Notes: generated by a model from the sequence alone, not told the origin. A stretch of DNA of 64,000 nucleotides from Sphingomonadales bacterium (GCA_043741135.1 JAYUAU010000098.1:17368-81367), one strand, 5' to 3'. Positions 1 to 64,000 are shown, counted from the stretch's first letter. Numbers and translations: made by a program.

Positions 1-887
1 CTGTCCGATACGCTCGCGAACCATGCGCCTTGCATCACGGGCGACTGTGACAGCGAGCTTTCAGTGTTCCATAGCTCAGTGCCAATGATCTTAGCCTTTG
101 CCCCACCACTGCGCCGAATGATGGGAACCGCTTGCAGCGCGACGCGACCTGAGTCAGCAATCAACACAGCATCATAAGCCGAAGATTGCGCCATTTTGTT
201 AATCGCTGCGGTGATTGATCCAGCACTACGATCAAAGCTTTGCATCGAAACGACTTGCCCGCCTGCGGTTTGCACAGAGCGAAGCAAGGCAGCGGATGCA
301 CGCTGTCCGTATAGCCCGTTTGGAATTAGCCCCGCAAAGCGCGTCATGCCCGCCGCGCGCGCATAGCCAACGACACGGTCAATTGACTGTGTGGGAACAA
401 ACCCCATCAAATAAGTACCATTGCCTGCGACTGATATATCGTTTGAAAAACTAATGAGCGGGATTTTCGCGGCCCGACCTACGATTGACACCGCGCGAAC
501 ATCTTCAGCAAGCAGAGGGCCGAGGATCAATTTATTCCCGTCCGCAATCGCCTTTTGTGCAGCAGCGGTTGCGCCTGTCGCGGTATCATAAGTCGTAATG
601 CGCACCGTCTTGCCGCCAGTATCAAGCACCGCCATCGTGGCTGAATTCGCAATCGCTTCGCCAACGCCGGCATTCGCGCCAGACATTGGCACAAGCAGCG
701 CAATCCGGTGCCGCGCAACGTCAGTTGGCAATTGCGGCGTTGAGTCTTCGATGACCGGTGGGGGGGCTTCAACGGTCTTTGGCGGCCCCTTGGGCACAAC
801 GGCACAACCGGCAAGGATTGAAAGTGCGCCAATCACAAGCCATTGCTTTAACCTGCGCGGCTGATTGATAATATTTGCCTCTATCAT
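1..887 (-). CDS. LpoA-like penicillin-binding protein activator / type-1 periplasmic-binding-fold lipoprotein (C-terminus outside window)
   Basis: Frame is open from the window edge up to ATG at 887-885, so there is no stop in the window and it is absent from the ORF track. N-terminus MIEANIINQPRRLKQWLVIGALSILAGC carries a lipobox. The body (IALLVPMSGANAGVGEAIANSATMAV, GYARAAGMTRFAGLIP) resembles the LivK/LpoA binding fold. Divergent from rsmI. Confidence 0.6.
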   Translation of the reverse strand, partial: MIEANIINQPRRLKQWLVIGALSILAGCAVVPKGPPKTVEAPPPVIEDSTPQLPTDVARHRIALLVPMSGANAGVGEAIANSATMAVLDTGGKTVRITTYDTATGATAAAQKAIADGNKLILGPLLAEDVRAVSIVGRAAKIPLISFSNDISVAGNGTYLMGFVPTQSIDRVVGYARAAGMTRFAGLIPNGLYGQRASAALLRSVQTAGGQVVSMQSFDRSAGSITAAINKMAQSSAYDAVLIADSGRVALQAVPIIRRSGGAKAKIIGTELWNTESSLSQSPVMQGAWFASVSD

Positions 888-1737
888 GGACCCCACCCTT
901 ATGAACTCTACTCTTGAAGCTGGTCTTTACATCGTTGCGACACCAATCGGCAATCTTTCCGATATCAGCGCGCGCGCGGCGCAGATTTTAGGTGCCGCTA
1001 ATGTGATCGCGGTCGAGGATAGCCGCGTCACGGCAAAGCTGTTGCGTCATCTTGGGATCAAGACGCCGATGCTGCCCTATCATGATCATAGTGGTGAACA
1101 TGTTCGCCCTGCACTGATCGCAAGAATGGCCAATGAAATCATAGCGTTAGTGAGCGATGCAGGCACGCCGCTTATCTCTGATCCGGGCTATAAACTCGTC
1201 CGTGATGCGCGTGCGGCGGGTCAAAATGTGGTGACGATTCCAGGGCCTTGCGCTGCCATTGCGGCGCTCACACTTGCTGGCTTACCCACTGATCGCTTTT
1301 TCTTTTTGGGCTTTCTACCCCCCAAAGAAAAAGCGCGCAGGGATACGATTGAGGAGGTGAAGGCCATCCGCGCGACGCTTATCCTTTACGAATCGGGGCC
1401 GCGACTCGGAGCAACCCTCGCAGCGTTAGCAGCGGGCCTTGGTGATCGCGAAGCGGGGGTCGCGCGTGAGATGACTAAGAGGTTCGAAGAGTGCATCACG
1501 GGCAGCCTAACCGAGCTAGCCGCACGCTATGAAGCCGCCCCGCCTAAAGGTGAGATTGTGATCATCGTCGCGCCGCCTAGAGACGCAGCGCTTCCAAGCG
1601 AAGCCGAAGCCGATGGAGCGCTTGCCGAAGCGCTCACCCGCCTATCGCCAGCGCGCGCGGCCGGTGAAGTTGCCAAAGCATTGAAGCTTGATCGACGAAG
1701 CCTTTATGACCGCGCCATGGCGCTTCAAGGCAAATGA
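886..1737 (+). CDS. rsmI: 16S rRNA (cytidine1402-2'-O)-methyltransferase RsmI
   Basis: LYIVATPIGNLSDIS, VEDSRVT, SDAGTPLISDPGY and TIPGPCA motifs are typical of RsmI. Start is ambiguous (TTG 865, ATG 886 or ATG 901). ATGA overlap with the next gene. Confidence 0.9.
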   Translation: MDPTLMNSTLEAGLYIVATPIGNLSDISARAAQILGAANVIAVEDSRVTAKLLRHLGIKTPMLPYHDHSGEHVRPALIARMANEIIALVSDAGTPLISDPGYKLVRDARAAGQNVVTIPGPCAAIAALTLAGLPTDRFFFLGFLPPKEKARRDTIEEVKAIRATLILYESGPRLGATLAALAAGLGDREAGVAREMTKRFEECITGSLTELAARYEAAPPKGEIVIIVAPPRDAALPSEAEADGALAEALTRLSPARAAGEVAKALKLDRRSLYDRAMALQGK

Positions 1738-2084
1738 ACCGCGCCCACGCCGAAGCCTTTGGGCGCTGGGGTGAACGGCGGGCGGCATTGTGGCTGCAGC
1801 TTCACGGTTGGCGTATCATCGCGCGCCGCGTGAAGGTGCGCGCGGGAGAAATTGATCTGATCGCGCGGCGCTGGAGAACAACCGCCTTCATCGAAGTGAA
1901 GGCCCGCTCTAACCCAGCCGACCTTGATCTAGCGATTGACGAATATCGGATACGCCGGGTGGCAGCCGCGGTAAATGCGGTATCGCACAAATATGCGCGT
2001 CCCACTGATGATATAAGAATCGATATCATGCTGATCGCGCCGCGCCGCTGGCCACGCCATTTGGTCAATGTCTGGCATGGGTAA
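1734..2084 (+). CDS. YraN family (UPF0102) endonuclease-like protein
   Basis: 116 aa. GEIDLIA...FIEVKAR is the PD-(D/E)xK signature of the YraN family. Conserved position after rsmI. Confidence 0.85.
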   Translation: MNRAHAEAFGRWGERRAALWLQLHGWRIIARRVKVRAGEIDLIARRWRTTAFIEVKARSNPADLDLAIDEYRIRRVAAAVNAVSHKYARPTDDIRIDIMLIAPRRWPRHLVNVWHG

Positions 2085-2157
2085 ACAAGTTGTACCAAGA
2101 GGTGACAATCAAGATAGGGTCGCTTAGAGCGCAGCACTTGCTAACAGGAAGTCAATC

Positions 2158-3111
2158 ATGTCGCTCAAAATCGCCTTTCAGATGGACCCGATCGAAAATA
2201 TCGGGATTGCGGGCGATTCGAGCTTTGCGCTGATGCTGTCTGGCCAGGCCCGCGGGTATCAGCTGTTTCACTACGCTGTTGATGATCTAACGTGGGACAA
2301 GGGGCGGCTGTGGACTTACGCTAGGCCTGTGACTGTGAAGCACGAAGCCGGGAATCACTTTACTGCGGGCGCGCCCGTTTTGCTCGATCTCGGGCGTGAT
2401 GTTGATGTCGTGTGGATGCGGCAGGACCCGCCGTTTGACTTAAGCTACATCACCGCGACGCATTTGCTTGAGCGGATCAGTGGCGAAACGCTTGTGGTCA
2501 ATGATCCGTCGAGCGTTCGAAATGCGCCGGAGAAATTGTTCGTGCTTGATTATGCGCGCTTCATGCCGCCAACAATGATCACGCGCTCACTAGGTGCCAC
2601 GCGCAAATTTCTTGCTGAACACGGAGAGATAGTGATCAAGCCGCTCCACGGTAACGGCGGTAAGGCGATCTTCAAAGTGGGCAGTGACGGCGCTAACCTT
2701 TCTGCGCTGATCGAAGTTTTCAACAATGCCTATGTCGAACCGCATATGGTGCAGGCATTTTTGCCGAGTGTTGCAGCGGGTGACAAACGCATCGTATTGG
2801 TCGACGGCGTGGTGGCAGGTGCGATTAACCGCATCCCGGGCGCGGGCGAAATCAGGTCAAATCTAGCCGTTGGCGGGAGCGCGCTCAAGACCGAGCTGAC
2901 CCTTCGTGAGCAGGAAATTTGTGCCGCGATGGGGCCAGAGCTCAAAAAGCGCGGGCTGCTATTCGTTGGGATCGATGTGATTGGCGGCGAGTGGCTCACT
3001 GAGATTAACGTGACATCGCCCACCGGTATCGTTGCGATTGATAAGTTTAACGGCACCGACACTGCCGCGATGATCTGGGATGCGATTGAAGCACGGCTGA
3101 CCGCGCGATGA
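2158..3111 (+). CDS. gshB: glutathione synthetase
   Basis: 317 aa. N-terminal MDPIENI..DSSFALM, then the ATP-grasp region IVIKPLHGNGGKAIF and EINVTSPTG. Confidence 0.9.
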   Translation: MSLKIAFQMDPIENIGIAGDSSFALMLSGQARGYQLFHYAVDDLTWDKGRLWTYARPVTVKHEAGNHFTAGAPVLLDLGRDVDVVWMRQDPPFDLSYITATHLLERISGETLVVNDPSSVRNAPEKLFVLDYARFMPPTMITRSLGATRKFLAEHGEIVIKPLHGNGGKAIFKVGSDGANLSALIEVFNNAYVEPHMVQAFLPSVAAGDKRIVLVDGVVAGAINRIPGAGEIRSNLAVGGSALKTELTLREQEICAAMGPELKKRGLLFVGIDVIGGEWLTEINVTSPTGIVAIDKFNGTDTAAMIWDAIEARLTAR

Positions 3112-3707
3112 GCCAATGGATTATCGATCTGATCAACCAGTCGGGCTATCTCGGCGTTGGGTTTCTGATGTTTCTTGAAACTGTTTTTCCGCCGATCCCC
3201 TCAGAAGTCATCATGCCCGTGGCAGGCCTTGCTGCCGCACGTGGGAAAATGGATGTCTTTGCTGTAATCGCCAGCGGCACCGCGGGCGCGATGCTTGGTA
3301 ATTACTTCTGGTATTTCGCCGCGCGCGTGATTGATATCAAGCGGTTCAAGCCGTTCATCCTTCGCTTTGGCCGTTGGTTGACGCTTGATTGGCATGAAAT
3401 TGAGCGTGCGGAAAAACTGTTTGGCACGCGCGGATGGGCTATTGTTTTCTTTGGCAGGATGCTGCCAACTTTGCGCTCGCTCATCTCAATTCCCGCAGGG
3501 TTGCTCCACATGCGGCTATCGACCTTCATGCTCTGGTCAACGCTGGGCACTGCAATTTGGACAGCGTCGCTTGCGCTCGGCGGCTACATTCTTGGCCAAC
3601 ATTTTAGCCGAATTGAGACGATCATCGGCCCGCTTTCGATTGCGGTGATGGGCGCGATCATAGTGACTTATGTGTGGCGGCTGTCGCGGTGGCGGCCTGC
3701 GCAATGA
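3108..3707 (+). CDS. DedA family inner-membrane protein
   Basis: 199 aa, multi-TM. GYLGVGFLMFLETVFPPIPSEVIMPVAG is the DedA/SNARE-associated signature. ATGA overlaps on both sides. Confidence 0.85.
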   Translation: MSQWIIDLINQSGYLGVGFLMFLETVFPPIPSEVIMPVAGLAAARGKMDVFAVIASGTAGAMLGNYFWYFAARVIDIKRFKPFILRFGRWLTLDWHEIERAEKLFGTRGWAIVFFGRMLPTLRSLISIPAGLLHMRLSTFMLWSTLGTAIWTASLALGGYILGQHFSRIETIIGPLSIAVMGAIIVTYVWRLSRWRPAQ

Positions 3708-4561
3708 AGGTGCCCTTTTCGCTTCCAAGTTTTGATCTTGATGCCTTCGTGGCGGCAACACTTGCTGAAGATTTGGGGCCGACTGGTCGTGACGTGACGT
3801 CGGAATCAGTCATCCCAGCGACCGCGCAATTTGCCGGAACGATGGATAGTCGCGATGCCATCGTCGTCGCTGGTTTGCCGATTGCAGTGGCATTTTTCGC
3901 ACATCTTGATCCTGCGATGGAGATTGATGTGTTCGCTCAAGACGGTGCGAGCGTTGCCAAGGGGAGCGATTTGCTGCGGCTGCGCGGGAATGCGCGCGCG
4001 ATGCTCACCGCCGAGCGCTCAGCGCTCAACACCGTGCAGCATCTCTCGGGCATCGCGACGATGACACGGGGCTATGTTGAGGCAATTGCGGGCACCGGAT
4101 GCACTTTGCTTGATACGCGCAAGACGATCCCGGGACTGCGCGTCCTTGAAAAATATGCCACGCGGATGGGCGGCGCGACTAATCACCGGATGGGATTGTG
4201 GGACGCTGCGATGATCAAGGATAATCACGTTGCGGTGGCTGGCGGGGTCGCACAAGCGGTTGAGCGCGCGAAGGCCGCTGGGGTTGAACGCATCATCCTT
4301 GAGGTTGACCGGCTCGCGCAGATTGAGCCGGGACTGGCGGCGGGTGCAACGCACCTTTTGCTCGATAATATGGATGTTGCGATGCTCCGTGAGGCGGTTG
4401 CGATCATCTCGGGACGCGTGCCGACCGAAGCCAGCGGCGGCGTGACGCTCGAAACGATCCGCGCAAAGGCCGCCACCGGCGTGACTTACATTTCGGTGGG
4501 GCGCCTCACCCAGTCTGCGCCCGCCGCTGACATTGGGCTGGACTTTTCAATCAGTTCCTAA
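3704..4561 (+). CDS. nadC: nicotinate-nucleotide pyrophosphorylase (carboxylating), quinolinate phosphoribosyltransferase
   Basis: LAEDLGPTGRDVTS, ERSALNTVQHLSGIAT, LLDTRKTIPGLR and MIKDNH motifs. ATG 3704 overlaps the dedA stop (ATGA). The ORF-track start at 3674 is probably too long. Confidence 0.9.
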   Translation: MKVPFSLPSFDLDAFVAATLAEDLGPTGRDVTSESVIPATAQFAGTMDSRDAIVVAGLPIAVAFFAHLDPAMEIDVFAQDGASVAKGSDLLRLRGNARAMLTAERSALNTVQHLSGIATMTRGYVEAIAGTGCTLLDTRKTIPGLRVLEKYATRMGGATNHRMGLWDAAMIKDNHVAVAGGVAQAVERAKAAGVERIILEVDRLAQIEPGLAAGATHLLLDNMDVAMLREAVAIISGRVPTEASGGVTLETIRAKAATGVTYISVGRLTQSAPAADIGLDFSISS

Positions 4562-4594
4562 TATGTTCCGATTCGGTTGATGGGGATTTGAACA

Positions 4595-5290
4595 ATGATT
4601 CGGTTCTTGATTGGGTATCTTCTGTCGTTTGTTTTGGCGTCTGCGGCGTGGGCGCAAAGCTGCAACATTCCGGCCACCTTGCCGATGCCAAAGATTGAGA
4701 CGGTTCCCTCAGATGCGGTTCGCAATACTCAAGTTACGGGGCATATCCTTGCGCTGTCATGGTCTCCGCAATTTTGCCGTACGCATTCGGGTGAACGCTT
4801 TGCATCGCAGTGCGGGGCTGAACGTTTTGGCTTCATCCTGCACGGGCTTTGGCCTGATGGCGCTGGCTCTGCCAATCCGCAGTGGTGCATACCCGTTGCA
4901 GCGGTTCCTGCCGAGGTTGCACGCAAAAGCTTTTGTGCAACACCCTCGGTTGATCTGCAACAGCATGAATGGGCAAAGCACGGCAGTTGCGTAACCAGCG
5001 ATCCCGCCACTTATTTTCGCGCAGCAACGGGCTTGTTTGCTGCGATCAAGCAGCCTGATATGGACAAGTTATCGCGCGCGCGGCCGAACGTTGCTGATTT
5101 TACGACGGCGTTCATCGCGGCAAATCGGGGGCTTCGTGCTGATATGATCCGCATAACCACCGGTAAAGGCGGTTGGCTTGAGGAGGTGCGGATCTGCCTC
5201 GACAAAAACTATCACACCGTGCGCTGCCCGCGCGATATAGGCAGCGCGTCGCCGCGCTCGGCGCTCAAAATCTGGCGTGCGGTGAAGTAG
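4595..5290 (+). CDS. secreted ribonuclease T2 family protein
   Basis: Signal peptide (LASAAWAQ). The two RNase T2 active-site blocks are present: FILHGLWP and HEWAKHGSC. Confidence 0.8.
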   Translation: MIRFLIGYLLSFVLASAAWAQSCNIPATLPMPKIETVPSDAVRNTQVTGHILALSWSPQFCRTHSGERFASQCGAERFGFILHGLWPDGAGSANPQWCIPVAAVPAEVARKSFCATPSVDLQQHEWAKHGSCVTSDPATYFRAATGLFAAIKQPDMDKLSRARPNVADFTTAFIAANRGLRADMIRITTGKGGWLEEVRICLDKNYHTVRCPRDIGSASPRSALKIWRAVK

Positions 5291-5293
5291 GCA

Positions 5294-5764
5294 TCACTGA
5301 TCAATAATCACTGATTTGGGGTGGTGACGATCAAGATGCTTTTTGATGATCTTCAAATTACGCGTGTTTGACCGAAAGAAGAAATCAGGCACCGCACCAA
5401 TCCACGGAATAGCGCCAAGCAGTGCATCGAACCCGATGTTGCCCGCCATCCGAACGATTGTTGATTTGGGCATACCAAGGTTGCGTGCTTCAAACGCCAA
5501 ATAACTTCCCATGATCGCCGCGATCACTGATCCGCCAACGGGAATGATGTCGAGGATGACATCAAGCCCAACGCGCTTGTTAATCCCGGGGATGACGATC
5601 AGCCCTTCAAGCAATGTCTCCAGCGCTTCGATCCGTTTGCGCACGGCAGCGGGGCTTGTTCCGGTTAACGCATCAAAGCTCGCTTTTGCGGGCTCAATCA
5701 CTTCAGGTTTCGTTACCAACTCAGGGGTTCCTTTGTATTCGATATAGCGTGCCTGCTGCATCAT
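5294..5764 (-). CDS. DUF4112 domain membrane protein
   Basis: GLDVILDIIPVGGSVIAAIMGSYLAFEA...GAIPWIGAVPDFFFRSNTRN matches DUF4112. Start taken at the internal Met (MMQQARY), because the longer ORF would overlap the upstream gene. Confidence 0.7.
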   Translation of the reverse strand: MMQQARYIEYKGTPELVTKPEVIEPAKASFDALTGTSPAAVRKRIEALETLLEGLIVIPGINKRVGLDVILDIIPVGGSVIAAIMGSYLAFEARNLGMPKSTIVRMAGNIGFDALLGAIPWIGAVPDFFFRSNTRNLKIIKKHLDRHHPKSVIIDQ

Positions 5765-5772
5765 TCCTATGG

Positions 5773-7206
5773 TCAGGGCCGCAACTGGGTGAGCGGGTGC
5801 ACCGCAAACGCGCTCGCATCGAACCTGGAGAGACGCGGCGCGACGAGCGCCCATCTGAGCGGCAATGCGAGCGGAATATAGGGTTGATTGACCGAGATGA
5901 TCGCATCGGCTTCGGTAATTCGGGCGGCGCGCTCATCAGGCGTAGGGGCGCTTAGTGCGGCCTTGAACGCTGTGTCAGAAGCCTCCGAACAGGGTAGCCC
6001 GCGCGCGCACGATAGCCGATCAAAATACCATAAGGCGCTGCTCATCGGCGCGACTTCATCGATCAATCGCAAATCAGCCGCAGCGTTCATATCGACCAAG
6101 CGTGCCTTCACCCCCACTTTAGACCAATCCGAAACGAGTGCGGCAAACAGCAGCCGCGCACCCGGTCCTTTTGGCAGCGCAACCCGCAGCACGGGCAATT
6201 TAGGCTGCTCGCTTAAGTAACGCCGCGCGCGCAGCAGCCGATCTGATAGTGATAATTGCGCCCAGTCTAGCGCTGCTGGCGGCTTGTTGCCCTCAAATGG
6301 ATCAGGCAAGATCGCATAAGACGGCCGCCAATTATTGACGCCAAAGCTCCGCACAATCCTCTCGCGGTCGATCGCCATCGCTAATGCTGCGCGCACATTG
6401 GCTACCTTTAGCGCTCCCTCCTCGCTCACAAAGGCGAGGCCAAACAGGCCGTAAGCAGGATCAACCCGAAATTCATTGGCGCTAATCTGTGCGGTGCTCG
6501 CCAGCGGTAAATCGACAAAACTGCCGCCGAGCACGAGCGCGGCATCGCGCGCTACAAATCGAGATATGGCAAGGCCTGCCGCTTCGCCGCGAATGCGAAC
6601 ATCGTCGCGCTCATTCGCAGCCACCGCTTCTTCGTCAGTGAGAATGGGTGCAAGCCGCAGCCGCGTGACGCCTTTGGCCGTCGAATGGATACGGTAAGGG
6701 CCGCTTCCCACGTTTGTTTTCGCACGAAAAAGCGCCATTTCGGGTTGGGCCAGCAATTGCAACAAAGCAGGCTGAGGTGTTTTGAGCCTGACCTGGATGA
6801 CTTGCCCCGTCATCGCAATGATCTGGTCAATATTGCCGAGCATGATTGCATGTCGTGGGTTAGCACCAATTGCCCGTCGGAGTGCCTCAACAACATCACC
6901 ACTCGTCACTTCGCGACCATCAGCCCACACTGTGCGCCGCACGCGGAAGATCAAGCTCCTGCCATCGTCAACAACAATCCACCGTTCGGCGAGTGCTGGT
7001 TGAACGCGGCCCTTAGCATCAAATCCGACTAGCCCTTGCGCAACAGCATTGCTCACGACCGCGCTCGGCGTTGTCAAACCACCAGCGCTAGGGGCACCAA
7101 CCTTAGCAGACGGGCCGATGATGCTGAGCGTAATCGCCGATAAATCATCTGATTCAGCGCAGCTACCCAAAAGCACGAGAGCCGCAAGAGCGAGGCCGCG
7201 TATCAC
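5773..7206 (-). CDS. ABC-transporter family-5 (peptide/nickel type) substrate-binding lipoprotein
   Basis: 477 aa. Lipobox LLGSC. GLVGFDAKGRVQPALAERWIVVDDGRSLIFRVRRTVWADGREVTSGDVV is the typical SBP_bac_5 N-terminal block. Confidence 0.75.
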   Translation of the reverse strand: MIRGLALAALVLLGSCAESDDLSAITLSIIGPSAKVGAPSAGGLTTPSAVVSNAVAQGLVGFDAKGRVQPALAERWIVVDDGRSLIFRVRRTVWADGREVTSGDVVEALRRAIGANPRHAIMLGNIDQIIAMTGQVIQVRLKTPQPALLQLLAQPEMALFRAKTNVGSGPYRIHSTAKGVTRLRLAPILTDEEAVAANERDDVRIRGEAAGLAISRFVARDAALVLGGSFVDLPLASTAQISANEFRVDPAYGLFGLAFVSEEGALKVANVRAALAMAIDRERIVRSFGVNNWRPSYAILPDPFEGNKPPAALDWAQLSLSDRLLRARRYLSEQPKLPVLRVALPKGPGARLLFAALVSDWSKVGVKARLVDMNAAADLRLIDEVAPMSSALWYFDRLSCARGLPCSEASDTAFKAALSAPTPDERAARITEADAIISVNQPYIPLALPLRWALVAPRLSRFDASAFAVHPLTQLRP

Positions 7207-8717
7207 TGGCTGATTATCCGCAAAGTTCGGCTCGGGTGCATATTCGCTGCATTATCACGCCAGCCACTAACGCGCGAGGCAACAAGCGATTTCGAGACAT
7301 AAAAGTATATCGGCAGGATCGGCGATTGATCAATCAGCAGCACCTCTGCTGCGCGCATCGCGTCGGCGCGCGCGCGCGGCTCAGCTATCGTCAACGCGCG
7401 GTCAAGCGCCGCATCATAATGCTTATCGGCAAAACCCGAATAGTTGATCGCGCCACCGTCACTTTTATGAACCGAAAGGAAATTTTCAGGCACTGATAGA
7501 TCGCCAATCCATCCCGAACGCGCAAGTTCGAAATCAGCACGGCGCAGGCTTGCAAAATGGAGCGAGGCTTCACTATTGAGCAAGTGCGCCTCAACGCCGA
7601 GCGGCTTCCAAAACGCGGCCAACGCAACTGATATCCGGCGATGATCAATGTCGCTGTTAAACCTGATATCAAAGCCAAGTGGCCGCGCAGGGCCATAACC
7701 CGCAGCCGCCAATAAGTGCCGCGCCACCGCGAGCCGCTTGGCACTTGGCCATTCGCTCCAGCGCGGACGGTAAGGTGAAAGCCCCGTTGTTCCGGGCGGG
7801 ATAATTCCCCAAGCGGGTGAAATTCCCGTCGCAATCAATTTGGTTGCCACCCATTCACGTTCAACGGCAAGCGAAAGTGCCAAGCGAACGCGCGGATCAT
7901 TAAAGGGAGGTTTGCGCGTGTTGAACGCAAAATAATAACTCCCGCGGTATGGCGCGATGTGAAGCTGCTTTGGATAGGCTGCCTTGATTTGCGGCAGACG
8001 TGCGGAGGGAACTTCGCCGAGGATATCAGCGGCCCCGGCTTGATACAGTCGCAGCGCCGCCAGCGTATCAGTAACCGGGCGCCACTCAATCGCAGCAATC
8101 GCGGGCGCGCCACCGTGCCAACGCGGATTTGCGCGCAGGCGGATATGATCGCTGAGCGCCCACTGTGTCAGTTGATAAGCGCCTGAGCTCACCATTGGAC
8201 GTTCGCTTGCCCAGTCGTTGCGGTGGAGCGGGAGCGCCGCCATTGCAGGATGAGCCATGAGTTCATCAAGCGAAGGGAAGGGGTGACGCAGCGTGATCAC
8301 TACGTCTTGCGCGCTTGTCGTCTTAACCGAATCGATAGCCTCGAAGAGTTCGCGCACTGGGGAGGCTGTTGCGGGGGCTTGAAGCCTTTCGAAGATAGCC
8401 GCAAATGTAGAGGCCGTAATCGGCTGGCCGTCAGAAAATGTGACCCCTGGTCTCAGCGCGAACGTCCATTGCAACCCGTCGCCCGAAATCCGCCAGCCAG
8501 ACGCAAGTCCCGCCTCAGCTTTGCCCTCAGCGTTAAACCGCGTCAGCCCTTCAAACTGATCAGCAGCTATTCGCAGCGAGGCTAGGTCTGAGATCAGTTG
8601 GGGATCAAGCCCCTTGGCCTCATCTTCGGCAACACGCACCAGTATCGCTGGATCGCGGGGTGTTGTCGCGAGCGGGCCACAACTTGTGAGCGTAAGCGAT
8701 AGCAGGCACGCGGCAAA
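7203..8717 (-). CDS. ABC-transporter family-5 substrate-binding (lipo)protein, start codon unresolved
   Basis: GLTRFNAEGKAEAGLASGWRISGDGLQWTFALRPGVTFSDGQPITA is an SBP_bac_5 block. The lipobox LTLTSC lies immediately downstream of tRNA-Leu. The ORF-track start (8813) reads through the tRNA. The first canonical in-frame start is GTG at 8639, after the lipobox. Confidence 0.7.
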   Translation of the reverse strand, partial: FAACLLSLTLTSCGPLATTPRDPAILVRVAEDEAKGLDPQLISDLASLRIAADQFEGLTRFNAEGKAEAGLASGWRISGDGLQWTFALRPGVTFSDGQPITASTFAAIFERLQAPATASPVRELFEAIDSVKTTSAQDVVITLRHPFPSLDELMAHPAMAALPLHRNDWASERPMVSSGAYQLTQWALSDHIRLRANPRWHGGAPAIAAIEWRPVTDTLAALRLYQAGAADILGEVPSARLPQIKAAYPKQLHIAPYRGSYYFAFNTRKPPFNDPRVRLALSLAVEREWVATKLIATGISPAWGIIPPGTTGLSPYRPRWSEWPSAKRLAVARHLLAAAGYGPARPLGFDIRFNSDIDHRRISVALAAFWKPLGVEAHLLNSEASLHFASLRRADFELARSGWIGDLSVPENFLSVHKSDGGAINYSGFADKHYDAALDRALTIAEPRARADAMRAAEVLLIDQSPILPIYFYVSKSLVASRVSGWRDNAANMHPSRTLRIISQ

Positions 8718-8719
8718 TA

Positions 8720-8806
8720 TGGTGCGGACGGCGGGAATTGAACCCGCATTTCCAAAAGGAAGGCAGATTTTAAGTCTGCTGCGTCTACCGATTTCGCCAC
8801 GTCCGC
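8720..8806 (-). tRNA. tRNA-Leu (anticodon TAA), long variable arm, CCA encoded
   Basis: Hand-folded. Acceptor GCGGACG/CGTCCGC, anticodon stem GCAGA/TCTGC with loop CTTAAAA, variable stem TTCC/GGAA, T-arm GCGGG-TTCAATT-CCCGC, then A-CCA. Confidence 0.9.
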
Positions 8807-8848
8807 AGGCCATATCCCCTCTGGGAGCCGCAAACCGTATACGTCAAG

Positions 8849-9127
8849 CTAAACGTTCAAGCGCTCACGAATTTCTTTGCCTGGTTTGAAATAGGGAACC
8901 CGTTTTGCGTCGATCTCAACACTTTCACCCGTGCGGGGATTACGCCCCGTGCGCGATGCACGTTCGCGCGTTGAAAAGGCACCAAAGCCGCGAAGTTCAA
9001 CGCGGCCACCCTTGGTCAGATGGTCAGAAATCGTGCCGAACACAATATTCACAATCGTCTCAATGTCACGCTGGTTAAGCCCAGGATGCAATAAAGATAA
9101 TGATTGAACCAATTCAGAACGGATCAC
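8849..9127 (-). CDS. ihfB: integration host factor subunit beta
   Basis: 92 aa. MIRSELV...[44 protein letters not shown] is a canonical HU/IHF-beta sequence. Confidence 0.9.
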
Positions 9128-9291
9128 GGATCACCCCCAACAGCGCTGCATTCAACAAGATTGCCACTCCCCGCGAGCAACAGCCACATCCAGATGATAG
9201 CCATACACGGCAATATCAAACAGATGATCACAACACTTGAAAGGCTAATTCCCGCGAAACTATAAAAAAAGCAAGCAAAATGCTCAAAGCA

Positions 9292-9317
9292 AAGGGGCCG
9301 AACGTGAGTTCGACCCC
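9292..9317 (-). terminator. probable rho-independent terminator of rpsA
   Basis: Hairpin with 11-bp arms (one mismatch/wobble), AGGGGTCGAAC-TCAC-GTTCGGCCCCT on the minus strand, followed by a T-rich tract (TTGCTTTG...TTTTGCTTGCTTTTTTT). Lies 50 bp after the rpsA stop. Confidence 0.5.
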
Positions 9318-9367
9318 TCAGGAATGAAAGAAACAAATAAGTTCAGGTGGTTAAACGCTGCGCTAAC

Positions 9368-11089
9368 TTACTTCTTACTATCGCGTGCCTTGAGCGCTTC
9401 GCCAAGGATATCGCCAAGCGATGCGCCTGAATCAGACGAACCATATTGCGCAACAGCTTGCTTTTCTTCGGCAAGCTGCATCGCTTTGACTGAGAAGTTT
9501 GGCTTCTTCGAGCGATCAAACCCGATGATCATCGCATCAAACTTCTGGCCAACTTGGAAACGCTCTGGGCGTTGTTCATCGCGGTCACGGCCAAGGTCAG
9601 TGCGCTTGATGAAGCCCGTTGCGCCGTCGTCACCCGCTTGCACTTCAAGCCCGCCGTCGCGCACTTCAAGAACCGTCACAGTGACGATTGAATTCTTGGC
9701 AAGGCCGGGAGTTGATGATGCCGTGCCACTAGCGGCCACTGCGGGTGCGCCCTTTTCAAGCTGCTTGATACCAAGCGAGATACGCTCTTTTTCAACATCA
9801 ATGTCGAGAACGATCGCGGTGATCGTTTCGCCCTTGCGGTGGAGGTTGAGCGCGTCTTCGCCCGAAATGCCCCACGCGATATCTGACATGTGAACCATGC
9901 CGTCGACATCGCCTTCAAGCCCGATGAACAGGCCAAATTCAGTGGCGTTTTTGACTTCGCCGTCAATCTGGCTGCCGACGGGATGTTCGGCGGCAAAGGC
10001 TTCCCAAGGATTATTGACAGCTTGTTTGAGGCCAAGCGAAATGCGGCGCTTTTCAGTATCGACTTCGAGAACGATGACATCAACTTCTTGGCTCGTCGAA
10101 ACGATTTTGCCGGGATGAACATTCTTCTTCGTCCAGCTCATTTCTGAGACGTGGACAAGGCCTTCGATGCCGGCTTCGAGTTCAACGAAAGCACCATATT
10201 CGGTGATGTTGGTCACGCGGCCCGAAAGCTTGGTGCCAACAGGATAACGCTCAACCGCGATTTCCCACGGATCAATCTCAAGCTGCTTCATACCAAGCGA
10301 GATACGCTGCGTATCTTTGTTGATCCGGATGATTTGCACCCGCACCGAATCGCCGATGTTGATGAGTTCGGATGGGTGCTGAACGCGCTTGTAACTGATG
10401 TCGGTAACGTGGAGCAGGCCGTCAATCCCGCCGAGATCAACGAACGCACCGTAATCAGTGATATTCTTGACGATGCCTTCAATGATCTGGCCTTCAGCAA
10501 GCGTTGAGATCAGGCCTGTGCGCGCTTCGGCACGCGATTCTTCCAAAATGGCGCGGCGTGAGACAACGATATTGCCCCGCTTGCGGTCCATCTTGAGGAT
10601 TTGGAAGGGTTGAACGATATCCATCAGCGGGGTGACATCGCGCACAGGGCGGATGTCGACTTGGCTGCCCGGAAGGAAGGCGACAGCGCCATTGAGATCG
10701 ACGGTAAAGCCGCCCTTAACGCGACCAAAGATCACGCCGTCAACGCGGGTGGATTTTTCAAATTCAGCTTCAAGCGTATCCCAAGCGGCTTCGCGGCGCG
10801 CGCGGTCACGGCTGAGCATCGCTTCGCCGTTGACGTTCTCAACACGGTCTACATAAACTTCGACTTCATCGCCAACCGCGAGTTCAGCCTTTTGGCCGGG
10901 CATCGCGAATTCGCAAAGCGGCACGCGGCCTTCGGATTTGAGGCCGACGTCGATAACTGCCATATCATTTTCGATGGCAGTGATCGTGCCTTTGACGACG
11001 CGGCCTTCAAAGCCTTGATCTTCGCCGCCGAGTGATTCGTTGAGCATCGCTGCGAAATCATCGCGCGTTGGGTTTGCCGTTGAGGCCAT
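9368..11089 (-). CDS. rpsA: 30S ribosomal protein S1
   Basis: 573 aa with six S1 repeats (e.g. GIVKNITDYGAFVDLGGIDGLLHVTDIS, GRVTNITEYGAFVELEAGIEGLVHVSEMS). Confidence 0.95.
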   Translation of the reverse strand: MASTANPTRDDFAAMLNESLGGEDQGFEGRVVKGTITAIENDMAVIDVGLKSEGRVPLCEFAMPGQKAELAVGDEVEVYVDRVENVNGEAMLSRDRARREAAWDTLEAEFEKSTRVDGVIFGRVKGGFTVDLNGAVAFLPGSQVDIRPVRDVTPLMDIVQPFQILKMDRKRGNIVVSRRAILEESRAEARTGLISTLAEGQIIEGIVKNITDYGAFVDLGGIDGLLHVTDISYKRVQHPSELINIGDSVRVQIIRINKDTQRISLGMKQLEIDPWEIAVERYPVGTKLSGRVTNITEYGAFVELEAGIEGLVHVSEMSWTKKNVHPGKIVSTSQEVDVIVLEVDTEKRRISLGLKQAVNNPWEAFAAEHPVGSQIDGEVKNATEFGLFIGLEGDVDGMVHMSDIAWGISGEDALNLHRKGETITAIVLDIDVEKERISLGIKQLEKGAPAVAASGTASSTPGLAKNSIVTVTVLEVRDGGLEVQAGDDGATGFIKRTDLGRDRDEQRPERFQVGQKFDAMIIGFDRSKKPNFSVKAMQLAEEKQAVAQYGSSDSGASLGDILGEALKARDSKK

Positions 11090-11242
11090 GGGTTAGAGTT
11101 CCTAATTAACGTTTTTCCGGCCGTTCGGTTGGTTCCGAAGGTCTTGTGGCCGAACCGCCGCACAGACACCATATCTGGACGGCATCGCACGAACAGTCGC
11201 AAACGTGGGGGCGGCAAACAGTGATTGGAGAGCAAATGATGC

Positions 11243-11854
11243 TCAGCGCTGCAATTGGCCTTCCACGAGCGCAATAGCCCGCTTGACGGCGGCGGCTATA
11301 CTCAGGTCGCTCGTATCAAGCAAGTCTGCGTCATCAGCACGAACCAGTGGCGCGGTAGAGCGGGCTGAATCGCGGTCGTCACGCGCGGTGATATCAGCAA
11401 GGATTGTATCGTAGCTTTTGCTCGGATCATCACTCGCCCTTCGCGCTGCGCGAATTTCAGCGCTCGCGGTAACAAACAATTTGGCATTGGCATCAGGGGC
11501 AATCACAGTGCCAATATCGCGTCCATCAAGTACCGCGCCGCCGGGCTGATTGGCAAATTCACGTTGACGCACCAAAAGTGCTGCACGCACCGCAGGGTGG
11601 ATCGACACGCGTGAGGCAATCCCTCCAGCGGCTTCGTTGCGCAATTCGGGATCGCTCAGTAACTCACCTGCAAATCCGCAAGCCGCATGCGCATCATCTT
11701 CGCTATCAGGATCACCGCCCGCCCGCCCGCATGCCACACCCACCGCGCGGTAAAGCAGCCCCGTATCAAGATAAGCGAGGCCGTAATGCGCCGCCAACGC
11801 TCGCGCGATAGTGCCTTTGCCAGACGCTGCAGGGCCATCGACTGCGATGATCAT
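11243..11854 (-). CDS. cmk: (d)CMP kinase
   Basis: MIIAVDGPAASGKGTIARALA P-loop, LDTGLLYR, DGRDIGT. Classical cmk-rpsA-ihfB order. Confidence 0.9.
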   Translation of the reverse strand: MIIAVDGPAASGKGTIARALAAHYGLAYLDTGLLYRAVGVACGRAGGDPDSEDDAHAACGFAGELLSDPELRNEAAGGIASRVSIHPAVRAALLVRQREFANQPGGAVLDGRDIGTVIAPDANAKLFVTASAEIRAARRASDDPSKSYDTILADITARDDRDSARSTAPLVRADDADLLDTSDLSIAAAVKRAIALVEGQLQR

Positions 11855-11879
11855 TGTTTAGGCCGACGCACGGGAATTT

Positions 11880-12140
11880 TCAGAGCAGTTTGACCATTGC
11901 GGCAACGATTGCGGTTTGCCCGATCATCAATGGCACCAGCCAACGAATCAAATTGGTATGCAAATCACGTATTTCGAGCCGAAGCCTCGTTTCAGTATCG
12001 ACGAGGTCAATTTTGGTGACAAGCGTATCGCGGATCGCCTCAGCAAGCGCTTCTGCCTGCACCTCAGCTTGTTCCTCGGTAAAGCCCGCAGCCTTCAAAC
12101 GCTTCATATAGCGCAATGTGTCAATCGCTAACGTCGTCAT
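11880..12140 (-). CDS. DUF1640 domain protein (coiled coil plus C-terminal TM)
   Basis: 86 aa. LKAAGFTEEQAEVQAEALAEAIRDTLVTKIDL...IRWLVPLMIGQTAIVAAMVKLL matches the DUF1640 pattern. Confidence 0.7.
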   Translation of the reverse strand: MTTLAIDTLRYMKRLKAAGFTEEQAEVQAEALAEAIRDTLVTKIDLVDTETRLRLEIRDLHTNLIRWLVPLMIGQTAIVAAMVKLL

Positions 12141-12194
12141 GATGAAGAATATAGTGATATCATGGCTTCGTTACCACTTCTTTCTCCTGACGGA

Positions 12195-13841
12195 TTATTT
12201 AGCCGCTTTGGCGCGCCGCGCTTTGCGCAGCTCGACTTCTTCGGGCGGCGGGATAACTTGGCGTAGCTCGGCGATCACATCGTCTGCGGGGATGTATTTC
12301 GAGGCCGGAATGCCTTCGTCACCCGCATTGCCAAAGCGCACAAATCCGGTCGACGGGCGCTGCGTATCAAGGAAATAGGAGAAACCCGTTTTCCCGCGCG
12401 CTTTTGCTTGAAGCGCTGCGTGGAGCAGCAAGGCATCGGGTTGCGTAAGCCCGTCGCCATCATAAATATTGAGGTAAAATGCATTGAGCACAGTGTTCGG
12501 CGTTTTGCTGATCAACGCATTGCCCGCGGTTTTCCACACTCTTTTTGATAGCCGCTCATAGGCCTCGACCGATGCATAAGGCAGGATCATTGAGAACAGG
12601 CTGCGGTTATTCTTATCCAACTGGAGCAAGGTGGCGAGGCGTTGATCGCGGCGCTCAGCAAACATCGCATCAGGCGTTTTTTCAAGCGCACCGAACAATT
12701 CCTCGGGAGCCGCGCCGACCCTCAATCGGCGATTCACTTCCTGAACTTGCCCAAAAGCGGGAGCCAGCCATTTTGACCGTGCGGCAAAATTACGCCGTGC
12801 ATCCTTCACTTTGCCGTCGCGCGTGAGTGCAATGATGTCATAAAAATCAAGCAGTTCAACGATTGAAGAGGCGTTTTCCTCAGCTTTTCCATCCGCACTC
12901 CGCGTCTCAAGGTTCGTCCGCCCGCGTTTGGCAAGTTCAGTGGCTCGTGGCCAATTTCCCGCCAGAGCGTGCGCAATCGAACCCGCTACGTCTGGAAAGG
13001 ATGATTGAACATCTTGTTTGATCGCTTTGTTCCAATCAATCGCATCATCAATCGCTGCTGCTGATTCAGTGAAGCGCCCCACTTCGGAAAGGCGGAACGC
13101 GCGGAGCCATTGATAATTGGATGATAAGCGCGCGAGCACCGTCAGCCGCGTTAACTCGCCTTCGGATAGCTTTGGCAAATGTTCGGCAAAATCGCGCGAC
13201 GCCACGATGGGGTAATAGCTGTATGAGAGGCCCTTCATCGATTGGAATGCGGTCGCTTGCGCAAGCTCTGGCTTCCCCATGCGAAGAAGCGTTTCGGCTT
13301 CGATCAAATTGAACGACACCCCCATTGATCGCTGGAAATAGGGATCACTGGCGAGGTTAAATTTCGCGGCTTCCTCGCGCGCTTTTGCAACGTCAGCAAG
13401 CGAGCCTGCATAATCCTTAGCCTCAATGCGGTGAAGCGCGCGCGCAAGGATCAGGGGAAGCCGCCGCACCACAGTGCCCTCGGCCTTTTCACCTTCGATC
13501 AAGCCACTGCACGCTTTCACGCCGTCTTCGCCAAATTTACGCTTGCTTGCGTCAGGTGTTTCAGCCGCTGGCGCGAACAGCGCGAGCAACGTGACCGCAC
13601 CAACGAAGCGCGCCAGCCCTTCGCCAGCCGACATATTATTGGGATTGCCATCGCATTGCAGATAGAGCGAACCCGCAAGCTTTGGGTCAATCGGCGTTGC
13701 GGTTGTCACCGGAACAGGCGGCGCGGGCGGCGGCACGGAAACGGGGGTTTGCGCTGTGGCAATATCTGCCAGTGCCAATCCGATCATCGCCGCCACGGCC
13801 ACTTCCGATACAGCGCGGCTGACTTTCGCTTTCAAGACCAT
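12195..13841 (-). CDS. large secreted hypothetical protein
   Basis: Long ORF with coding-like composition. Start set at Met31 (MVLKAKVSRAVSEVAVAAMIGLALADIATAQ is a signal peptide). The longer ORF-track start would run into an intergenic repeat. No recognisable catalytic motif. Confidence 0.6.
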   Translation of the reverse strand: MVLKAKVSRAVSEVAVAAMIGLALADIATAQTPVSVPPPAPPVPVTTATPIDPKLAGSLYLQCDGNPNNMSAGEGLARFVGAVTLLALFAPAAETPDASKRKFGEDGVKACSGLIEGEKAEGTVVRRLPLILARALHRIEAKDYAGSLADVAKAREEAAKFNLASDPYFQRSMGVSFNLIEAETLLRMGKPELAQATAFQSMKGLSYSYYPIVASRDFAEHLPKLSEGELTRLTVLARLSSNYQWLRAFRLSEVGRFTESAAAIDDAIDWNKAIKQDVQSSFPDVAGSIAHALAGNWPRATELAKRGRTNLETRSADGKAEENASSIVELLDFYDIIALTRDGKVKDARRNFAARSKWLAPAFGQVQEVNRRLRVGAAPEELFGALEKTPDAMFAERRDQRLATLLQLDKNNRSLFSMILPYASVEAYERLSKRVWKTAGNALISKTPNTVLNAFYLNIYDGDGLTQPDALLLHAALQAKARGKTGFSYFLDTQRPSTGFVRFGNAGDEGIPASKYIPADDVIAELRQVIPPPEEVELRKARRAKAAK

Positions 13842-13900
13842 ATACCCCCCATCATTATCTGAATTCCCCCGATTTAGAGCGGTATGAAACTTCTCTCCAT

Positions 13901-13981
13901 CGTCTTTGCGAGGAGCGAAGCGACGCAGCAATCCACTCGCGGCAACACCCTATGGATTGCCGCGCTTCGCTCGCAAAGACG
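13901..13981. repeat. 81-bp nested-palindrome intergenic repeat, copy A
   Basis: CGTCTTTGCGAGGAGCGAAGCGACGCAGCAATCCA...TGGATTGCCGCGCTTCGCTCGCAAAGACG. Reverse-complement orientation relative to copies B and D. Confidence 0.85.
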
Positions 13982-14044
13982 AAATGGTTCGATCTAAGCA
14001 TCATCGTTTCCAATAATTGAGAGCGATCAAGAATCAACTGTCCA

Positions 14045-14287
14045 TCAGCTTTTTTCGCGCCAGCCTGTGTACAGGCCGAAAAGGGCTATCCCCATCCACG
14101 CGATTTCAAGCAAAAGCGCGGGCAAATTGTAATTGATCGAAAGCGACACCGCGAGAAACGCGGCACCTATGAGGTTTAATATGTTGAACAATGCGTCAGT
14201 CGGTCGCTTGAGCACATTGACGTAAGCAAAAGCCATCAGAATGATCAGCGACCCCAGAAATCCCGCGATATCGCCGTAAACGCTCAT
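14045..14287 (-). CDS. small integral membrane protein (about 3 TM), unknown function
   Basis: 80 aa and strongly hydrophobic (GFLGSLIILMAFAYV, LIGAAFLAVSLSI, IAWMGIALFGLY). 4-nt overlap with the aroA stop suggests co-translation. Confidence 0.55.
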   Translation of the reverse strand: MSVYGDIAGFLGSLIILMAFAYVNVLKRPTDALFNILNLIGAAFLAVSLSINYNLPALLLEIAWMGIALFGLYTGWREKS

Positions 14288-15600
14288 GCCCCCAATCCTT
14301 TCAACAACGCTTCAAATCCCGGAAAGCTCGTCGCGACGGGGGCCATATCATCAATCGTCACCGCCTTAGTTGATACCAGCCCTGCCACGGCAAAGCTCAT
14401 CGCGATGCGGTGATCAAGGTGCGCTTCGACAGTCGCGCCGCCGGGCAAGGGATCGCCGCCCCGGCCATTGATGATCAAGCCGTCCTCAATCTCTTCGACG
14501 TCAACGCCAATCGCGCGCAAGCCAGCGGCCATTACCGCGATCCGGTCGGACTCCTTGACTCGCAATTCCTCCAAGCCCCGAAACACGCTGCGTCCCTTGG
14601 CCATCGCGGCGGCCACAAAGAGGATGGGGAATTCATCAACCATGCTTGGCACAATCGACGGGTCGGTCTCAATCCCGCTCAGCGCCGAAGCCGTGACGAT
14701 CAAATCAGCAACGGGTTCACCGCCGACGATGCGCCGCTGTCCGTAACTGATATCCGCACCCATTGCGGTGAGCACTTTGAATATTCCGCTGCGGGTGTCA
14801 TTCATCCCCACATTGCCAATGACAATTGAGGAGCCCGGCACGATCAACGCCGCAATGGCGAGAAACGCCGCTGACGAGGGATCTCCGGGGACGGTGATCA
14901 TCTGCGGGGTAAGCTCGCCCTCACCGCGGATCGAAATCGTCCGCACGCCCCCGTTGTCGGTCTCAACGCTGAGATCAGCGCCAAACCCTTTAAGCATCCG
15001 CTCACTATGATCGCGCGTTGGCACGGGTTCGATCACGCGCGTGATCCCCGGCGTGTTGAGGCCAGCAAACAAAATCGCGCTTTTTACCTGAGCCGAGGCA
15101 ACGGGAAGCCGATATTCAATCGGCACTGCAGGGCACATCCCGCGCACCATCAGCGGCAATCGTCCGCCCGGCGACGCGGTGATATCAGCCCCCATCAGCC
15201 CAAGCGGTTCGCTCACCCGCCCCATCGGTCGTTTGCTCAGTGATGCGTCACCAATGAACGTCGCGGTAATCGGATGGCTCGCCACCAATCCCATCAGCAG
15301 CCGTGTTGACGTGCCCGAATTGCCCATATCAAGCGCGGTGGCGGGTTGGAGCAATCCACCGACGCCAACGCCCCACACATGCCATTTGCCGTCCTGGTCA
15401 ACCTCAATCTGTGCGCCCATCGCGCGCATTGCGGCCGCCGTTGCCAACACATCCTCGCCCGTCAGCAAGCCGTCAATCACGCTTTCACCCACCGCCAGCG
15501 CGCTCAGCATCAGCGCGCGGTGCGATATGCTTTTATCGCCGGGAACGGTGACTGTGCCGCGTAAGGGGCCAGATTGGGTGAATGAGGCGGGCGTTGTCAT
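14284..15600 (-). CDS. aroA: 3-phosphoshikimate 1-carboxyvinyltransferase (EPSP synthase)
   Basis: VPGDKSISHRALMLSALA, MGNSGTSTRLLMG, LSKRPMGR, VKESDRI. Start taken at the internal Met (MTTPASF, 15600). Confidence 0.9.
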   Translation of the reverse strand: MTTPASFTQSGPLRGTVTVPGDKSISHRALMLSALAVGESVIDGLLTGEDVLATAAAMRAMGAQIEVDQDGKWHVWGVGVGGLLQPATALDMGNSGTSTRLLMGLVASHPITATFIGDASLSKRPMGRVSEPLGLMGADITASPGGRLPLMVRGMCPAVPIEYRLPVASAQVKSAILFAGLNTPGITRVIEPVPTRDHSERMLKGFGADLSVETDNGGVRTISIRGEGELTPQMITVPGDPSSAAFLAIAALIVPGSSIVIGNVGMNDTRSGIFKVLTAMGADISYGQRRIVGGEPVADLIVTASALSGIETDPSIVPSMVDEFPILFVAAAMAKGRSVFRGLEELRVKESDRIAVMAAGLRAIGVDVEEIEDGLIINGRGGDPLPGGATVEAHLDHRIAMSFAVAGLVSTKAVTIDDMAPVATSFPGFEALLKGLGA

Positions 15601-15700
15601 GCCCGCGGCTTTTGACAGCGCGCTTCGCCTATGGCAAGGCGCGCTGCGATTGCCGGAACGTGTTTCCGGCGTTATTGATTCTTGGAAAGGTAAAAGGCTC

Positions 15701-16018
15701 ATGGCGAAGCCTGAATGGGGCACAAAACGGTCGTGCCCGAAATGTGGAGTGCGGTTTTACGATTTGGGTAAGGAAGATCCGGTTGCGTGTATATCGTGCG
15801 GCAACCTGTGGAATCCTGAACCGATTCTGAAATCGAAACAAGCCGCCCCTTACGAAGACATCAAAAAGGCGGATGCCAAACCCGATTCTGATTTGGGTGA
15901 TGATCTCGAAGAGTTGGAAGTTGACGAGGATGCCGAAATCTCACCTGATGATGAGGTTGATATCGGCACTGACGATGATTTAGGCGTTGATACGGGCGAA
16001 ACCCAAATCGATACCTGA
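15701..16018 (+). CDS. TIGR02300 (FYDLN_acid) family zinc-ribbon protein with acidic tail
   Basis: MAKPEWGTKRSCPKCGVRFYDLGKEDPVACISCGNLW followed by a D/E-rich tail. The upstream part of the ORF-track entry (15179-15700) is antisense to aroA and was discarded. Confidence 0.8.
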   Translation: MAKPEWGTKRSCPKCGVRFYDLGKEDPVACISCGNLWNPEPILKSKQAAPYEDIKKADAKPDSDLGDDLEELEVDEDAEISPDDEVDIGTDDDLGVDTGETQIDT

Positions 16019-16070
16019 TTGACTTGATTTAGGCGCGGCGCGGGATTATGCGCGTCGCTCCTCATTTTGT

Positions 16071-16146
16071 GGGGCCTTAGCTCAGTTGGTAGAGCGCTTC
16101 GCTGGCAGTGAAGAGGTCAGCGGTTCGAACCCGCTAGGCTCCACCA
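16071..16146 (+). tRNA. tRNA-Ala (anticodon GGC), CCA encoded
   Basis: Hand-folded. Acceptor GGGGCCT/AGGCTCC with the G3:U70 Ala identity pair, anticodon loop CTGGCAG, T-arm AGCGG-TTCGAAC-CCGCT. Confidence 0.9.
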
Positions 16147-16212
16147 GTTTGTTTTCCGCCGTGCCGGGGGCACAGTGGACAACAAACTCCCATAGGGGAA
16201 AATCAACACACG

Positions 16213-17409
16213 CTAAACGGCCAGCGCTTGATCCAAATCAGCCCAGATATCCTCAACATCTTCAAGGCCAATTGACAGCCGAAGCAGTCGCTCTGAGATG
16301 CCATGCTTGGCCCTTTCCTCTGGCGTATACGTTGAGTGCGTCATGCTCGCAGGATGCTGGATCAGCGTTTCAGCGTCGCCCAAGCTGACCGCGCGTTGAA
16401 CCAAGCCCAGCCGATCAAGCAATGCGGTTGGCGTGAGAACATCCTTCACGGTAAACGCAATCATCCCGCCAAAGCCGTTCGAAAACTGACGGCGCGCGAG
16501 ATCATGTTGGGGGAATTGGGCGAGGCCAGGATAGCTAACGTCGCCGATAGCGGGGTGCGCCGCAAGCCGCTCAGCAATAATCGCAGCGCTACTACAATGG
16601 CGCGCGATGCGCAGTGATAATGTCTTGAGACCGCGCAGCACCAAAAATGCGTCAAAGCCGCTGAGAACGGCGCCAGTTGAGTCTTTTAGCCCCTCCATCC
16701 TTATCCGGCTGATCAGATCGCGTGAACCAACAACGATCCCTGCCAAGAGATCACCGTGACCACCCAAATATTTTGACGCCGAATGCACCACGATATTCGC
16801 GCCGAGCAAAATCGGGCGCTGCAGCACGGGGGTTGCGTAAGTATTATCGACAATTGTGATCGCCCCAGCAGCCCGCGCGATCTTCGATATGGCGGCGATA
16901 TCGACGAGCCGCATGTTCGGGTTGGCAGGCGTCTCAAAATAGACCAGCCGCGTTTTTGGCCCGATTGCGGCGGCAACGGCATCGCTATCAGTCATATCAA
17001 CCGAACGGACGGTGATACCAAATTTGGTAAGCTGATGCTGCATGAACGCAAATGTGCAGCCGTAAAGCGTAAGGTCAGTGACAATTTCATCGCCAGCAGT
17101 AAGCAAAGTCCAGAACGTTGCCGCAATTGCGCCCATGCCCGACGATGTTGCGACCGCGTCCTCAGCGCCCTCCAAATTAGCCATGCGCGCCTCAAGCAGC
17201 GCAACCGTCGGGCTGCCAAGCCGAGCATAGACATTGCCGCTTGTTCGCCCTGCAAAGCGGTCTGCCCCCTCTTGCGCCGTCGGAAATACATAAGTTGATG
17301 ATATATGGATTGGCATTGATAGCGCATCGGCATGGTCGGCGGGATCATAACCATGATGGATCGCGCGCGTGGCAAAACCGACATTTGAGGAACGTTCGGC
17401 ATGGGTCAT
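16213..17409 (-). CDS. PLP-dependent Cys/Met-metabolism enzyme, methionine gamma-lyase-like
   Basis: ATRAIHHGYDP, YARLGSPT, VVHSASKYLGGHGDLLAG (PLP-lysine block), LAVSLGDAETLIQHPASMTHS. Start at the internal Met (MTHAERS). Divergent from an Lrp regulator. Confidence 0.8.
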   Translation of the reverse strand: MTHAERSSNVGFATRAIHHGYDPADHADALSMPIHISSTYVFPTAQEGADRFAGRTSGNVYARLGSPTVALLEARMANLEGAEDAVATSSGMGAIAATFWTLLTAGDEIVTDLTLYGCTFAFMQHQLTKFGITVRSVDMTDSDAVAAAIGPKTRLVYFETPANPNMRLVDIAAISKIARAAGAITIVDNTYATPVLQRPILLGANIVVHSASKYLGGHGDLLAGIVVGSRDLISRIRMEGLKDSTGAVLSGFDAFLVLRGLKTLSLRIARHCSSAAIIAERLAAHPAIGDVSYPGLAQFPQHDLARRQFSNGFGGMIAFTVKDVLTPTALLDRLGLVQRAVSLGDAETLIQHPASMTHSTYTPEERAKHGISERLLRLSIGLEDVEDIWADLDQALAV

Positions 17410-17531
17410 GGCTAGTCCTTTGATGCTGCGGTGAAAACGCGCGACAGCAATACCACGATACGCCTTGAAACATCCTTGCGAACATGACGTAAAAATATTG
17501 GCAAATTGGTGGATTCCGCTAATGCAAGGCA

Positions 17532-17984
17532 ATGGATAGCTTTGATCTAGCGATTTTACGAAATCTTCAGCAAGATGGCCGCATGTCAAACAGCGCGCTG
17601 GCTGACCGTGTTGGCTTGTCTGAATCGCCGTGCCTCAGGCGATTGCGCAAGCTTGAAAGCGATGGCAGCATCGCTGGCTACCGAACTGAGCTATCACGCT
17701 CTGCTTTGGGATTTGATGTGACAATGTTCGTTGGTGTGAGCGTCAACCGTCATCAAGAAGCCGAAACAACATCGTTTGAACATTGGGTGATCGATCAACC
17801 TGAAATTCTCAGTTGTCACCTTGTGTCTGGCGAATCGGATTATCTGCTTGAAATTGTTGTGCGCTCAATCGTTGAATTTGAAGCGTTCTTGCGTGATCGG
17901 TTGTGGCGGTTCCCCGTTGTGCGTGACATTCGCTCGCGCGTAAGCTTGAAACTGGTCAAACAAAACGCCCCGTTGCCGCTATAA
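17532..17984 (+). CDS. Lrp/AsnC family transcriptional regulator
   Basis: LDSFDLAILRNLQQDGRMSNSALADRVGLSESPCLRRLRKLE is an HTH_AsnC block, followed by a C-terminal RAM/AsnC_trans_reg domain. Confidence 0.85.
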   Translation: MDSFDLAILRNLQQDGRMSNSALADRVGLSESPCLRRLRKLESDGSIAGYRTELSRSALGFDVTMFVGVSVNRHQEAETTSFEHWVIDQPEILSCHLVSGESDYLLEIVVRSIVEFEAFLRDRLWRFPVVRDIRSRVSLKLVKQNAPLPL

Positions 17985-19124
17985 AAACAGCTCTGCAATT
18001 TCCTCCACCCGCGCGGCATCTGGAAAGCCTTCGCTGATCCATTGTTCCTCAATGGCTTTTAACGTGCGCGCAACATCTGGCCCGGCTGGCACGCCGCGCT
18101 TGATCAGTGCGCCGCCACTGATGGGAAGGATGGAGATGTGCCAGCCGGTGAGTTGGCTGAGCGCCTCGGTCTCCCCGAGTAGGATTAGCCGATCGCGGGC
18201 AGCCTCAATCCCATGACGGTAGGCCAGCGCGCGGGGATAAGCGGCGTCACTCGCGCTGCGCCCCGCTGCCAAAACGAGGCGCTTGTTGATCGCTTTTGAT
18301 AGTTTCAACCGTTTGGCAATCGTATCGGCAATATTGACGTCAGCAGGCAGCAGGCTTGCCAACCTTCGCACCGCGTCTGGTTCACTCAGCTTGGCAAGTG
18401 CGTTAGCAGACAACAATTCAGGAAGGACTGGCTTCCAAATCCCGTTCGCGATCATCAGCGCCACCGTTTGTGAAGGTTCGGGCAGCGCGAGCAGCTTAAG
18501 CAGTTCATCGGCGATCCGTTCGCGAGACAGCGCCATCAAATCATTCGCGCGCGCGGTGCACGCTGATAGGCTCGGCGCGTCTGGATCACCGCGCCCGTAG
18601 CGCGCTTGAAAACGAAAGAAGCGCAATATCCGTAAATGATCTTCGGCGATCCGGTCAAGCGGCGCACCGATGAAGGCAACACGCCCTGCCGTCAAATCTT
18701 GTATGCCGCCGAAATAATCAAACACTTCGCCACTCGTCAGATCAGCATAAAGCGCGTTGATCGTGAAATCACGCCGCGCGGCATCCTCTCGCCAATCGTC
18801 GGTGAACGCGACCGTCGCATGGCGGCCATCGGTGGCAACATCACGGCGCAGCGTTGTAATTTCAACATGGCCGCTGGGCAGCACCGCCGTTACCGTGCCG
18901 TGCGCTATGCCCGTTGGGATCGTTTTGATGCTAACTTTATCAAGCCGCGCGATTACATCGTTTGGGGAAAGCCGCGTGGCGAGATCGATATCGGATACGG
19001 GCCTGCCACTCAAAGTATCGCGCACAACCCCGCCGACCGCGCGCACATTATCATGTCCGAGCGTCTCGGTAATCAGCGCAAGTCCCGGCAATGTGCGCCA
19101 TGCGGCGTCAGGCAAAGTCACCAT
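17979..19124 (-). CDS. CCA-adding tRNA nucleotidyltransferase / poly(A) polymerase family protein
   Basis: VGGVVRDTLSGRPVSDIDLAT head-domain motif (GGxVRD...DxD), RRDFTINALY. Start taken at MVTLPD (19124), 2 nt past the upstream stop. Confidence 0.8.
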   Translation of the reverse strand: MVTLPDAAWRTLPGLALITETLGHDNVRAVGGVVRDTLSGRPVSDIDLATRLSPNDVIARLDKVSIKTIPTGIAHGTVTAVLPSGHVEITTLRRDVATDGRHATVAFTDDWREDAARRDFTINALYADLTSGEVFDYFGGIQDLTAGRVAFIGAPLDRIAEDHLRILRFFRFQARYGRGDPDAPSLSACTARANDLMALSRERIADELLKLLALPEPSQTVALMIANGIWKPVLPELLSANALAKLSEPDAVRRLASLLPADVNIADTIAKRLKLSKAINKRLVLAAGRSASDAAYPRALAYRHGIEAARDRLILLGETEALSQLTGWHISILPISGGALIKRGVPAGPDVARTLKAIEEQWISEGFPDAARVEEIAELFL

Positions 19125-19699
19125 GACAATTGCCGCCCGAGATTGATGATCATCGCCGCCGTCGCGCCCCAAATCCGAAAACCATCCCAATGCATTTCAT
19201 GAAAAGTGCGCGCTGCCCCTTGCCAGTGCATCGTTTGGAGGTGGTGATTAGTGCGGTCAAGCACGAACGACAGCGGCACTTCGAAAATCGCCTCAACCTC
19301 ATCGTCATTGGGGCGGAGCGGCAAATCTGGCGCGATAATGCCGATCACGGGTGTGATGTGATAGCCAGTTCCCGTGCGGTAGGGGGCGAGTGCACCAATC
19401 ACCCTGACCGATGATCGCGACAACGCAATTTCCTCTTCGGCTTCGCGCAGCGCCGCAGCAATATGATCTTCGTCGCTAGCATCAACACGCCCACCGGGAA
19501 ACGCAACTTGACCAGGGTGGCGACGCATTGTTTCGGGTCGCTTCGTGAGGATGATGCCCGGCTCTGCGCGGTCAGTAATCGCAATCAAGACCGCAGCGGG
19601 CACTCCGCTATCCTGCGGGAGACTCTCAAGGCCATCGCCAATCAGCAACGCCTCACGCGTCGATTGACCCATTGCCGCCCGCAATCGCGCCTCAAGCAT
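19118..19699 (-). CDS. CoA pyrophosphatase (Nudix hydrolase)
   Basis: ILTKRPETMRRHPGQVAFPGG plus the Nudix box GRVDASDEDHIAAALREAEEEIAL. Start taken at the internal Met (MLEARL). Confidence 0.8.
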   Translation of the reverse strand: MLEARLRAAMGQSTREALLIGDGLESLPQDSGVPAAVLIAITDRAEPGIILTKRPETMRRHPGQVAFPGGRVDASDEDHIAAALREAEEEIALSRSSVRVIGALAPYRTGTGYHITPVIGIIAPDLPLRPNDDEVEAIFEVPLSFVLDRTNHHLQTMHWQGAARTFHEMHWDGFRIWGATAAMIINLGRQLSW

Positions 19700-20264
19700 G
19701 GTCTGCGGACATCGCAAAGAAAGCGCCGTCGCTCCAAACGCCCGGCGGTTCAGCACCTTCATCAAGCGCAATTGCGGTCAATTCATAATAAACAGGCCTC
19801 ACAATCAGCGCTTCCATGCCGCCGCGCACCATCACATAGGGGCGCGGGCCATCACTCGTATCAGCAAAGCGGACGGGATGTGCAGGGCCAGCGACAACGA
19901 GTTCATCAGTGTTGAGTCGGAACGCAAGGCGGCGATTTTCGCGCGCGCCTTCAATCTTGACCTCAACCGCAATAAACGGCGCATCCTCAACGATGATATC
20001 AAGTTTTTCAGCAGGCGTAACGAGCACATAGCTGCCATCTGCCTCACGCCGCAATATTGTGGAAAAGAGCTGTACCATCGCTTTGCGGCCAATCGGCGAT
20101 CCTTGGTGAAACCAAGTGCCGTCTGCCGCAATCCGCATCTCACTATCGCCGCAGTGCGATGGGTTCCAGCTTTCGACCGGCGGCAGTCTTTTCTCCGCCA
20201 CAGCACGCGCGATTTCTGCGAGCGAGAGCGTCGCGAGGTCAGCAAGGGGTTCAGGCATTGGCAT
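19692..20264 (-). CDS. DUF1285 domain protein
   Basis: PPVESWNPSHCGDSEMRIAADGTWFHQGSPIGRKAMVQLFSTIL is the conserved DUF1285 N-terminal block. Confidence 0.75.
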   Translation of the reverse strand: MPMPEPLADLATLSLAEIARAVAEKRLPPVESWNPSHCGDSEMRIAADGTWFHQGSPIGRKAMVQLFSTILRREADGSYVLVTPAEKLDIIVEDAPFIAVEVKIEGARENRRLAFRLNTDELVVAGPAHPVRFADTSDGPRPYVMVRGGMEALIVRPVYYELTAIALDEGAEPPGVWSDGAFFAMSADHA

Positions 20265-20302
20265 AGCCTTGTCTTATGCCATTGCGACGTTAGCGCAAGC
20301 CT

Positions 20303-20351
20303 TAGACCCCTATTCGATCACGGCGTGCAAATGTGGTCGAATAGGGGTCTA
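20303..20351. repeat. perfect 15-bp inverted repeat with 19-nt spacer
   Basis: TAGACCCCTATTCGA (20303-20317) and TCGAATAGGGGTCTA (20337-20351). The right arm overlaps the stop codon of the GNAT gene. Confidence 0.7.
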
Positions 20352-20918
20352 GGGATTAGGCACAATCCGCCCGTGCACCGCAACGCCGCCCGCGCGCGTG
20401 ATCCGTGCGAGCAAACGGTGACGCTCAACGGGGCCGGGAAGCGACCATCCAGCGGTAGCATCAGCGGTAAAATCAAAGAAGCGCTCGTAATATTCCGGAT
20501 CACCAATCATCATCAGGGCCTGATGGCCGTATTGATCAGCGGCGGTGATTAAACGCTCCATCAAAAACTTACCCACGCCGCTGCGCTGAAGATCGGGCCT
20601 GACCGCAACCGGCCCAACCAACGTCATCGCATCCGATGCGCCGTCAGCATTCTCGATCCGAACGGGCCAGCTTTGCAGCGTTCCCACTAATTGGCCCGCG
20701 TCATCAAGCGCTGCGAAGCTTAACAGTTCAATTGCGCGCGTGCCTGCGCGAAGCTGATATGCCGTGCGCGATTTTCGGTCTTCACCAAAAGCGAGATCAA
20801 GCAAAGTTTCGATGTCTGTATCATCAATCTGGTTAAGCGGGACAATTTGGTGCAAAATTATGTGTGGCTTTCCGTAAGCGAGTGGGCCGCGTGCATTAGC
20901 GGTATCGCTGCAAAACAA
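20349..20918 (-). CDS. GNAT family N-acetyltransferase
   Basis: VAVRPDLQRSGVGKFLMERLI is acetyl-CoA-binding motif A (Q/RxxGxG/A). N-terminal start is uncertain. Confidence 0.7.
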   Translation of the reverse strand: MFCSDTANARGPLAYGKPHIILHQIVPLNQIDDTDIETLLDLAFGEDRKSRTAYQLRAGTRAIELLSFAALDDAGQLVGTLQSWPVRIENADGASDAMTLVGPVAVRPDLQRSGVGKFLMERLITAADQYGHQALMMIGDPEYYERFFDFTADATAGWSLPGPVERHRLLARITRAGGVAVHGRIVPNP

Positions 20919-20926
20919 AAGGCATT

Positions 20927-21310
20927 ATGCGCCGCGTCATGAATGATATGCTAACGCTTGAGGTGCGTGACCTCGAAGTCTTGGTGCTGACCGGCATCTA
21001 TTCCGAAGAAACTCATCTGCCTCAGCCGCTGCGCATCTCAACGATCGTTGAGATGGATTGCCCCGCGCATTTTTCTGCTGATACGCCGCTCACCGCGTCC
21101 AAAAATTATATGGATATTAAAAATGCGATGTCGATCGCGCTGCCGGTGGGGGTTCATTTCGTCCTAATCGAGGCGGTTGCTGATCATATTGCGGACGCCT
21201 TGTTCACCCAAGATGCGCGCGTAAAGCGTGTCGAAGTCAACATAGTCAAGCTGGCGATTGCTGAAGCAGGCGAATCAATTGGCATCACATTGGTGCGTCA
21301 CCGGCGATGA
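20927..21310 (+). CDS. folB: dihydroneopterin aldolase family protein
   Basis: 127 aa. LEVRDLEVLVLTGIYSEETHLPQPLRIS...DYMDIKNA... fits the FolB pattern. ATGA overlap with the downstream SDR. Confidence 0.7.
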   Translation: MRRVMNDMLTLEVRDLEVLVLTGIYSEETHLPQPLRISTIVEMDCPAHFSADTPLTASKNYMDIKNAMSIALPVGVHFVLIEAVADHIADALFTQDARVKRVEVNIVKLAIAEAGESIGITLVRHRR

Positions 21311-22062
21311 AACTCGCGCTTGTCACTGGCGGATTTCGGCGCGTAGGGGCAGCGATTGCGGCGCGGCTCGCAAATGACGGCTGGACGCTGGCACTCCACT
21401 GTCGGACGGCAAGTGAACCCGATGCTGATTTAGCACTGGCGCTTCATGCCAATGCGACGGTGTGGCACAGATTTGCCGCCGATTTGGCCAATGGTGATGA
21501 AGTTCTCAATCTACTGCCGCGTATTCACGCGCATTTTGGTGCTTATCCCGATCTGATCGTCAATAATGCCTCGATGTTTATCTGGGATAATCCCGCAAGC
21601 GTGACGCCGCAAGCAATGGCCGCACACCACGCTATAAACGTGATAGCGCCCGTGCTGCTCGCCACCTCGCTTGCAACGCACAGTGGCGACGACGCGCGCG
21701 CATCTGTGGTCAACATCCTAGATCAACGGATAAGGCAGCCTAATGGCGATCAATTGAGTTATACTTTGTCAAAGCAAGCGCTGGCGGCGGCAACCGATAC
21801 GCTTGCACGGTCGCTTGCGCCAATTGTGCGGGTGAACGCGGTTGCGCCCGGGCTAACGCTAGCCACTGATGATTACCGCCCCGCGCAATTGGCTGCGCTT
21901 GCGAGGGAAATGCCACTAAACATCTTGCCAGAACCCGAGGATATTGCGGATGCGGTTGCATGGCTCAGCTCAGCGCGCGCGACAACGGGCCAGACAATCT
22001 TCGTTGATGGCGGCGCGAACTTGAGAAGCTTTGCCCGCGATTTTGTGTTTATGGACGCCTAG
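21307..22062 (+). CDS. SDR family oxidoreductase (pteridine-reductase-like)
   Basis: ALVTGGFRRVGAAIAARLA (a TGxxxRxG-like Rossmann motif), NNAS, and YTLSKQAL (the YxxxK catalytic pair). Confidence 0.8.
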   Translation: MKLALVTGGFRRVGAAIAARLANDGWTLALHCRTASEPDADLALALHANATVWHRFAADLANGDEVLNLLPRIHAHFGAYPDLIVNNASMFIWDNPASVTPQAMAAHHAINVIAPVLLATSLATHSGDDARASVVNILDQRIRQPNGDQLSYTLSKQALAAATDTLARSLAPIVRVNAVAPGLTLATDDYRPAQLAALAREMPLNILPEPEDIADAVAWLSSARATTGQTIFVDGGANLRSFARDFVFMDA

Positions 22063-22090
22063 CGCCTGATGATTTTAAGTTGATCTACTT

Positions 22091-22171
22091 CGTCTTTGCG
22101 AGCGAAGCGCGGCAATCCATACTATGGTTCCGCGAGTGGATTGCCGCGTCGCTGCGCTCCTCGCAAAGACG
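22091..22171. repeat. 81-bp nested-palindrome intergenic repeat, copy B
   Basis: CGTCTTTGCGAGCGAAGCGCGGCAATCCATACTATGGTTCCGCGAGTGGATTGCCGCGTCGCTGCGCTCCTCGCAAAGACG, between convergent genes. Confidence 0.85.
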
Positions 22172-22184
22172 ATTCAGCGACATG

Positions 22185-23027
22185 TCATCTTCCTCTAGCA
22201 CGCGCCCGTGGGCAGGTGCCAAGCCCGCTTACCACTGTGCGGTAATCCACTGCGACAATCTGCGCATCTTCAGCTGAGAGGCCTTCAACTGATCCGCGCG
22301 GGAGCATTCGGGGCAAGAAACAAGCCAGCCGATACCACAACAGCGTATCACGCGTTGGATTTGCGGCTTGCGAATCGACCAGCTCACCCGATGATATCGA
22401 CCAAGACGGAACGATGCCGGGGCTTCGAATCACGCTGAAGGAGATCGGGCGACCATCGGCTGTCGCAAGGAAAATCTGGGTTTCACCTTCACCCTCTAGC
22501 GTTCCCGCGACATGAAATGCGTTGCCAACGCCGGTAACACGCGGGGGAGCGTCAGTGCGGCTATCTTCAGCGAGAATCGCGCGGACACGCGCTACGTCTG
22601 CGGGGGTAGCAGTGATTTGGGCATCGGGCGCGATTAGCTGAAGCTCAGTTGGGCGATTCGCAACGACGCCCGCAAACGCCAACACATCGCTATTAACGAG
22701 TTTAGGAAGCTTGCCAGCCGAATCGCGCGGCGCATCGAACAGATATTTTACGCGCGGGGGGAGTGCTCCATTGCTGCGAATCAACGCGGTAACATCGGCT
22801 TCGATAAGATATCTTTGATGCGTTAACAAAACACCCGCTGCGGCTACGCCGGTTATTTTTATGGCTTTTCGGATTCGCAATTGAGCCGTGATCGGCGCTG
22901 TTGTCGCAAGGTCTGCGAGATCAGCATAGAGCGTTGCAGGCACAGGAGCAGGCGCACTTTTCTGGGCGCTTGCGGTGTTTGGCACGCTTGTTATCACTAT
23001 GCTGCATATGAGCAAGATTCGGTTCAT
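22185..23027 (-). CDS. secreted hypothetical protein
   Basis: 280 aa with signal peptide MNRILLICSIVITSVPNTASAQ. No recognisable motif. Confidence 0.55.
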   Translation of the reverse strand: MNRILLICSIVITSVPNTASAQKSAPAPVPATLYADLADLATTAPITAQLRIRKAIKITGVAAAGVLLTHQRYLIEADVTALIRSNGALPPRVKYLFDAPRDSAGKLPKLVNSDVLAFAGVVANRPTELQLIAPDAQITATPADVARVRAILAEDSRTDAPPRVTGVGNAFHVAGTLEGEGETQIFLATADGRPISFSVIRSPGIVPSWSISSGELVDSQAANPTRDTLLWYRLACFLPRMLPRGSVEGLSAEDAQIVAVDYRTVVSGLGTCPRARARGR

Positions 23028-23266
23028 GAATAGCGTCCTCGTGATTGCGCAGACTATGCAGAATTACGCCGCTCGCCATAGCCATATCAGCGCGCGTTGG
23101 AAAATGGTTTGCGTCAAATGGGAGAGCGCGATAGACGCAAAGCGAACCCAATCAGACAAATGCGATGGGGTCCTTAGTTGGTTGCAGATTTTGTGATTGA
23201 GCGATTGCCATTCACCTTAGCCTGTGTCAGCTTCGTGAAGCTAGTTAGAGGGAGACTTGTGTTTTA

Positions 23267-23929
23267 ATGGCCTATGCTGATCAAGAAGTAAGCACCGGTC
23301 GGATGGTCGCCATCGGTTTTGTTGCGTTGCTCCATGTGGGTGTTGGTTATGCCCTCGTAACCGGACTTGCATATGACGCTGCAAAAGAGGTGTTTGAAGA
23401 CCTGAAGACGTTCGACGTGCAGGAAGACAAGCCTGAAGAGCCGGAGAAACCACCTCCGCCGCCTGAAAAGCTTGATATTCCCCCACCGCCAAAGGTAACT
23501 GCGCCGCCACCTGTAAACGTGAGCAATGTTGTTTCAACCAACACGATTGCCCCGATCACGCAAACCGCGGCTCCAGCACCACCCCCTCCGCCCCCGCCGG
23601 TAGCAGCGCCACCGCCGCCACCGCCGCCGCGTTTGGCTGAAAAGGCCAAGCCTAAGGGGGCGCCAGGAAATTGGGCAACCACCGATGATTATCCGCCGTC
23701 AGCGCTTCGTAACGAAGAAGCAGGGACGACTGGATTTAAGGTTGATATCGGCCCCGACGGTAAAGTGTCTAGCTGTACTGTCACTAAATCGAGCGGCTCA
23801 GGCACGCTTGACGATGCGACCTGCAAGCTTGTGTCGAGGCGTGCCCGATTTACACCCGCGAAGAACGCAGATGGAAGCCCGACAACTGACAGTTACAGCA
23901 ATCGAATAGTGTGGAAGATCCCAGAATAA
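23267..23929 (+). CDS. energy transducer TonB
   Basis: N-terminal TM anchor, Pro-rich spacer (PEEPEKPPPPPEKLDIPPPPKVTAPPP...PPPPPPPVAAPPPPPPP), then a C-terminal TonB domain (YPPSALRNEEAGTTGFKVDIGPDGKVSSC...RFTPAKN). Confidence 0.85.
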   Translation: MAYADQEVSTGRMVAIGFVALLHVGVGYALVTGLAYDAAKEVFEDLKTFDVQEDKPEEPEKPPPPPEKLDIPPPPKVTAPPPVNVSNVVSTNTIAPITQTAAPAPPPPPPPVAAPPPPPPPRLAEKAKPKGAPGNWATTDDYPPSALRNEEAGTTGFKVDIGPDGKVSSCTVTKSSGSGTLDDATCKLVSRRARFTPAKNADGSPTTDSYSNRIVWKIPE

Positions 23930-23990
23930 CAGGGATTTGAGATCAACCGCGAAGTAATCAATATATAGTTTTGAAGAGGAAGTTTTAGTT

Positions 23991-24746
23991 ATGTCAAATC
24001 TCATGATCCTTGCAACGGCGCAAACCGATGCTGTCGCGAAGAAGTTCGGCCTTGTTCAGGCGCTGCAAGAAGGTGGCCCAATTTCTTATACCATCTTTAT
24101 CATCCTCGTGATCATGTCGGCTGCGTCGTGGTACATCATGTTCACCAAATTGTTTGAACAAAGCAAAGTGCTCAAGGACGCTAAAGAAGGCACCGCAAAA
24201 TTCTGGTCAGCAGGCAGCGTCCGTGATGGCGCAGCGAAGCTCGACAAGAACTCGGCTTTCCGTCAGCTTGTTGATGATGGCCTCAAGGCTGAAGATCAGC
24301 ACGGCAAATTGACTGACCCCGTTGATTTGCACGAATGGATTTATGGCGCACTTGGCCGTAGCCAAAATTCAGTCAATTCAAAGCTTGGTGGCGGGCTTCC
24401 GTTCCTCGCAACGGTTGGATCAACATCGCCGTTCGTTGGCTTGCTTGGCACCGTTATCGGCATTTACAATGCGCTGATCAAAATTGGTGCCACGGGTAAT
24501 GCTGATATTGCGTCGGTTGCTGGCCCCGTTGGTGAAGCGTTGATCATGACTGCCATTGGTCTCGTCGTCGCGGTTCCTGCGGTTATGGGCTATAACTGGC
24601 TGCAACGTCGCAATAAAGTGATTGCTGAACAGCTTGGCAATTTCTCAAACGATCTGCACAATTATATGACGTCAGCAGGTGCATTAAAGCCAGCCGTTCG
24701 CGGCACAGCAGCCAAAGCGCCTGCTAAGGCTCCTGCCAAGGCATAA
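23991..24746 (+). CDS. exbB: MotA/TolQ/ExbB proton-channel family protein
   Basis: LATVGSTSPFVGLLGTVIGIYNAL...VAGPVGEALIMTAIGLVVAVPAV is the ExbB/TolQ signature. Confidence 0.85.
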   Translation: MSNLMILATAQTDAVAKKFGLVQALQEGGPISYTIFIILVIMSAASWYIMFTKLFEQSKVLKDAKEGTAKFWSAGSVRDGAAKLDKNSAFRQLVDDGLKAEDQHGKLTDPVDLHEWIYGALGRSQNSVNSKLGGGLPFLATVGSTSPFVGLLGTVIGIYNALIKIGATGNADIASVAGPVGEALIMTAIGLVVAVPAVMGYNWLQRRNKVIAEQLGNFSNDLHNYMTSAGALKPAVRGTAAKAPAKAPAKA

Positions 24747-24830
24747 TGTGGCGGCGTGGGGTCGGCAGTTTAACTGCCCTCCCCGCTCCCCGCAATCACT
24801 GTTTGTACGATTATAGATAGGAATGTTTCG

Positions 24831-25304
24831 ATGGCCATGAGTGCTGCCGGCGCGAGCTCCGAAGAAGAAAAACCGATGTCGGACATCAACACAACGCCAC
24901 TTGTTGACGTGATGCTGGTGCTTTTGATCATCTTTCTGATCACCATTCCGGTGGCGATCAAAAAAATTCCGATGGCGCTGCCAACGTTGCGCTATCAACC
25001 AACGGTGACGAAGGCTGAAAATGTTGTGCTTTCGGTTCGCGGCGAAACTGATGGTTCGTGCGGCGTTTATTGGGGGCAGTCACGGTTGAATTCAACTGAG
25101 CTGCTCAATCAAGCGGCGTTGAAATTCAAGAACGAAGCTGATCGGTTGGGTAAAGGCATTACTGACCCCGACAAATTCCCTGAAGTGCATATTCGTGGTG
25201 ACAAAAATACGCCTTACCGGTGCATTGGTGGCACGATTTCGATCATGCAATCGGCAGGCTTTATTCGCGTTGGCTTCATTTCGGAGCCCAAGATTGCGGG
25301 TTGA
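24831..25304 (+). CDS. exbD: ExbD/TolR biopolymer transport protein (copy 1)
   Basis: DINTTPLVDVMLVLLIIFLIT is the ExbD N-terminal motif. Confidence 0.85.
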   Translation: MAMSAAGASSEEEKPMSDINTTPLVDVMLVLLIIFLITIPVAIKKIPMALPTLRYQPTVTKAENVVLSVRGETDGSCGVYWGQSRLNSTELLNQAALKFKNEADRLGKGITDPDKFPEVHIRGDKNTPYRCIGGTISIMQSAGFIRVGFISEPKIAG

Positions 25305-25349
25305 TCGATTGATCACGCCGCAACCTCGTTTATTTTGGAGTATTAAATC

Positions 25350-25784
25350 ATGGCAATGAGTTCAGGCGGCGCCGAAGGCGATCCGATGATGGACATCAAC
25401 ACAACGCCGCTGATCGATGTGATGTTGGTGTTGTTGATCATGTTCATCATTACACTTCCCCCCGCTACGCATGCGGTGAAAATCGATTTGCCGCAGGATT
25501 GCGCCCCAAAGTGCCCAGACCTACCAGATATTAAGCCGGTGAAAAATTCGCTCTACATTGCACCAAATGATGCGATTCTTTGGAACGGTGCGCCGGTGGC
25601 TTTGTCTCAAATTCAAGGGCTGCTTGAAGCCACTCAGACAATGGATCCCATTCCTGAGCTCCATCTCCAGCCAGACCCAGCCGCGCGCTATGACATCGTC
25701 AACAATGTGTTGGCGGCAACCAAGCGGGCTAAGGTTTCAAAAATGGGCTTCATCGGAAACGAAGCTTACCGCGGCGCTTTCTAA
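25350..25784 (+). CDS. exbD: ExbD/TolR biopolymer transport protein (copy 2)
   Basis: DINTTPLIDVMLVLLIMFIIT is the ExbD motif. Paralog of the upstream gene. Confidence 0.85.
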   Translation: MAMSSGGAEGDPMMDINTTPLIDVMLVLLIMFIITLPPATHAVKIDLPQDCAPKCPDLPDIKPVKNSLYIAPNDAILWNGAPVALSQIQGLLEATQTMDPIPELHLQPDPAARYDIVNNVLAATKRAKVSKMGFIGNEAYRGAF

Positions 25785-25868
25785 GCATTTCGCGAAGAAA
25801 ATCGAGGGGGGTGGCGCGACTGTGCTGCTCCCCGTTTTTTGGTTTCGCCATATTACATTCCACTGAGT

Positions 25869-26000
25869 CGTCTTTGCGAGGAGTCCTTCGACTGGCTGGC
25901 AAGCCAGCCGCTCTGGACAGGCTGGGGCATATGCCCCAGCGACGCGGCAATCCACTCGCGGCACCATTGGATGGATTGCCGCGCTTCGCTCGCAAAGACG
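25869..26000. repeat. nested-palindrome intergenic repeat, copy C, carrying an internal insertion
   Basis: Same termini as copy A (CGTCTTTGCGAGGAG ... GGATTGCCGCGCTTCGCTCGCAAAGACG), but 132 bp long. The extra segment holds its own palindromes (CTGGCTGGCAAGCCAGCC, GGGGCATATGCCCC). Confidence 0.8.
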
Positions 26001-26034
26001 AATGGTGCAGATTTTTTGCACGATGCTCTAGGCG

Positions 26035-27324
26035 CTAATCAGCAAACGGATCGCGCACTAAGATTGTATCATCACGCTGCGGCGATGTTGATACCAGCGC
26101 AACGGGACACTCGATCAATTCTTCTACGCGCCGGATATATTTGATCGCTTGTGCAGGCAGATCAGCCCAGCTGCGCGCGCCGGCGGTGGTTTGGTGCCAG
26201 CCTTCAATCTCTTCATAAATCGGCTGAACCCCGGCCTGATCGGCTGCGTGTGGCGGCAAATAATCATAAGTCCGGTCACCAATTCGGTAACCCGTGCAGA
26301 TTTTTAGCGTGTCAAAACCGTCAAGCACGTCAAGCTTAGTGAGCGCGATACCCGTAATCCCGCTCACCGCAGCGGACTGACGCACCAGCACAGCATCAAA
26401 CCAACCACAACGCCGTTTCCGCCCCGTAACGGTGCCAAATTCGTGGCCCCGCTCACCCAATCGCTGGCCAGTTTCGTCTTCAAGCTCGGTTGGGAAGGGG
26501 CCAGAGCCAACACGCGTTGTGTAGGCTTTGACAATACCCAGAACGAAGCCCGATGCAGAAGGCCCCAGCCCTGATCCGCCTGACGCGGTTCCCGCAATCG
26601 TGTTTGATGATGTGACGAAGGGATAAGTGCCGTGATCAACATCAAGCAAAACGCCTTGCGCGCCTTCGAACAAGATGCGCTTGCCAGCTTTACGCGCTTG
26701 GTTGAGGATCAGCCACACGGGCTTTGCATAGGGCAATATGAACGCCGCAATCTCGCGCAGCTCTGCAATGATCGCGTCGCGGTCAAGCGGAGGTTGGCCA
26801 AATCCAGCGAGCAAAGCATCGTGGTGCGCGCAAATCCTATCAAGCTGAGCGCCGAGATCGTCAAGATGCGCGAGATCACAAACGCGGATCGCGCGCCGCC
26901 CGACTTTATCTTCATAAGCAGGGCCAATCCCACGCCGCGTTGTGCCGATCTTCCCCGCACCGCTTGCATCTTCGCGCAAAGCGTCAAGATTGCGGTGGAA
27001 GGGCAGGATCAGCGGGCAGGTTTCGGCAATATGAAGGTTCGCCGGGGTGATCGTCACGCCTTGGCCTGCTAGCTTGGCGACTTCATCACGGAAATGCCAA
27101 GGATCAAGCACAACGCCGTTGCCAATGACTGATAAGGTCCCGCGTACGATCCCGGATGGCAGAAGCGAGAGTTTATAGACTTGATCGCCGACAACAAGCG
27201 TATGCCCCGCATTATGCCCGCCCTGAAAACGCACGACAACATCAGCGCGGCTCGCCAGCCAATCGACAATCTTGCCTTTGCCTTCATCGCCCCACTGAGC
27301 GCCAATCACGGTCACATTTGCCAA
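26035..27324 (-). CDS. purA: adenylosuccinate synthase
   Basis: [59 protein letters not shown]. Confidence 0.95.
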
Positions 27325-27413
27325 ATCAAGTCACTTTCGCGCGTGTTGAAACCGCGCCGGCCCTAGTGATTTCGCGCGGCTTCGTCCACCGTTAAGATGC
27401 GACTGTCACAATC

Positions 27414-28571
27414 TCACAACCGAAATCGCAGCTCAAACACCGCGCCGCCGCCACTGCGCGGCAAAGCGTGCACGGTGCCGCCGTGCGCCTCAACGATTGA
27501 AGCGACGACGGATAAGCCAAGCCCACTGCCGCCAGCTGCTCGGTTACGCGATGTGTCGCTGCGCCAAAAGGGCTCGAACAGCAAAGCAGGGTCGCCCGCA
27601 GGAAGCCCGGGGCCGCGATCACTGACGCGAATGATCGCCGCCCGCTTTTCAATTAAAGTCTCAACGTGAATAGAAAGCCCTGCGGTCGCATGAACGCGCG
27701 CGTTTTGAACCAAAGCCAAGGTCGCTTGCCGAATGCGGTTGGGGTCAGCGCGCACGGGGCAGGCGCGCAATTCGCGGCTCACATCTATACCCACAGCGCT
27801 TAGATCAGGCTCAACGAGGTCTAATAAAGCCCCAATTTCGGTGGCAAGATCGATAGGCTCGCGCTTCATGCCGAGCCGTCCGGCATTAGCGAGGCTGACA
27901 ACACTAAGATCATTGACGATCTGAGTGAGCGAATCGACTTGATTGATCAACAGTTCAATATCGCGACCGTCGCGATTGAAGATGCCATCGAGCATCCCTT
28001 GCAGTCGGCCGCGTAAAATGGCGAGCGGGGTGCGTAGTTCATGCGCGATAGCCGCCGAACTCTCAACCGATTGACGTTCAAAACGCTCAAGCGAAGCCGC
28101 CATCAAGTTGAAATTTTCAATCATTTGATAGGTTTCACCCGCGCCACCACGGCCAGCATCCGCGCGCGCTGCCAGATTACCGCGCGCCACTTGCGAAGCG
28201 GCGATTGAAACCGATTCGAGTGGCTTGCTAATCAGCCGCGCCACGAGGATCGCCATTATACTGCTTAAAAATATCGATATGGCAGCAATGGCGGCGAGTA
28301 AATAATCGTTGATAACTTTCAGATCATTCTCAACATCTTTAGCACGCGCGAGCAATTCACGCGAAGCCTCTCGATCTGTTGGCAGCTTGAACGCACCAAC
28401 TTCTGCATTGGCTTTCACCGCAGCAGGAGACAGTCCGCGCACGAATTCGCGGTCATACCAAGCCCCAACCGCATCAGCCATGACCATCGTCACCCCTACG
28501 GTCACGATGATGCAGGTTACCATCGCAATCACGAGTTGCGTGCGCAAGCCAAAGCGGAAGCGCTTCATCAT
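27414..28571 (-). CDS. two-component sensor histidine kinase (TM-HAMP-HisKA-HATPase)
   Basis: H-box AIAHELRTPLAIL, N-box LVQNARVH, G-boxes DRGPGL and GGSGLGLS. Two TM segments. Confidence 0.85.
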   Translation of the reverse strand: MMKRFRFGLRTQLVIAMVTCIIVTVGVTMVMADAVGAWYDREFVRGLSPAAVKANAEVGAFKLPTDREASRELLARAKDVENDLKVINDYLLAAIAAISIFLSSIMAILVARLISKPLESVSIAASQVARGNLAARADAGRGGAGETYQMIENFNLMAASLERFERQSVESSAAIAHELRTPLAILRGRLQGMLDGIFNRDGRDIELLINQVDSLTQIVNDLSVVSLANAGRLGMKREPIDLATEIGALLDLVEPDLSAVGIDVSRELRACPVRADPNRIRQATLALVQNARVHATAGLSIHVETLIEKRAAIIRVSDRGPGLPAGDPALLFEPFWRSDTSRNRAAGGSGLGLSVVASIVEAHGGTVHALPRSGGGAVFELRFRL

Positions 28572-29263
28572 GCCGCGAGCCGGTAACCAACGCCGCGAAC
28601 GCCTGCGAGAAAGCCGAGCGCACCCGCACTTTCCAATTTGGCGCGTAGCTTGCTGATATGGCTATCGACGGTTCGTTCAAGCGCATTGCCATCAGCGGGC
28701 AAGCACGCGTCAAGGATTTCGCTACGCGCAAAGGCTTTACGCGGCGCGCGCGCCATGTGCGAAAGGATACGAAATTCAGTGGGCGTAACATCAATAGCGC
28801 TCGTTGCCCCCGCACTGTCGACTAAACGGATTTCGTGCGCAACCAAGTCAATCTCGATATCGCTTATGCGGATCACATTGCCGCGCCCATCAAGATCAGT
28901 CGCGCGGCGCAGCACCGCTTTGGCGCGCGCAACAAGTTCAAGCGGGTTAAACGGTTTTACCAGATAATCATCAGCACCAATCTTAAGCGCGGTGAGTTTT
29001 TCAAGGTCTTCGCCGAGTGCGGTTGACATGATCACAGGCGTATTGCCGCGCCTGCGAATCTCTGCGAGCACTTCGATACCGTCACGCTTAGGCAATTTGA
29101 CATCAAGCACAACCAGATCGGGCGTGAGCATATGGTGGAGATCAAGCGCCATATCGCCGTCCGCCGCAGTGACCGTCCGAAATCCCTCGCGCTCAAAAAA
29201 AGCAACAAAAATTTCGGCGATTTGACGTTCGTCTTCGACAATCAGGATAAGGTCGTTGCTCAT
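28568..29263 (-). CDS. OmpR/PhoB family response regulator
   Basis: ILIVEDE, DLVVLDVKLPKRDG, the receiver-domain Lys in DDYLVKPF, and the winged-helix tail GVRGVGYRL. 4-nt overlap with the kinase gene. Confidence 0.9.
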   Translation of the reverse strand: MSNDLILIVEDERQIAEIFVAFFEREGFRTVTAADGDMALDLHHMLTPDLVVLDVKLPKRDGIEVLAEIRRRGNTPVIMSTALGEDLEKLTALKIGADDYLVKPFNPLELVARAKAVLRRATDLDGRGNVIRISDIEIDLVAHEIRLVDSAGATSAIDVTPTEFRILSHMARAPRKAFARSEILDACLPADGNALERTVDSHISKLRAKLESAGALGFLAGVRGVGYRLAA

Positions 29264-29336
29264 TGTGCTACTTCATGTGCGACGGGTTAGCGGGCGAGGC
29301 AATTCAAAAATCCTCCTTCGCCACGTAACCTGACTT

Positions 29337-29402
29337 ATGTGGAGAAGATGTGGAGATGGTGACCCTATTGTGTTTGCACACCTCGTCCGCAAAGTCTCCA
29401 CA
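29337..29402. promoter_or_regulatory. candidate response-regulator binding repeats in the divergent promoter
   Basis: ATGTGGAGA at 29337-29345 and again at 29348-29356 (11-bp phasing). An inverted copy TCTCCACA lies at 29395-29402, between the RR-HK operon and the OMP gene. Confidence 0.3.
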
Positions 29403-29488
29403 CGGCCTCCCGATACTCTCGAAGAAACTGCTTTAGCGATCTTCCATCGGCAATTCGTTTCGCCGGTTGATTTTCAAAGGAGTTATTT

Positions 29489-30175
29489 ATGTATCGCACC
29501 TTCATTGCATTCTGTTTGGCCGCGAGCGTCATCGCACCCAGCGCTGCGCTCGCGCAGGATGATGCCGCCACCACGGGCCCTTATGCTGTGGTTCGCGCTG
29601 GAATTGGCATTGACGCTGATTTAAAGCTGAGAGCGGCTGACCGCGCGGCCCCTTCGGCGTTTCGTGAAAGCGCAGACGGAAAGCGCGGCTGGACGGGCGA
29701 AGCAGGCATTGGCTATGATCTTGGTGGTTTTCGGGTTGAGGCCACCGCTGGCTATGCCCGCAACGTTCTCAACCGCAAAACCGTAGCGCAACAAGCATCG
29801 TTTGATCCCGGCGGGCGTTTGAGCAAGCTTGATTTCATGCTCAACGGCTATGTTGATTTCATTCCTGATTCAAATGTTTCGCCTTATATCGGCGTTGGCA
29901 TCGGCGTTGCGCGCGTCACGTCGCGGTTGCAGCGCACCGCAGGGCTTCTCGATGGATCACGACTTAACGACAAGGCTTGGGGCTTTTCCTATCAAGGCAG
30001 TGCGGGAATCGCGTTCAAGGTCGGTGAAAAAGCAACCGTCGATATCGGCATCCGGCATCAGCGCGTCACGGGAGTGAAACTCGACGGCCAAGTCGGTGCT
30101 GCCGCCACTGCGCGTCAGTTCAACACGAGCTATCGCAGCACATCAGCACTCGTTGGATTGCGCTTCGGCTTTTAA
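29489..30175 (+). CDS. outer-membrane beta-barrel (OmpA-like porin family) protein
   Basis: Signal peptide ending APSAALAQ, alternating beta-strand pattern, and a C-terminal aromatic residue (LVGLRFGF). Confidence 0.7.
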   Translation: MYRTFIAFCLAASVIAPSAALAQDDAATTGPYAVVRAGIGIDADLKLRAADRAAPSAFRESADGKRGWTGEAGIGYDLGGFRVEATAGYARNVLNRKTVAQQASFDPGGRLSKLDFMLNGYVDFIPDSNVSPYIGVGIGVARVTSRLQRTAGLLDGSRLNDKAWGFSYQGSAGIAFKVGEKATVDIGIRHQRVTGVKLDGQVGAAATARQFNTSYRSTSALVGLRFGF

Positions 30176-30209
30176 GCTTCACCCCTCTCCCCCAAGGGGT
30201 CGCAAGGGC

Positions 30210-30242
30210 AACCTCGGCATGTGATGTGTCGAGGTTGTTTTG
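30210..30242 (+). terminator. rho-independent terminator after the OMP gene
   Basis: AACCTCG-N13-CGAGGTT followed by GTTTTG. Confidence 0.6.
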
Positions 30243-30306
30243 CGTGCTTGCCAATATAAGGGCAAATGCGCCAAGGGTTTGGCGATAATCATTTGAAAGC
30301 GCGCAC

Positions 30307-30903
30307 GTGAACCCAGTTTCAACGATCCACGGCAAAGCCTATCCGCTCGGGCTCAAAAATATCGACACCGATATCATCATTCCCGCCGCGTGGCTCAAAA
30401 CGATCAGCCGGATTGGCCTTGGCAAGGGCGCGTTTGAAACAATCCGAGCAGAGCCGGGAAATCTATTTGACGATCCTGCTTATGCAGGCGCACCAATCCT
30501 GATTGCGGGCGATAATTTTGGCTGTGGGTCTAGCCGGGAACATGCCGCATGGGCATTGCTTGATTTGGGAATAGTCGCGGTGATTGCGCCTAGTTTTTCA
30601 GACATATTTTCGTCAAACGCCTTCAAAAATGGCATTTTGACTGTGGTGTTAACGCAAGCCGAGATTGACCGGCTGCTTGAGGTTGCCAAAACCGATCCCA
30701 TAGATATCGATCTTGAAAGCCAGACCGTGACCACGCGCTTTCAAGACCGGTTCAGCTTTGAAATCGACCCGTTCCGTAAACAATGCTTAAGCCAAGGGCT
30801 GGACGAAGTGGGGCTAACGCTGGCAATGGCTGATCAAATCACGACATATGAAACACGCGCAGGGCTTGCCTGGCCGTGGCAATCAGGAGTACGAACAGCA
30901 TGA
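30307..30903 (+). CDS. leuD: 3-isopropylmalate dehydratase small subunit
   Basis: [34 protein letters not shown] start. Confidence 0.9.
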
Positions 30904-31901
30904 AAGCGCTTTATTCAACGCAAGTCGGTGGCCCGGAAACGCTTGAATTTCTCGATGTGGCTGATCCCGTCGCGGGCGAAGGACAATTGCTCGTCGCGGT
31001 CAAAGCTTGCTCGATCAACTATCCCGATGTCTTGATTATCGAAGACCGCTATCAGTTCAAACCCGAACGTCCTTTTGCGCCTGGTGCTGAAATTGCGGGC
31101 GTGATTGAAGCGATTGGCGCTGGTGTTACGGGCTGGAAAATTGGTGATCGGATCATCGCGACTACGGGCTCGGGCGGCATGGTTGAAAAGATTGCGATTC
31201 CCGCAACGTCTGCCTTCAAACTGCCCGCTGACCAGAGTTTTGAACAAGGTGCTGCTTTGCTGCTCACCTACGGCACGACGATCCACGCTTTGATTGATCG
31301 CGGCAAGCTTAAAGAGGGTGAGACCTTGCTTGTGCTCGGGGCGGCGGGCGGTGTTGGTCTAGCAGCGGTTGAACTCGGCGTTGCGCTGGGCGCGCGCGTT
31401 GTAGCGGCGGTTTCAACGCCTGAAAAGGCCGCAGCGGCAAAGGCAGCGGGCGCGCATGAGACAGTGCTTTACGGTAACGCACCCTTTGATAAAGCGCAGT
31501 CAAAGGCGCTGGCTGATAGCTTCAAAGCCGTGCTTGGCCCTAAGGGCGCTGATGTAATTTATGACGGTGTGGGCGGCGATTACTGCGAACCAGCTTTGCG
31601 CTCAATCGCGTGGGAGGGCCGTTATCTCGTTGTTGGTTTCCCGGCCGGAATTCCCAAACTGCCTTTGAACCTGACCCTGCTCAAAAGCTGTGATGTTTGC
31701 GGCGTGTTTTGGGGTGCGTTTGCAGCGCGCGATCCAGAGGCCAACCGCGATAACGTCACGCGGTTATTCAGGCTTTGGAAAGAGGGTAAGATTTCGCCGC
31801 TCGTCACCGAGGTTTTTAGCCACGAACGCGGCGGTGATGCGATTGCGAAAATGGGCGCACGCGGGGCGATTGGCAAACTCGTTGTGAAAATCGGCGATTA
31901 A
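30900..31901 (+). CDS. NADPH:quinone oxidoreductase (zeta-crystallin/MDR family)
   Basis: Start at MKALYS (an ATGA overlap with the leuD stop). [16 protein letters not shown] and [17 protein letters not shown] are the nucleotide-binding motifs. Confidence 0.85.
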
Positions 31902-31968
31902 GCGAGTTGCGAAGCTTTGCCCGCACCCCTATCTTAAGCGTACTACGTTATTTTACCAAGGACGTCCG

Positions 31969-32292
31969 ATGAGTGTATTTGATGATCGCAAAGATGCGTT
32001 CGAAGCGAAATTTGCGCATGACGAGGAAATGGCGTTCCGTGTAACCGCGCGTCGCAACAAGCTCACGGGCATCTGGGCGGCGGCCAAAATGGGGCTGACG
32101 GCTGAAGAAACCGACAGCTACGCCAAAAGCGTCGTTCAGGCTGACTTTGAAGAAGCGGGGGACGAAGATGTCATCCGCAAATTGATGGGCGATCTGACCG
32201 CGGCGGGCGCTGAGACGAGCGACGATGAAGTGCGCGCAATCCTCGCAGAAAAAACGATTGAAGCACGCCGCCAATTGATGGAAGCGATTTAG
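31969..32292 (+). CDS. DUF1476 protein (alphaproteobacterial F1-ATPase inhibitor zeta-subunit family)
   Basis: MSVFDDRKDAFEAKFAHDEEMAFRVTARRNKLTGIWAAAKMGL is the conserved DUF1476 N-terminus. Confidence 0.8.
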   Translation: MSVFDDRKDAFEAKFAHDEEMAFRVTARRNKLTGIWAAAKMGLTAEETDSYAKSVVQADFEEAGDEDVIRKLMGDLTAAGAETSDDEVRAILAEKTIEARRQLMEAI

Positions 32293-32295
32293 GCC

Positions 32296-32529
32296 ATGGC
32301 GATGGCGGCGGCTGATATCGAAGCGATGATCCGCGCCGCGATTCCAGATGCGCTCATTGAAATCACTGACCTTGCCGGAGACGGCGATCATTATGCAGCA
32401 AAAGTCACTAGTGCATCATTCACCGGTCAAAGCCGCGTCAAACAGCATAAAGCGGTTTATGATGCGCTTGGCGGGCGGATGGGGGGCGTGCTCCACGCAC
32501 TTCAGCTGACCACCTCTGTTCCCACATAA
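32296..32529 (+). CDS. BolA family protein
   Basis: 77 aa. GDGDHYAAKVTSASFTGQSRVKQHKAVYDAL is a BolA block. Sits upstream of a monothiol glutaredoxin. Confidence 0.85.
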   Translation: MAMAAADIEAMIRAAIPDALIEITDLAGDGDHYAAKVTSASFTGQSRVKQHKAVYDALGGRMGGVLHALQLTTSVPT

Positions 32530-32539
32530 GGAAATTTCG

Positions 32540-32872
32540 ATGACGACAGAAACTCAAGCCCGTATCGCGCAAATTGTTAGTGCACATGATGTTGTGCTGT
32601 TCATGAAAGGCACGCCGCTTTTCCCGCAATGCGGTTTTTCAAGCAAAGCGATTGCGATTCTTGATCATATCGGCGTCGCTTATGAAACGCTTGATGTGCT
32701 CCAAGACCCCGAAGTGCGCGGCGGCATTAAGGAATTTTCCGATTGGCCAACGATTCCCCAGCTTTATGTGAAGGGTGAGTTCCTTGGCGGCAGCGATATC
32801 ATGATGGAAATGTTCGAAGCCGGAGAGTTAACCCAAGCAATGGATGAGGCCGGCGTCGCGCGCACGGGCTGA
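32540..32872 (+). CDS. grxD: Grx4-family monothiol glutaredoxin
   Basis: VVLFMKGTPLFPQCGFSSKA (CGFS active site), WPTIPQLYVKGEFLGGSDI. Confidence 0.9.
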   Translation: MTTETQARIAQIVSAHDVVLFMKGTPLFPQCGFSSKAIAILDHIGVAYETLDVLQDPEVRGGIKEFSDWPTIPQLYVKGEFLGGSDIMMEMFEAGELTQAMDEAGVARTG

Positions 32873-32875
32873 TTT

Positions 32876-32965
32876 GGGGAGGTTCCCCGGGAGAGTGGCG
32901 GATCAGTGCGAGACCAAAAGCAACTGATCCACCACTCGTTAGCGTGAAACGCTATAGGGAACTCC
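32876..32965 (+). ncRNA. candidate structured RNA (three-helix element), identity unknown, strand uncertain
   Basis: P1: 32878-32887 pairs with 32957-32965 (9 bp, one bulge). P2: 32893-32907 pairs with 32923-32937 (14/15). P3: 32940-32944 pairs with 32950-32954. Lies in a 303-bp gap between convergent grxD and lepB. Confidence 0.3.
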
Positions 32966-32986
32966 TGATACTATGCAGGCCGCGTG

Positions 32987-33022
32987 CCAGTTTGCGGTAT
33001 TCCGCCAATTCTGGGCTTTTTT
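32987..33022 (+). terminator. rho-independent terminator (grxD or the candidate RNA)
   Basis: CCAGTTTGCGG-TATT-CCGCCAATTCTGG hairpin with an internal loop, followed by GCTTTTTTA. Confidence 0.55.
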
Positions 33023-33089
33023 ATGGTTAGCCGAAATTAACCATTTGAATGCGGTGTAAGCAATTCCGACACATTGCAGGCCTACTCAT

Positions 33090-33142
33090 ACCAACTTGCA
33101 TTGATGTGAACCCATTTCGTCTTCGCTTGCGCTCGCAAAGAC
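33090..33142. repeat. variant half-repeat with 33-bp tail (copy E1)
   Basis: ACCAACTTGCATTGATGTGAACCCATTTCGTCT followed by TCGCTTGCGCTCGCAAAGACG. The 33-mer is identical to the reverse complement of 53023-53055. Confidence 0.85.
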
Positions 33143-33175
33143 GGCAAGATGAGTCAGAATCAACGCACATTGGTA

Positions 33176-34039
33176 TCACTTATCGCGGCGTGGGTGCAGA
33201 CTGTTACCAGCACGGCCAGCACGTAAGGCGCCAAACCAGCTGAGCGGGTTAAAGAGTGTTGCGGTGCCATCGAGCGAGAAGGTGATAAATTCAGCGCGTC
33301 CGCCTAAATTCTCCCACGGCACTGGCCCGCCGAGCCCGCGCTGATCAAGCGAAAAGCGGCTGTCGGCAGAACGGTCACGATTATCACCCATCAGGAAAAC
33401 ATGATCAGCGGGCACGGTAATCGCGGGATAGTCATCGGCTTCGGGGCGGTATCCCAGATCAATCGTATCATAGCTGCGGCCACCCGGCAGTGTTTCGCGA
33501 ACGACAGGCATCTGGCAATATGGCTTGCCATCCTTTGCCGTGATCAATAACCCGGGATATTCAGTGTCTGAACAGGGCATGTTCGCATCAACCGGAATGA
33601 GGCGCTGTTCAACCGCCGCGCGCTTGATGGGGACATTATTGATAAGCACAGTGCCGCTGCGCACTTCGATCCGGTCACCGGGCAAACCGATCACACGTTT
33701 GATATAATCCTCGTCCGATCCCGGTGGCACTGCGATAACGATATCACCGCGTTCAGGAAGTTTGCCAAACAATCGCCCCTTAATGAAAGGGAGGATGTGG
33801 AATGTCGGGCTGATAAACGAAAAACCGTATGGGAATTTGGTGACTACGAGCTGATCACCCTTCAATAATCCGGGCACCATCGATTCCGAGGGAATGAAAA
33901 AGGGCTTGGCAATAATGCTGTGAAAGCCAAGAACCGCGAGGATCAGCCAGAAAATTCCCTTCACTTCGCTCCACCAATCAACGCCTGGCTTTGGTTCGGT
34001 GGCAGGCTTGCTTGTGTTCGTTTCAGTCGTATCAGTCAC
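33176..34039 (-). CDS. lepB: signal peptidase I
   Basis: IPSESMVPGL (catalytic Ser box), YIKRVIGLPGDRI, GDNRDRSADSR. Confidence 0.9.
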   Translation of the reverse strand: MTDTTETNTSKPATEPKPGVDWWSEVKGIFWLILAVLGFHSIIAKPFFIPSESMVPGLLKGDQLVVTKFPYGFSFISPTFHILPFIKGRLFGKLPERGDIVIAVPPGSDEDYIKRVIGLPGDRIEVRSGTVLINNVPIKRAAVEQRLIPVDANMPCSDTEYPGLLITAKDGKPYCQMPVVRETLPGGRSYDTIDLGYRPEADDYPAITVPADHVFLMGDNRDRSADSRFSLDQRGLGGPVPWENLGGRAEFITFSLDGTATLFNPLSWFGALRAGRAGNSLHPRRDK

Positions 34040-34042
34040 GTA

Positions 34043-34459
34043 TCAAATGTCTTTCTCAGATATTCGGTTGGCTTCTATAATTACGAAGGCTTGCGCCCAA
34101 GGATGATCATCGGTGAGCGTTATGTGAATTTTTGCTTCATAGCCTGACGGAACCATTGCGTCGAGCCGCGCTTTTGCGCCGCCGGTGAGCGCGAGCGTGG
34201 GCGCGCCGGACGGGGCATTGATCACGCCAATATCCTTCATGAAGACGCCGCGTTTGAAGCCTGTGCCTACCGCTTTGGAAAAAGCTTCTTTGGCGGCGAA
34301 GCGCTTGGCATAAGTGCCCGCGCGCGTGAACGGTCGCTTGGCCGCTTTGGCGCGCTCGGCCTCCGTAAAGACGCGGCGTTCAAAGCGTTCGCCAAAGCGG
34401 TCGAGCGAGTTTTGTATACGCTCAATATTGCAGAGGTCTGAACCAAGCCCGATAATCAC
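34043..34459 (-). CDS. acpS: holo-[acyl-carrier-protein] synthase
   Basis: [25 protein letters not shown]. 138 aa. Confidence 0.9.
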
Positions 34460-35190
34460 CTTGCGGCATCCATCAGCGCCCGCATCTTGCGCACACTCGC
34501 TTCAAGCCCATCAAAGATTGCTTCACCAATCAGGAAGTGCCCAATGTTAAGCTCAGCAAATTGCCGAATTGCGGCGATGGGAACGACATTATCATAAGTA
34601 AGGCCGTGCCCCGCATGAACTTCAACGCCATTTTTCACGCACAGCGCGGCGGCATCGGCAATCCGCCGCACTTCAAGTTCGACCAGCGCAAAATCATCAT
34701 CGAGGAAAAGATGCGCATATTTGCCCGTGTGAAGTTCAACAACGGGAACGCGCAAATGCACCGCGGCCTCAATCTGGCGTGCTTCAGGTTCGATGAACAA
34801 GCTCACTCGAATTCCCGCCTCGGCTAGCTGAGTGATGATCGGCGCGAGATGATTGTGCTGGCCCGCTGCATCTAACCCGCCTTCGGTCGTACGTTCTTCG
34901 CGCTTTTCGGGAACGATGCACACGGCGTGCGGCTTATGCCGAAGCGCAATCTCAAGCATTTCCGGCGTTGCGGCCATTTCAAGATTGAGCGGCAGGTTGG
35001 TTGCCGCCATGATCCGCTCTATGTCACCGTCCCGAATATGGCGGCGGTCTTCGCGTAGATGCGCTGTAATCCCGTCTCCGCCAACGCGCGCGACGATTTC
35101 AGCGGCGCGAACGGGATCGGGATGTTCCCCGCCGCGCGCATTCCTGATCGTCGCAACATGATCGATATTAACGCCGAGCCGGAGAGTCAT
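34456..35190 (-). CDS. pdxJ: pyridoxine 5'-phosphate synthase
   Basis: [47 protein letters not shown]. Confidence 0.9.
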
Positions 35191-35768
35191 ATCGCTCTGC
35201 TCCCGGGCTTGATCGCGGGAATCGCGGCTAATTCAGGAGGCAGCGCGTCGGCAGAATATGTCGGCACGTCAATCGCGATGAGTGGGAAATAGGGCACACC
35301 CAAATCCACACCGCCGCCTGTCCGGTCAACAAGCGATGCTGCGGCAATCACTATGCCGCCTGCGACTTCAATTGCTTTGATCGCCTCGCGTGAGGAAAGC
35401 CCCGTTGTGATAACGTCTTCGACCATCAATACGCGTTGTCCCGCCTCAAGCCTGAATCCGCGACGTAGCGCAAAGACACCATCAGGGCGTTCGACAAACA
35501 GCGCCTCACACCCAAGCGCACGGCCCATCTCATGGCCAATGATGATGCCCCCCATTGCGGGTGAAACGACGATATCAATCGACTCGGAGACGGCGGGAGA
35601 AATCTTGTTGGCCAGCGCCTTGGCAAGTTGGCTTGCGCGCTTCGGATCCATCAGAACGCGCGCGCACTGTAAATATTTCGGGCTGCGCAATCCTGACGAG
35701 AGAATGAAATGACCCTCAAGCAACGCGTCTGCTGCGCGGAACTCAGCCAAAATTTGCTCTTCAGTCAC
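35187..35768 (-). CDS. pyrE: orotate phosphoribosyltransferase
   Basis: [17 protein letters not shown], and [13 protein letters not shown] as the PRPP-binding motif. Confidence 0.9.
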
Positions 35769-35966
35769 GCGGGCACCTTTGCAAAAACACTCTGTTCAGA
35801 TCGTCAGATAGGCGCGGCGTCGCTTGGCTGCAATGACTGAGAAAAATTGCGTCGAGAAAGCCTTGAGACTGGTGAAAGGCAAGCGTATAGGCCGCGCAAT
35901 AGTCTTTTTACTGGGTTGCACGCTTTGGGTGATCAAGTAGAGCGTTGTCGAGAAAGTTTAACAGGA

Positions 35967-36974
35967 ATGAACATGCTAAAATCTGCATTGATGGCGATTA
36001 CTTTGGCCTTCGCGCCCGCTATTGCTGTAGCGCAAGAGGCGGCACCAGCAGCGGTGACCTCTGCGCCAATGGCAGTTGAAGCTGCCACGCCGGCGCTGGC
36101 CACAACGCCGCCAACCCCGGGGATTGGGATGCCTGTTGATGGCCAGATCGGCATTCAGCCGCAGGTGACACCCGATGGCGAAGATGCACTGTGGATGCAC
36201 AATGCGCTGCTCATGCCGATCATCACGGTGATTTCGTTCTTCGTTCTTGGATTGCTGTTTTGGGTTGGCTTTCGGTTTCGCCGCGCAGCAAATCCAGTGC
36301 CTTCGAAAACAACGCATAATTTGCTGATTGAAGTTTTATGGACGTTAATTCCTGTCGTCATTCTGGTCGTGATCGCGGTTCCCTCGATCAGCTTGCTCGC
36401 TAAGCAATATGAGCCAGCGGGCAAGGGAGCGATTACGATTAAGGCGACGGGCAACCAATGGTATTGGTCATATAATTATCCCGATTACGGCGATTTCGAA
36501 GTCACCGCGAACATGCTCAAGGAAGCTAAGGATGTTGCGAAGGGTGAGCGGTTTCGCACAGATGTTGATGGCCCGCGTTTGCTTGCGCCCGACAACCGTA
36601 TTTTTCTCCCAGTCAACACGCCGATCAAATTGATCACGACATCAAATGATGTGATCCATGCGTGGGCAATGCCTGCATTTTGGACAAAGATGGATGCGGT
36701 GCCCGGGCGGTTGAACGAAGTGAAGTTCTTGGTCGAGAGAGAAGGTGTTTATTTCGGCCAATGTTCGGAGTTATGTGGTGCGCGCCACGGTTATATGCCA
36801 ATCGCTGTCGAAGTGGTTTCGCGTGATAAGTTTAATGCTTGGATTAAATCAAAAGGCGGAAAGCTCCCTGGTGAAGCAGTCCCCGCAACGGTGCCTGCGA
36901 TTGCCGCCGCATCGCAAACTCCTGCACCTCCGGTAATCGTGGCTCAACCAGCCCCAGTCGCCGCTATCAAGTAA
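35967..36974 (+). CDS. ctaC: cytochrome c oxidase subunit II
   Basis: Start at MNMLKS (signal/TM). [33 protein letters not shown] as CuA ligands. Confidence 0.9.
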
Positions 36975-36985
36975 GGCCAGCAAAA

Positions 36986-38644
36986 ATGTCAGACACAGCC
37001 GCAACTGCTCACCAATTCGTGGCTCACGCCGCCCAAGATCATGCGCATGATGATCATAAAATGAGCTTTTTCCAGCGTTGGTTCATGTCAACCAACCATA
37101 AGGATATTGGCACGCTCTATCTGATCTTCGCGATTACGGCAGGGATTATCGGCGGCGCGATTTCGGGGATGATGCGTGCGGAATTAGCGCAACCCGGTAT
37201 CCAATACCTTGAATATTGGGCGGGGGCACAGGGCGATGCAGCGCTGCACATGTGGAATGTGCTGATCACCGCACACGGCCTGATCATGGTGTTTTTCATG
37301 GTGATGCCCGCAATGATTGGTGGCTTTGGCAATTGGTTCGTGCCGATCATGATCGGTGCGCCCGATATGGCGTTTCCGCGGATGAATAATGTCAGTTTCT
37401 GGTTACTTGTGCCGTCTTTCTGCCTGTTACTTGGGTCAGCCTTTGTGCCCGGTGGGACGGGCATGGGCGCTGGTACGGGATGGACAGTCTATGCGCCACT
37501 GTCGACAAGTGGGTCAGCTGGTCCAGCGGTTGATATGGCGATTTTCGCGCTCCACCTTGCAGGGGCATCGTCGATCCTTGGCGCGATTAACTTCATCACA
37601 ACGATCTTCAACATGCGTGCGCCGGGCATGACGCTTCACAAAATGCCGCTGTTTGTCTGGTCGATCCTTGTGACGGCATTCTTGCTGTTGCTCGCGCTCC
37701 CCGTGTTGGCGGCGGCGATTACGATGCTACTGACTGACCGAAACTTTGGCACGACATTCTTTGACGCTTCGGGCGGCGGTGATCCCGTTCTGTATCAGCA
37801 TCTCTTTTGGTTCTTTGGCCATCCTGAAGTGTATATCATGATCCTTCCCGGTTTCGGGATGGTCAGCCAGATCATCTCAACCTTCAGCCGCAAGCCCGTG
37901 TTCGGCTATCTCGGCATGGCTTATGCAATGGTTGCCATCGGTGTTGTTGGCTTCATCGTGTGGGCGCATCACATGTTTACGATCGGTATGAACGTGAACA
38001 CCAAAATGTATTTCACAGCCGCCACGATGGTGATCGCGGTGCCGACCGGCATCAAGATTTTCAGCTGGATTGCGACGATGTGGGGCGGTTCGCTCTCATT
38101 CAAAACGCCGATGATGTGGTCACTTGGCTTCATCTTTATGTTCACCGTTGGCGGCGTGACCGGCGTTGTGCTCGCCAATGGCGGTATCGATAATTATATG
38201 CATGACACATATTATGTCGTTGCGCATTTCCATTATGTGCTTTCGCTCGGCGCGGTCTTCTCGCTTTTTGCAGGCTTTACATATTGGTTCCCCAAGATGA
38301 GCGGCAAGCATTTGAGCGAAGCGCTCGGCCAATTACATTTCTGGATGTTTTTCATCGGTGTTAACATTTTGTTCTTCCCGATGCACTTCCTTGGCCTGCA
38401 AGGAATGCCGCGCCGGATGCCCGACTATCCTGATGCACAGGCTTATTGGAACCATATCGTCACTTATGGCTACATTCTGATGGCGCTTTCGATGATCGTT
38501 TTCTTCGTCAATATCGCTTATGCTTTTGCCGCCGGACGTAAGGCCGAAGATAGTCCGTGGGGCGAAGGCGCGACGACGCTCGAATGGACGCTGTCAAGCC
38601 CACCACCGTTCCATCAGTTTGAGACATTGCCGAAGATCGACTAA
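36986..38644 (+). CDS. ctaD: cytochrome c oxidase subunit I
   Basis: 552 aa. [45 protein letters not shown]. Confidence 0.95.
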
Positions 38645-38646
38645 AC

Positions 38647-39561
38647 ATGGCAGGCACTTCACCCTTAACAGCGCCAGTTGTTCTTCCCACCGACTGGCGC
38701 GATTTTCTGGCGTTGCTGAAGCCAGGCGTAGTGCGTTTGGTGGTTTACACGGGGCTAGCAGGGCTGCTGGCAGCGCCGGTTGCGATCAATCCAGTGCTCG
38801 GCTTTACCGCTGTGTTGTGCATTGCGCTTGGGGCAGGGGCGGCTGGTGCGCTTAATCAGTGGTATGAAGCTGATATCGATGCGCTAATGAAGCGCACTGC
38901 TAATCGACCGCTGCCTGCTGGGCGGATGGATCGCGACTCAGCGCTCCACTTCGGTGTGGGTCTTGCGGTTTTTTCGGTGCTGCTGATGGGCGTTGCGACA
39001 AATTGGCTTGCGGCGGTCATATTGGCGGTTTCGATCCTGTTTTACGTGCTGATCTACACCGTCTGGCTAAAGCGCCGCACGCCTCAGAATATTGTTATCG
39101 GCGGTGCCGCCGGAGCCTTTCCGCCGCTGATCGGTTGGGTTGCCGCGACGGGCGAAATTGCAACACTGCCACTGCTCATGTTCGCATTGATCTTCCTATG
39201 GACACCCCCGCATTTCTGGGCGCTCGCTTTGTTTATGAAGTCTGATTATGCCGCAGCGGGTGTGCCGATGCTCCCCGTTGTGGCGGGTGAACGCGTAACG
39301 CGCCATCAAATCGCGCTTTACACAGTGCCAATGGCACTCACAGCGGTAGCGCCGTGGTCACTTGGGCTGACAGGGTGGATATACGGCGGCACCGCAACGC
39401 TCTTGTCGCTTATATTTCTCGCGCTTTCGCTTCAAGTTGGGCTTCGCACAAGCGGCGCTGACGATTTCATGAAGCCAGAAAAGCGGCTCTTCGCTTTCTC
39501 AATCATCTACTTGTTCATTGTGTTTGGTGCGCTCGCGCTTGACCGGATTATCTTGCTATGA
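38647..39561 (+). CDS. ctaB: heme o synthase (protoheme IX farnesyltransferase)
   Basis: [47 protein letters not shown]. Confidence 0.9.
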
Positions 39562-39683
39562 ATGATGACGAATTCAACCGCCGCCGCCGCTCTAAAGCTC
39601 TGGTAACTGCGCTGCTGCTCGGCGCGATGGTTGTGTTGTTTTACCTGATCACGCTCGCTCGGATTGGGAGTACATTTCGGTGA
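39558..39683 (+). CDS. 41-aa single-TM protein inside the oxidase cluster (not in ORF track)
   Basis: [41 protein letters not shown]. Its ATG overlaps the ctaB stop (ATGA) and its stop overlaps the ctaG GTG start (GTGA). Basic N-terminus plus one TM helix. Confidence 0.45.
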
Positions 39684-40234
39684 CGGCGATCATTGATCCT
39701 AAAATACGCACCGCACTGTTAGCGCTGTTGATGGCAGTGTTTATGACGGGGCTTGGTTATGCTGCGGTGCCGCTTTACCGGATGTTCTGCCAAGTCACTG
39801 GGTTTGCCGGCACGACGCGCAATGCCAGCGGGCAGGTGGCCCCGGGTGCGGTTACTGGCAAAACAATTTCAGTTCGGTTTGATGCCAATCATGTCAATGA
39901 ATTGCCTTGGAGCTTTAAACCCGAAGCGACGACAGCCACTGTCACTATAGGCGAACGACAAATTGCCTTTTTTGTCGCGAAGAATTTTTCGGATAAGCCG
40001 ATAACGGGTGCTGCCAGTTATAATGTTTCGCCCTCATCGGCTGGCTCCTATTTTGCTAAAATCCAGTGCTTTTGTTTCACGCAACAAACGTTGCAACCGG
40101 GCCAAGAAGTGCGGATGCCCGTCGTCTATTACGTCGATCCCAAGATCCTCGACGATGAAGACGGCAAACATATCTCTGAAATTACGCTCAGCTACACATT
40201 CTATCCTGTAGACGATTCGAAAAAGCCAAGCTAA
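39680..40234 (+). CDS. ctaG: cytochrome c oxidase assembly protein CtaG/Cox11
   Basis: AAVPLYRMFCQVTGFAGT, and FAKIQCFCFTQQTL as the Cu-binding CFCF motif. Confidence 0.9.
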   Translation: MTAIIDPKIRTALLALLMAVFMTGLGYAAVPLYRMFCQVTGFAGTTRNASGQVAPGAVTGKTISVRFDANHVNELPWSFKPEATTATVTIGERQIAFFVAKNFSDKPITGAASYNVSPSSAGSYFAKIQCFCFTQQTLQPGQEVRMPVVYYVDPKILDDEDGKHISEITLSYTFYPVDDSKKPS

Positions 40235-40271
40235 CCACTCGCTGACCAAGGCGATTAGAAAGAGTTCCATC

Positions 40272-41141
40272 ATGTCCGGCGCAAAAAATCACGATTATCA
40301 TATTTTGCCGCCTGATATCTGGCCACTCGTCGGCGCGCTATCGGCGGGAACGATGTTTGGTGGGCTCGTGATGTGGATGCATAAGCTTCCTGCGGGCACT
40401 TATGTTGGTTTGCTTGGCCTCGCTGGTGTGATCCTGACATTTTACAGCTGGTGGGCCAATGTTGTGCGTGAGGCCCATGCGGGTGATCATACGCCCGTTG
40501 TTCAGCTTCATTTGCGCTATGGGATGATCCTGTTCATTGCTTCCGAAGTGATGTTTTTCGTGGGCTGGTTTTGGGCGTGGTTTGATTATTCGCTATTTCC
40601 CAAACCGCTCACGATTGATGAAGCGGGTGCGGTTACCAATTTGATCGGTCAAGCCGGTGCCGCCGCTGTCACGATGTGGCCGCCAAAGGGGCTTGAGGTT
40701 ATCGATCCTTTTGCGTTTCCGCTGCTCAACACTTTGATCCTGCTCTGTTCAGGCACCACAGTAACATGGGCGCACCATGCGCTGATCCACGGTGACCGTG
40801 ACGGATTAAAGAAGGGTCTGCTGGCAACGATCTTGCTCGGCGCTCTGTTTACCAGCATTCAAATATATGAATATGTTCATGCGCCGTTCGCTTTTGCGGG
40901 AACGAATTACGGTGCTGCCTTCTACATGGCCACCGGCTTTCACGGTTTTCACGTTTTTATCGGTACGATCTTTCTGATCGTTTGCCTAGTCCGCGCCAAT
41001 AAGGGTCACTTTACGCCGCGCCAGCATTTCGGTTTCGAAGCCGCTGCTTGGTATTGGCATTTTGTTGACGTTGTGTGGCTATTCCTCTTCATCGTCGTCT
41101 ATGTGTGGGGCGGTTGGGGCGCGCCAATTCACGGCGGCTGA
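40272..41141 (+). CDS. ctaE: cytochrome c oxidase subunit III
   Basis: HDYHILPPDIWP, MILFIASEVMFF, FYMATGFHGFHVFIGT, AAAWYWHFVDVVWLFLF. Confidence 0.9.
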   Translation: MSGAKNHDYHILPPDIWPLVGALSAGTMFGGLVMWMHKLPAGTYVGLLGLAGVILTFYSWWANVVREAHAGDHTPVVQLHLRYGMILFIASEVMFFVGWFWAWFDYSLFPKPLTIDEAGAVTNLIGQAGAAAVTMWPPKGLEVIDPFAFPLLNTLILLCSGTTVTWAHHALIHGDRDGLKKGLLATILLGALFTSIQIYEYVHAPFAFAGTNYGAAFYMATGFHGFHVFIGTIFLIVCLVRANKGHFTPRQHFGFEAAAWYWHFVDVVWLFLFIVVYVWGGWGAPIHGG

Positions 41142-41647
41142 TGACGTCCACTTGGCATCTGGCACAGATCAATGTCGGGCGGCTGATTGCGCCGCCCACC
41201 GATCCCGCCGTTGCAGAATTTGTAAATGCGCTGGGTGCGATCAATGCGATTGCCGATGTTAGCCCCGGTTTTGTCTGGCGGATGCAAAGTGATAGCGGCA
41301 ACGCGCTTGATATCGCGCTTGGTGATGATCCTCAGCTCGCGGCAAACATGTCAGTCTGGGAAGATGCTGACGCGCTGTTTGCCTATGTTTACCGCAGCGC
41401 GCACACGCCGTTCATGGCACAGCGCAAATCTTGGTTTGAACGCTTTGAGGGCGCTAATCAGGCTTTGTGGTGGATTCCAGCGGGAACGATCCCCACGCTC
41501 GATGAAGGCCTTGCGCGGTTGTGGCGGCTTGACCGGTTTGGTTCCAGCCAGCACGCCTTTACCTTCAAATCGCGCTATCCTGCGCCGGGAACGGATGCAC
41601 CTATCGTCGATATGAAGCCTGATCCTTGGTGCATGGGGCGTGCATAG
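41141..41647 (+). CDS. DUF3291 domain protein
   Basis: Start at MTSTWHLAQINVGRL, overlapping the ctaE stop by 1 nt (TGATG). GFVWRMQSDSGNA..., SVWEDADALFAYVY and FTFKSRYP resemble DUF3291. Confidence 0.65.
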   Translation: MTSTWHLAQINVGRLIAPPTDPAVAEFVNALGAINAIADVSPGFVWRMQSDSGNALDIALGDDPQLAANMSVWEDADALFAYVYRSAHTPFMAQRKSWFERFEGANQALWWIPAGTIPTLDEGLARLWRLDRFGSSQHAFTFKSRYPAPGTDAPIVDMKPDPWCMGRA

Positions 41648-41681
41648 CGCGCCGGAACAACCGTGCTAGACTTGCTTCATT

Positions 41682-41762
41682 CGTCTTTGCGAGCGAAGCG
41701 CGGCAATCCAGACAGTGTTGCCGCGAGTGGATTGCCGCGTCGCCGTGCTCCTCGCAAAGACG
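41682..41762. repeat. 81-bp nested-palindrome intergenic repeat, copy D
   Basis: CGTCTTTGCGAGCGAAGCGCGGCAATCCAGACAGTGTTGCCGCGAGTGGATTGCCGCGTCGCCGTGCTCCTCGCAAAGACG. Confidence 0.85.
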
Positions 41763-41829
41763 AAGTGCATTTTACAAAACGCAAGCCAGCTTTAGTGCGT
41801 AACCGCGCGCGCGAAGGGCGGCTCGTCGA

Positions 41830-42444
41830 ATGAAAGGCTTCCCCTGGGTATCGGGCATCATCGTAACGATGGCAGTTGCCGCAATGGTTGCGCTTGGCAT
41901 CTGGCAATTGGGGCGAGCTGACGAAAAATCGGCATTGCTTGCGCAATTTTCAAAAGCGGCGCGTTTCCCCCCCATGGCCTATCCTGCGATTGCAACCGAC
42001 AGCAATCTATGGTTTCGCCGTGCGACTGGCTTTTGTCTTGAACCCGTCTCAACGGTGATTGAGTCGGGCCGCAATGTGAAGGGCCAAACCGGGTGGCGAC
42101 ATTTGGCCGCGTGTCGCACTGGCGCCGAAGGGCCAGGCATGATCGTCGACATCGGATGGTCAAAGGATTTCAAATTCAAACCAGTGTGGCGCGGCGGCGA
42201 AGTGTCTGGCGTTATCGCGTCGCAACCCGACCACCGCAGCTTGATCGGGAAAGCTTTTGGCCAGGGCAGCGCGCCCGCGCTCATGCTTGTTGCCGCCACG
42301 CCCGCGACAGGCCTATTGCCAAGCGCGCCGCCGTCGCTCGAAGATGTGCCTAACAATCATTTTGCTTATGCGGTTCAATGGTTCATTTTTGCGGCATTGG
42401 CTGCGTTGATTTATGTGATTGCGCTGACACGGCGGCGCATTTGA
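41830..42444 (+). CDS. SURF1 family cytochrome oxidase biogenesis protein
   Basis: N-terminal TM followed by LGIWQLGRADEK. C-terminal NNHFAYAVQWFIFAALAALIYV. Confidence 0.85.
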   Translation: MKGFPWVSGIIVTMAVAAMVALGIWQLGRADEKSALLAQFSKAARFPPMAYPAIATDSNLWFRRATGFCLEPVSTVIESGRNVKGQTGWRHLAACRTGAEGPGMIVDIGWSKDFKFKPVWRGGEVSGVIASQPDHRSLIGKAFGQGSAPALMLVAATPATGLLPSAPPSLEDVPNNHFAYAVQWFIFAALAALIYVIALTRRRI

Positions 42445-42515
42445 CCCTAGCCAATTTAACGCCTCATCCTCTGACCTTGCGTCGCAACGGGACCGCGTTT
42501 AAGCGGTAACCGATT

Positions 42516-43919
42516 ATGGAATATGTCAGCACTAGGGGGCGCGTTGCGGCGCTTGATTTCGAAGGCACAACGCTTGCGGGGCTTGCCAGTGATGGGGGGC
42601 TCTATGTGCCCGCGCTTTGGCCCACGCTGTCAGCGGCTGAAATCGAAAGCCTGCGCGGCCTGACATATTCACAAACCGCCGCGCGGATCATGCGCCCCTT
42701 TGTCGAAGGTTCGCTGACGACCGAGGAACTCCAATCGCTTTGTGATGAGGCGTATAGCAGCTTTGCGCACGCTGCGGTCACGCCGCTCACGCAACTCGAT
42801 CATCAGCACTGGTTGCTTGAGCTGTTCCACGGGCCAACGCTCGCGTTTAAGGATGTCGCACTTCAGCTTGTCGGTTTGCTCTTTGAAAAGTTCCTTGGCG
42901 GCCGCGATACGCATCTCACGGTGATCGGGGCAACATCGGGCGATACGGGCTCAGCTGCAATTGATGCGCTTGCGGGGCGTGAGAAGGTTGACGTGTTCAT
43001 GCTCCATCCGCTGGGCCGCGTCTCAGACGTCCAGCGGCGTCAGATGACGACGGTGCTTGCCCCCAATGTGCATAACATCGCGATTGAGGGCAGCTTTGAT
43101 GATGCCCAAGCGATTGTGAAAGCGATGTTTGCTGATCCTGATATGTCGAGCCGCTTCACGCTCTCAGCGGTGAATTCGATTAACTGGGCGCGGCTGATGG
43201 CGCAGATCGTCTATTATTTTTATGCAGGTGTCAGGCTAGGCGCGCCTGACCGAAAAATCGCATTTTCAGTTCCCACGGGTAATTTCGGGGATGTCTTTGC
43301 GGGCTATGTTGCCGCACAAATGGGGTTACCGATAGAACGGTTGATCGTCGCGACCAATGTCAACGATATCCTCCACCGCGCGATGACCAGCGGCGATTAT
43401 AGCCAAGGCAGCGTCACCCAAACCGCAACGCCTTCGATGGATATCCAAGTCAGTTCAAACTTTGAGAGGCTGCTCTTTGACCTATCGGGCAAGGATGGGG
43501 CTGCGATTGCGAGCATGATGGCGGGATTTGAAACGACCAAGGCGATGACAATCCCAGCGGACATGCTGAGCAGGGCAAAGCCGCTTTTTTCTAGCGCGCG
43601 GATCGATGGCGACGGGATGGCGCTCGCGATGCGCTGGGCGAGCGAAAAGGCTGGCCAAGTGATAGATCCGCACACCGCGATTGGCTTGGCCGCAGCACGC
43701 GCGGCAGACCTTCCTGCCGATGTTCCAATTGTCACGCTCGCAACCGCACATCCCGCAAAATTCCGTGATGCGGTTGAACGCGCTATTGGCAGCCGTCCGG
43801 TGCTGCCACAGCGCCTCAGCGGCCTTATGGATAGGCAAGAGCGCTTTGACACGCTCCCCGCGACATTAGAGGCGGTTAGCGCCTATGTCGCAACACGCGC
43901 GGTGCCAAAAGCGATATGA
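42516..43919 (+). CDS. thrC: threonine synthase
   Basis: 467 aa. YVSTRG, LELFHGPTLAFKDVALQ (PLP-Lys), ATSGDTGSAA. Confidence 0.9.
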   Translation: MEYVSTRGRVAALDFEGTTLAGLASDGGLYVPALWPTLSAAEIESLRGLTYSQTAARIMRPFVEGSLTTEELQSLCDEAYSSFAHAAVTPLTQLDHQHWLLELFHGPTLAFKDVALQLVGLLFEKFLGGRDTHLTVIGATSGDTGSAAIDALAGREKVDVFMLHPLGRVSDVQRRQMTTVLAPNVHNIAIEGSFDDAQAIVKAMFADPDMSSRFTLSAVNSINWARLMAQIVYYFYAGVRLGAPDRKIAFSVPTGNFGDVFAGYVAAQMGLPIERLIVATNVNDILHRAMTSGDYSQGSVTQTATPSMDIQVSSNFERLLFDLSGKDGAAIASMMAGFETTKAMTIPADMLSRAKPLFSSARIDGDGMALAMRWASEKAGQVIDPHTAIGLAAARAADLPADVPIVTLATAHPAKFRDAVERAIGSRPVLPQRLSGLMDRQERFDTLPATLEAVSAYVATRAVPKAI

Positions 43920-44818
43920 GCCTCATCACGCTGATTGGCGAACCGTGGGACGATTACGGCCTGATCGATTGCGGACACGGGCGCAAGCTGGAGCGCTACG
44001 GCAAATATCGCTTCATCCGCCCCGAGGCACAGGCGCTCTGGGCACCCGCATCAGACGATTGGCAAGCCGACGGCGAATTCATTCCCGGATCAGACGAAGA
44101 CGGCGGCGGCCGGTGGGAGTTTAGCAGAGATGTGCCGCGTGACGGCTGGCCGCTTGACTGGGAAGGTGTGACGTTTCAAGCGCAAACTACCCCCTTCCGC
44201 CATCTTGGCTTTTTTCCCGATATGGCGCCTGTCTGGACGTGGATGGGCAGCAAGCTTGGCGGGCGCGACAATCCGAGCGCGATGAACTTGTTCGGCTATA
44301 CTGGCGTTGGTAGCCTTGCGCTTAGCGAGGCGGGGGCCACGGTCACGCATGTTGATGCCTCGAAAAAATCGGTCGAGGCGGCAAAACTCAACGCCGCGCT
44401 TTCAGGAATGAACGATCGCCCGATCCGCTGGATGATCGACGATGCGGCTAAATTCGCCGCGCGCGAGGTGAGGCGCGGCAAGCGGTATGACGGCATCATC
44501 CTTGATCCGCCAAAGTTTGGGCGCGGGCCAGATGGCGAAGTGTGGCGGCTTGAGGAACACCTGCCACCGCTGATCGCGGATTGTCGCAAATTGCTTGATG
44601 GCGATTCAGCATTTCTGTTTTTGACGGTCTATGCTGTCCGCATGTCAGCGCTCGCTATTGGTGAATTGGTGAGGCAACACTTTGCTGATCTGGGCGGCAA
44701 CATCGAATGCGGCGAACTCGGCGTGCGCGAAGAAGCACGCGGGCTTATCCTCCCCACCGCAATTTTTGCGCGCTGGTCACGGCACCGCGACCATTACCCG
44801 AAAATAGGTGTCGGTTAG
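43916..44818 (+). CDS. class I SAM-dependent (rRNA large-subunit RlmI/RlmK-like) methyltransferase
   Basis: NLFGYTGVGSLALSEAGATVTHVDASKKSVE, YDGIILDPPKFGRG. ATGA overlap with thrC. Confidence 0.75.
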   Translation: MSLITLIGEPWDDYGLIDCGHGRKLERYGKYRFIRPEAQALWAPASDDWQADGEFIPGSDEDGGGRWEFSRDVPRDGWPLDWEGVTFQAQTTPFRHLGFFPDMAPVWTWMGSKLGGRDNPSAMNLFGYTGVGSLALSEAGATVTHVDASKKSVEAAKLNAALSGMNDRPIRWMIDDAAKFAAREVRRGKRYDGIILDPPKFGRGPDGEVWRLEEHLPPLIADCRKLLDGDSAFLFLTVYAVRMSALAIGELVRQHFADLGGNIECGELGVREEARGLILPTAIFARWSRHRDHYPKIGVG

Positions 44819-44937
44819 GCGGTAATTGACAGTGTTCCAGCTGTAGCCTTTTGAATTCTTAACTGCCGCTACGCCTGCGGCAAAGCGTTGATCTGCGTGA
44901 TACCAAAGCTCAATGAGTCCAACCTATCTCCGTTTAT

Positions 44938-45035
44938 CCTGTCTCCCGGCGGGCCGATGTCGAAGGACTGCCCTTTCTTATTCTAAACCGTTGGAAAAAG
45001 GACAACCCTTCGACATCGACCCGTCGGGAGACAGG
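44938..45035. repeat. long inverted repeat / hairpin (29-bp arms, 40-nt spacer)
   Basis: Left arm CCTGTCTCCCGGCGGGCCGATGTCGAAGG (44938-44966). Right arm CCTTCGACATCGACCCGTCGGGAGACAGG (45007-45035). 27 of 29 positions are complementary, and imperfect pairing continues outward and into the spacer. Confidence 0.8.
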
Positions 45036-45165
45036 GATGCGGTTGGGAGAAATAGGTCAAGCTTTATGCAGGCTGGTATTAGTTGTGGACGACAGCTTTT
45101 TCTCGCCAAAGATCGCCGCACGGAGATGATGTGAAACGTCCCCAAATCCCACGCGACGTCCACAC

Positions 45166-45195
45166 GATCCCGAAATCACGCGATTTTCATTGAAG
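45166..45195 (+). repeat. direct repeat, left copy (core GCGATTTTCATTGAA)
   Basis: GATCCCGAAATCACGCGATTTTCATTGAAG. About 24/30 identity to 47681-47712, same orientation. Confidence 0.7.
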
Positions 45196-45306
45196 CAGGT
45201 GGCCTGAGCAAGCAGTGAAACGGTTTGAAATGATAATGAGCGAGATATTGCGCCCGTTGCCGCAAGCTCGTAAGGCGACGTCAATCGAAGCAATAGATTA
45301 TATGCG

Positions 45307-46224
45307 TTGGAGGGACATTTGTCTCAATTGGTTGATATTGATGTATTTAAGCGCCAAATGATTGGCGCCGCGCGGTATAAACTCTCCGACGCAAATGTTT
45401 TTTTGTCGCCCGGCGGGTTCCATTGCATCGATTATCTCGATCCCCCTGTCGTAGCGCCAAGACCATTGCGAGATGTCCCTCTATCCGAAAGCGAAATCAC
45501 ATATATTGAACGCAGTCTGCAATCCAATGACGAACGATTCTCCAGCCAGCTTGCCACTGTCAAAAAATATGTCGCGCTTTCCAAGGCTCGCTTGTTAGAT
45601 ATTGGCTGCGGCGGCGGCCTTTTCCTGACCAAAGCCAGAGAATGTGGAGCGGATCCCGTTGGTGTTGAGCTTTCCGAAACGAGGGCCAAATATGCGACGT
45701 CGCGGCATGCGCTAGAGATTGTCCAATATCCTGTCGAACATGAGGTGTGGGCCAACCGTTCTGGCGAGTTTGATGCTGTGAGCCTGTGGGACGTGATCGA
45801 ACATGTGAACTATCCTCAGCAAACACTTCACCACGCTATTCGATTGCTCAAGCCGGGCGGTTATCTGTTCATCGACACGCCGTGCCGTGATGCATTTTAC
45901 CACCGCATGGGTGCGCTCACATACCGCCTCACCGCTGGTCGATTTCCGACGTTCCTCAACACGCTTTATTCGCAGCAGCCTTTTGGACATAAGCAAATAT
46001 TTTCAACCGATGAAATGCGAGCGCTGTTTGAAGATGCTAAGCTTGAGGTCGTCGACGTGGGTAAATTCCACGAGCTCTCCTTCCCAATCCCCTTCTATCT
46101 GAAACGGATGCTCAAATCAGATTGGCTTGTGCGTATGGCGGTGCCTCTTGTGTCAATTGCGCTTTTCATATTTCCCGTCAGAAACAAAATGCTGGTGGTT
46201 GGGCGTAAACCGCTGAGTGGTTGA
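45307..46224 (+). CDS. class I SAM-dependent methyltransferase (polysaccharide-cluster type)
   Basis: LLDIGCGGGLFL (motif I), FDAVSLWDVIEHV, LLKPGGYLFIDTP. Start uncertain (TTG 45307/45319/45328 or ATG 45358). 3' end overlaps the convergent ORF by 72 nt. Confidence 0.7.
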   Translation: MEGHLSQLVDIDVFKRQMIGAARYKLSDANVFLSPGGFHCIDYLDPPVVAPRPLRDVPLSESEITYIERSLQSNDERFSSQLATVKKYVALSKARLLDIGCGGGLFLTKARECGADPVGVELSETRAKYATSRHALEIVQYPVEHEVWANRSGEFDAVSLWDVIEHVNYPQQTLHHAIRLLKPGGYLFIDTPCRDAFYHRMGALTYRLTAGRFPTFLNTLYSQQPFGHKQIFSTDEMRALFEDAKLEVVDVGKFHELSFPIPFYLKRMLKSDWLVRMAVPLVSIALFIFPVRNKMLVVGRKPLSG

Positions 46225-47490
46225 TCGAACGTCTGACATATTTGGCCTATTCAAACGGATGTTAAGCAGAAAGAGCGGGCCGAAAATGAACAGTCCATCG
46301 GAGAGAACCTGCGAAAAATAGCCGCGTGTTGGCATATACATGCCGAAAAAAATGGGCACGAGCGCGCATGTTGCGATGCGTGTTTCATAACTCAATGCCA
46401 TCGCCCAATCGATCACTTTCGTCGCAAATTTGAAGTAGAGAAAAGCGCCGATTGGTAAGCCGATCCACCCAAATTGCAGGAGCAGCTCGACATGCTGTGG
46501 CGCTGCAACGCCAGCCGCCCTGGCATCTGCTGTAAATCCCTGAAAATAATAATAGAGATAATCGGGCGTAGGCTTATCGGCCCATAAGAACGACGGAATA
46601 AATCGTGCGATTGCAACAGTCCATGGCTGAAGCAGCGCCGGATCGGGCAGTGGATTTGCCGCGACATAATTGAACGAAAATAGCGGGCCGACTTCGCCAC
46701 CAAACGAACGGAAAATATCACCAATCGACATGCCATCAAGCCGACCAACATCAAGGCCCCGCCCATAGGTTCGCGTTAAAACGATAAAATTGTTCAAAAA
46801 TAGACCGCCGGTAATCGCGAGTAATGCGCGTGCAAGGCTTATTTTATAACCGCGAATCAGCAAGAAGCTGACAGCTAATCCGAATATCGCCAGCACAATT
46901 CTGAACCGAAAACCCATCATGAACAAAGCAAATAGGCACACGGCGAAGAACGCCATCCCCCGCACATCAAATTTTCTATATATCGCATAGACAATTGAAA
47001 GCGATATCAAGGGGTGAAAAAGTAGATTGATAAAGGCGAGGCTGCCATCATAATTCTGTTCTGACGTATAAGCAGAATCCGCAAGTATATTGAGCCTCCC
47101 TAACCGCCATTGCGCAATAATTGCGACGAACACTATCGCCATGATGATGAAAAAGACTGTAAAATTGGTTCTTGGCTCATGAGCGATTGCGATAGCGGGG
47201 TCTTTCGCTAGAGTTTTAGTCGACGTAGCACAAGCGACAAGAGCACCACCCACGTAGAGCGCAACCGCAACATGTGGCCATTGCAGTGTCTCAAGATACA
47301 TCCCGAGAAACTCCTGCCCTTTTCCCTCAAAAGAAAGTGACGGCATCAGATAATAATAGATGATCGACGTTATCACGATCATCGGAGGCAAGGCCAAAGG
47401 TCCAAGTGGGGTTTTATTTTTGAAATAGAGCAAGCATCCCATCAGCAACAATAAGGTGACAATGCCGGCGGTGCTAAAAACAATCTCCAT
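46153..47490 (-). CDS. Wzy-like oligosaccharide repeat-unit polymerase / O-antigen-ligase-like polytopic membrane protein
   Basis: 445 aa, about 10-12 predicted TM helices, with one larger loop (TRTYGRGLDVGRLDGMSIGDIFRSFGG...). Architecture is typical of Wzy-type polymerases. Visibly AT-richer than its surroundings. No database confirmation. Confidence 0.6.
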   Translation of the reverse strand: MEIVFSTAGIVTLLLLMGCLLYFKNKTPLGPLALPPMIVITSIIYYYLMPSLSFEGKGQEFLGMYLETLQWPHVAVALYVGGALVACATSTKTLAKDPAIAIAHEPRTNFTVFFIIMAIVFVAIIAQWRLGRLNILADSAYTSEQNYDGSLAFINLLFHPLISLSIVYAIYRKFDVRGMAFFAVCLFALFMMGFRFRIVLAIFGLAVSFLLIRGYKISLARALLAITGGLFLNNFIVLTRTYGRGLDVGRLDGMSIGDIFRSFGGEVGPLFSFNYVAANPLPDPALLQPWTVAIARFIPSFLWADKPTPDYLYYYFQGFTADARAAGVAAPQHVELLLQFGWIGLPIGAFLYFKFATKVIDWAMALSYETRIATCALVPIFFGMYMPTRGYFSQVLSDGLFIFGPLFLLNIRLNRPNMSDVRSTTQRFTPNHQHFVSDGKYEKRN

Positions 47491-47680
47491 GCAACCCTCA
47501 TCTCATTGCTTATGCTAGGATGAGCCTAGCGCGTTGCTTTTTGCGCTGATGAACAATCATCACGCGTGGGTGCTGCCATAGTCTCCTGCCGTGCGCCGCG
47601 CCACCATAAACATCGCGCGGCGGGTGACGCGTTTCGCCGCGGTGCAGGGCGGACATCGAGCGATCCGAAAGATATCCGCA

Positions 47681-47712
47681 CAATCCCAAAGCCATGCGAT
47701 TTTCATTGAAAG
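47681..47712 (+). repeat. direct repeat, right copy (core GCGATTTTCATTGAA)
   Basis: CAATCCCAAAGCCATGCGATTTTCATTGAAAG. Followed by a G6/C6 hairpin (47712-47738). Confidence 0.7.
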
Positions 47713-47957
47713 GGGGGTGTCGCCGTATCACTCCCCCCTTGATGAAACCGGATGCTGTTCAGCCATCCACGCCTTAAATTCATCGAGCGGCCATGGTTCG
47801 GCATCGGTGCGTTTGGCATAGCTAAAGGCCATGGCATCGGCGTGCTTGTTCGACATGCCTTGACCGATACAGTGATGATAGAGGTCGATCCGGCGCAGCG
47901 GGATGCCAACGCAGCCACGGCTTCGTTCAGATATTCCTGAACAAAGTTGCGCTTCAC
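47703..47957 (-). pseudogene. small ORF translationally coupled to the DNA methyltransferase, apparently frameshifted
   Basis: GTG at 47957 overlaps the MTase stop (GTGA). That frame reads [17 protein letters not shown] and then degenerates. A second frame continues with protein-like GIPLRRIDLYHHCIGQGMSNKHADAMAFSYAKRTDAEPWPLDEFKAWMAEQHP and stops at 47728. Confidence 0.3.
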
Positions 47958-49627
47958 AGATCAAGGCCCTTTTGCGCGCCGGGTTGATGCGATGCCCGAA
48001 CGTCGACGCGCGCAGCGCGCCGGTTGACCGAGGCAAGCGGGGGCAACTTTGCACCAGACCCGTGGAAAAAATCGGCTGGCGTCAGAATTTGCAAGCGGGG
48101 GAAGCGACCAAATTCATTCTCGTGCATTCCCGCAGCCGCTGCCTCTGCAACCATGGGTCGCGTTGGTTCATACGCGGAGAGGAAAAGGCCAAAGTCATAG
48201 TTTTCGCGCTCCAGCACGCCGCGCAAATCGCGCAGCATGGCAACGCCAATATTCTTGCCAGCCTTGACTGAGATAACACCAGTCGTTGTTTCCCGTGAAT
48301 TTTGATAAGGATAGAAATGGCCGTCAATGCCACGATCAGCGCCTTTGCGACCGCCATCAAGCGGATAGCCGCCGACTTTGAGGCAAAACCAATTCTGAAA
48401 CTCATGTGGCTTCTCGCCAGCCAAGCGCAGCGCCGAATCCTTGTCTTTGGGACTGCCGATGGTCTCGAACGGCAAATCATCGCCATAGCCCTCACGCATC
48501 CGTTTTTCGATCAGGCCGATTGCGAGGTGGGTTACGTCAATCCCGACCCAGCTTCGGCCTAGTTTTTGCGCGGCATCAACGGCGGTGCCGCACCCGCAAA
48601 AGGGATCAAGCACCACATCGCCGGGGTTCGACGAAGCGGCGATGATTCGTTCGAGCAGCGCGCGGGGTTTTTGCGTGGGGTAGCCGAGGCGTTCTTGGGC
48701 TTGCGATGAGATTGGCCCTATGTCCGTAATCATATCCTGAACAGGTGCGCCGCGATCATTTTCGAGGTAGCGCTTAAATTGAGGCACTTTCCCTTTCGGG
48801 GGCCAATAAATGAGCCCAAGCCTATCAAGTCGATCAAGCTTATCTTGTGGCGAGAGTGTTTCAAAATCGCCGTTAATACCCGCCCTACGAATAGCACCAG
48901 TTGGTATTGCCCAATGACGACCAGATGTTGTCGGATCATAGTCGCGCCATGCTTTTCCAGAATCACCCTTACGAACACCCGCGCCGGTTAAATCACCAAT
49001 GCGATAGCGGCCATTTTCATCTTCAAACCTGTAAAAACGGTCGAGATATTTTTCATCATATGACTCGAATACCTCGTTCCAAACCGACGAGTCGTTTTTG
49101 ACATAGTAGAAAATTGTGTCGTGAACTGGCCCCCAGCGTTTGGCGCTATTATGGCTTGAAGTGCGTTTCCAAATGATCTCACTACGATAATGTTCCGGCC
49201 CAAACACCGCATCGAGCACCAGTTTCAAATAATGGCTCGCCGTCGGGTCGCAGTGTAAATAGAGCGAACCTGTCGGCTTCAGCACCCTGTGCAATTCCAC
49301 CAACCGCACTGCCATCATCGCGAGATAGGCCATCATCGCATTTTCGCCGATCGCGGTTTTCATTGCCTGCATCAATACGTGGAGCTTGTGATTGCCGCTC
49401 TGTGTGATGTCCATCAGCGCGCTTGATGCCGTTGGCCCCCACGCCCATGTATCGTCAAACGCCTCAATGCTCGCGTCGGCGCCTGCCCCTGCGGGCGATT
49501 TGAACAATATGTTGTAACTTGCGTTGCTGTTAAACGGCGGATCAAGATAGATCAGGTCAACCGACTCGTCGGCCAAATGCTCGCGCATCACATCAAGGTT
49601 ATCGCCGTAATAGAGCTTGTTGGTCAT
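47954..49627 (-). CDS. beta-class N6-adenine/N4-cytosine DNA methyltransferase fused to a C-terminal Mrr-like PD-(D/E)xK domain
   Basis: Motif IV near the N-terminus ([12 protein letters not shown]) and motif I late ([28 protein letters not shown]) give the beta permutation. C-terminal about 140 aa: [11 protein letters not shown]...[24 protein letters not shown] resembles the Mrr catalytic-domain pattern. Confidence 0.85.
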
Positions 49628-49700
49628 ACCGTTCTTTTGACGAATAAGCCGCGTTCGTGCAAGGCACTCGCGCTGTGCTCGCGGGAGACGAAGTGAAAAT

Positions 49701-50119
49701 CGCCAGAGGGTCTATAAGCCGGGTTTTGTCCTCACCTTGCGGCGATGTGCGACCATTCCTCTAGGGCGGGGATTACTCCCAGCCTCAAGCAATCAACCCG
49801 GACGACGGGGAGGAGGATCCCATTTGGGCACCCAAAAAAGTATTACTTTTTTGGGACCCTCTGCCGTCCCTATTCGATCTTGCTCCCGGTGGGGTTTACC
49901 GTGCCGCTTCTGTTGCCAGAAGCGCGGTGCGCTCTTACCGCACCGTTTCGACCTTACCGGCCCGAAAGCGCGGCGGTTTATTTTCTGTGGCACTATCCCT
50001 CAGGCGTTTGATTGCTCTCTGGCCTGGCCGGGCGTTACCCGGCACCGTTCCTCGCTGGAGCCCGGACTTTCCTCCCCCACGCAGATACCCACATAGCGGC
50101 GGTCGCCCAACCCTCTGGC
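49701..50119 (-). ncRNA. rnpB: RNase P RNA, bacterial class A
   Basis: Minus strand reads GGGAGGAAAGTCCGGGCTCC, GTGCCACAGAAAA, GGTGCGGTAAGAGCGCACC, CACGGTAAACCCCACCGGGAGCAAG, ACAAAACCCGGCTTATAG. P1 pairs GCCAGAGGGT (5') with ACCCTCTGGC (3'). Confidence 0.9.
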
Positions 50120-50168
50120 AAAGTGTGCCTAGCTTGATTAGGGGGTAGCGGTCAATAAGGGGGATGCA

Positions 50169-50654
50169 GTGATGACGGATAAAGGCTTATCAATTGTCGA
50201 GTTTGCTGACGATTTGGCTCAACAATTCTACGATATCAACGCGCAGTGGATCGAAAGCATGTTCGTGCTTGAAGACCATGATGCGCACGTGCTTTCGCAT
50301 CCGCGCGGAGTGATTATCGAACCCGGCGGCGTCATCCTGTTCGTTGCCACGCCGGCACTCGGCATCGTTGGTACCTGCGCTTTAATGAAAAGCGGCGAGG
50401 ATGAATATGAGCTCACCAAAATGGGTGTGCTTGAAAGTGCGCGCGGGCTGAAAGCAGGTGAGTTTCTGCTTGAAGCGATCATTACCCGCGCTCGCGATAT
50501 GGGGGTGAAACAGCTCTATTTGCTCACCAGCAGCAAATGTGAGGCAGCAATCCATCTTTATGAAAAGCTAGGCTTTGTGCACAGCAAGGCGATCATGGAT
50601 AAATATGGTGCGCGATATCAGCGCTGCAATGTGGCGATGGACTATTGCTTTTGA
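50169..50654 (+). CDS. GNAT family N-acetyltransferase
   Basis: 161 aa. MGVLESARGLKAGEFLLEAII is acetyl-CoA motif A, followed by AIHLYEKLGF. Confidence 0.8.
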   Translation: MMTDKGLSIVEFADDLAQQFYDINAQWIESMFVLEDHDAHVLSHPRGVIIEPGGVILFVATPALGIVGTCALMKSGEDEYELTKMGVLESARGLKAGEFLLEAIITRARDMGVKQLYLLTSSKCEAAIHLYEKLGFVHSKAIMDKYGARYQRCNVAMDYCF

Positions 50655-52168
50655 AGTCGTGAACGACCCTGCTTGCTCGCAATAAACACCGCGACATTGC
50701 CGAAGATCAGCCGGTTAACCGATAGCCCGATTATAACTGATGAAGCGAGCACTATCACCATTACATCGATATAGTGCAGCCACGGCAACCCCATGTGCTG
50801 GTAGACTGTCTCGCCCGGATAGATCATGCCGGGTTCGTAAAGAACGAAGTTATGGAAAGCATAAGCGAGAGCGCCAAAGATAAGCCCCGCTACCGCCGCG
50901 CGCGCGTCAACGTTTCGGAACAGCAGTCCGGTGATGAAGGCTGAGAGGATCGGCATTGAGAGCAACCCGTTCAACTGCTGAAGCAAGTTGATGATGCTCT
51001 TGGCATTTTCAAACGCGGGGACGAGCGCGATTGAGGTGATCGTCAGGATCACTGAAACAATCGCCGCGAGCCGCCAGTGATTGGCAACGGGCCTCACAAA
51101 CTTATCATGGAAATCAATCGAATAGAGCGCGACCGAGCTGTTGAGAATAGCCGAGGTATGCGCAATCACCGCAGCCGCCATCATCGCAGCAAACGCGCCC
51201 GACATCCAGTCAGGCAAAACGCTGCCGACGAGCCGACCATAAGCTTCATCGCCGATGCTGCCAAACAGCTTATAAGCGACCACACCAGGCACGACGACAA
51301 TCGCAGGAATGATCAGGATGCGGACAGCGGCAGCGGCGAGCACGCCTTTTTGCGCTTCACGCACCGTCGGCGCTGTCATCGCTTTTTGCGTGATGTTCTG
51401 ATTGGTCGACCAATAGAAAATCTGGATGAAGATCATGCCGGTAAACAAGGTATGGAAGGGTATCGGAGAGGTGATGCTGCCGATCATCGAAATGCGCTCT
51501 GCGGGGACTGTGGATAAGTCAAAATCAACCGCTGCGAGCGCAAGGATCACGACGAGGAACGCAATTGCGAGCACACCAATTCCTGAATATGTATCCATCA
51601 CCGCCACCGCGCGTAAGCCTCCGGTGATCGTATAGAGCGCGGCAATGATCGCCATTGGGGCGGCAAACCAGATGAGCGACCAATCAACGCCGAACATTGA
51701 TCGCATGAACAGGCTGCCCGAATAAAGCGCGGCGGGGAGGTAAATGAGGATATTGCCGATGAGAAACAGGAACGAAATCACTGTGCGAATGCTGCCGCCC
51801 TGATATCGCTTTTCAAGCAGCTCAGTCACCGTTGTGCAGTGATTGCGATAATAAATCGGCACGAACACAAAGGCGAGGATCATTAGCCCGAAAAAGCCGC
51901 AAATCTCCCACCACGCGAGCAACAGCATCTGATTGCCGTTCATCCCCACCAATTGCTCAGTCGATAGATTGGTGAGTGTTATTGACCCTGCGACAAACAG
52001 CCATGTCAGCCCGCCGCCTGCTAGAAACACCTCACGCGTGGTGCCTGCCTCACTCGTCCGCGCGGCACCCTTGCCGTGAACTTTCCAATAAGTGAGCAGC
52101 GCGATGAGCGCGGTTAGAGCGAAAAAGATCGCAATCTGCAACGCTGACGAATGGCCACTAAACATCAA
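50642..52168 (-). CDS. sodium:solute symporter (SSS) family transporter
   Basis: 508 aa, about 13 TM. FLAGGGLTWLFVAGSITLTNLSTEQLVGMNG and GGLRAVAVMDTYSGIG are SSF-type blocks. Confidence 0.85.
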   Translation of the reverse strand: MMFSGHSSALQIAIFFALTALIALLTYWKVHGKGAARTSEAGTTREVFLAGGGLTWLFVAGSITLTNLSTEQLVGMNGNQMLLLAWWEICGFFGLMILAFVFVPIYYRNHCTTVTELLEKRYQGGSIRTVISFLFLIGNILIYLPAALYSGSLFMRSMFGVDWSLIWFAAPMAIIAALYTITGGLRAVAVMDTYSGIGVLAIAFLVVILALAAVDFDLSTVPAERISMIGSITSPIPFHTLFTGMIFIQIFYWSTNQNITQKAMTAPTVREAQKGVLAAAAVRILIIPAIVVVPGVVAYKLFGSIGDEAYGRLVGSVLPDWMSGAFAAMMAAAVIAHTSAILNSSVALYSIDFHDKFVRPVANHWRLAAIVSVILTITSIALVPAFENAKSIINLLQQLNGLLSMPILSAFITGLLFRNVDARAAVAGLIFGALAYAFHNFVLYEPGMIYPGETVYQHMGLPWLHYIDVMVIVLASSVIIGLSVNRLIFGNVAVFIASKQGRSRLQKQ

Positions 52169-52453
52169 ACACTCCCCTTTGGCGCGTCGTTAGATTTTGC
52201 ACGCCCTGTGATGCCACGCTAGCTTGATTTTCGCGAATGGCAACCAGCGTGTGAGTGGACGTAACTTGTGGCCCGGACAACTGACTTCGTCACTATTGTC
52301 ATACCCTCAAAACAGCGTTTATACCTCTAGCATAACATTTCGACTCACCGCTCAAATTTGAGCGTGTTGCGTAACCGGGGCCGATGATAGGTCGCACCGT
52401 GTAATTGTCGCTTAGTCGTGCGTTCGAAATCACACACCAAGTAGGAGAGAGTT

Positions 52454-52912
52454 ATGAAAAAGCTAGCCATATTGTGCGTCATTGCCGCCGTCGCGCTCAG
52501 CGCGACTCCCGCATATGCGCAAACCCTTACGTTTCAATCACAAGACAAGGAGGTTGTTACGAACGGAGGGGTCAGGCCAGATGGCACTGCCTTTGGCGGG
52601 CGATATTCAACAGGAACGGCCGATATGGTCTGGGCCGATGGCACCAAAATGACTGAGAGCTATAAGTGCATCGGCGTTACGATGCCGCCTAATGATACCA
52701 CCTACAACGCGCGCACGATATGCGAAAATAGTGGAGCGAACGGCGCGAGCGCGGTAATTTGGGGATGCACCTCACCTGACAAGGTGACCAAGGAAATGGT
52801 CTGCACTGGCTGGGCATTTGGCAAATCGGGCAAATATGCCGGTCGTCGCGGAACAATGACATTCCGCGGTCTCGGTGATAAAGGCAGTGGCACAGGACAG
52901 TGGGGTAACTAA
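52454..52912 (+). CDS. small secreted Cys-containing hypothetical protein
   Basis: Good RBS (AGGAGAG), signal peptide MKKLAILCVIAAVALSATPAYAQ, 4 Cys in the mature part. No recognisable family. Confidence 0.55.
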   Translation: MKKLAILCVIAAVALSATPAYAQTLTFQSQDKEVVTNGGVRPDGTAFGGRYSTGTADMVWADGTKMTESYKCIGVTMPPNDTTYNARTICENSGANGASAVIWGCTSPDKVTKEMVCTGWAFGKSGKYAGRRGTMTFRGLGDKGSGTGQWGN

Positions 52913-52998
52913 AATCGAGTGGGTCACGCAAGGGTTTGCTTGATCGTCATTCTCCCCGGGTTAGGCTCGGGGAGGATGAAAATGCGGCACCATAATAT

Positions 52999-53055
52999 GG
53001 ATTGCTTCGCTTGCGCTCGCAAAGACGAAATGGGTTCACATCAATGCAAGTTGGT
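52999..53055. repeat. variant half-repeat with 33-bp tail (copy E2)
   Basis: GGATTGCTTCGCTTGCGCTCGCAAAGACGAAATGGGTTCACATCAATGCAAGTTGGT. Ends exactly at the LysR stop codon. Preceded by hairpin CTCCCCGGGTTAGGCTCGGGGAG. Confidence 0.85.
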
Positions 53056-54045
53056 CTAAGGCGCGCCCATCGCTGGCCAAATGAGTTGATCTGCCAACCA
53101 CGGAAATTGCGCGATGATTGGCGGAAATGTCTGATCGCGCAAAACGTGCGTTGCAAGCTGAGCGGTTTTTCGCGGTAAATCGCCAAGCTCCCCAGTACGC
53201 GCAACAATTTGAACTTGGCGCGCAAACCGTCCGCGTGTCATCGGCAATATCTCAACGTGGTTTAAAAGATTGGGCGCGGCGGCAAGGCAAACCGGCGTGG
53301 TGATCGTCCAGCCAAGCCCCGCTGCCACCAATGCCATTTGCTGATGCGACGATTCAATTTCAACGATCTGCGGTAGTTTTAACTTCATCCGCACAATCTG
53401 GCGCTCAATCTGCTGGCCCATGCCGGTTGACCGCGAGAACCGGATGAAAGGCAAGTCTGGTATTGCGTTGCCTAGATCAACGGGCCCAGCGTAACCTTTC
53501 GGAAACACGAGGACGAAGCATTCTTCAAAAATGGGATGAAGTTCAACATTATCGCGGTGTTCAAGGTTGAAACTGCCGCTCACGAGCATATCGATATCAC
53601 GGCTGAGAAATTCATCCTGATGCTCAAGCGAAATGCCAGACCTGATCGTCCAGCGCCCAGCGTGCGGCCCAAGCGACTTGAGGATCGGCACTGTCAATTG
53701 ATTTGCTAGGCTGAACGACAGCGCCACGGTGACGCTTGATATGGGGAGATCAGCACCAGCACGCACATCATCATAAGTTGACCGCGCTTGTGTGATCAGC
53801 GCCTTTCCGCGTTCGAATAAGGATTTTCCACTCGCGGTCAGGCCAAGCGGGCGCATCGTGCGATCAAACAGTGCGGCCCCGATGCCGCTTTCAAGCTTGG
53901 CGATGGTTTGCGAGACTGCGGACTGCGTTACCTGCAAGTGTGACGCGCACTGCGACATGCCGCCGAGTTCGACGGTCATCACAAACACCTCTAGCGCGTG
54001 AAGATCAAATTCCTGCGGTAGTTTCACTGGCTTCGCTGACCCCAT
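53056..54045 (-). CDS. LysR family transcriptional regulator
   Basis: LHALEVFVMTVELGGMSQCASHLQVTQSAVSQTIAKLE (HTH_1), followed by a LysR substrate-binding domain. Confidence 0.9.
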   Translation of the reverse strand: MGSAKPVKLPQEFDLHALEVFVMTVELGGMSQCASHLQVTQSAVSQTIAKLESGIGAALFDRTMRPLGLTASGKSLFERGKALITQARSTYDDVRAGADLPISSVTVALSFSLANQLTVPILKSLGPHAGRWTIRSGISLEHQDEFLSRDIDMLVSGSFNLEHRDNVELHPIFEECFVLVFPKGYAGPVDLGNAIPDLPFIRFSRSTGMGQQIERQIVRMKLKLPQIVEIESSHQQMALVAAGLGWTITTPVCLAAAPNLLNHVEILPMTRGRFARQVQIVARTGELGDLPRKTAQLATHVLRDQTFPPIIAQFPWLADQLIWPAMGAP

Positions 54046-54145
54046 TGGCTCGCCTGCTGTCAGCGAGCACTATAACACATGCTAATGGTTAAACGGGTCA
54101 GATGGTAATTGTCCTATGCATTTTCGATATGAGATTAGAATTCTC

Positions 54146-55309
54146 TTACGGGCGCGGCGGGTGCGTGGCCTTCCATTCCATCGCGCTGCGCACACGCCGT
54201 TCGACCGATGGGTGCGTGTAAAACACGGCTTCAGCAAGCGGGTGTGGCCTAGGATTGCGGTACTCAGCAGTTTTGACAAGCGCTGCGGACAAAGCGTCAG
54301 GCAAGTTCACAGTGCGCAGCGAATAAGCGTCGGCCTCGCTTTCGCCTAAGCGCGTCACCGCGTTCGTCACGGGCAAGGCAAAAAGCGAGAGCAAAGATAC
54401 GATAAAGAGCAGAACGGGGAACCCCACCGGATCAGCAATCGTCGCCTTGCTTCCGAGTAGCCGTGCGACGCGGCCAAAGAGCCGGTCAGCAAGGAAGAAC
54501 AGCAGAATAGCCAGCAAGCTAAGCACAGCCACTGACCGCCAGACATGACCGAGCACATAATGGCCAATCTCATGGCCCGTGACCGCTTTCACTTCATCAA
54601 GCGAGGCTTTACCGAGTGCAACATCGGATATTGCAATCCGCGCACTGCCGAGCACGCCTGAAACATTGGCGGTGAAATTATTCGATTGGCGTGATCCATT
54701 AAAGACGAAAATCCGATCATGCGGAATTTTGGCCTCGTCAGCCATTGTTTCCAGTGCCGCACGCACCGGCCCTTGGGGAACAGGGTTATAATCATTGAAC
54801 AACGGCTCAATCAATATTGGTGACAGCAATAGCATCACCGAAATGGCAAAAGCAGCCAGCCCGCCCGACCACAACCACCATGTCCGACCCGCCTTTCGAA
54901 TGAGCGCATAGATGCCAAGGAAGAAGAACCCGCCAAGCAGCGCAGTGATGATCAGACTGATCGCGCCTTGCGACAAGAAATCAGTTAGCGGCTGGCTTGA
55001 GTGGCCATAGCTCTTTTCGCGCCACCAGTCAGTGTAAATGTCCCACGGCAAGGTGATCAGCGCCGCGATCAACAGAAATGCCGCGCAAATCGCCCATGTG
55101 CGCAGCGCAAAGCCGCGCGTGGCGAGCTTGGCGGAGAGTTTGTCAAGGATGCCAAACCTGATCACGATCCAACTGGCAAGGCCTGAAACGACCAGCCCCC
55201 ATAACAACAGCCAGTGCCCACCCGCTGAATAAGCCGCAGCTTTGGCAAGCGCACTAGCGCCAAGTCCGTCAATATAAGCAGCAGTGGCAGTGGCTGGATC
55301 AAATGTCAT
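54146..55309 (-). CDS. M48 family zinc metallopeptidase (Ste24/HtpX-like), membrane-bound
   Basis: Several TM helices, HEIGHYVLGH (HExxH), and a downstream ESEADAYS third-ligand block. Confidence 0.85.
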   Translation of the reverse strand: MTFDPATATAAYIDGLGASALAKAAAYSAGGHWLLLWGLVVSGLASWIVIRFGILDKLSAKLATRGFALRTWAICAAFLLIAALITLPWDIYTDWWREKSYGHSSQPLTDFLSQGAISLIITALLGGFFFLGIYALIRKAGRTWWLWSGGLAAFAISVMLLLSPILIEPLFNDYNPVPQGPVRAALETMADEAKIPHDRIFVFNGSRQSNNFTANVSGVLGSARIAISDVALGKASLDEVKAVTGHEIGHYVLGHVWRSVAVLSLLAILLFFLADRLFGRVARLLGSKATIADPVGFPVLLFIVSLLSLFALPVTNAVTRLGESEADAYSLRTVNLPDALSAALVKTAEYRNPRPHPLAEAVFYTHPSVERRVRSAMEWKATHPPRP

Positions 55310-55452
55310 TTCCAGGGTTCCCCTATGTCTTGCGTGTTGCAGGGATAATACACACTATGCGTGCCGAGGCAATCGCCGCCTCACGAGGTAAATTTGGGCA
55401 GGTGCGCGCGTTAATCCTATGTTGATCTAGGCGCGGCTATCTTGCGCCAGAG

Positions 55453-56043
55453 ATGAATATGGCAACCAAAATTGGCGATTTTTCGCGCGACGATGTCGAA
55501 CGCATTGTTGTTGAAAATGAAGCGCTTGGCGCGATGCTGATCGAGATGCGCGCGCGAATCACGATGCTTGAGACACTCGCGGATACTGATCCGCTCGTTC
55601 CTCTGCCCAATCGCCGTGCTTTTTACCGTGCGGTTCGCGCGGCGATTGCCGAAGTTTCTGAAGACGGTATTTCGGTCGCCTTGTTGTTCATCGATCTTGA
55701 TGGGCTGAAAAGCGTCAATGATCGCTTTGGCCACCATGCGGGCGATACACTGCTTCGTCATATCGCGGGATTGCTCGGCGCTGGGCTGGGGCAAGGCGAA
55801 ATTGCGGCGCGCTGTGGTGGCGATGAATTTGGGATGCTGCTCAGCGGGTGCGATAAGCAAACCGCGCGCGAACGAGCGTGTGAATTATCGCAAAAGATTT
55901 CCGCCACTTCACTGATGATTGGTGAAGCAGAGATTTTTCCGGTGGTGAGCTTTGGCCTTGCTATGGTGCGCGGGCAGGATACCCCCGAAAGTGTGATCGC
56001 GCGCGCCGATGCCGCCATGTATGCCTACCGATCAGCGAGATAA
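55453..56043 (+). CDS. GGDEF-domain diguanylate cyclase with short coiled-coil N-terminus
   Basis: [46 protein letters not shown]. 196 aa with no sensor domain. Confidence 0.85.
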
Positions 56044-56711
56044 TAGCGATCAAGCGCCGCCAGATTATCATCAAGTTCATAAACGATGGGTTGTCCTGTG
56101 GGGATTTCGAGGCTGGTAATCTCATCATCAGCGATATTTGAAAGATGCTTGACGAGTGCGCGCAAAGAATTGCCATGCGCTGATATCAGCACGCGCTTAC
56201 CAGCCTGAAGCTCAGGCGCAATGCGGCGCTCCCAATAGGGGAGAACGCGGTCTATCGTATCTTTGAGACTCTCGGTATTAGGGATTGCGATCCCTGCATA
56301 ACGGCGGTCAGCTGACAGATCATAAGCGCTACCCGCTTCCAGTGGCGGTGGCGGGATATCGAACGAACGGCGCCAGATATGGACTTGCGCATCACCGTGT
56401 TTGGCGGCGGTTTCGGCCTTGTTAAGCCCCGTCAGCCCACCGTAATGGCGTTCATTCAAGTGCCAATCCTTTTCAACGGGCAGCCACAGCCGCCCCATTT
56501 CTTCGAGCGCCAGATTGAGCGTCTTGATCGCGCGGCTTTGGAGTGATGTGAAGCAGTGATCAAAATCGAGCCCCTTATTGCGCATCAACTGCCCCGCCGC
56601 CCGCGCTTCGCCGACGCCCTTTTCAGTTACATCAACATCCCACCAGCCAGTAAAGCGGTTTTCAAGGTTCCAGCTCGATTGGCCGTGACGGATGAGAACG
56701 AGGGTGGGCAT
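56025..56711 (-). CDS. gpmA: 2,3-bisphosphoglycerate-dependent phosphoglycerate mutase
   Basis: [53 protein letters not shown]. Confidence 0.9.
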
Positions 56712-56780
56712 GGGGGGGACTCCAATCTAGGAAAGTGCTCATCCCGCTAGATCAAATCTAAATGCGGTGCCAGTCGTCGT

Positions 56781-58343
56781 TCACCCAAACAACTTACGCA
56801 GTTCGAACTTGAGCACCTTCCCCGTCGCGTTGCGGGGCAGCATCTCAACGATTTCCAATCGCGCGGGTAATTTGAAGCGCGCCAATCGTTCGCGGCAATG
56901 ACCGTGAATTTCATCGAGCGTGATTGTCATACCCAGCTTTACCGCAATCACCGCGCAGCCAGCCTCGCCCCATTTCGGATCGGAAAGGCCAATGATCGCA
57001 ACTTCTTTTACCGCGCTCAGCTCATAAAGAACATTCTCAATCTCGGCAGGATAGACATTCTCGCCGCCTGAAATATACATATCCTTCACACGGTCTTCGA
57101 TGTAGAAATAGCCCTCAGCATCGCGCCTACCAATATCACCTGACCGGAACCAGCCGTTCACAAAGCTGCTCTCGTCAGCGTCGGGGCGGTTCCAATAGCC
57201 TGGGGTGATATTCTTGCCGCGGATCCAGATTTCACCAAGCTCTTCTGGCTCAGCTTCACTCCCATCGGCGCGTGCAATGAAGGCTGTATTGAAGCGGCCG
57301 GGTTTGCCCGCGCTACCGATCTTGTGCGGGATATCGCGCTTATCGAGGAACAGGCACCCAGCACAAGTTTCGGTCATGCCGAAGCCTTCTTGAATGATGA
57401 TGCCGCGATTGAACCAAGTGCGCAGCAAGCTTTCAGGCACACTCTCTGCCCCGCACGTTGTGGTGAGCATCCGCGAAAAATCAGCGCGCGCAAAATCAGG
57501 ATGAGCTTGCATCGCATTGTAAAGCGCGGGAACACCAAGGAAATGCGTGACGCCGAGCTTTGCATCGCTGAACGTGCTGAGCAACCCGCCGGGATCGAAC
57601 GTCCGCGCGATCACCGCCGTCCCGCCTAGATTGAGCGTCACCAATGTATAGCCGACAAGCCCGCCAATATGGAACAGCGGCAGCACGACAAGGCCAACCA
57701 TCTTGGTCGATGCTTCAGAACTCGCGACTGAAGCGGCAACGATGAAATGGAACTGCGCGTGGTTGAACATCACGCCCTTGGGGGTTCCCGTTGTGCCCGA
57801 TGAATACATGATCATGCACAAATCATCCGCGCGTTGCGGGCAGAAATCATAGACGGGGGACGCAGCGGCGATGGCGGCTTCAAGCTCACCGTCTTTACCC
57901 ATTGGATCAAGCGATATCCAATGCGGCACATCAGTTTTTTCGCGCAAGGCGGGGATCACAGCCGCCAGATCAAGATCGTAGAAGAACAGGCTAACACCGC
58001 TATCACTCACCATATAGGCCAGCTCATGCGCAGTCAGCCGGAAATTAAGCGGGGTATAGACCGCCCCCAATCGCCAGCACGCAAATTGGATATCAAGCAT
58101 GTCGCTTGAATTCATTGAAAGCAGAGCAACGCGGTCACCCTTGCTGATCCCAAGGCCGCGCATATGCCCCGCAATTCGCGCCACACGCTCGTTCATCTGT
58201 GCGTAGCTATGACGCCTGCCGCTATGCAAATCGATTGTCGCAATCTTGTCGGGTGAGCGCGCCGCATTATCGGCGATCCAATCAAAAACAAATAAATCGT
58301 CTGACGTGCCGAGCGGTGTATGCTGCGCTTCTCTATCAGTCAT
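56781..58343 (-). CDS. AMP-binding acyl-CoA synthetase / fatty-acid--CoA ligase
   Basis: MYSSGTTGTPKGV (AMP-binding motif), EGFGMTET, WFRSGDIG, YISGGENVYPAEIE, PRNATGKVLK. Confidence 0.85.
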   Translation of the reverse strand: MTDREAQHTPLGTSDDLFVFDWIADNAARSPDKIATIDLHSGRRHSYAQMNERVARIAGHMRGLGISKGDRVALLSMNSSDMLDIQFACWRLGAVYTPLNFRLTAHELAYMVSDSGVSLFFYDLDLAAVIPALREKTDVPHWISLDPMGKDGELEAAIAAASPVYDFCPQRADDLCMIMYSSGTTGTPKGVMFNHAQFHFIVAASVASSEASTKMVGLVVLPLFHIGGLVGYTLVTLNLGGTAVIARTFDPGGLLSTFSDAKLGVTHFLGVPALYNAMQAHPDFARADFSRMLTTTCGAESVPESLLRTWFNRGIIIQEGFGMTETCAGCLFLDKRDIPHKIGSAGKPGRFNTAFIARADGSEAEPEELGEIWIRGKNITPGYWNRPDADESSFVNGWFRSGDIGRRDAEGYFYIEDRVKDMYISGGENVYPAEIENVLYELSAVKEVAIIGLSDPKWGEAGCAVIAVKLGMTITLDEIHGHCRERLARFKLPARLEIVEMLPRNATGKVLKFELRKLFG

Positions 58344-58362
58344 TTATCTCTCCCCATTTTCT

Positions 58363-59478
58363 CTATGTTACCATCTCCGCCAATACGGTCAAACAATCTC
58401 GCGCCAATGCGCGGGCGCGAGGGGGAGACCATCCCGTCTGCGCGTCAGGATTGCTCGCGTGATCCTTAAAAGGCATTTCAAGCGTCATCGATACAGCGCC
58501 GAACCGATTGGCCAGTTGGTTGGTTGACATCGTCAGGTTCGCGCGGCCTGGCGCTGACTTAGGATAGCCAAGCTTGGTTTGGAAATCAGGGCTGCTCGCT
58601 TCGAGCGCGGTTCGGAACGCATAGAATGTATCGCCCTGCACGTCACTCCAATTGGGAATGCCTTCAAACCCAGCGATGAAATTTGCGGGGATCGCTTCAT
58701 CACCGTGAATATCCATCGCGAAATCAACCCCCGTCCGCTCCATTTCGTTCAGCACACATAGCACTTCGGGGCTTTTATCGGCACTCGGTGCGGCCCATTC
58801 GCGGTTGAGGTTCACGCCCGCGGCATTGGTTCGCAGATGGCCACGGCAACTGCCGTCAGGGTTCATATTGGCGATGATGTGGAATGTGCATTTGGCGCGG
58901 AGATCGCGAGAAATTGCGTTGCCCTCGTCGGTAAGCATATCAAGCGCGCCTTCGATCCAATGCTCCGCCATGCTTTCGCCGGGATGCTGACGCGCATAAA
59001 GCCACACTTGCTTTTGCCCCGTGCCCATCTGCAAACAGTCAATCGGTTGACCTTCGATGCTGTGGCCAAGCTCATGCAAACTAACGCCGGGCATGGCGGC
59101 CACGCGCTGGATCAAATTGAAATGCTGATCCATCGAATAAGGCGCGAAATAAGCAAACCAGACGGCGTCGTGGGCCGCAACATGCTCAATCGTCAGCACG
59201 CCGTCGTGATAGCTGGTCTTGGCTTCTTGGCGCCACGTCACGCGGTCGATGCTATAGCGCGCTTGATAATCGACCCATCCGCCGGGATAAGCGCTGCTCG
59301 CGCAATTAGTGATATTGAGCGTGATTGTCCGCCCCTTCGCGCCCGACACACGGAAGTAGAACCATTGGTAAAATTCACTGTGCGCGTCTTTGCGGATGGT
59401 AAGCGAGGCGCTGTCGCCTTCGATCGTTGAAACGATGATGTTGCCGCTATCAAACGCGGAAGTGATTTGCATGGTCAT
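58363..59478 (-). CDS. M14 zinc carboxypeptidase, cytosolic-carboxypeptidase (CCP)-like
   Basis: N-terminal beta-sandwich block (FDSGNI...YQWFYFRVSG), then ARQHPGESMAEHW (HxxE zinc site), NMNPDGS, DIHGDE. Confidence 0.8.
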   Translation of the reverse strand: MTMQITSAFDSGNIIVSTIEGDSASLTIRKDAHSEFYQWFYFRVSGAKGRTITLNITNCASSAYPGGWVDYQARYSIDRVTWRQEAKTSYHDGVLTIEHVAAHDAVWFAYFAPYSMDQHFNLIQRVAAMPGVSLHELGHSIEGQPIDCLQMGTGQKQVWLYARQHPGESMAEHWIEGALDMLTDEGNAISRDLRAKCTFHIIANMNPDGSCRGHLRTNAAGVNLNREWAAPSADKSPEVLCVLNEMERTGVDFAMDIHGDEAIPANFIAGFEGIPNWSDVQGDTFYAFRTALEASSPDFQTKLGYPKSAPGRANLTMSTNQLANRFGAVSMTLEMPFKDHASNPDAQTGWSPPRARALARDCLTVLAEMVT

Positions 59479-60053
59479 GGCACAAGGATAGTCTCACCAG
59501 ACGTGCCGGGGAAGCCGTTAAACAAGGCTTTTGCTAATTTATCAGCGGCTAAGCCCACTTGCGCAGCGGGGGCCGATTCTGGCGCTTGCGTTTGCGCGCG
59601 GCCCTCCCACACTATGCTTTGATCGCTGCGTCGCTTGATTTTCACTGAAAGCCGCGTGGCGATAATCTGCCGCGCTTTGGGGGTGCCAATGCCAAAGCTC
59701 GTGCCGATGCCAACACCCAGCCCGCCACCGCCCGTGCCGCCGCTTATGCCGATTGAAACAGGTGACCTTGCAGGCTCACCAGCGCGCCTTTCACGGCTGA
59801 CATCAATGATCGCGCTGTAAATCGGTGTCGCCTCGCCAAGGCCGATGATCGTGAGCTGCCTGCGGACGGCGGCGGCGTAAGTGCCAAATTCGAGAGAGTT
59901 CGAATCACTGCCATTCGCTGATTCGATGGCAGCGCCGCCGGGCGCAATTTGTTGCCCCAAATGAAAGCGTGTGACTTGCACGGGGGAGACGGTGGCGGCA
60001 CATCCGCTAAGGCTGAGCGTCAAAAGCGCGGCGATTACGGCGATTATCTTCAT
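59475..60053 (-). CDS. lipoprotein, unknown function (DUF4136-like)
   Basis: Lipobox LSLSGCA. Gly-rich central loop (GISGGTGGGGLGVGIG). 4-nt overlap with the M14 gene start. Confidence 0.6.
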   Translation of the reverse strand: MKIIAVIAALLTLSLSGCAATVSPVQVTRFHLGQQIAPGGAAIESANGSDSNSLEFGTYAAAVRRQLTIIGLGEATPIYSAIIDVSRERRAGEPARSPVSIGISGGTGGGGLGVGIGTSFGIGTPKARQIIATRLSVKIKRRSDQSIVWEGRAQTQAPESAPAAQVGLAADKLAKALFNGFPGTSGETILVP

Positions 60054-60170
60054 GATGACATCCTTTTTACGCGTACACGTAGCTGACTTGTCTTGACTTG
60101 GCCCCCGCCCACCGATAGGCGCAGCGCTTCATTTTTCAAAACCATTATGCAGACAGGCAAGCGTGTCGTC

Positions 60171-60296
60171 ATGAAGATTCGTAATTCACTCAAGTCGCTC
60201 AAAGACCGTCACCGCGATAACCGCGTGATCCGCAGACGCGGGCGCACCTATGTCATCAACAAGACCAACCGTCGCTTCAAAGCCCGCCAAGGCTAA
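60171..60296 (+). CDS. rpmJ: 50S ribosomal protein L36 (Cys-less type)
   Basis: [41 protein letters not shown], 41 aa. The ORF-track entry 60093 is an upstream extension. Confidence 0.85.
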
Positions 60297-60913
60297 TGAG
60301 CGCGGTGCGCGGCGTCATTTTTGACGTCGGCAACGTGCTTTATGGGTGGGAGCCGCGCAGGCTTTACGAGCGTTTGATCGGTGAGACCCAAGCGCTCGAT
60401 GCGTTTATGGCTGATGTTGTGACGATGGAATGGCATCTGCAACATGATGCTGGGCGTGACTTTGCCGATACCAGCGCAGAATTGATTGCTCAATTTCCGC
60501 ACCACCGCACGCTGATCGAGGCGTGGGGGCCGCGCTTTGAAGAGACGGTGACAGGCCCCGTGCCCGGATCGCTTGACATCGTTCGCGAGCTTGACGCGGC
60601 GGGTGTGCCGCTGTTCGGCATCACCAATTTCAGCCATGAATTCTGGCCGCCGTTTCGCGCGGCGCGCGCGGAAGTTTTTGATCGCTTCACAGATATCGTC
60701 GTTTCAGGTGATGAGAAATTGATCAAGCCTGATCCCGCAATTTATACGCTGGCGCTTGACCGATTTGGCTTGGCAGCGGGCGAGGGGCTGTTCATTGATG
60801 ATCGGCTTGAAAATATCGAGGCGGCGCGTGACAATGGGTTCGTTGGGCATCATTTTATCGGTGCCGATGTGTTGCGGATCGAACTCGTCAGGTGCGGTCT
60901 ACTCTCGGCCTAA
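60296..60913 (+). CDS. HAD superfamily hydrolase (subfamily IA-like)
   Basis: GVIFDVGNVLY (motif I variant), ITNFS (motif II), SGDEKLIKPDPAIY (motif III Lys), FIDDRLENIEAA (motif IV). Confidence 0.8.
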   Translation: MSAVRGVIFDVGNVLYGWEPRRLYERLIGETQALDAFMADVVTMEWHLQHDAGRDFADTSAELIAQFPHHRTLIEAWGPRFEETVTGPVPGSLDIVRELDAAGVPLFGITNFSHEFWPPFRAARAEVFDRFTDIVVSGDEKLIKPDPAIYTLALDRFGLAAGEGLFIDDRLENIEAARDNGFVGHHFIGADVLRIELVRCGLLSA

Positions 60914-62361
60914 CGTCCCTTCAATTCCTGCCCCGTCAGCCGCACAACATGGAGAACATTGGTTGACCCCGGCGTGCCGAAGGGTACGCCTGCCATCACG
61001 ATCACGCGGTCTCCGCCTTTGACGAGGCCTTGGCGCATCGCAATTCGCTTGGCCTTCGCCACCATTTCTTCAAAGCTGCCAACATCGCGCGTCTGCACCG
61101 CGTGAACGCCCCAGAGAAGCCCAAGGCGACGTGCTGTTTCAAGCTTTGGGGTCAAGACGAGCAAAGGCACTTGCGGCCGCTCACGCGCTATCCGGCGCGC
61201 GGTTGAGCCTGACAGAGTGAAACAGATGATCGCCTTGGCGGATACCGTCTTGGCAATATCAAATGCGGCTTCGGCAAGCGCATCGGCGGTCGTCGGATCA
61301 GGGCGCGTTTCAGTAAAATGAACACGCGCAGCATAGGCCGGATCGCTTTCAACCGAAACCGCAATCCGGTGCATCATGCTCACTGATTCCTCAGGCCAAT
61401 CACCCGCAGCACTTTCAGCTGATAACATGACAACGTCCGCGCCGTCATAGATAGCGGTTGCCACGTCAGAGACTTCGGCACGCGTTGGCGTTGGCGTTTT
61501 GATCATCGATTCGAGCATCTGCGTTGCGACAACCACGGGCCGCCCGAGCCGCCGTGCTGCTTCGACAATACGCTTTTGCGCAGGGGGCACGGCCTCAGGG
61601 GGCAGCTCAACGCCTAAATCGCCGCGCGCGACCATTACTGCGTCGGCAAGCTCCATGATCTCGTCAAGCCGGTCGAGCGCGGCTGGCTTTTCAATCTTGG
61701 CGAGCAGAGCCGCGCGTCCCTCGATCAGCTTGCGTGCCTCAGCCATATCTTCGGGCCGCTGAACGAACGACAGCGCGATCCAATCAACGCCTTGATCAAG
61801 CGCCCATGTGAGATCCGAACGATCTTTGGCGGTGAGTGCGGCCATCGGCACCACGACATCGGGGACGTTGAGGCCCTTATTGTTCGACAGCAGCCCGCCA
61901 ACCTCGATCCGCGTCGAAATGCCACTCTCGTCCATAGCGGTTACACGCAGCACGAGTTTGCCATCGTCAAGCAACAGCCGCGCACCGATTTCGAGCGCTT
62001 CAAAAATCTCAGGATGCGGCAGGCAAACACGAGTGACATTGCCAAGCGCAGTGTCGCGATCAAGCCTGAAGCCTGCGCCCGTTTCAAGCATCACCGGACC
62101 GCTCGCAAACTGCCCAACGCGCAGCTTTGGCCCTTGTAAGTCGGCAAGGATCGTTGTTGGCCGCCCGAGCGATTTCTCAAGGCTGCGGATCGCAGTGATC
62201 ACTGCGGCTTTGCTCTCCTGATCACCGTGGCTCATATTGATCCGAAACGCGTCGGCCCCCGCGCGGTAAAGCGTCTCAATCATGTCAGGCGTGCTACTGG
62301 CAGGGCCCAACGTGGCAAGGATGCGAACTTTACGAGTGCGCGGCGCGAATGAAGCTGTCAA
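60910..62361 (-). CDS. pyk: pyruvate kinase
   Basis: VRILATLGPAS, FRINMSHG, ADLQGPKLR, VMVARGDLGVE, ATQMLESM. TTG start. Confidence 0.9.
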   Translation of the reverse strand: MTASFAPRTRKVRILATLGPASSTPDMIETLYRAGADAFRINMSHGDQESKAAVITAIRSLEKSLGRPTTILADLQGPKLRVGQFASGPVMLETGAGFRLDRDTALGNVTRVCLPHPEIFEALEIGARLLLDDGKLVLRVTAMDESGISTRIEVGGLLSNNKGLNVPDVVVPMAALTAKDRSDLTWALDQGVDWIALSFVQRPEDMAEARKLIEGRAALLAKIEKPAALDRLDEIMELADAVMVARGDLGVELPPEAVPPAQKRIVEAARRLGRPVVVATQMLESMIKTPTPTRAEVSDVATAIYDGADVVMLSAESAAGDWPEESVSMMHRIAVSVESDPAYAARVHFTETRPDPTTADALAEAAFDIAKTVSAKAIICFTLSGSTARRIARERPQVPLLVLTPKLETARRLGLLWGVHAVQTRDVGSFEEMVAKAKRIAMRQGLVKGGDRVIVMAGVPFGTPGSTNVLHVVRLTGQELKGR

Positions 62362-62425
62362 AATAAGTTCCTCTTTATCGATCCTTGCATAGAGCCTATT
62401 TGCGACAGATCAATGAGAGGAGCGC

Positions 62426-62716
62426 ATGATGCAGTCAAAACAATTGAGCGATGACGTAGCGGCGGCGGCATTTCGGCGACTAGTAGCCCATCTCGCGCAC
62501 CGCACCGATGCGCAGAATGTCGATCTGATGGGCCTAGCCGGATTTTGTCGCAATTGCCTTGGCGATTGGGTGGCCGAAGCGGGCGATATGACCAAGGAGC
62601 AGGGCCGCGAACTGATTTACGGCATGCCTTATGCGCAGTGGAAAGCTAATCATCAAAGCGAAGCGACGCCCGAACAATTATCGCGGATGGCAGAAAGTGT
62701 TGCGAAGAATGCGTGA
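62426..62716 (+). CDS. DUF1244 domain protein
   Basis: AAAFRRLVAHLAHRTDAQNVDLMGLAGFCRNCLGDW is the conserved DUF1244 block. Confidence 0.8.
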   Translation: MMQSKQLSDDVAAAAFRRLVAHLAHRTDAQNVDLMGLAGFCRNCLGDWVAEAGDMTKEQGRELIYGMPYAQWKANHQSEATPEQLSRMAESVAKNA

Positions 62717-62744
62717 GGGTGGTTAGGGAGCATCGACCATATTC

Positions 62745-62826
62745 GTTCCCCGGCGCAGGCCGGGGTCCAGACCTATTCACAATCGAGTGTTTGTTTGGGA
62801 CTGGGCCCTGGCCTTCGCCGGGGAAC
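62745..62826. repeat. compound GC-rich palindromic repeat (second repeat type)
   Basis: GTTCCCCGGCGCAGGCCGGGGTCCAG (62745-62770) against CTGGGCCCTGGCCTTCGCCGGGGAAC (62801-62826), 22/26 complementary. Each arm also contains its own CCCCGGC-N4-GCCGGGG-type hairpin. Confidence 0.7.
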
Positions 62827-62851
62827 TGTAACTTAGCTACCGGAGACGAAA

Positions 62852-63091
62852 ATGAGTGATTTAATCCAAGCCGATAAACTCCGCCTGTTGATTGAGCGGA
62901 TCGAACGGCTTGAAGAAGAAAAAAAAGGCACAGCCGACGACATCAAGGATGTGTACGGTGAAGCCAAAGCGGTTGGCTATGATCCCAAGATCATGCGCCA
63001 GGTCGTCCGCTTGCGCAAAATGGAGCGCAACGCGCGCGAAGAGGCTGAGGCTTTGCTCGACACATATAAAGTGGCGCTCGGACTGGCGTGA
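62852..63091 (+). CDS. DUF2312 (UPF0335) protein, GapR-like nucleoid-associated protein
   Basis: [48 protein letters not shown] is the DUF2312 signature. Confidence 0.8.
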
Positions 63092-63576
63092 TGCTGATCC
63101 GCCCGGTGACGCTCGATGACGCTGAGGCATGCAGTGCCATCTATGCGCCATATGTAGCGGATAGCTGGGTGAGTTTTGAGGAGTCTGCGCCGACGAGCAT
63201 CGACATGGTGGCGCGTATTATCAACTATGCGTCATCATATGGCTGGTTTGTCGCAGAAAGTGAGGGACGGGTTTGCGGATATGCTTACGGCTCGCCCCAC
63301 CGGACACGCGGCGCTTATCGGACATCATGTGATGTCGCGGTGTATGTTGATGCAGCGTTTGCCGGACGCGGTATCGGGCGGGCTTTGTATACTTCGCTGC
63401 TCGGTCAGCTAAAGGACAAAGGCCACCATGCAGCGTTCGCTGGAATTACTCAGCCCAACGCCCCCAGCACCGCGTTGCACGAGGCGTTTGGCTTCACCTT
63501 AGTGGGAACATATAAGGAAGTCGGCTGGAAGCTTGGCGCATGGCGCGATGTCAGCTGGTGGCAACGGTTGCTCTAA
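63088..63576 (+). CDS. GNAT N-acetyltransferase (phosphinothricin-acetyltransferase-like)
   Basis: [43 protein letters not shown] (motif A), [12 protein letters not shown]-type overlap with the upstream gene. Confidence 0.8.
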
Positions 63577-63630
63577 CCCGCGTGCTTGCGCTAGAGCCAG
63601 TCACCTTCATTTAACACCCAAGGTTCACAC

Positions 63631-64000
63631 ATGGCAGGCCATTCCAAATATAAAAACATCATGTACCGCAAAGGTGCGCAGGATAAAAAGCGCTCGGCGA
63701 GCTTTTCTAAGCTGAGCCGCGAAATTACCGTGGCGGCGAAATCGGGGACGCCTGATCCTGATATGAACCCGCGTTTGCGGTCTGCGGTGCTCGCGGCCAA
63801 AGCGCAATCAATGCCCAAGGATAATATTGAACGCGCGATCAACAAGGCGAGCACGGGCGAAGGCGATAATTATGAGGAAATCCGTTACGAGGCATTTGGC
63901 CCCGGCGGCGTTTCGCTGATTATCGAGGCACTGACTGATAACCGCAATCGTACCGCGACCAATGTGCGCGTCGCCGTCTCGAAAAACGGTGGCAATATGG
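63631..64000 (+). CDS. YebC/PmpR family DNA-binding transcriptional regulator (C-terminus outside window)
   Basis: [37 protein letters not shown]...[24 protein letters not shown]. Runs off the window end. Confidence 0.9.

Follow-up and report, generated by a model that had tools for sequence, protein, structure and literature searches.

The interval at positions 44819-49700 of the analysed window, by which the whole 64-kb stretch of Sphingomonadales DNA is meant, raises the question of whether four ORFs that lie between core genes and beside a stable-RNA gene make up one functional module, or whether they were brought together otherwise. A sequence-only reading of the DNA had taken them for an accessory island at the end of rnpB and for a candidate defence or surface-modification module. 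The answer reached here, with a probability of roughly 0.7, is that the 4.9 kb is a rearrangement junction, with thrC-rlmI on its left and GNAT-rnpB on its right, which holds two independent accessory units together with the scars of their arrival. Unit A (47.73-49.63 kb) consists of a DNA methyltransferase gene and a coupled mini-ORF, and Unit B (45.15-47.71 kb) of a SAM-dependent methyltransferase (SAM-MT) gene and a Wzy-like gene.

Results

Layout, synteny and composition of the interval

The left flank was formed by thrC (42516-43919) and an rlmI-like gene for a class I SAM methyltransferase (43916-44818, plus strand; PF10672, 3.5e-8, with weak matches to the RlmI/RlmK NCBIfam models), with which the conserved block coxIII-SURF1-thrC-rlmI ends. 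The right flank was formed by rnpB, the class A bacterial RNase P RNA (49699-50118, minus strand; Rfam RF00010, 294.6 bits). These coordinates agree with the core-gene flanks named in the sequence-only reading, as does its spacing of about 70 bp, measured as 71 nt from the 3' end of rnpB to the start of the DNA methyltransferase gene at 49627. The four ORFs that it had counted as substantial were also located, namely the SAM-MT gene at 45307-46224, the Wzy-like gene at 46153-47490, the mini-ORF and the DNA methyltransferase gene. Its two non-coding gaps of about 0.46-0.49 kb were right in length (44819-45306, 488 bp, and 47491-47953, 463 bp); the first is non-coding, but about 230 bp of the second is filled by the mini-ORF and only about 237 bp is truly non-coding. 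Decayed fragments, as it had reported, are present, among them 3' relics of dnaE2 and the frameshifted mini-ORF.

Gene-free junction DNA (44819-45148, no strand assigned) follows the rlmI-like gene and holds one long hairpin (44938-45035), whose arms of 39 nt (44938-44976 and 44997-45035; 87% complementarity) contain the 29-bp arms described earlier as a 29-nt core with 2 mismatches. The fold energy of the hairpin was -73 kcal/mol (z = -8.8), it was single-copy in the 64-kb window, and neither an Rfam family nor a plasmid was matched by the hairpin or the junction DNA.

The segment at 33.4-44.8 kb was colinear with a relative, and the rlmI-like gene was colinear with L001-L013 and L080, with the homology to L001 stopping at about 44781-44791. 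The rlmI-like gene is followed by ccmBA in L001 and seven other loci, ccmBA is absent from the window, and rightward of 44.79 kb the window has no sequence in common with those ccmBA-bearing relatives. The reading of this place as a clean indel was therefore not supported. Since ccmBA follows the rlmI-like gene in the relatives, position 44.8 kb is, as judged from these alignments, a synteny breakpoint. On the other side, the order GNAT-rnpB-MTase-mini-ORF is common to the window and L091 (about 80% nucleotide identity from the DNA methyltransferase gene, or MTase, to rnpB by blastn), and L091 is devoid of the SAM-MT/Wzy-like pair.

Composition was compared with the 56 ORFs of the window (mean GC 0.556, sd 0.029). 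The MTase was native-like (GC 0.539, GC3 z -0.26, codon-usage z +0.69), and deviation was limited to the SAM-MT (GC 0.507) and the Wzy-like gene, whose GC of 0.475 was the lowest in the window (z about -2.8), as its AT-richness by hand counts had indicated. Integrase or transposase genes were found neither in 44.8-49.7 kb, as had been claimed, nor among ten Pfam-scanned ORFs of 50.6-62.4 kb.

Separate occurrence of the two units

The MTase was found without the pair in L091, L094, L081, L083, a rhizobial plasmid and a Streptomyces phage, and the pair was found without the MTase in L092, L084 and L088. The contigs of the closest relatives are 3-13 kb long, so that the separation of the units in L092 applies to that span and the two may be linked at longer range. 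In L094, the MTase and mini-ORF have an lplA-like gene on one side and a PALP gene on the other; in L081, the MTase lies alone between an H+-PPase gene and infA, and a further site was seen in Sphingomonas abietis. From these positions, Unit A, with its coupled ORF of 71-73 aa, appears to behave as a small unit at varying sites between housekeeping genes in related sphingomonads.

It is highly improbable that the whole 4.9 kb is a single island, acquired horizontally at the rnpB 3' end, whose four ORFs act jointly in defence or surface modification. The position of the four genes between conserved blocks and beside a stable-RNA gene, the low GC of part of the stretch and the existence of repeats and decayed fragments do speak for such an island. 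Against it, the halves were apart in every other context examined and the four genes were not seen as a set elsewhere, which for the four-gene set answers a refuting condition named in the sequence-only reading, the MTase has native composition, and L091 carries MTase-rnpB without the pair. Moreover, no repeat derived from rnpB was found in the window, the bounding repeats came from dnaE2 only, and insertion at the rnpB end is thereby not supported, there being no integrase either. PADLOC, run on the interval, returned only generic MTase (MTase_II) models and no complete defence system. What stands of the island is the position-variable genes between conserved blocks and a pair (45.15-47.71 kb) that is foreign in GC and absent from L091; the MTase part, native in composition and shared with L091, shows neither trait. 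The earlier statement that the window holds neither a canonical restriction-modification (R-M) operon nor a canonical polysaccharide locus was borne out. Units A and B do not work together.

Direct repeats and the dnaE2 relics

Direct repeats of about 30 bp had been reported, and two copies of 36 nt with 83% identity were found at those places (45159-45194 and 47675-47710); the core pattern of the repeat occurred twice in the window against 0 expected. Both copies correspond to the last codons (...IPKSRDFH, stop) of a decayed dnaE2, the gene of the error-prone polymerase. Copy 1, the left repeat (45149-45193, plus strand), encodes PRDVHTIPKSRDFH followed by a stop, and was 71% identical over 14 aa (tblastn) to the intact DnaE2 C-terminus of L096, which ends in PRNARIIPKSRDFH and a stop. 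Copy 2, the right repeat with a weaker upstream relic (47590-47709, plus strand; tblastn), encodes RTSSDPKDIRTIPKPCDFH and a stop at 47650-47706 and aligned over 86 nt, at 73% nucleotide identity, with the dnaE2 relic that lies left of the L092 cassette. The repeats bounding the SAM-MT/Wzy cassette are thus, by these alignments, derived from the dnaE2 3' end. The same internal deletion in dnaE2 is present in both copies, which implies that the relic had decayed before it was duplicated. Accordingly, the 3' end of a dnaE2 gene that had already decayed stands, in direct orientation, on either side of Unit B.

The cassette might instead be what is left of the cargo carried by an integrative element with the dnaE2 3' end as its target, the repeats being attL and attR; this is unlikely. 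In both the window and L092, the cargo does lie between direct repeats of a gene 3' end, its composition is foreign, and the left flanks differ, being a relic of the dnaE2 body in L092 versus junction DNA in the window. However, an integrase was not found, what was duplicated is a decayed relic, for which tandem duplication followed by deletion fits equally well, and a search for an empty site carrying just one dnaE2 relic gave none. The repeat core is also carried by dnaE2 ends in metagenome contigs, but these are ordinary ends without cargo.

Unit A: DNA methyltransferase and mini-ORF

The product of the gene at 47954-49627 (minus strand) is a solitary beta-class N6/N4 DNA methyltransferase whose C-terminal domain has a restriction-endonuclease fold (Mrr_cat-like). 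The gathering cut-offs were passed for PF01555 (8e-40; 137.6 bits against 26.7) and, at aa 419-498, for PF04471 (Mrr_cat; 5e-5; 23.8 against 21 bits), and the curated cut-offs of the CcrM equivalog NF050803 (81.3 versus 830) and the YhdJ-type equivalog NF008572 (104 versus 292) were not reached. Motif IV (DPPF, aa 29-32) lies N-terminal to SAM motif I (FCGCGT, aa 343-348), both being invariant in 18 homologues, and the sequence specificity would come from the variable central region. Because the motif is DPPF, N6-adenine is predicted as the most likely target; the public annotation of the gene is site-specific DNA-methyltransferase (adenine-specific). At least 8000 homologues were found, with solitary copies in a phage and on a plasmid among them, and dN/dS was 0.04-0.09 for the MTase and 0.04-0.10 over all three intact genes (MTase, SAM-MT and Wzy-like).

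In the C-terminal domain, KGxDxGxDG...SVK was invariant among the 18 aligned sequences. The canonical D...(E/Q)xK triad was absent from all of them, D431 and D435 being kept and the xK element being S453-V-K455. Foldseek with the predicted model of the domain gave EcoO109I (probability 0.97) and FokI (0.96), both at E > 0.001, and the inactive restriction endonuclease model PF22722 was matched by some members of the family. With SxK in place of (E/Q)xK, a role in DNA binding rather than cleavage is most likely. Some real endonucleases (Cfr10I/NgoMIV type) do have SxK active sites, their acidic residue being relocated, so that nuclease activity of this domain might still occur.

The mini-ORF (about 47728-47957, minus strand), located by alignment and translations, is coupled to the MTase by a GTGA overlap. 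It directly follows the MTase in L091 and L094, the members with known context, and is broken in the window, where it lacks 1 nt compared with the intact ORFs of those two. Among 5.8 billion proteins, no more than 4 clusters belonged to the family, and neither Pfam nor PHROG gave a match. A G6...C6 stem-loop (47712-47738, minus strand), read directly from the sequence, overlaps the stop of the mini-ORF and looks like the terminator of the MTase/mini-ORF transcript; in L092, too, a comparable stem-loop comes after the repeat. The homology to the MTase units of L091 and L094 stops by this stem-loop, at about 47764-47752, and Unit A ends abruptly just past the frameshifted mini-ORF.

That the MTase is a single-chain R-M enzyme with an active C-terminal nuclease of the PD-(D/E)xK type and the mini-ORF its controller or immunity factor, the two forming a compact selfish defence unit, is improbable. 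In its favour are the score above the Mrr_cat gathering value, the invariance of D431, D435, S453 and K455, the nearness of the predicted fold to EcoO109I and FokI and the occurrence of the unit at differing loci. It is opposed by SVK in 18/18 aligned sequences and by the matches to PF22722. Full-length copies stand alone in Streptomyces phages, and beside one plasmid copy lies a gene for a separate restriction endonuclease. Furthermore, the mini-ORF is missing in L081 and broken in the window, yet the MTase is still strongly selected. No separate restriction endonuclease gene was found by the MTase in the window (where the neighbours are rnpB and the mini-ORF), L081, L091 or L094. The MTase 3' tail is duplicated in L091 and L094. 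A broader conjecture, decidedly improbable, is that beta-class methyltransferases with a D...SxK restriction-endonuclease-fold domain might be a family of uncharacterised enzymes, either single-chain R-M or selfish, in which the domain order would be reversed, the clade-specific coupled mini-ORF would be a regulator, insertion between housekeeping genes would be recombinase-free and the duplicated tail would be an insertion scar.

Unit B: SAM-MT and Wzy-like pair

The SAM-MT (plus strand) is a class I SAM-dependent methyltransferase (Methyltransf_23, Pfam 3.7e-27) and probably a polysaccharide O-methyltransferase. Its identity was 57% to a methyltransferase of clusters in which Wzy-like homologues occur; this lies at 9040-9948 in L088, immediately upstream of the homologue, and at 3559-4494 in L084. 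The Wzy-like gene (minus strand) is convergent with it, the 3' ends overlapping by 72 nt, and this layout is kept in L092, where the pair has other flanks.

The Wzy-like protein matched TIGR04370 (oligosaccharide repeat-unit polymerase) at 1.3e-5 and 24.4 bits, below the curated cut-off of 40. That family model was matched by 6/24 family members, and its cut-off was passed by the more distant, profile-linked relatives P0201, P0205 and P0220. The AF2 model (pLDDT 83) gave FtsW (8bh1_A; probability 0.93, TM 0.33-0.40) and WaaL (7tpg_B; 0.84) as the best meaningful fold matches, none at E <= 0.001. Homologues lie between GT4 glycosyltransferases in L084, L085, L088 and L098, with flippase and glycosyltransferase genes around them; in the window and L092 only the SAM-MT accompanies the gene. 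GT4/methyltransferase clusters were found around the distant homologues every time, with an orthologous SAM-MT in three of five such contexts. By these sub-threshold and transitive HMM matches, gene context and weak fold matches, the protein may be assigned as a divergent Wzy-type membrane protein. The core clade is very small (46 representatives at E <= 1e-30 among 1.84 billion).

It is very unlikely that the pair is a non-functional remainder of a degraded polysaccharide locus, passively carried. The pair makes up only 2 of at least 10 cluster genes, the 64-kb window showed no counterpart of the GT4, AsnB, Wzx or epimerase genes that the Wzy-like-bearing clusters contain, and the surrounding DNA is rich in relics, all of which would suit such a remainder. 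Nevertheless, both ORFs are intact, their convergent overlap is kept in L092, and dN/dS was 0.10 for the SAM-MT (against L092) and 0.089 for the Wzy-like gene at dS 0.54-0.64; by these ratios (0.09-0.10) both genes of Unit B are under purifying selection. Unit B would rather be a 2.5-kb cassette detached from a conserved multi-methyltransferase/GT4 polysaccharide cluster. Most likely, the pair would polymerise a surface polysaccharide and methylate it, and genes at other places in the genome would make and flip its repeat unit. The host family is not known to have classical LPS, so that an exo- or capsular polysaccharide is the more likely substrate.

Discussion

The interval is best regarded as a variable spot of a fairly ordinary kind, not as a new module for defence or surface modification. 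An architecture that suggests an island beside a stable-RNA gene can have been pieced together from unrelated units where synteny breaks, and att-like repeats may prove to be pseudogene ends, here those of dnaE2. Two leads arise. One is the Wzy-like clade, which is very small, goes with heavily methylated polysaccharide clusters and persists in one sphingomonad lineage as a selected two-gene cassette; the other is a very large, apparently uncharacterised methyltransferase + restriction-endonuclease-fold architecture. Current understanding is not overturned by either.

Among known systems, the MTase resembles the beta-class amino-DNA methyltransferases (PF01555; CcrM 6pbd, M.MboIIA 1g60, M.RsrI 1eg2 and DpnA 5hfj) in having motif IV before motif I and in the alignment of the SAM-binding and catalytic cores. 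It differs from these solved enzymes in being about 200-300 aa longer, with a variable insert of about 110 aa and a C-terminal domain of 170 aa, and no solved structure spanning the whole architecture was matched. With the Mrr-type catalytic domain (PF04471) and the NACHT-associated inactive restriction endonuclease (PF22722), the C-terminal domain shares the fold and the G-x-D-x-G-I-D-G...x-K signature; unlike them, it is fused behind a methyltransferase, has SVK for (E/Q)xK family-wide and lacks an N-terminal modification-sensing domain. Single-chain Type IIC/IIG R-M enzymes such as MmeI and BcgI likewise combine a methyltransferase and a PD-(D/E)xK fold in one polypeptide. In those, however, the methyltransferase is gamma-class and the nuclease N-terminal, whereas the window MTase is beta-class with the restriction-endonuclease-fold domain at the C-terminus.

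Orphan wzy genes outside the main cluster are exemplified by Salmonella rfc and phage D3 wzy-beta. The Wzy-like protein shares with Wzy polymerases (TIGR04370) the multiple membrane spans, conserved Arg, Glu and Gln, homologues between glycosyltransferases and a low GC, as is reported for wzx and wzy genes (PMC3715488), the window copy lying away from any cluster; it differs in its sub-cut-off score and very small core clade. Finally, Unit B is like the islands at the 3' ends of tRNA, tmRNA and other genes in its foreign composition and in direct repeats that copy a gene 3' end, and unlike them in that its repeats derive from dnaE2 and not rnpB, an integrase is missing, the repeated unit was already a pseudogene and the whole measures 2.5 kb only.

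Gene map and composition of the interval

The interval between the thrC-rlmI-like block and the RNase P RNA gene (44.8-49.7 kb) is a junction that holds two independent units and their scars: a DNA methyltransferase (MTase) with a translationally coupled mini-ORF, and a cassette of a SAM methyltransferase (SAM-MT) and a Wzy-like membrane protein (45.15-47.71 kb). The map was built from the ORF listing and from Rfam and HMM scans, and bore out that of the sequence-only reading. thrC (42516-43919) and the gene for an rlmI-like SAM methyltransferase (43916-44818) were followed by a gap of 488 bp, the SAM-MT gene (45307-46224, + strand, Methyltransf_23) and the gene for the 445-aa Wzy-like protein (46153-47490, - strand). 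A stretch of 463 bp separated the latter from the gene for the 557-aa DNA MTase (47954-49627, - strand, N6_N4_Mtase and Mrr_cat), whose start lay 71 nt from rnpB (49699-50118, - strand), with a GNAT gene beyond (50169-50654).

Composition was compared with a baseline of 56 ORFs (mean GC 0.556, sd 0.029). The GC content of the Wzy-like gene (0.475) was the minimum of the window and that of the SAM-MT gene was 0.507, and the composition of the DNA MTase gene was native-like (GC 0.539, GC3 z -0.26, codon-usage z +0.69). The earlier description of the interval as accessory, variable DNA was supported, most clearly for 45.15-47.71 kb.

By Rfam (E<=1, 44.7-49.8 kb) rnpB alone was matched, so that the gaps are not explained by any riboswitch or sRNA family, and the counts from a promoter and terminator scan did not clearly exceed those of shuffled sequence. 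The hairpin and the direct repeats reported from the sequence alone were real and both were located. The hairpin (44938-45035), situated 3' of the rlmI-like gene within the junction DNA, was 98 nt long and near-perfect, with 39-nt arms and a fold energy of -73 kcal/mol (z = -8.8). A second copy of its arm was sought within the window and not found, it matched no Rfam family, and a distant blastn search of the left gap, hairpin included, against plasmids gave no match. A palindromic intergenic element (containing cattgcgagc-aaagcgaagcaatcc) was dispersed at 13953-13986, 22089-22178, 25947-26003 and 41679-41711, and also occurred in the metagenome contig L091 (9175-9261), 3' of the mini-ORF unit; such REP-like repeats are typical of alphaproteobacteria.

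Synteny around 44.8 kb

A thrC-based scan of species-representative genomes gave sphingomonad loci with 66-85% amino-acid identity, in which the order coxIII-SURF1-thrC-rlmI was common to the window. Colinearity with the closest locus, L001, ended at about 44.79 kb, and rightward of this point no window sequence matched L001 or the relatives found via thrC. A clean indel, looked for by way of the thrC neighbourhood of relatives, was therefore not obtained. In L001 and in seven Parasphingopyxis-type loci ccmB-ccmA followed the rlmI-like gene, the window held no ccmBA, and all 80 thrC loci lacked rnpB nearby. Synteny therefore breaks at 44.8 kb, which is not the boundary of a simple insertion.

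The DNA methyltransferase unit

By exact look-up no record was found for the window MTase or for the identical cluster representative P0001, and close homologues were used in its place. The family is very large: at least 8000 matches were scored, the best 120 of which were all at least 60% identical and nearly full length, and all matches listed with a source name were called site-specific DNA-methyltransferase. The motifs were of the beta class (DPPF, later FCGCGT), and the region at about aa 190-300 was variable among otherwise near-identical relatives, as would be expected of a target-recognition region.

The C-terminal 170 aa of the MTase are a restriction-endonuclease-fold domain. The Mrr_cat threshold was passed marginally, and the corresponding domains of relatives also matched PF22722, an 'inactive REase' model. 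Its structural model had a mean pLDDT of 80.5 and was confident in the core, where most of residues 11-150 exceeded 85, and the closest folds were EcoO109I and FokI, with weak E-values. The signature KGxDxGxDG ... SVK was invariant, and the canonical (E/Q)xK is accordingly absent. No solved structure was found for the whole architecture.

The genomic position of the MTase unit differed between genomes, and homology between the loci began at the start codon. In L091, whose MTase shared about 95% of amino acids and about 80% of nucleotides with that of the window, the order was GNAT-rnpB-MTase, a coupled 73-aa ORF, a REP-like element, a DUF2946 gene and a TonB receptor, with neither a Wzy-like gene nor a SAM-MT. 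In locus L094 the MTase and a coupled 71-aa ORF were flanked by lplA-like and PALP genes near the dcw cluster, in locus L081 a solo MTase was flanked by an H+-PPase gene and infA, and in Sphingomonas abietis (L083) the MTase stood in yet another context. There, a 444-aa Polysacc_synt-like membrane protein was encoded 0.5 kb from the MTase homologue (12225-13559); it was rejected as a recurring link between the two units, since it had no similarity to the Wzy-like protein, and the likeness to the window layout appears coincidental. Full-length MTase relatives with 45-48% identity stood alone in Mesorhizobium pMLa and in Streptomyces phages, and in one actinobacterial plasmid a relative was adjoined by a separate restriction endonuclease gene.

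Comparison of the MTase gave a dN/dS of 0.04 with L091 and of 0.09 with L081. In the comparison with L091 its dS was 0.99, and the dS of the adjacent GNAT gene was far higher (2.9; proteins 61% identical), which hints at allelic exchange through recombination. Together with an rnpB identity of 72% in nucleotides between the window and L091, this suggests that the MTase allele was exchanged more recently than the flanks diverged. Selection and divergence indicate that the MTase is a functional gene, one that may have been exchanged.

The mini-ORF (about 47728-47957, - strand) is an add-on particular to one clade: its family was tiny, with just 4 clusters found among 5.8 billion proteins, and neither Pfam nor PHROG gave a match. 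Compared with those of L091 and L094, the window copy had a deletion of 1 nt, and L093, an independent Logan contig, was identical to the window at this site. Directly after the mini-ORF of L091 and L094, the MTase 3' end recurred as a decayed second copy of 72-92 nt, encoding ARVEVRKSHQPGAQGGLDI and a stop codon in L091 (9124-9172) and PKLPPLVSVNRKAARVETRVTHQPSAQGGLDL and a stop codon in L094 (about 11905-12025), so that the mini-ORF is bracketed there by direct repeats, which resemble a scar left by insertion or by recombination. In the window the unit ended right after the mini-ORF stop, and no MTase 3' end relic was found at 44.7-47.8 kb.

The SAM-MT/Wzy-like cassette

No Pfam family was matched by the Wzy-like protein, and TIGR04370 ('oligosaccharide repeat unit polymerase') was matched below threshold. 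Only 24 relatives were found by word-indexed search, and when 1.84 billion representatives were searched exhaustively with a profile, 46 reached E<=1e-30 and 310 reached E<=1e-10, which places the protein in a small, divergent clade. TIGR04370 was matched weakly by 6 of the 24 core members, and its cut-off was passed by several more distant profile matches. In the AF2 model (pLDDT 83) the sole meaningful fold matches, both weak, were FtsW and WaaL, and Foldseek returned nothing at E<=0.001.

Gene context supports a putative polysaccharide role. The Wzy-like gene was flanked by GT4 glycosyltransferases in four independent contexts (L084, L085, L088 and L098); each cluster also contained between four and six genes of Methyltransf_23, and most had a Wzx-type flippase, epimerases or AsnB. 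Two of the GT4 clusters encode a methyltransferase with 57% identity to the window SAM-MT; in L088 this orthologue lay directly upstream of the Wzy-like gene and was co-directional with it. The window contained no homologues of the remaining genes in clusters L084, L085 and L088. In L098 an IS (HTH and DDE_3, 3264-4329) lay between a 218-aa methyltransferase and the first GT4 gene, the position occupied by the SAM-MT orthologue in L084, and may account for the missing orthologue.

The same pair was found in the 3-kb contig L092 (86% nucleotide identity), convergent and with overlapping 3' ends. In the detached pair the overlap is conserved, at 72 nt in the window (46153-46224) and 66 nt in L092 (1593-1658). 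The Wzy-like gene had a dN/dS of 0.089 and the SAM-MT one of 0.10.

Direct repeats around the cassette

The cassette was bounded by two copies of a 36-nt direct repeat (45159-45194 and 47675-47710), the core pattern of which was observed twice in the window against 0 expected. A metagenome scan with this core gave three contigs. In L096 the match was the final ten codons of a C-terminal fragment of DnaE2, the error-prone polymerase, ending in PRNARIIPKSRDFH and a stop codon; the window copies encode PRDVHTIPKSRDFH and RTSSDPKDIRTIPKPCDFH, respectively, each with a stop codon. On its upstream side the left copy in L092 ran on into a relic of the dnaE2 OB-fold (E 4e-17) with an internal deletion, and the right-hand copies in the window and L092 carried the same shortened relic. 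As the shortened relic is common to them, the dnaE2 end had already decayed when it was duplicated around the cassette. The two copies could have arisen by att-like integration, or equally could be the outcome of a tandem duplication followed by deletion. In L095 (1-300) a match to the dnaE2-end core was directly followed by an addiction-module killer-like ORF, which illustrates that dnaE2 ends adjoin variable DNA in other genomes too.

Overall reading and comparison with known systems

The sequence-only reading had proposed a single module inserted as an island at the rnpB 3' end. The module was not supported, the MTase (L091, L094, L081) and the Wzy-like/SAM-MT pair (L092) standing in different contexts, and targeting of rnpB found no support either, L091 having rnpB-MTase without the pair and the repeats being dnaE2 ends. 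Most likely, the MTase is an orphan methyltransferase that would methylate the chromosome at adenines, and its restriction-endonuclease-fold domain would most likely bind DNA. The cassette would most likely polymerise and O-methylate a surface polysaccharide, the repeat unit of which would be built elsewhere in the genome. A literature search for the MTase+Mrr_cat architecture gave solely a defence-system census listing both Pfam ids, and no characterised member was found. Each of the two gene families is of a known kind, and the novelty is therefore low to moderate.
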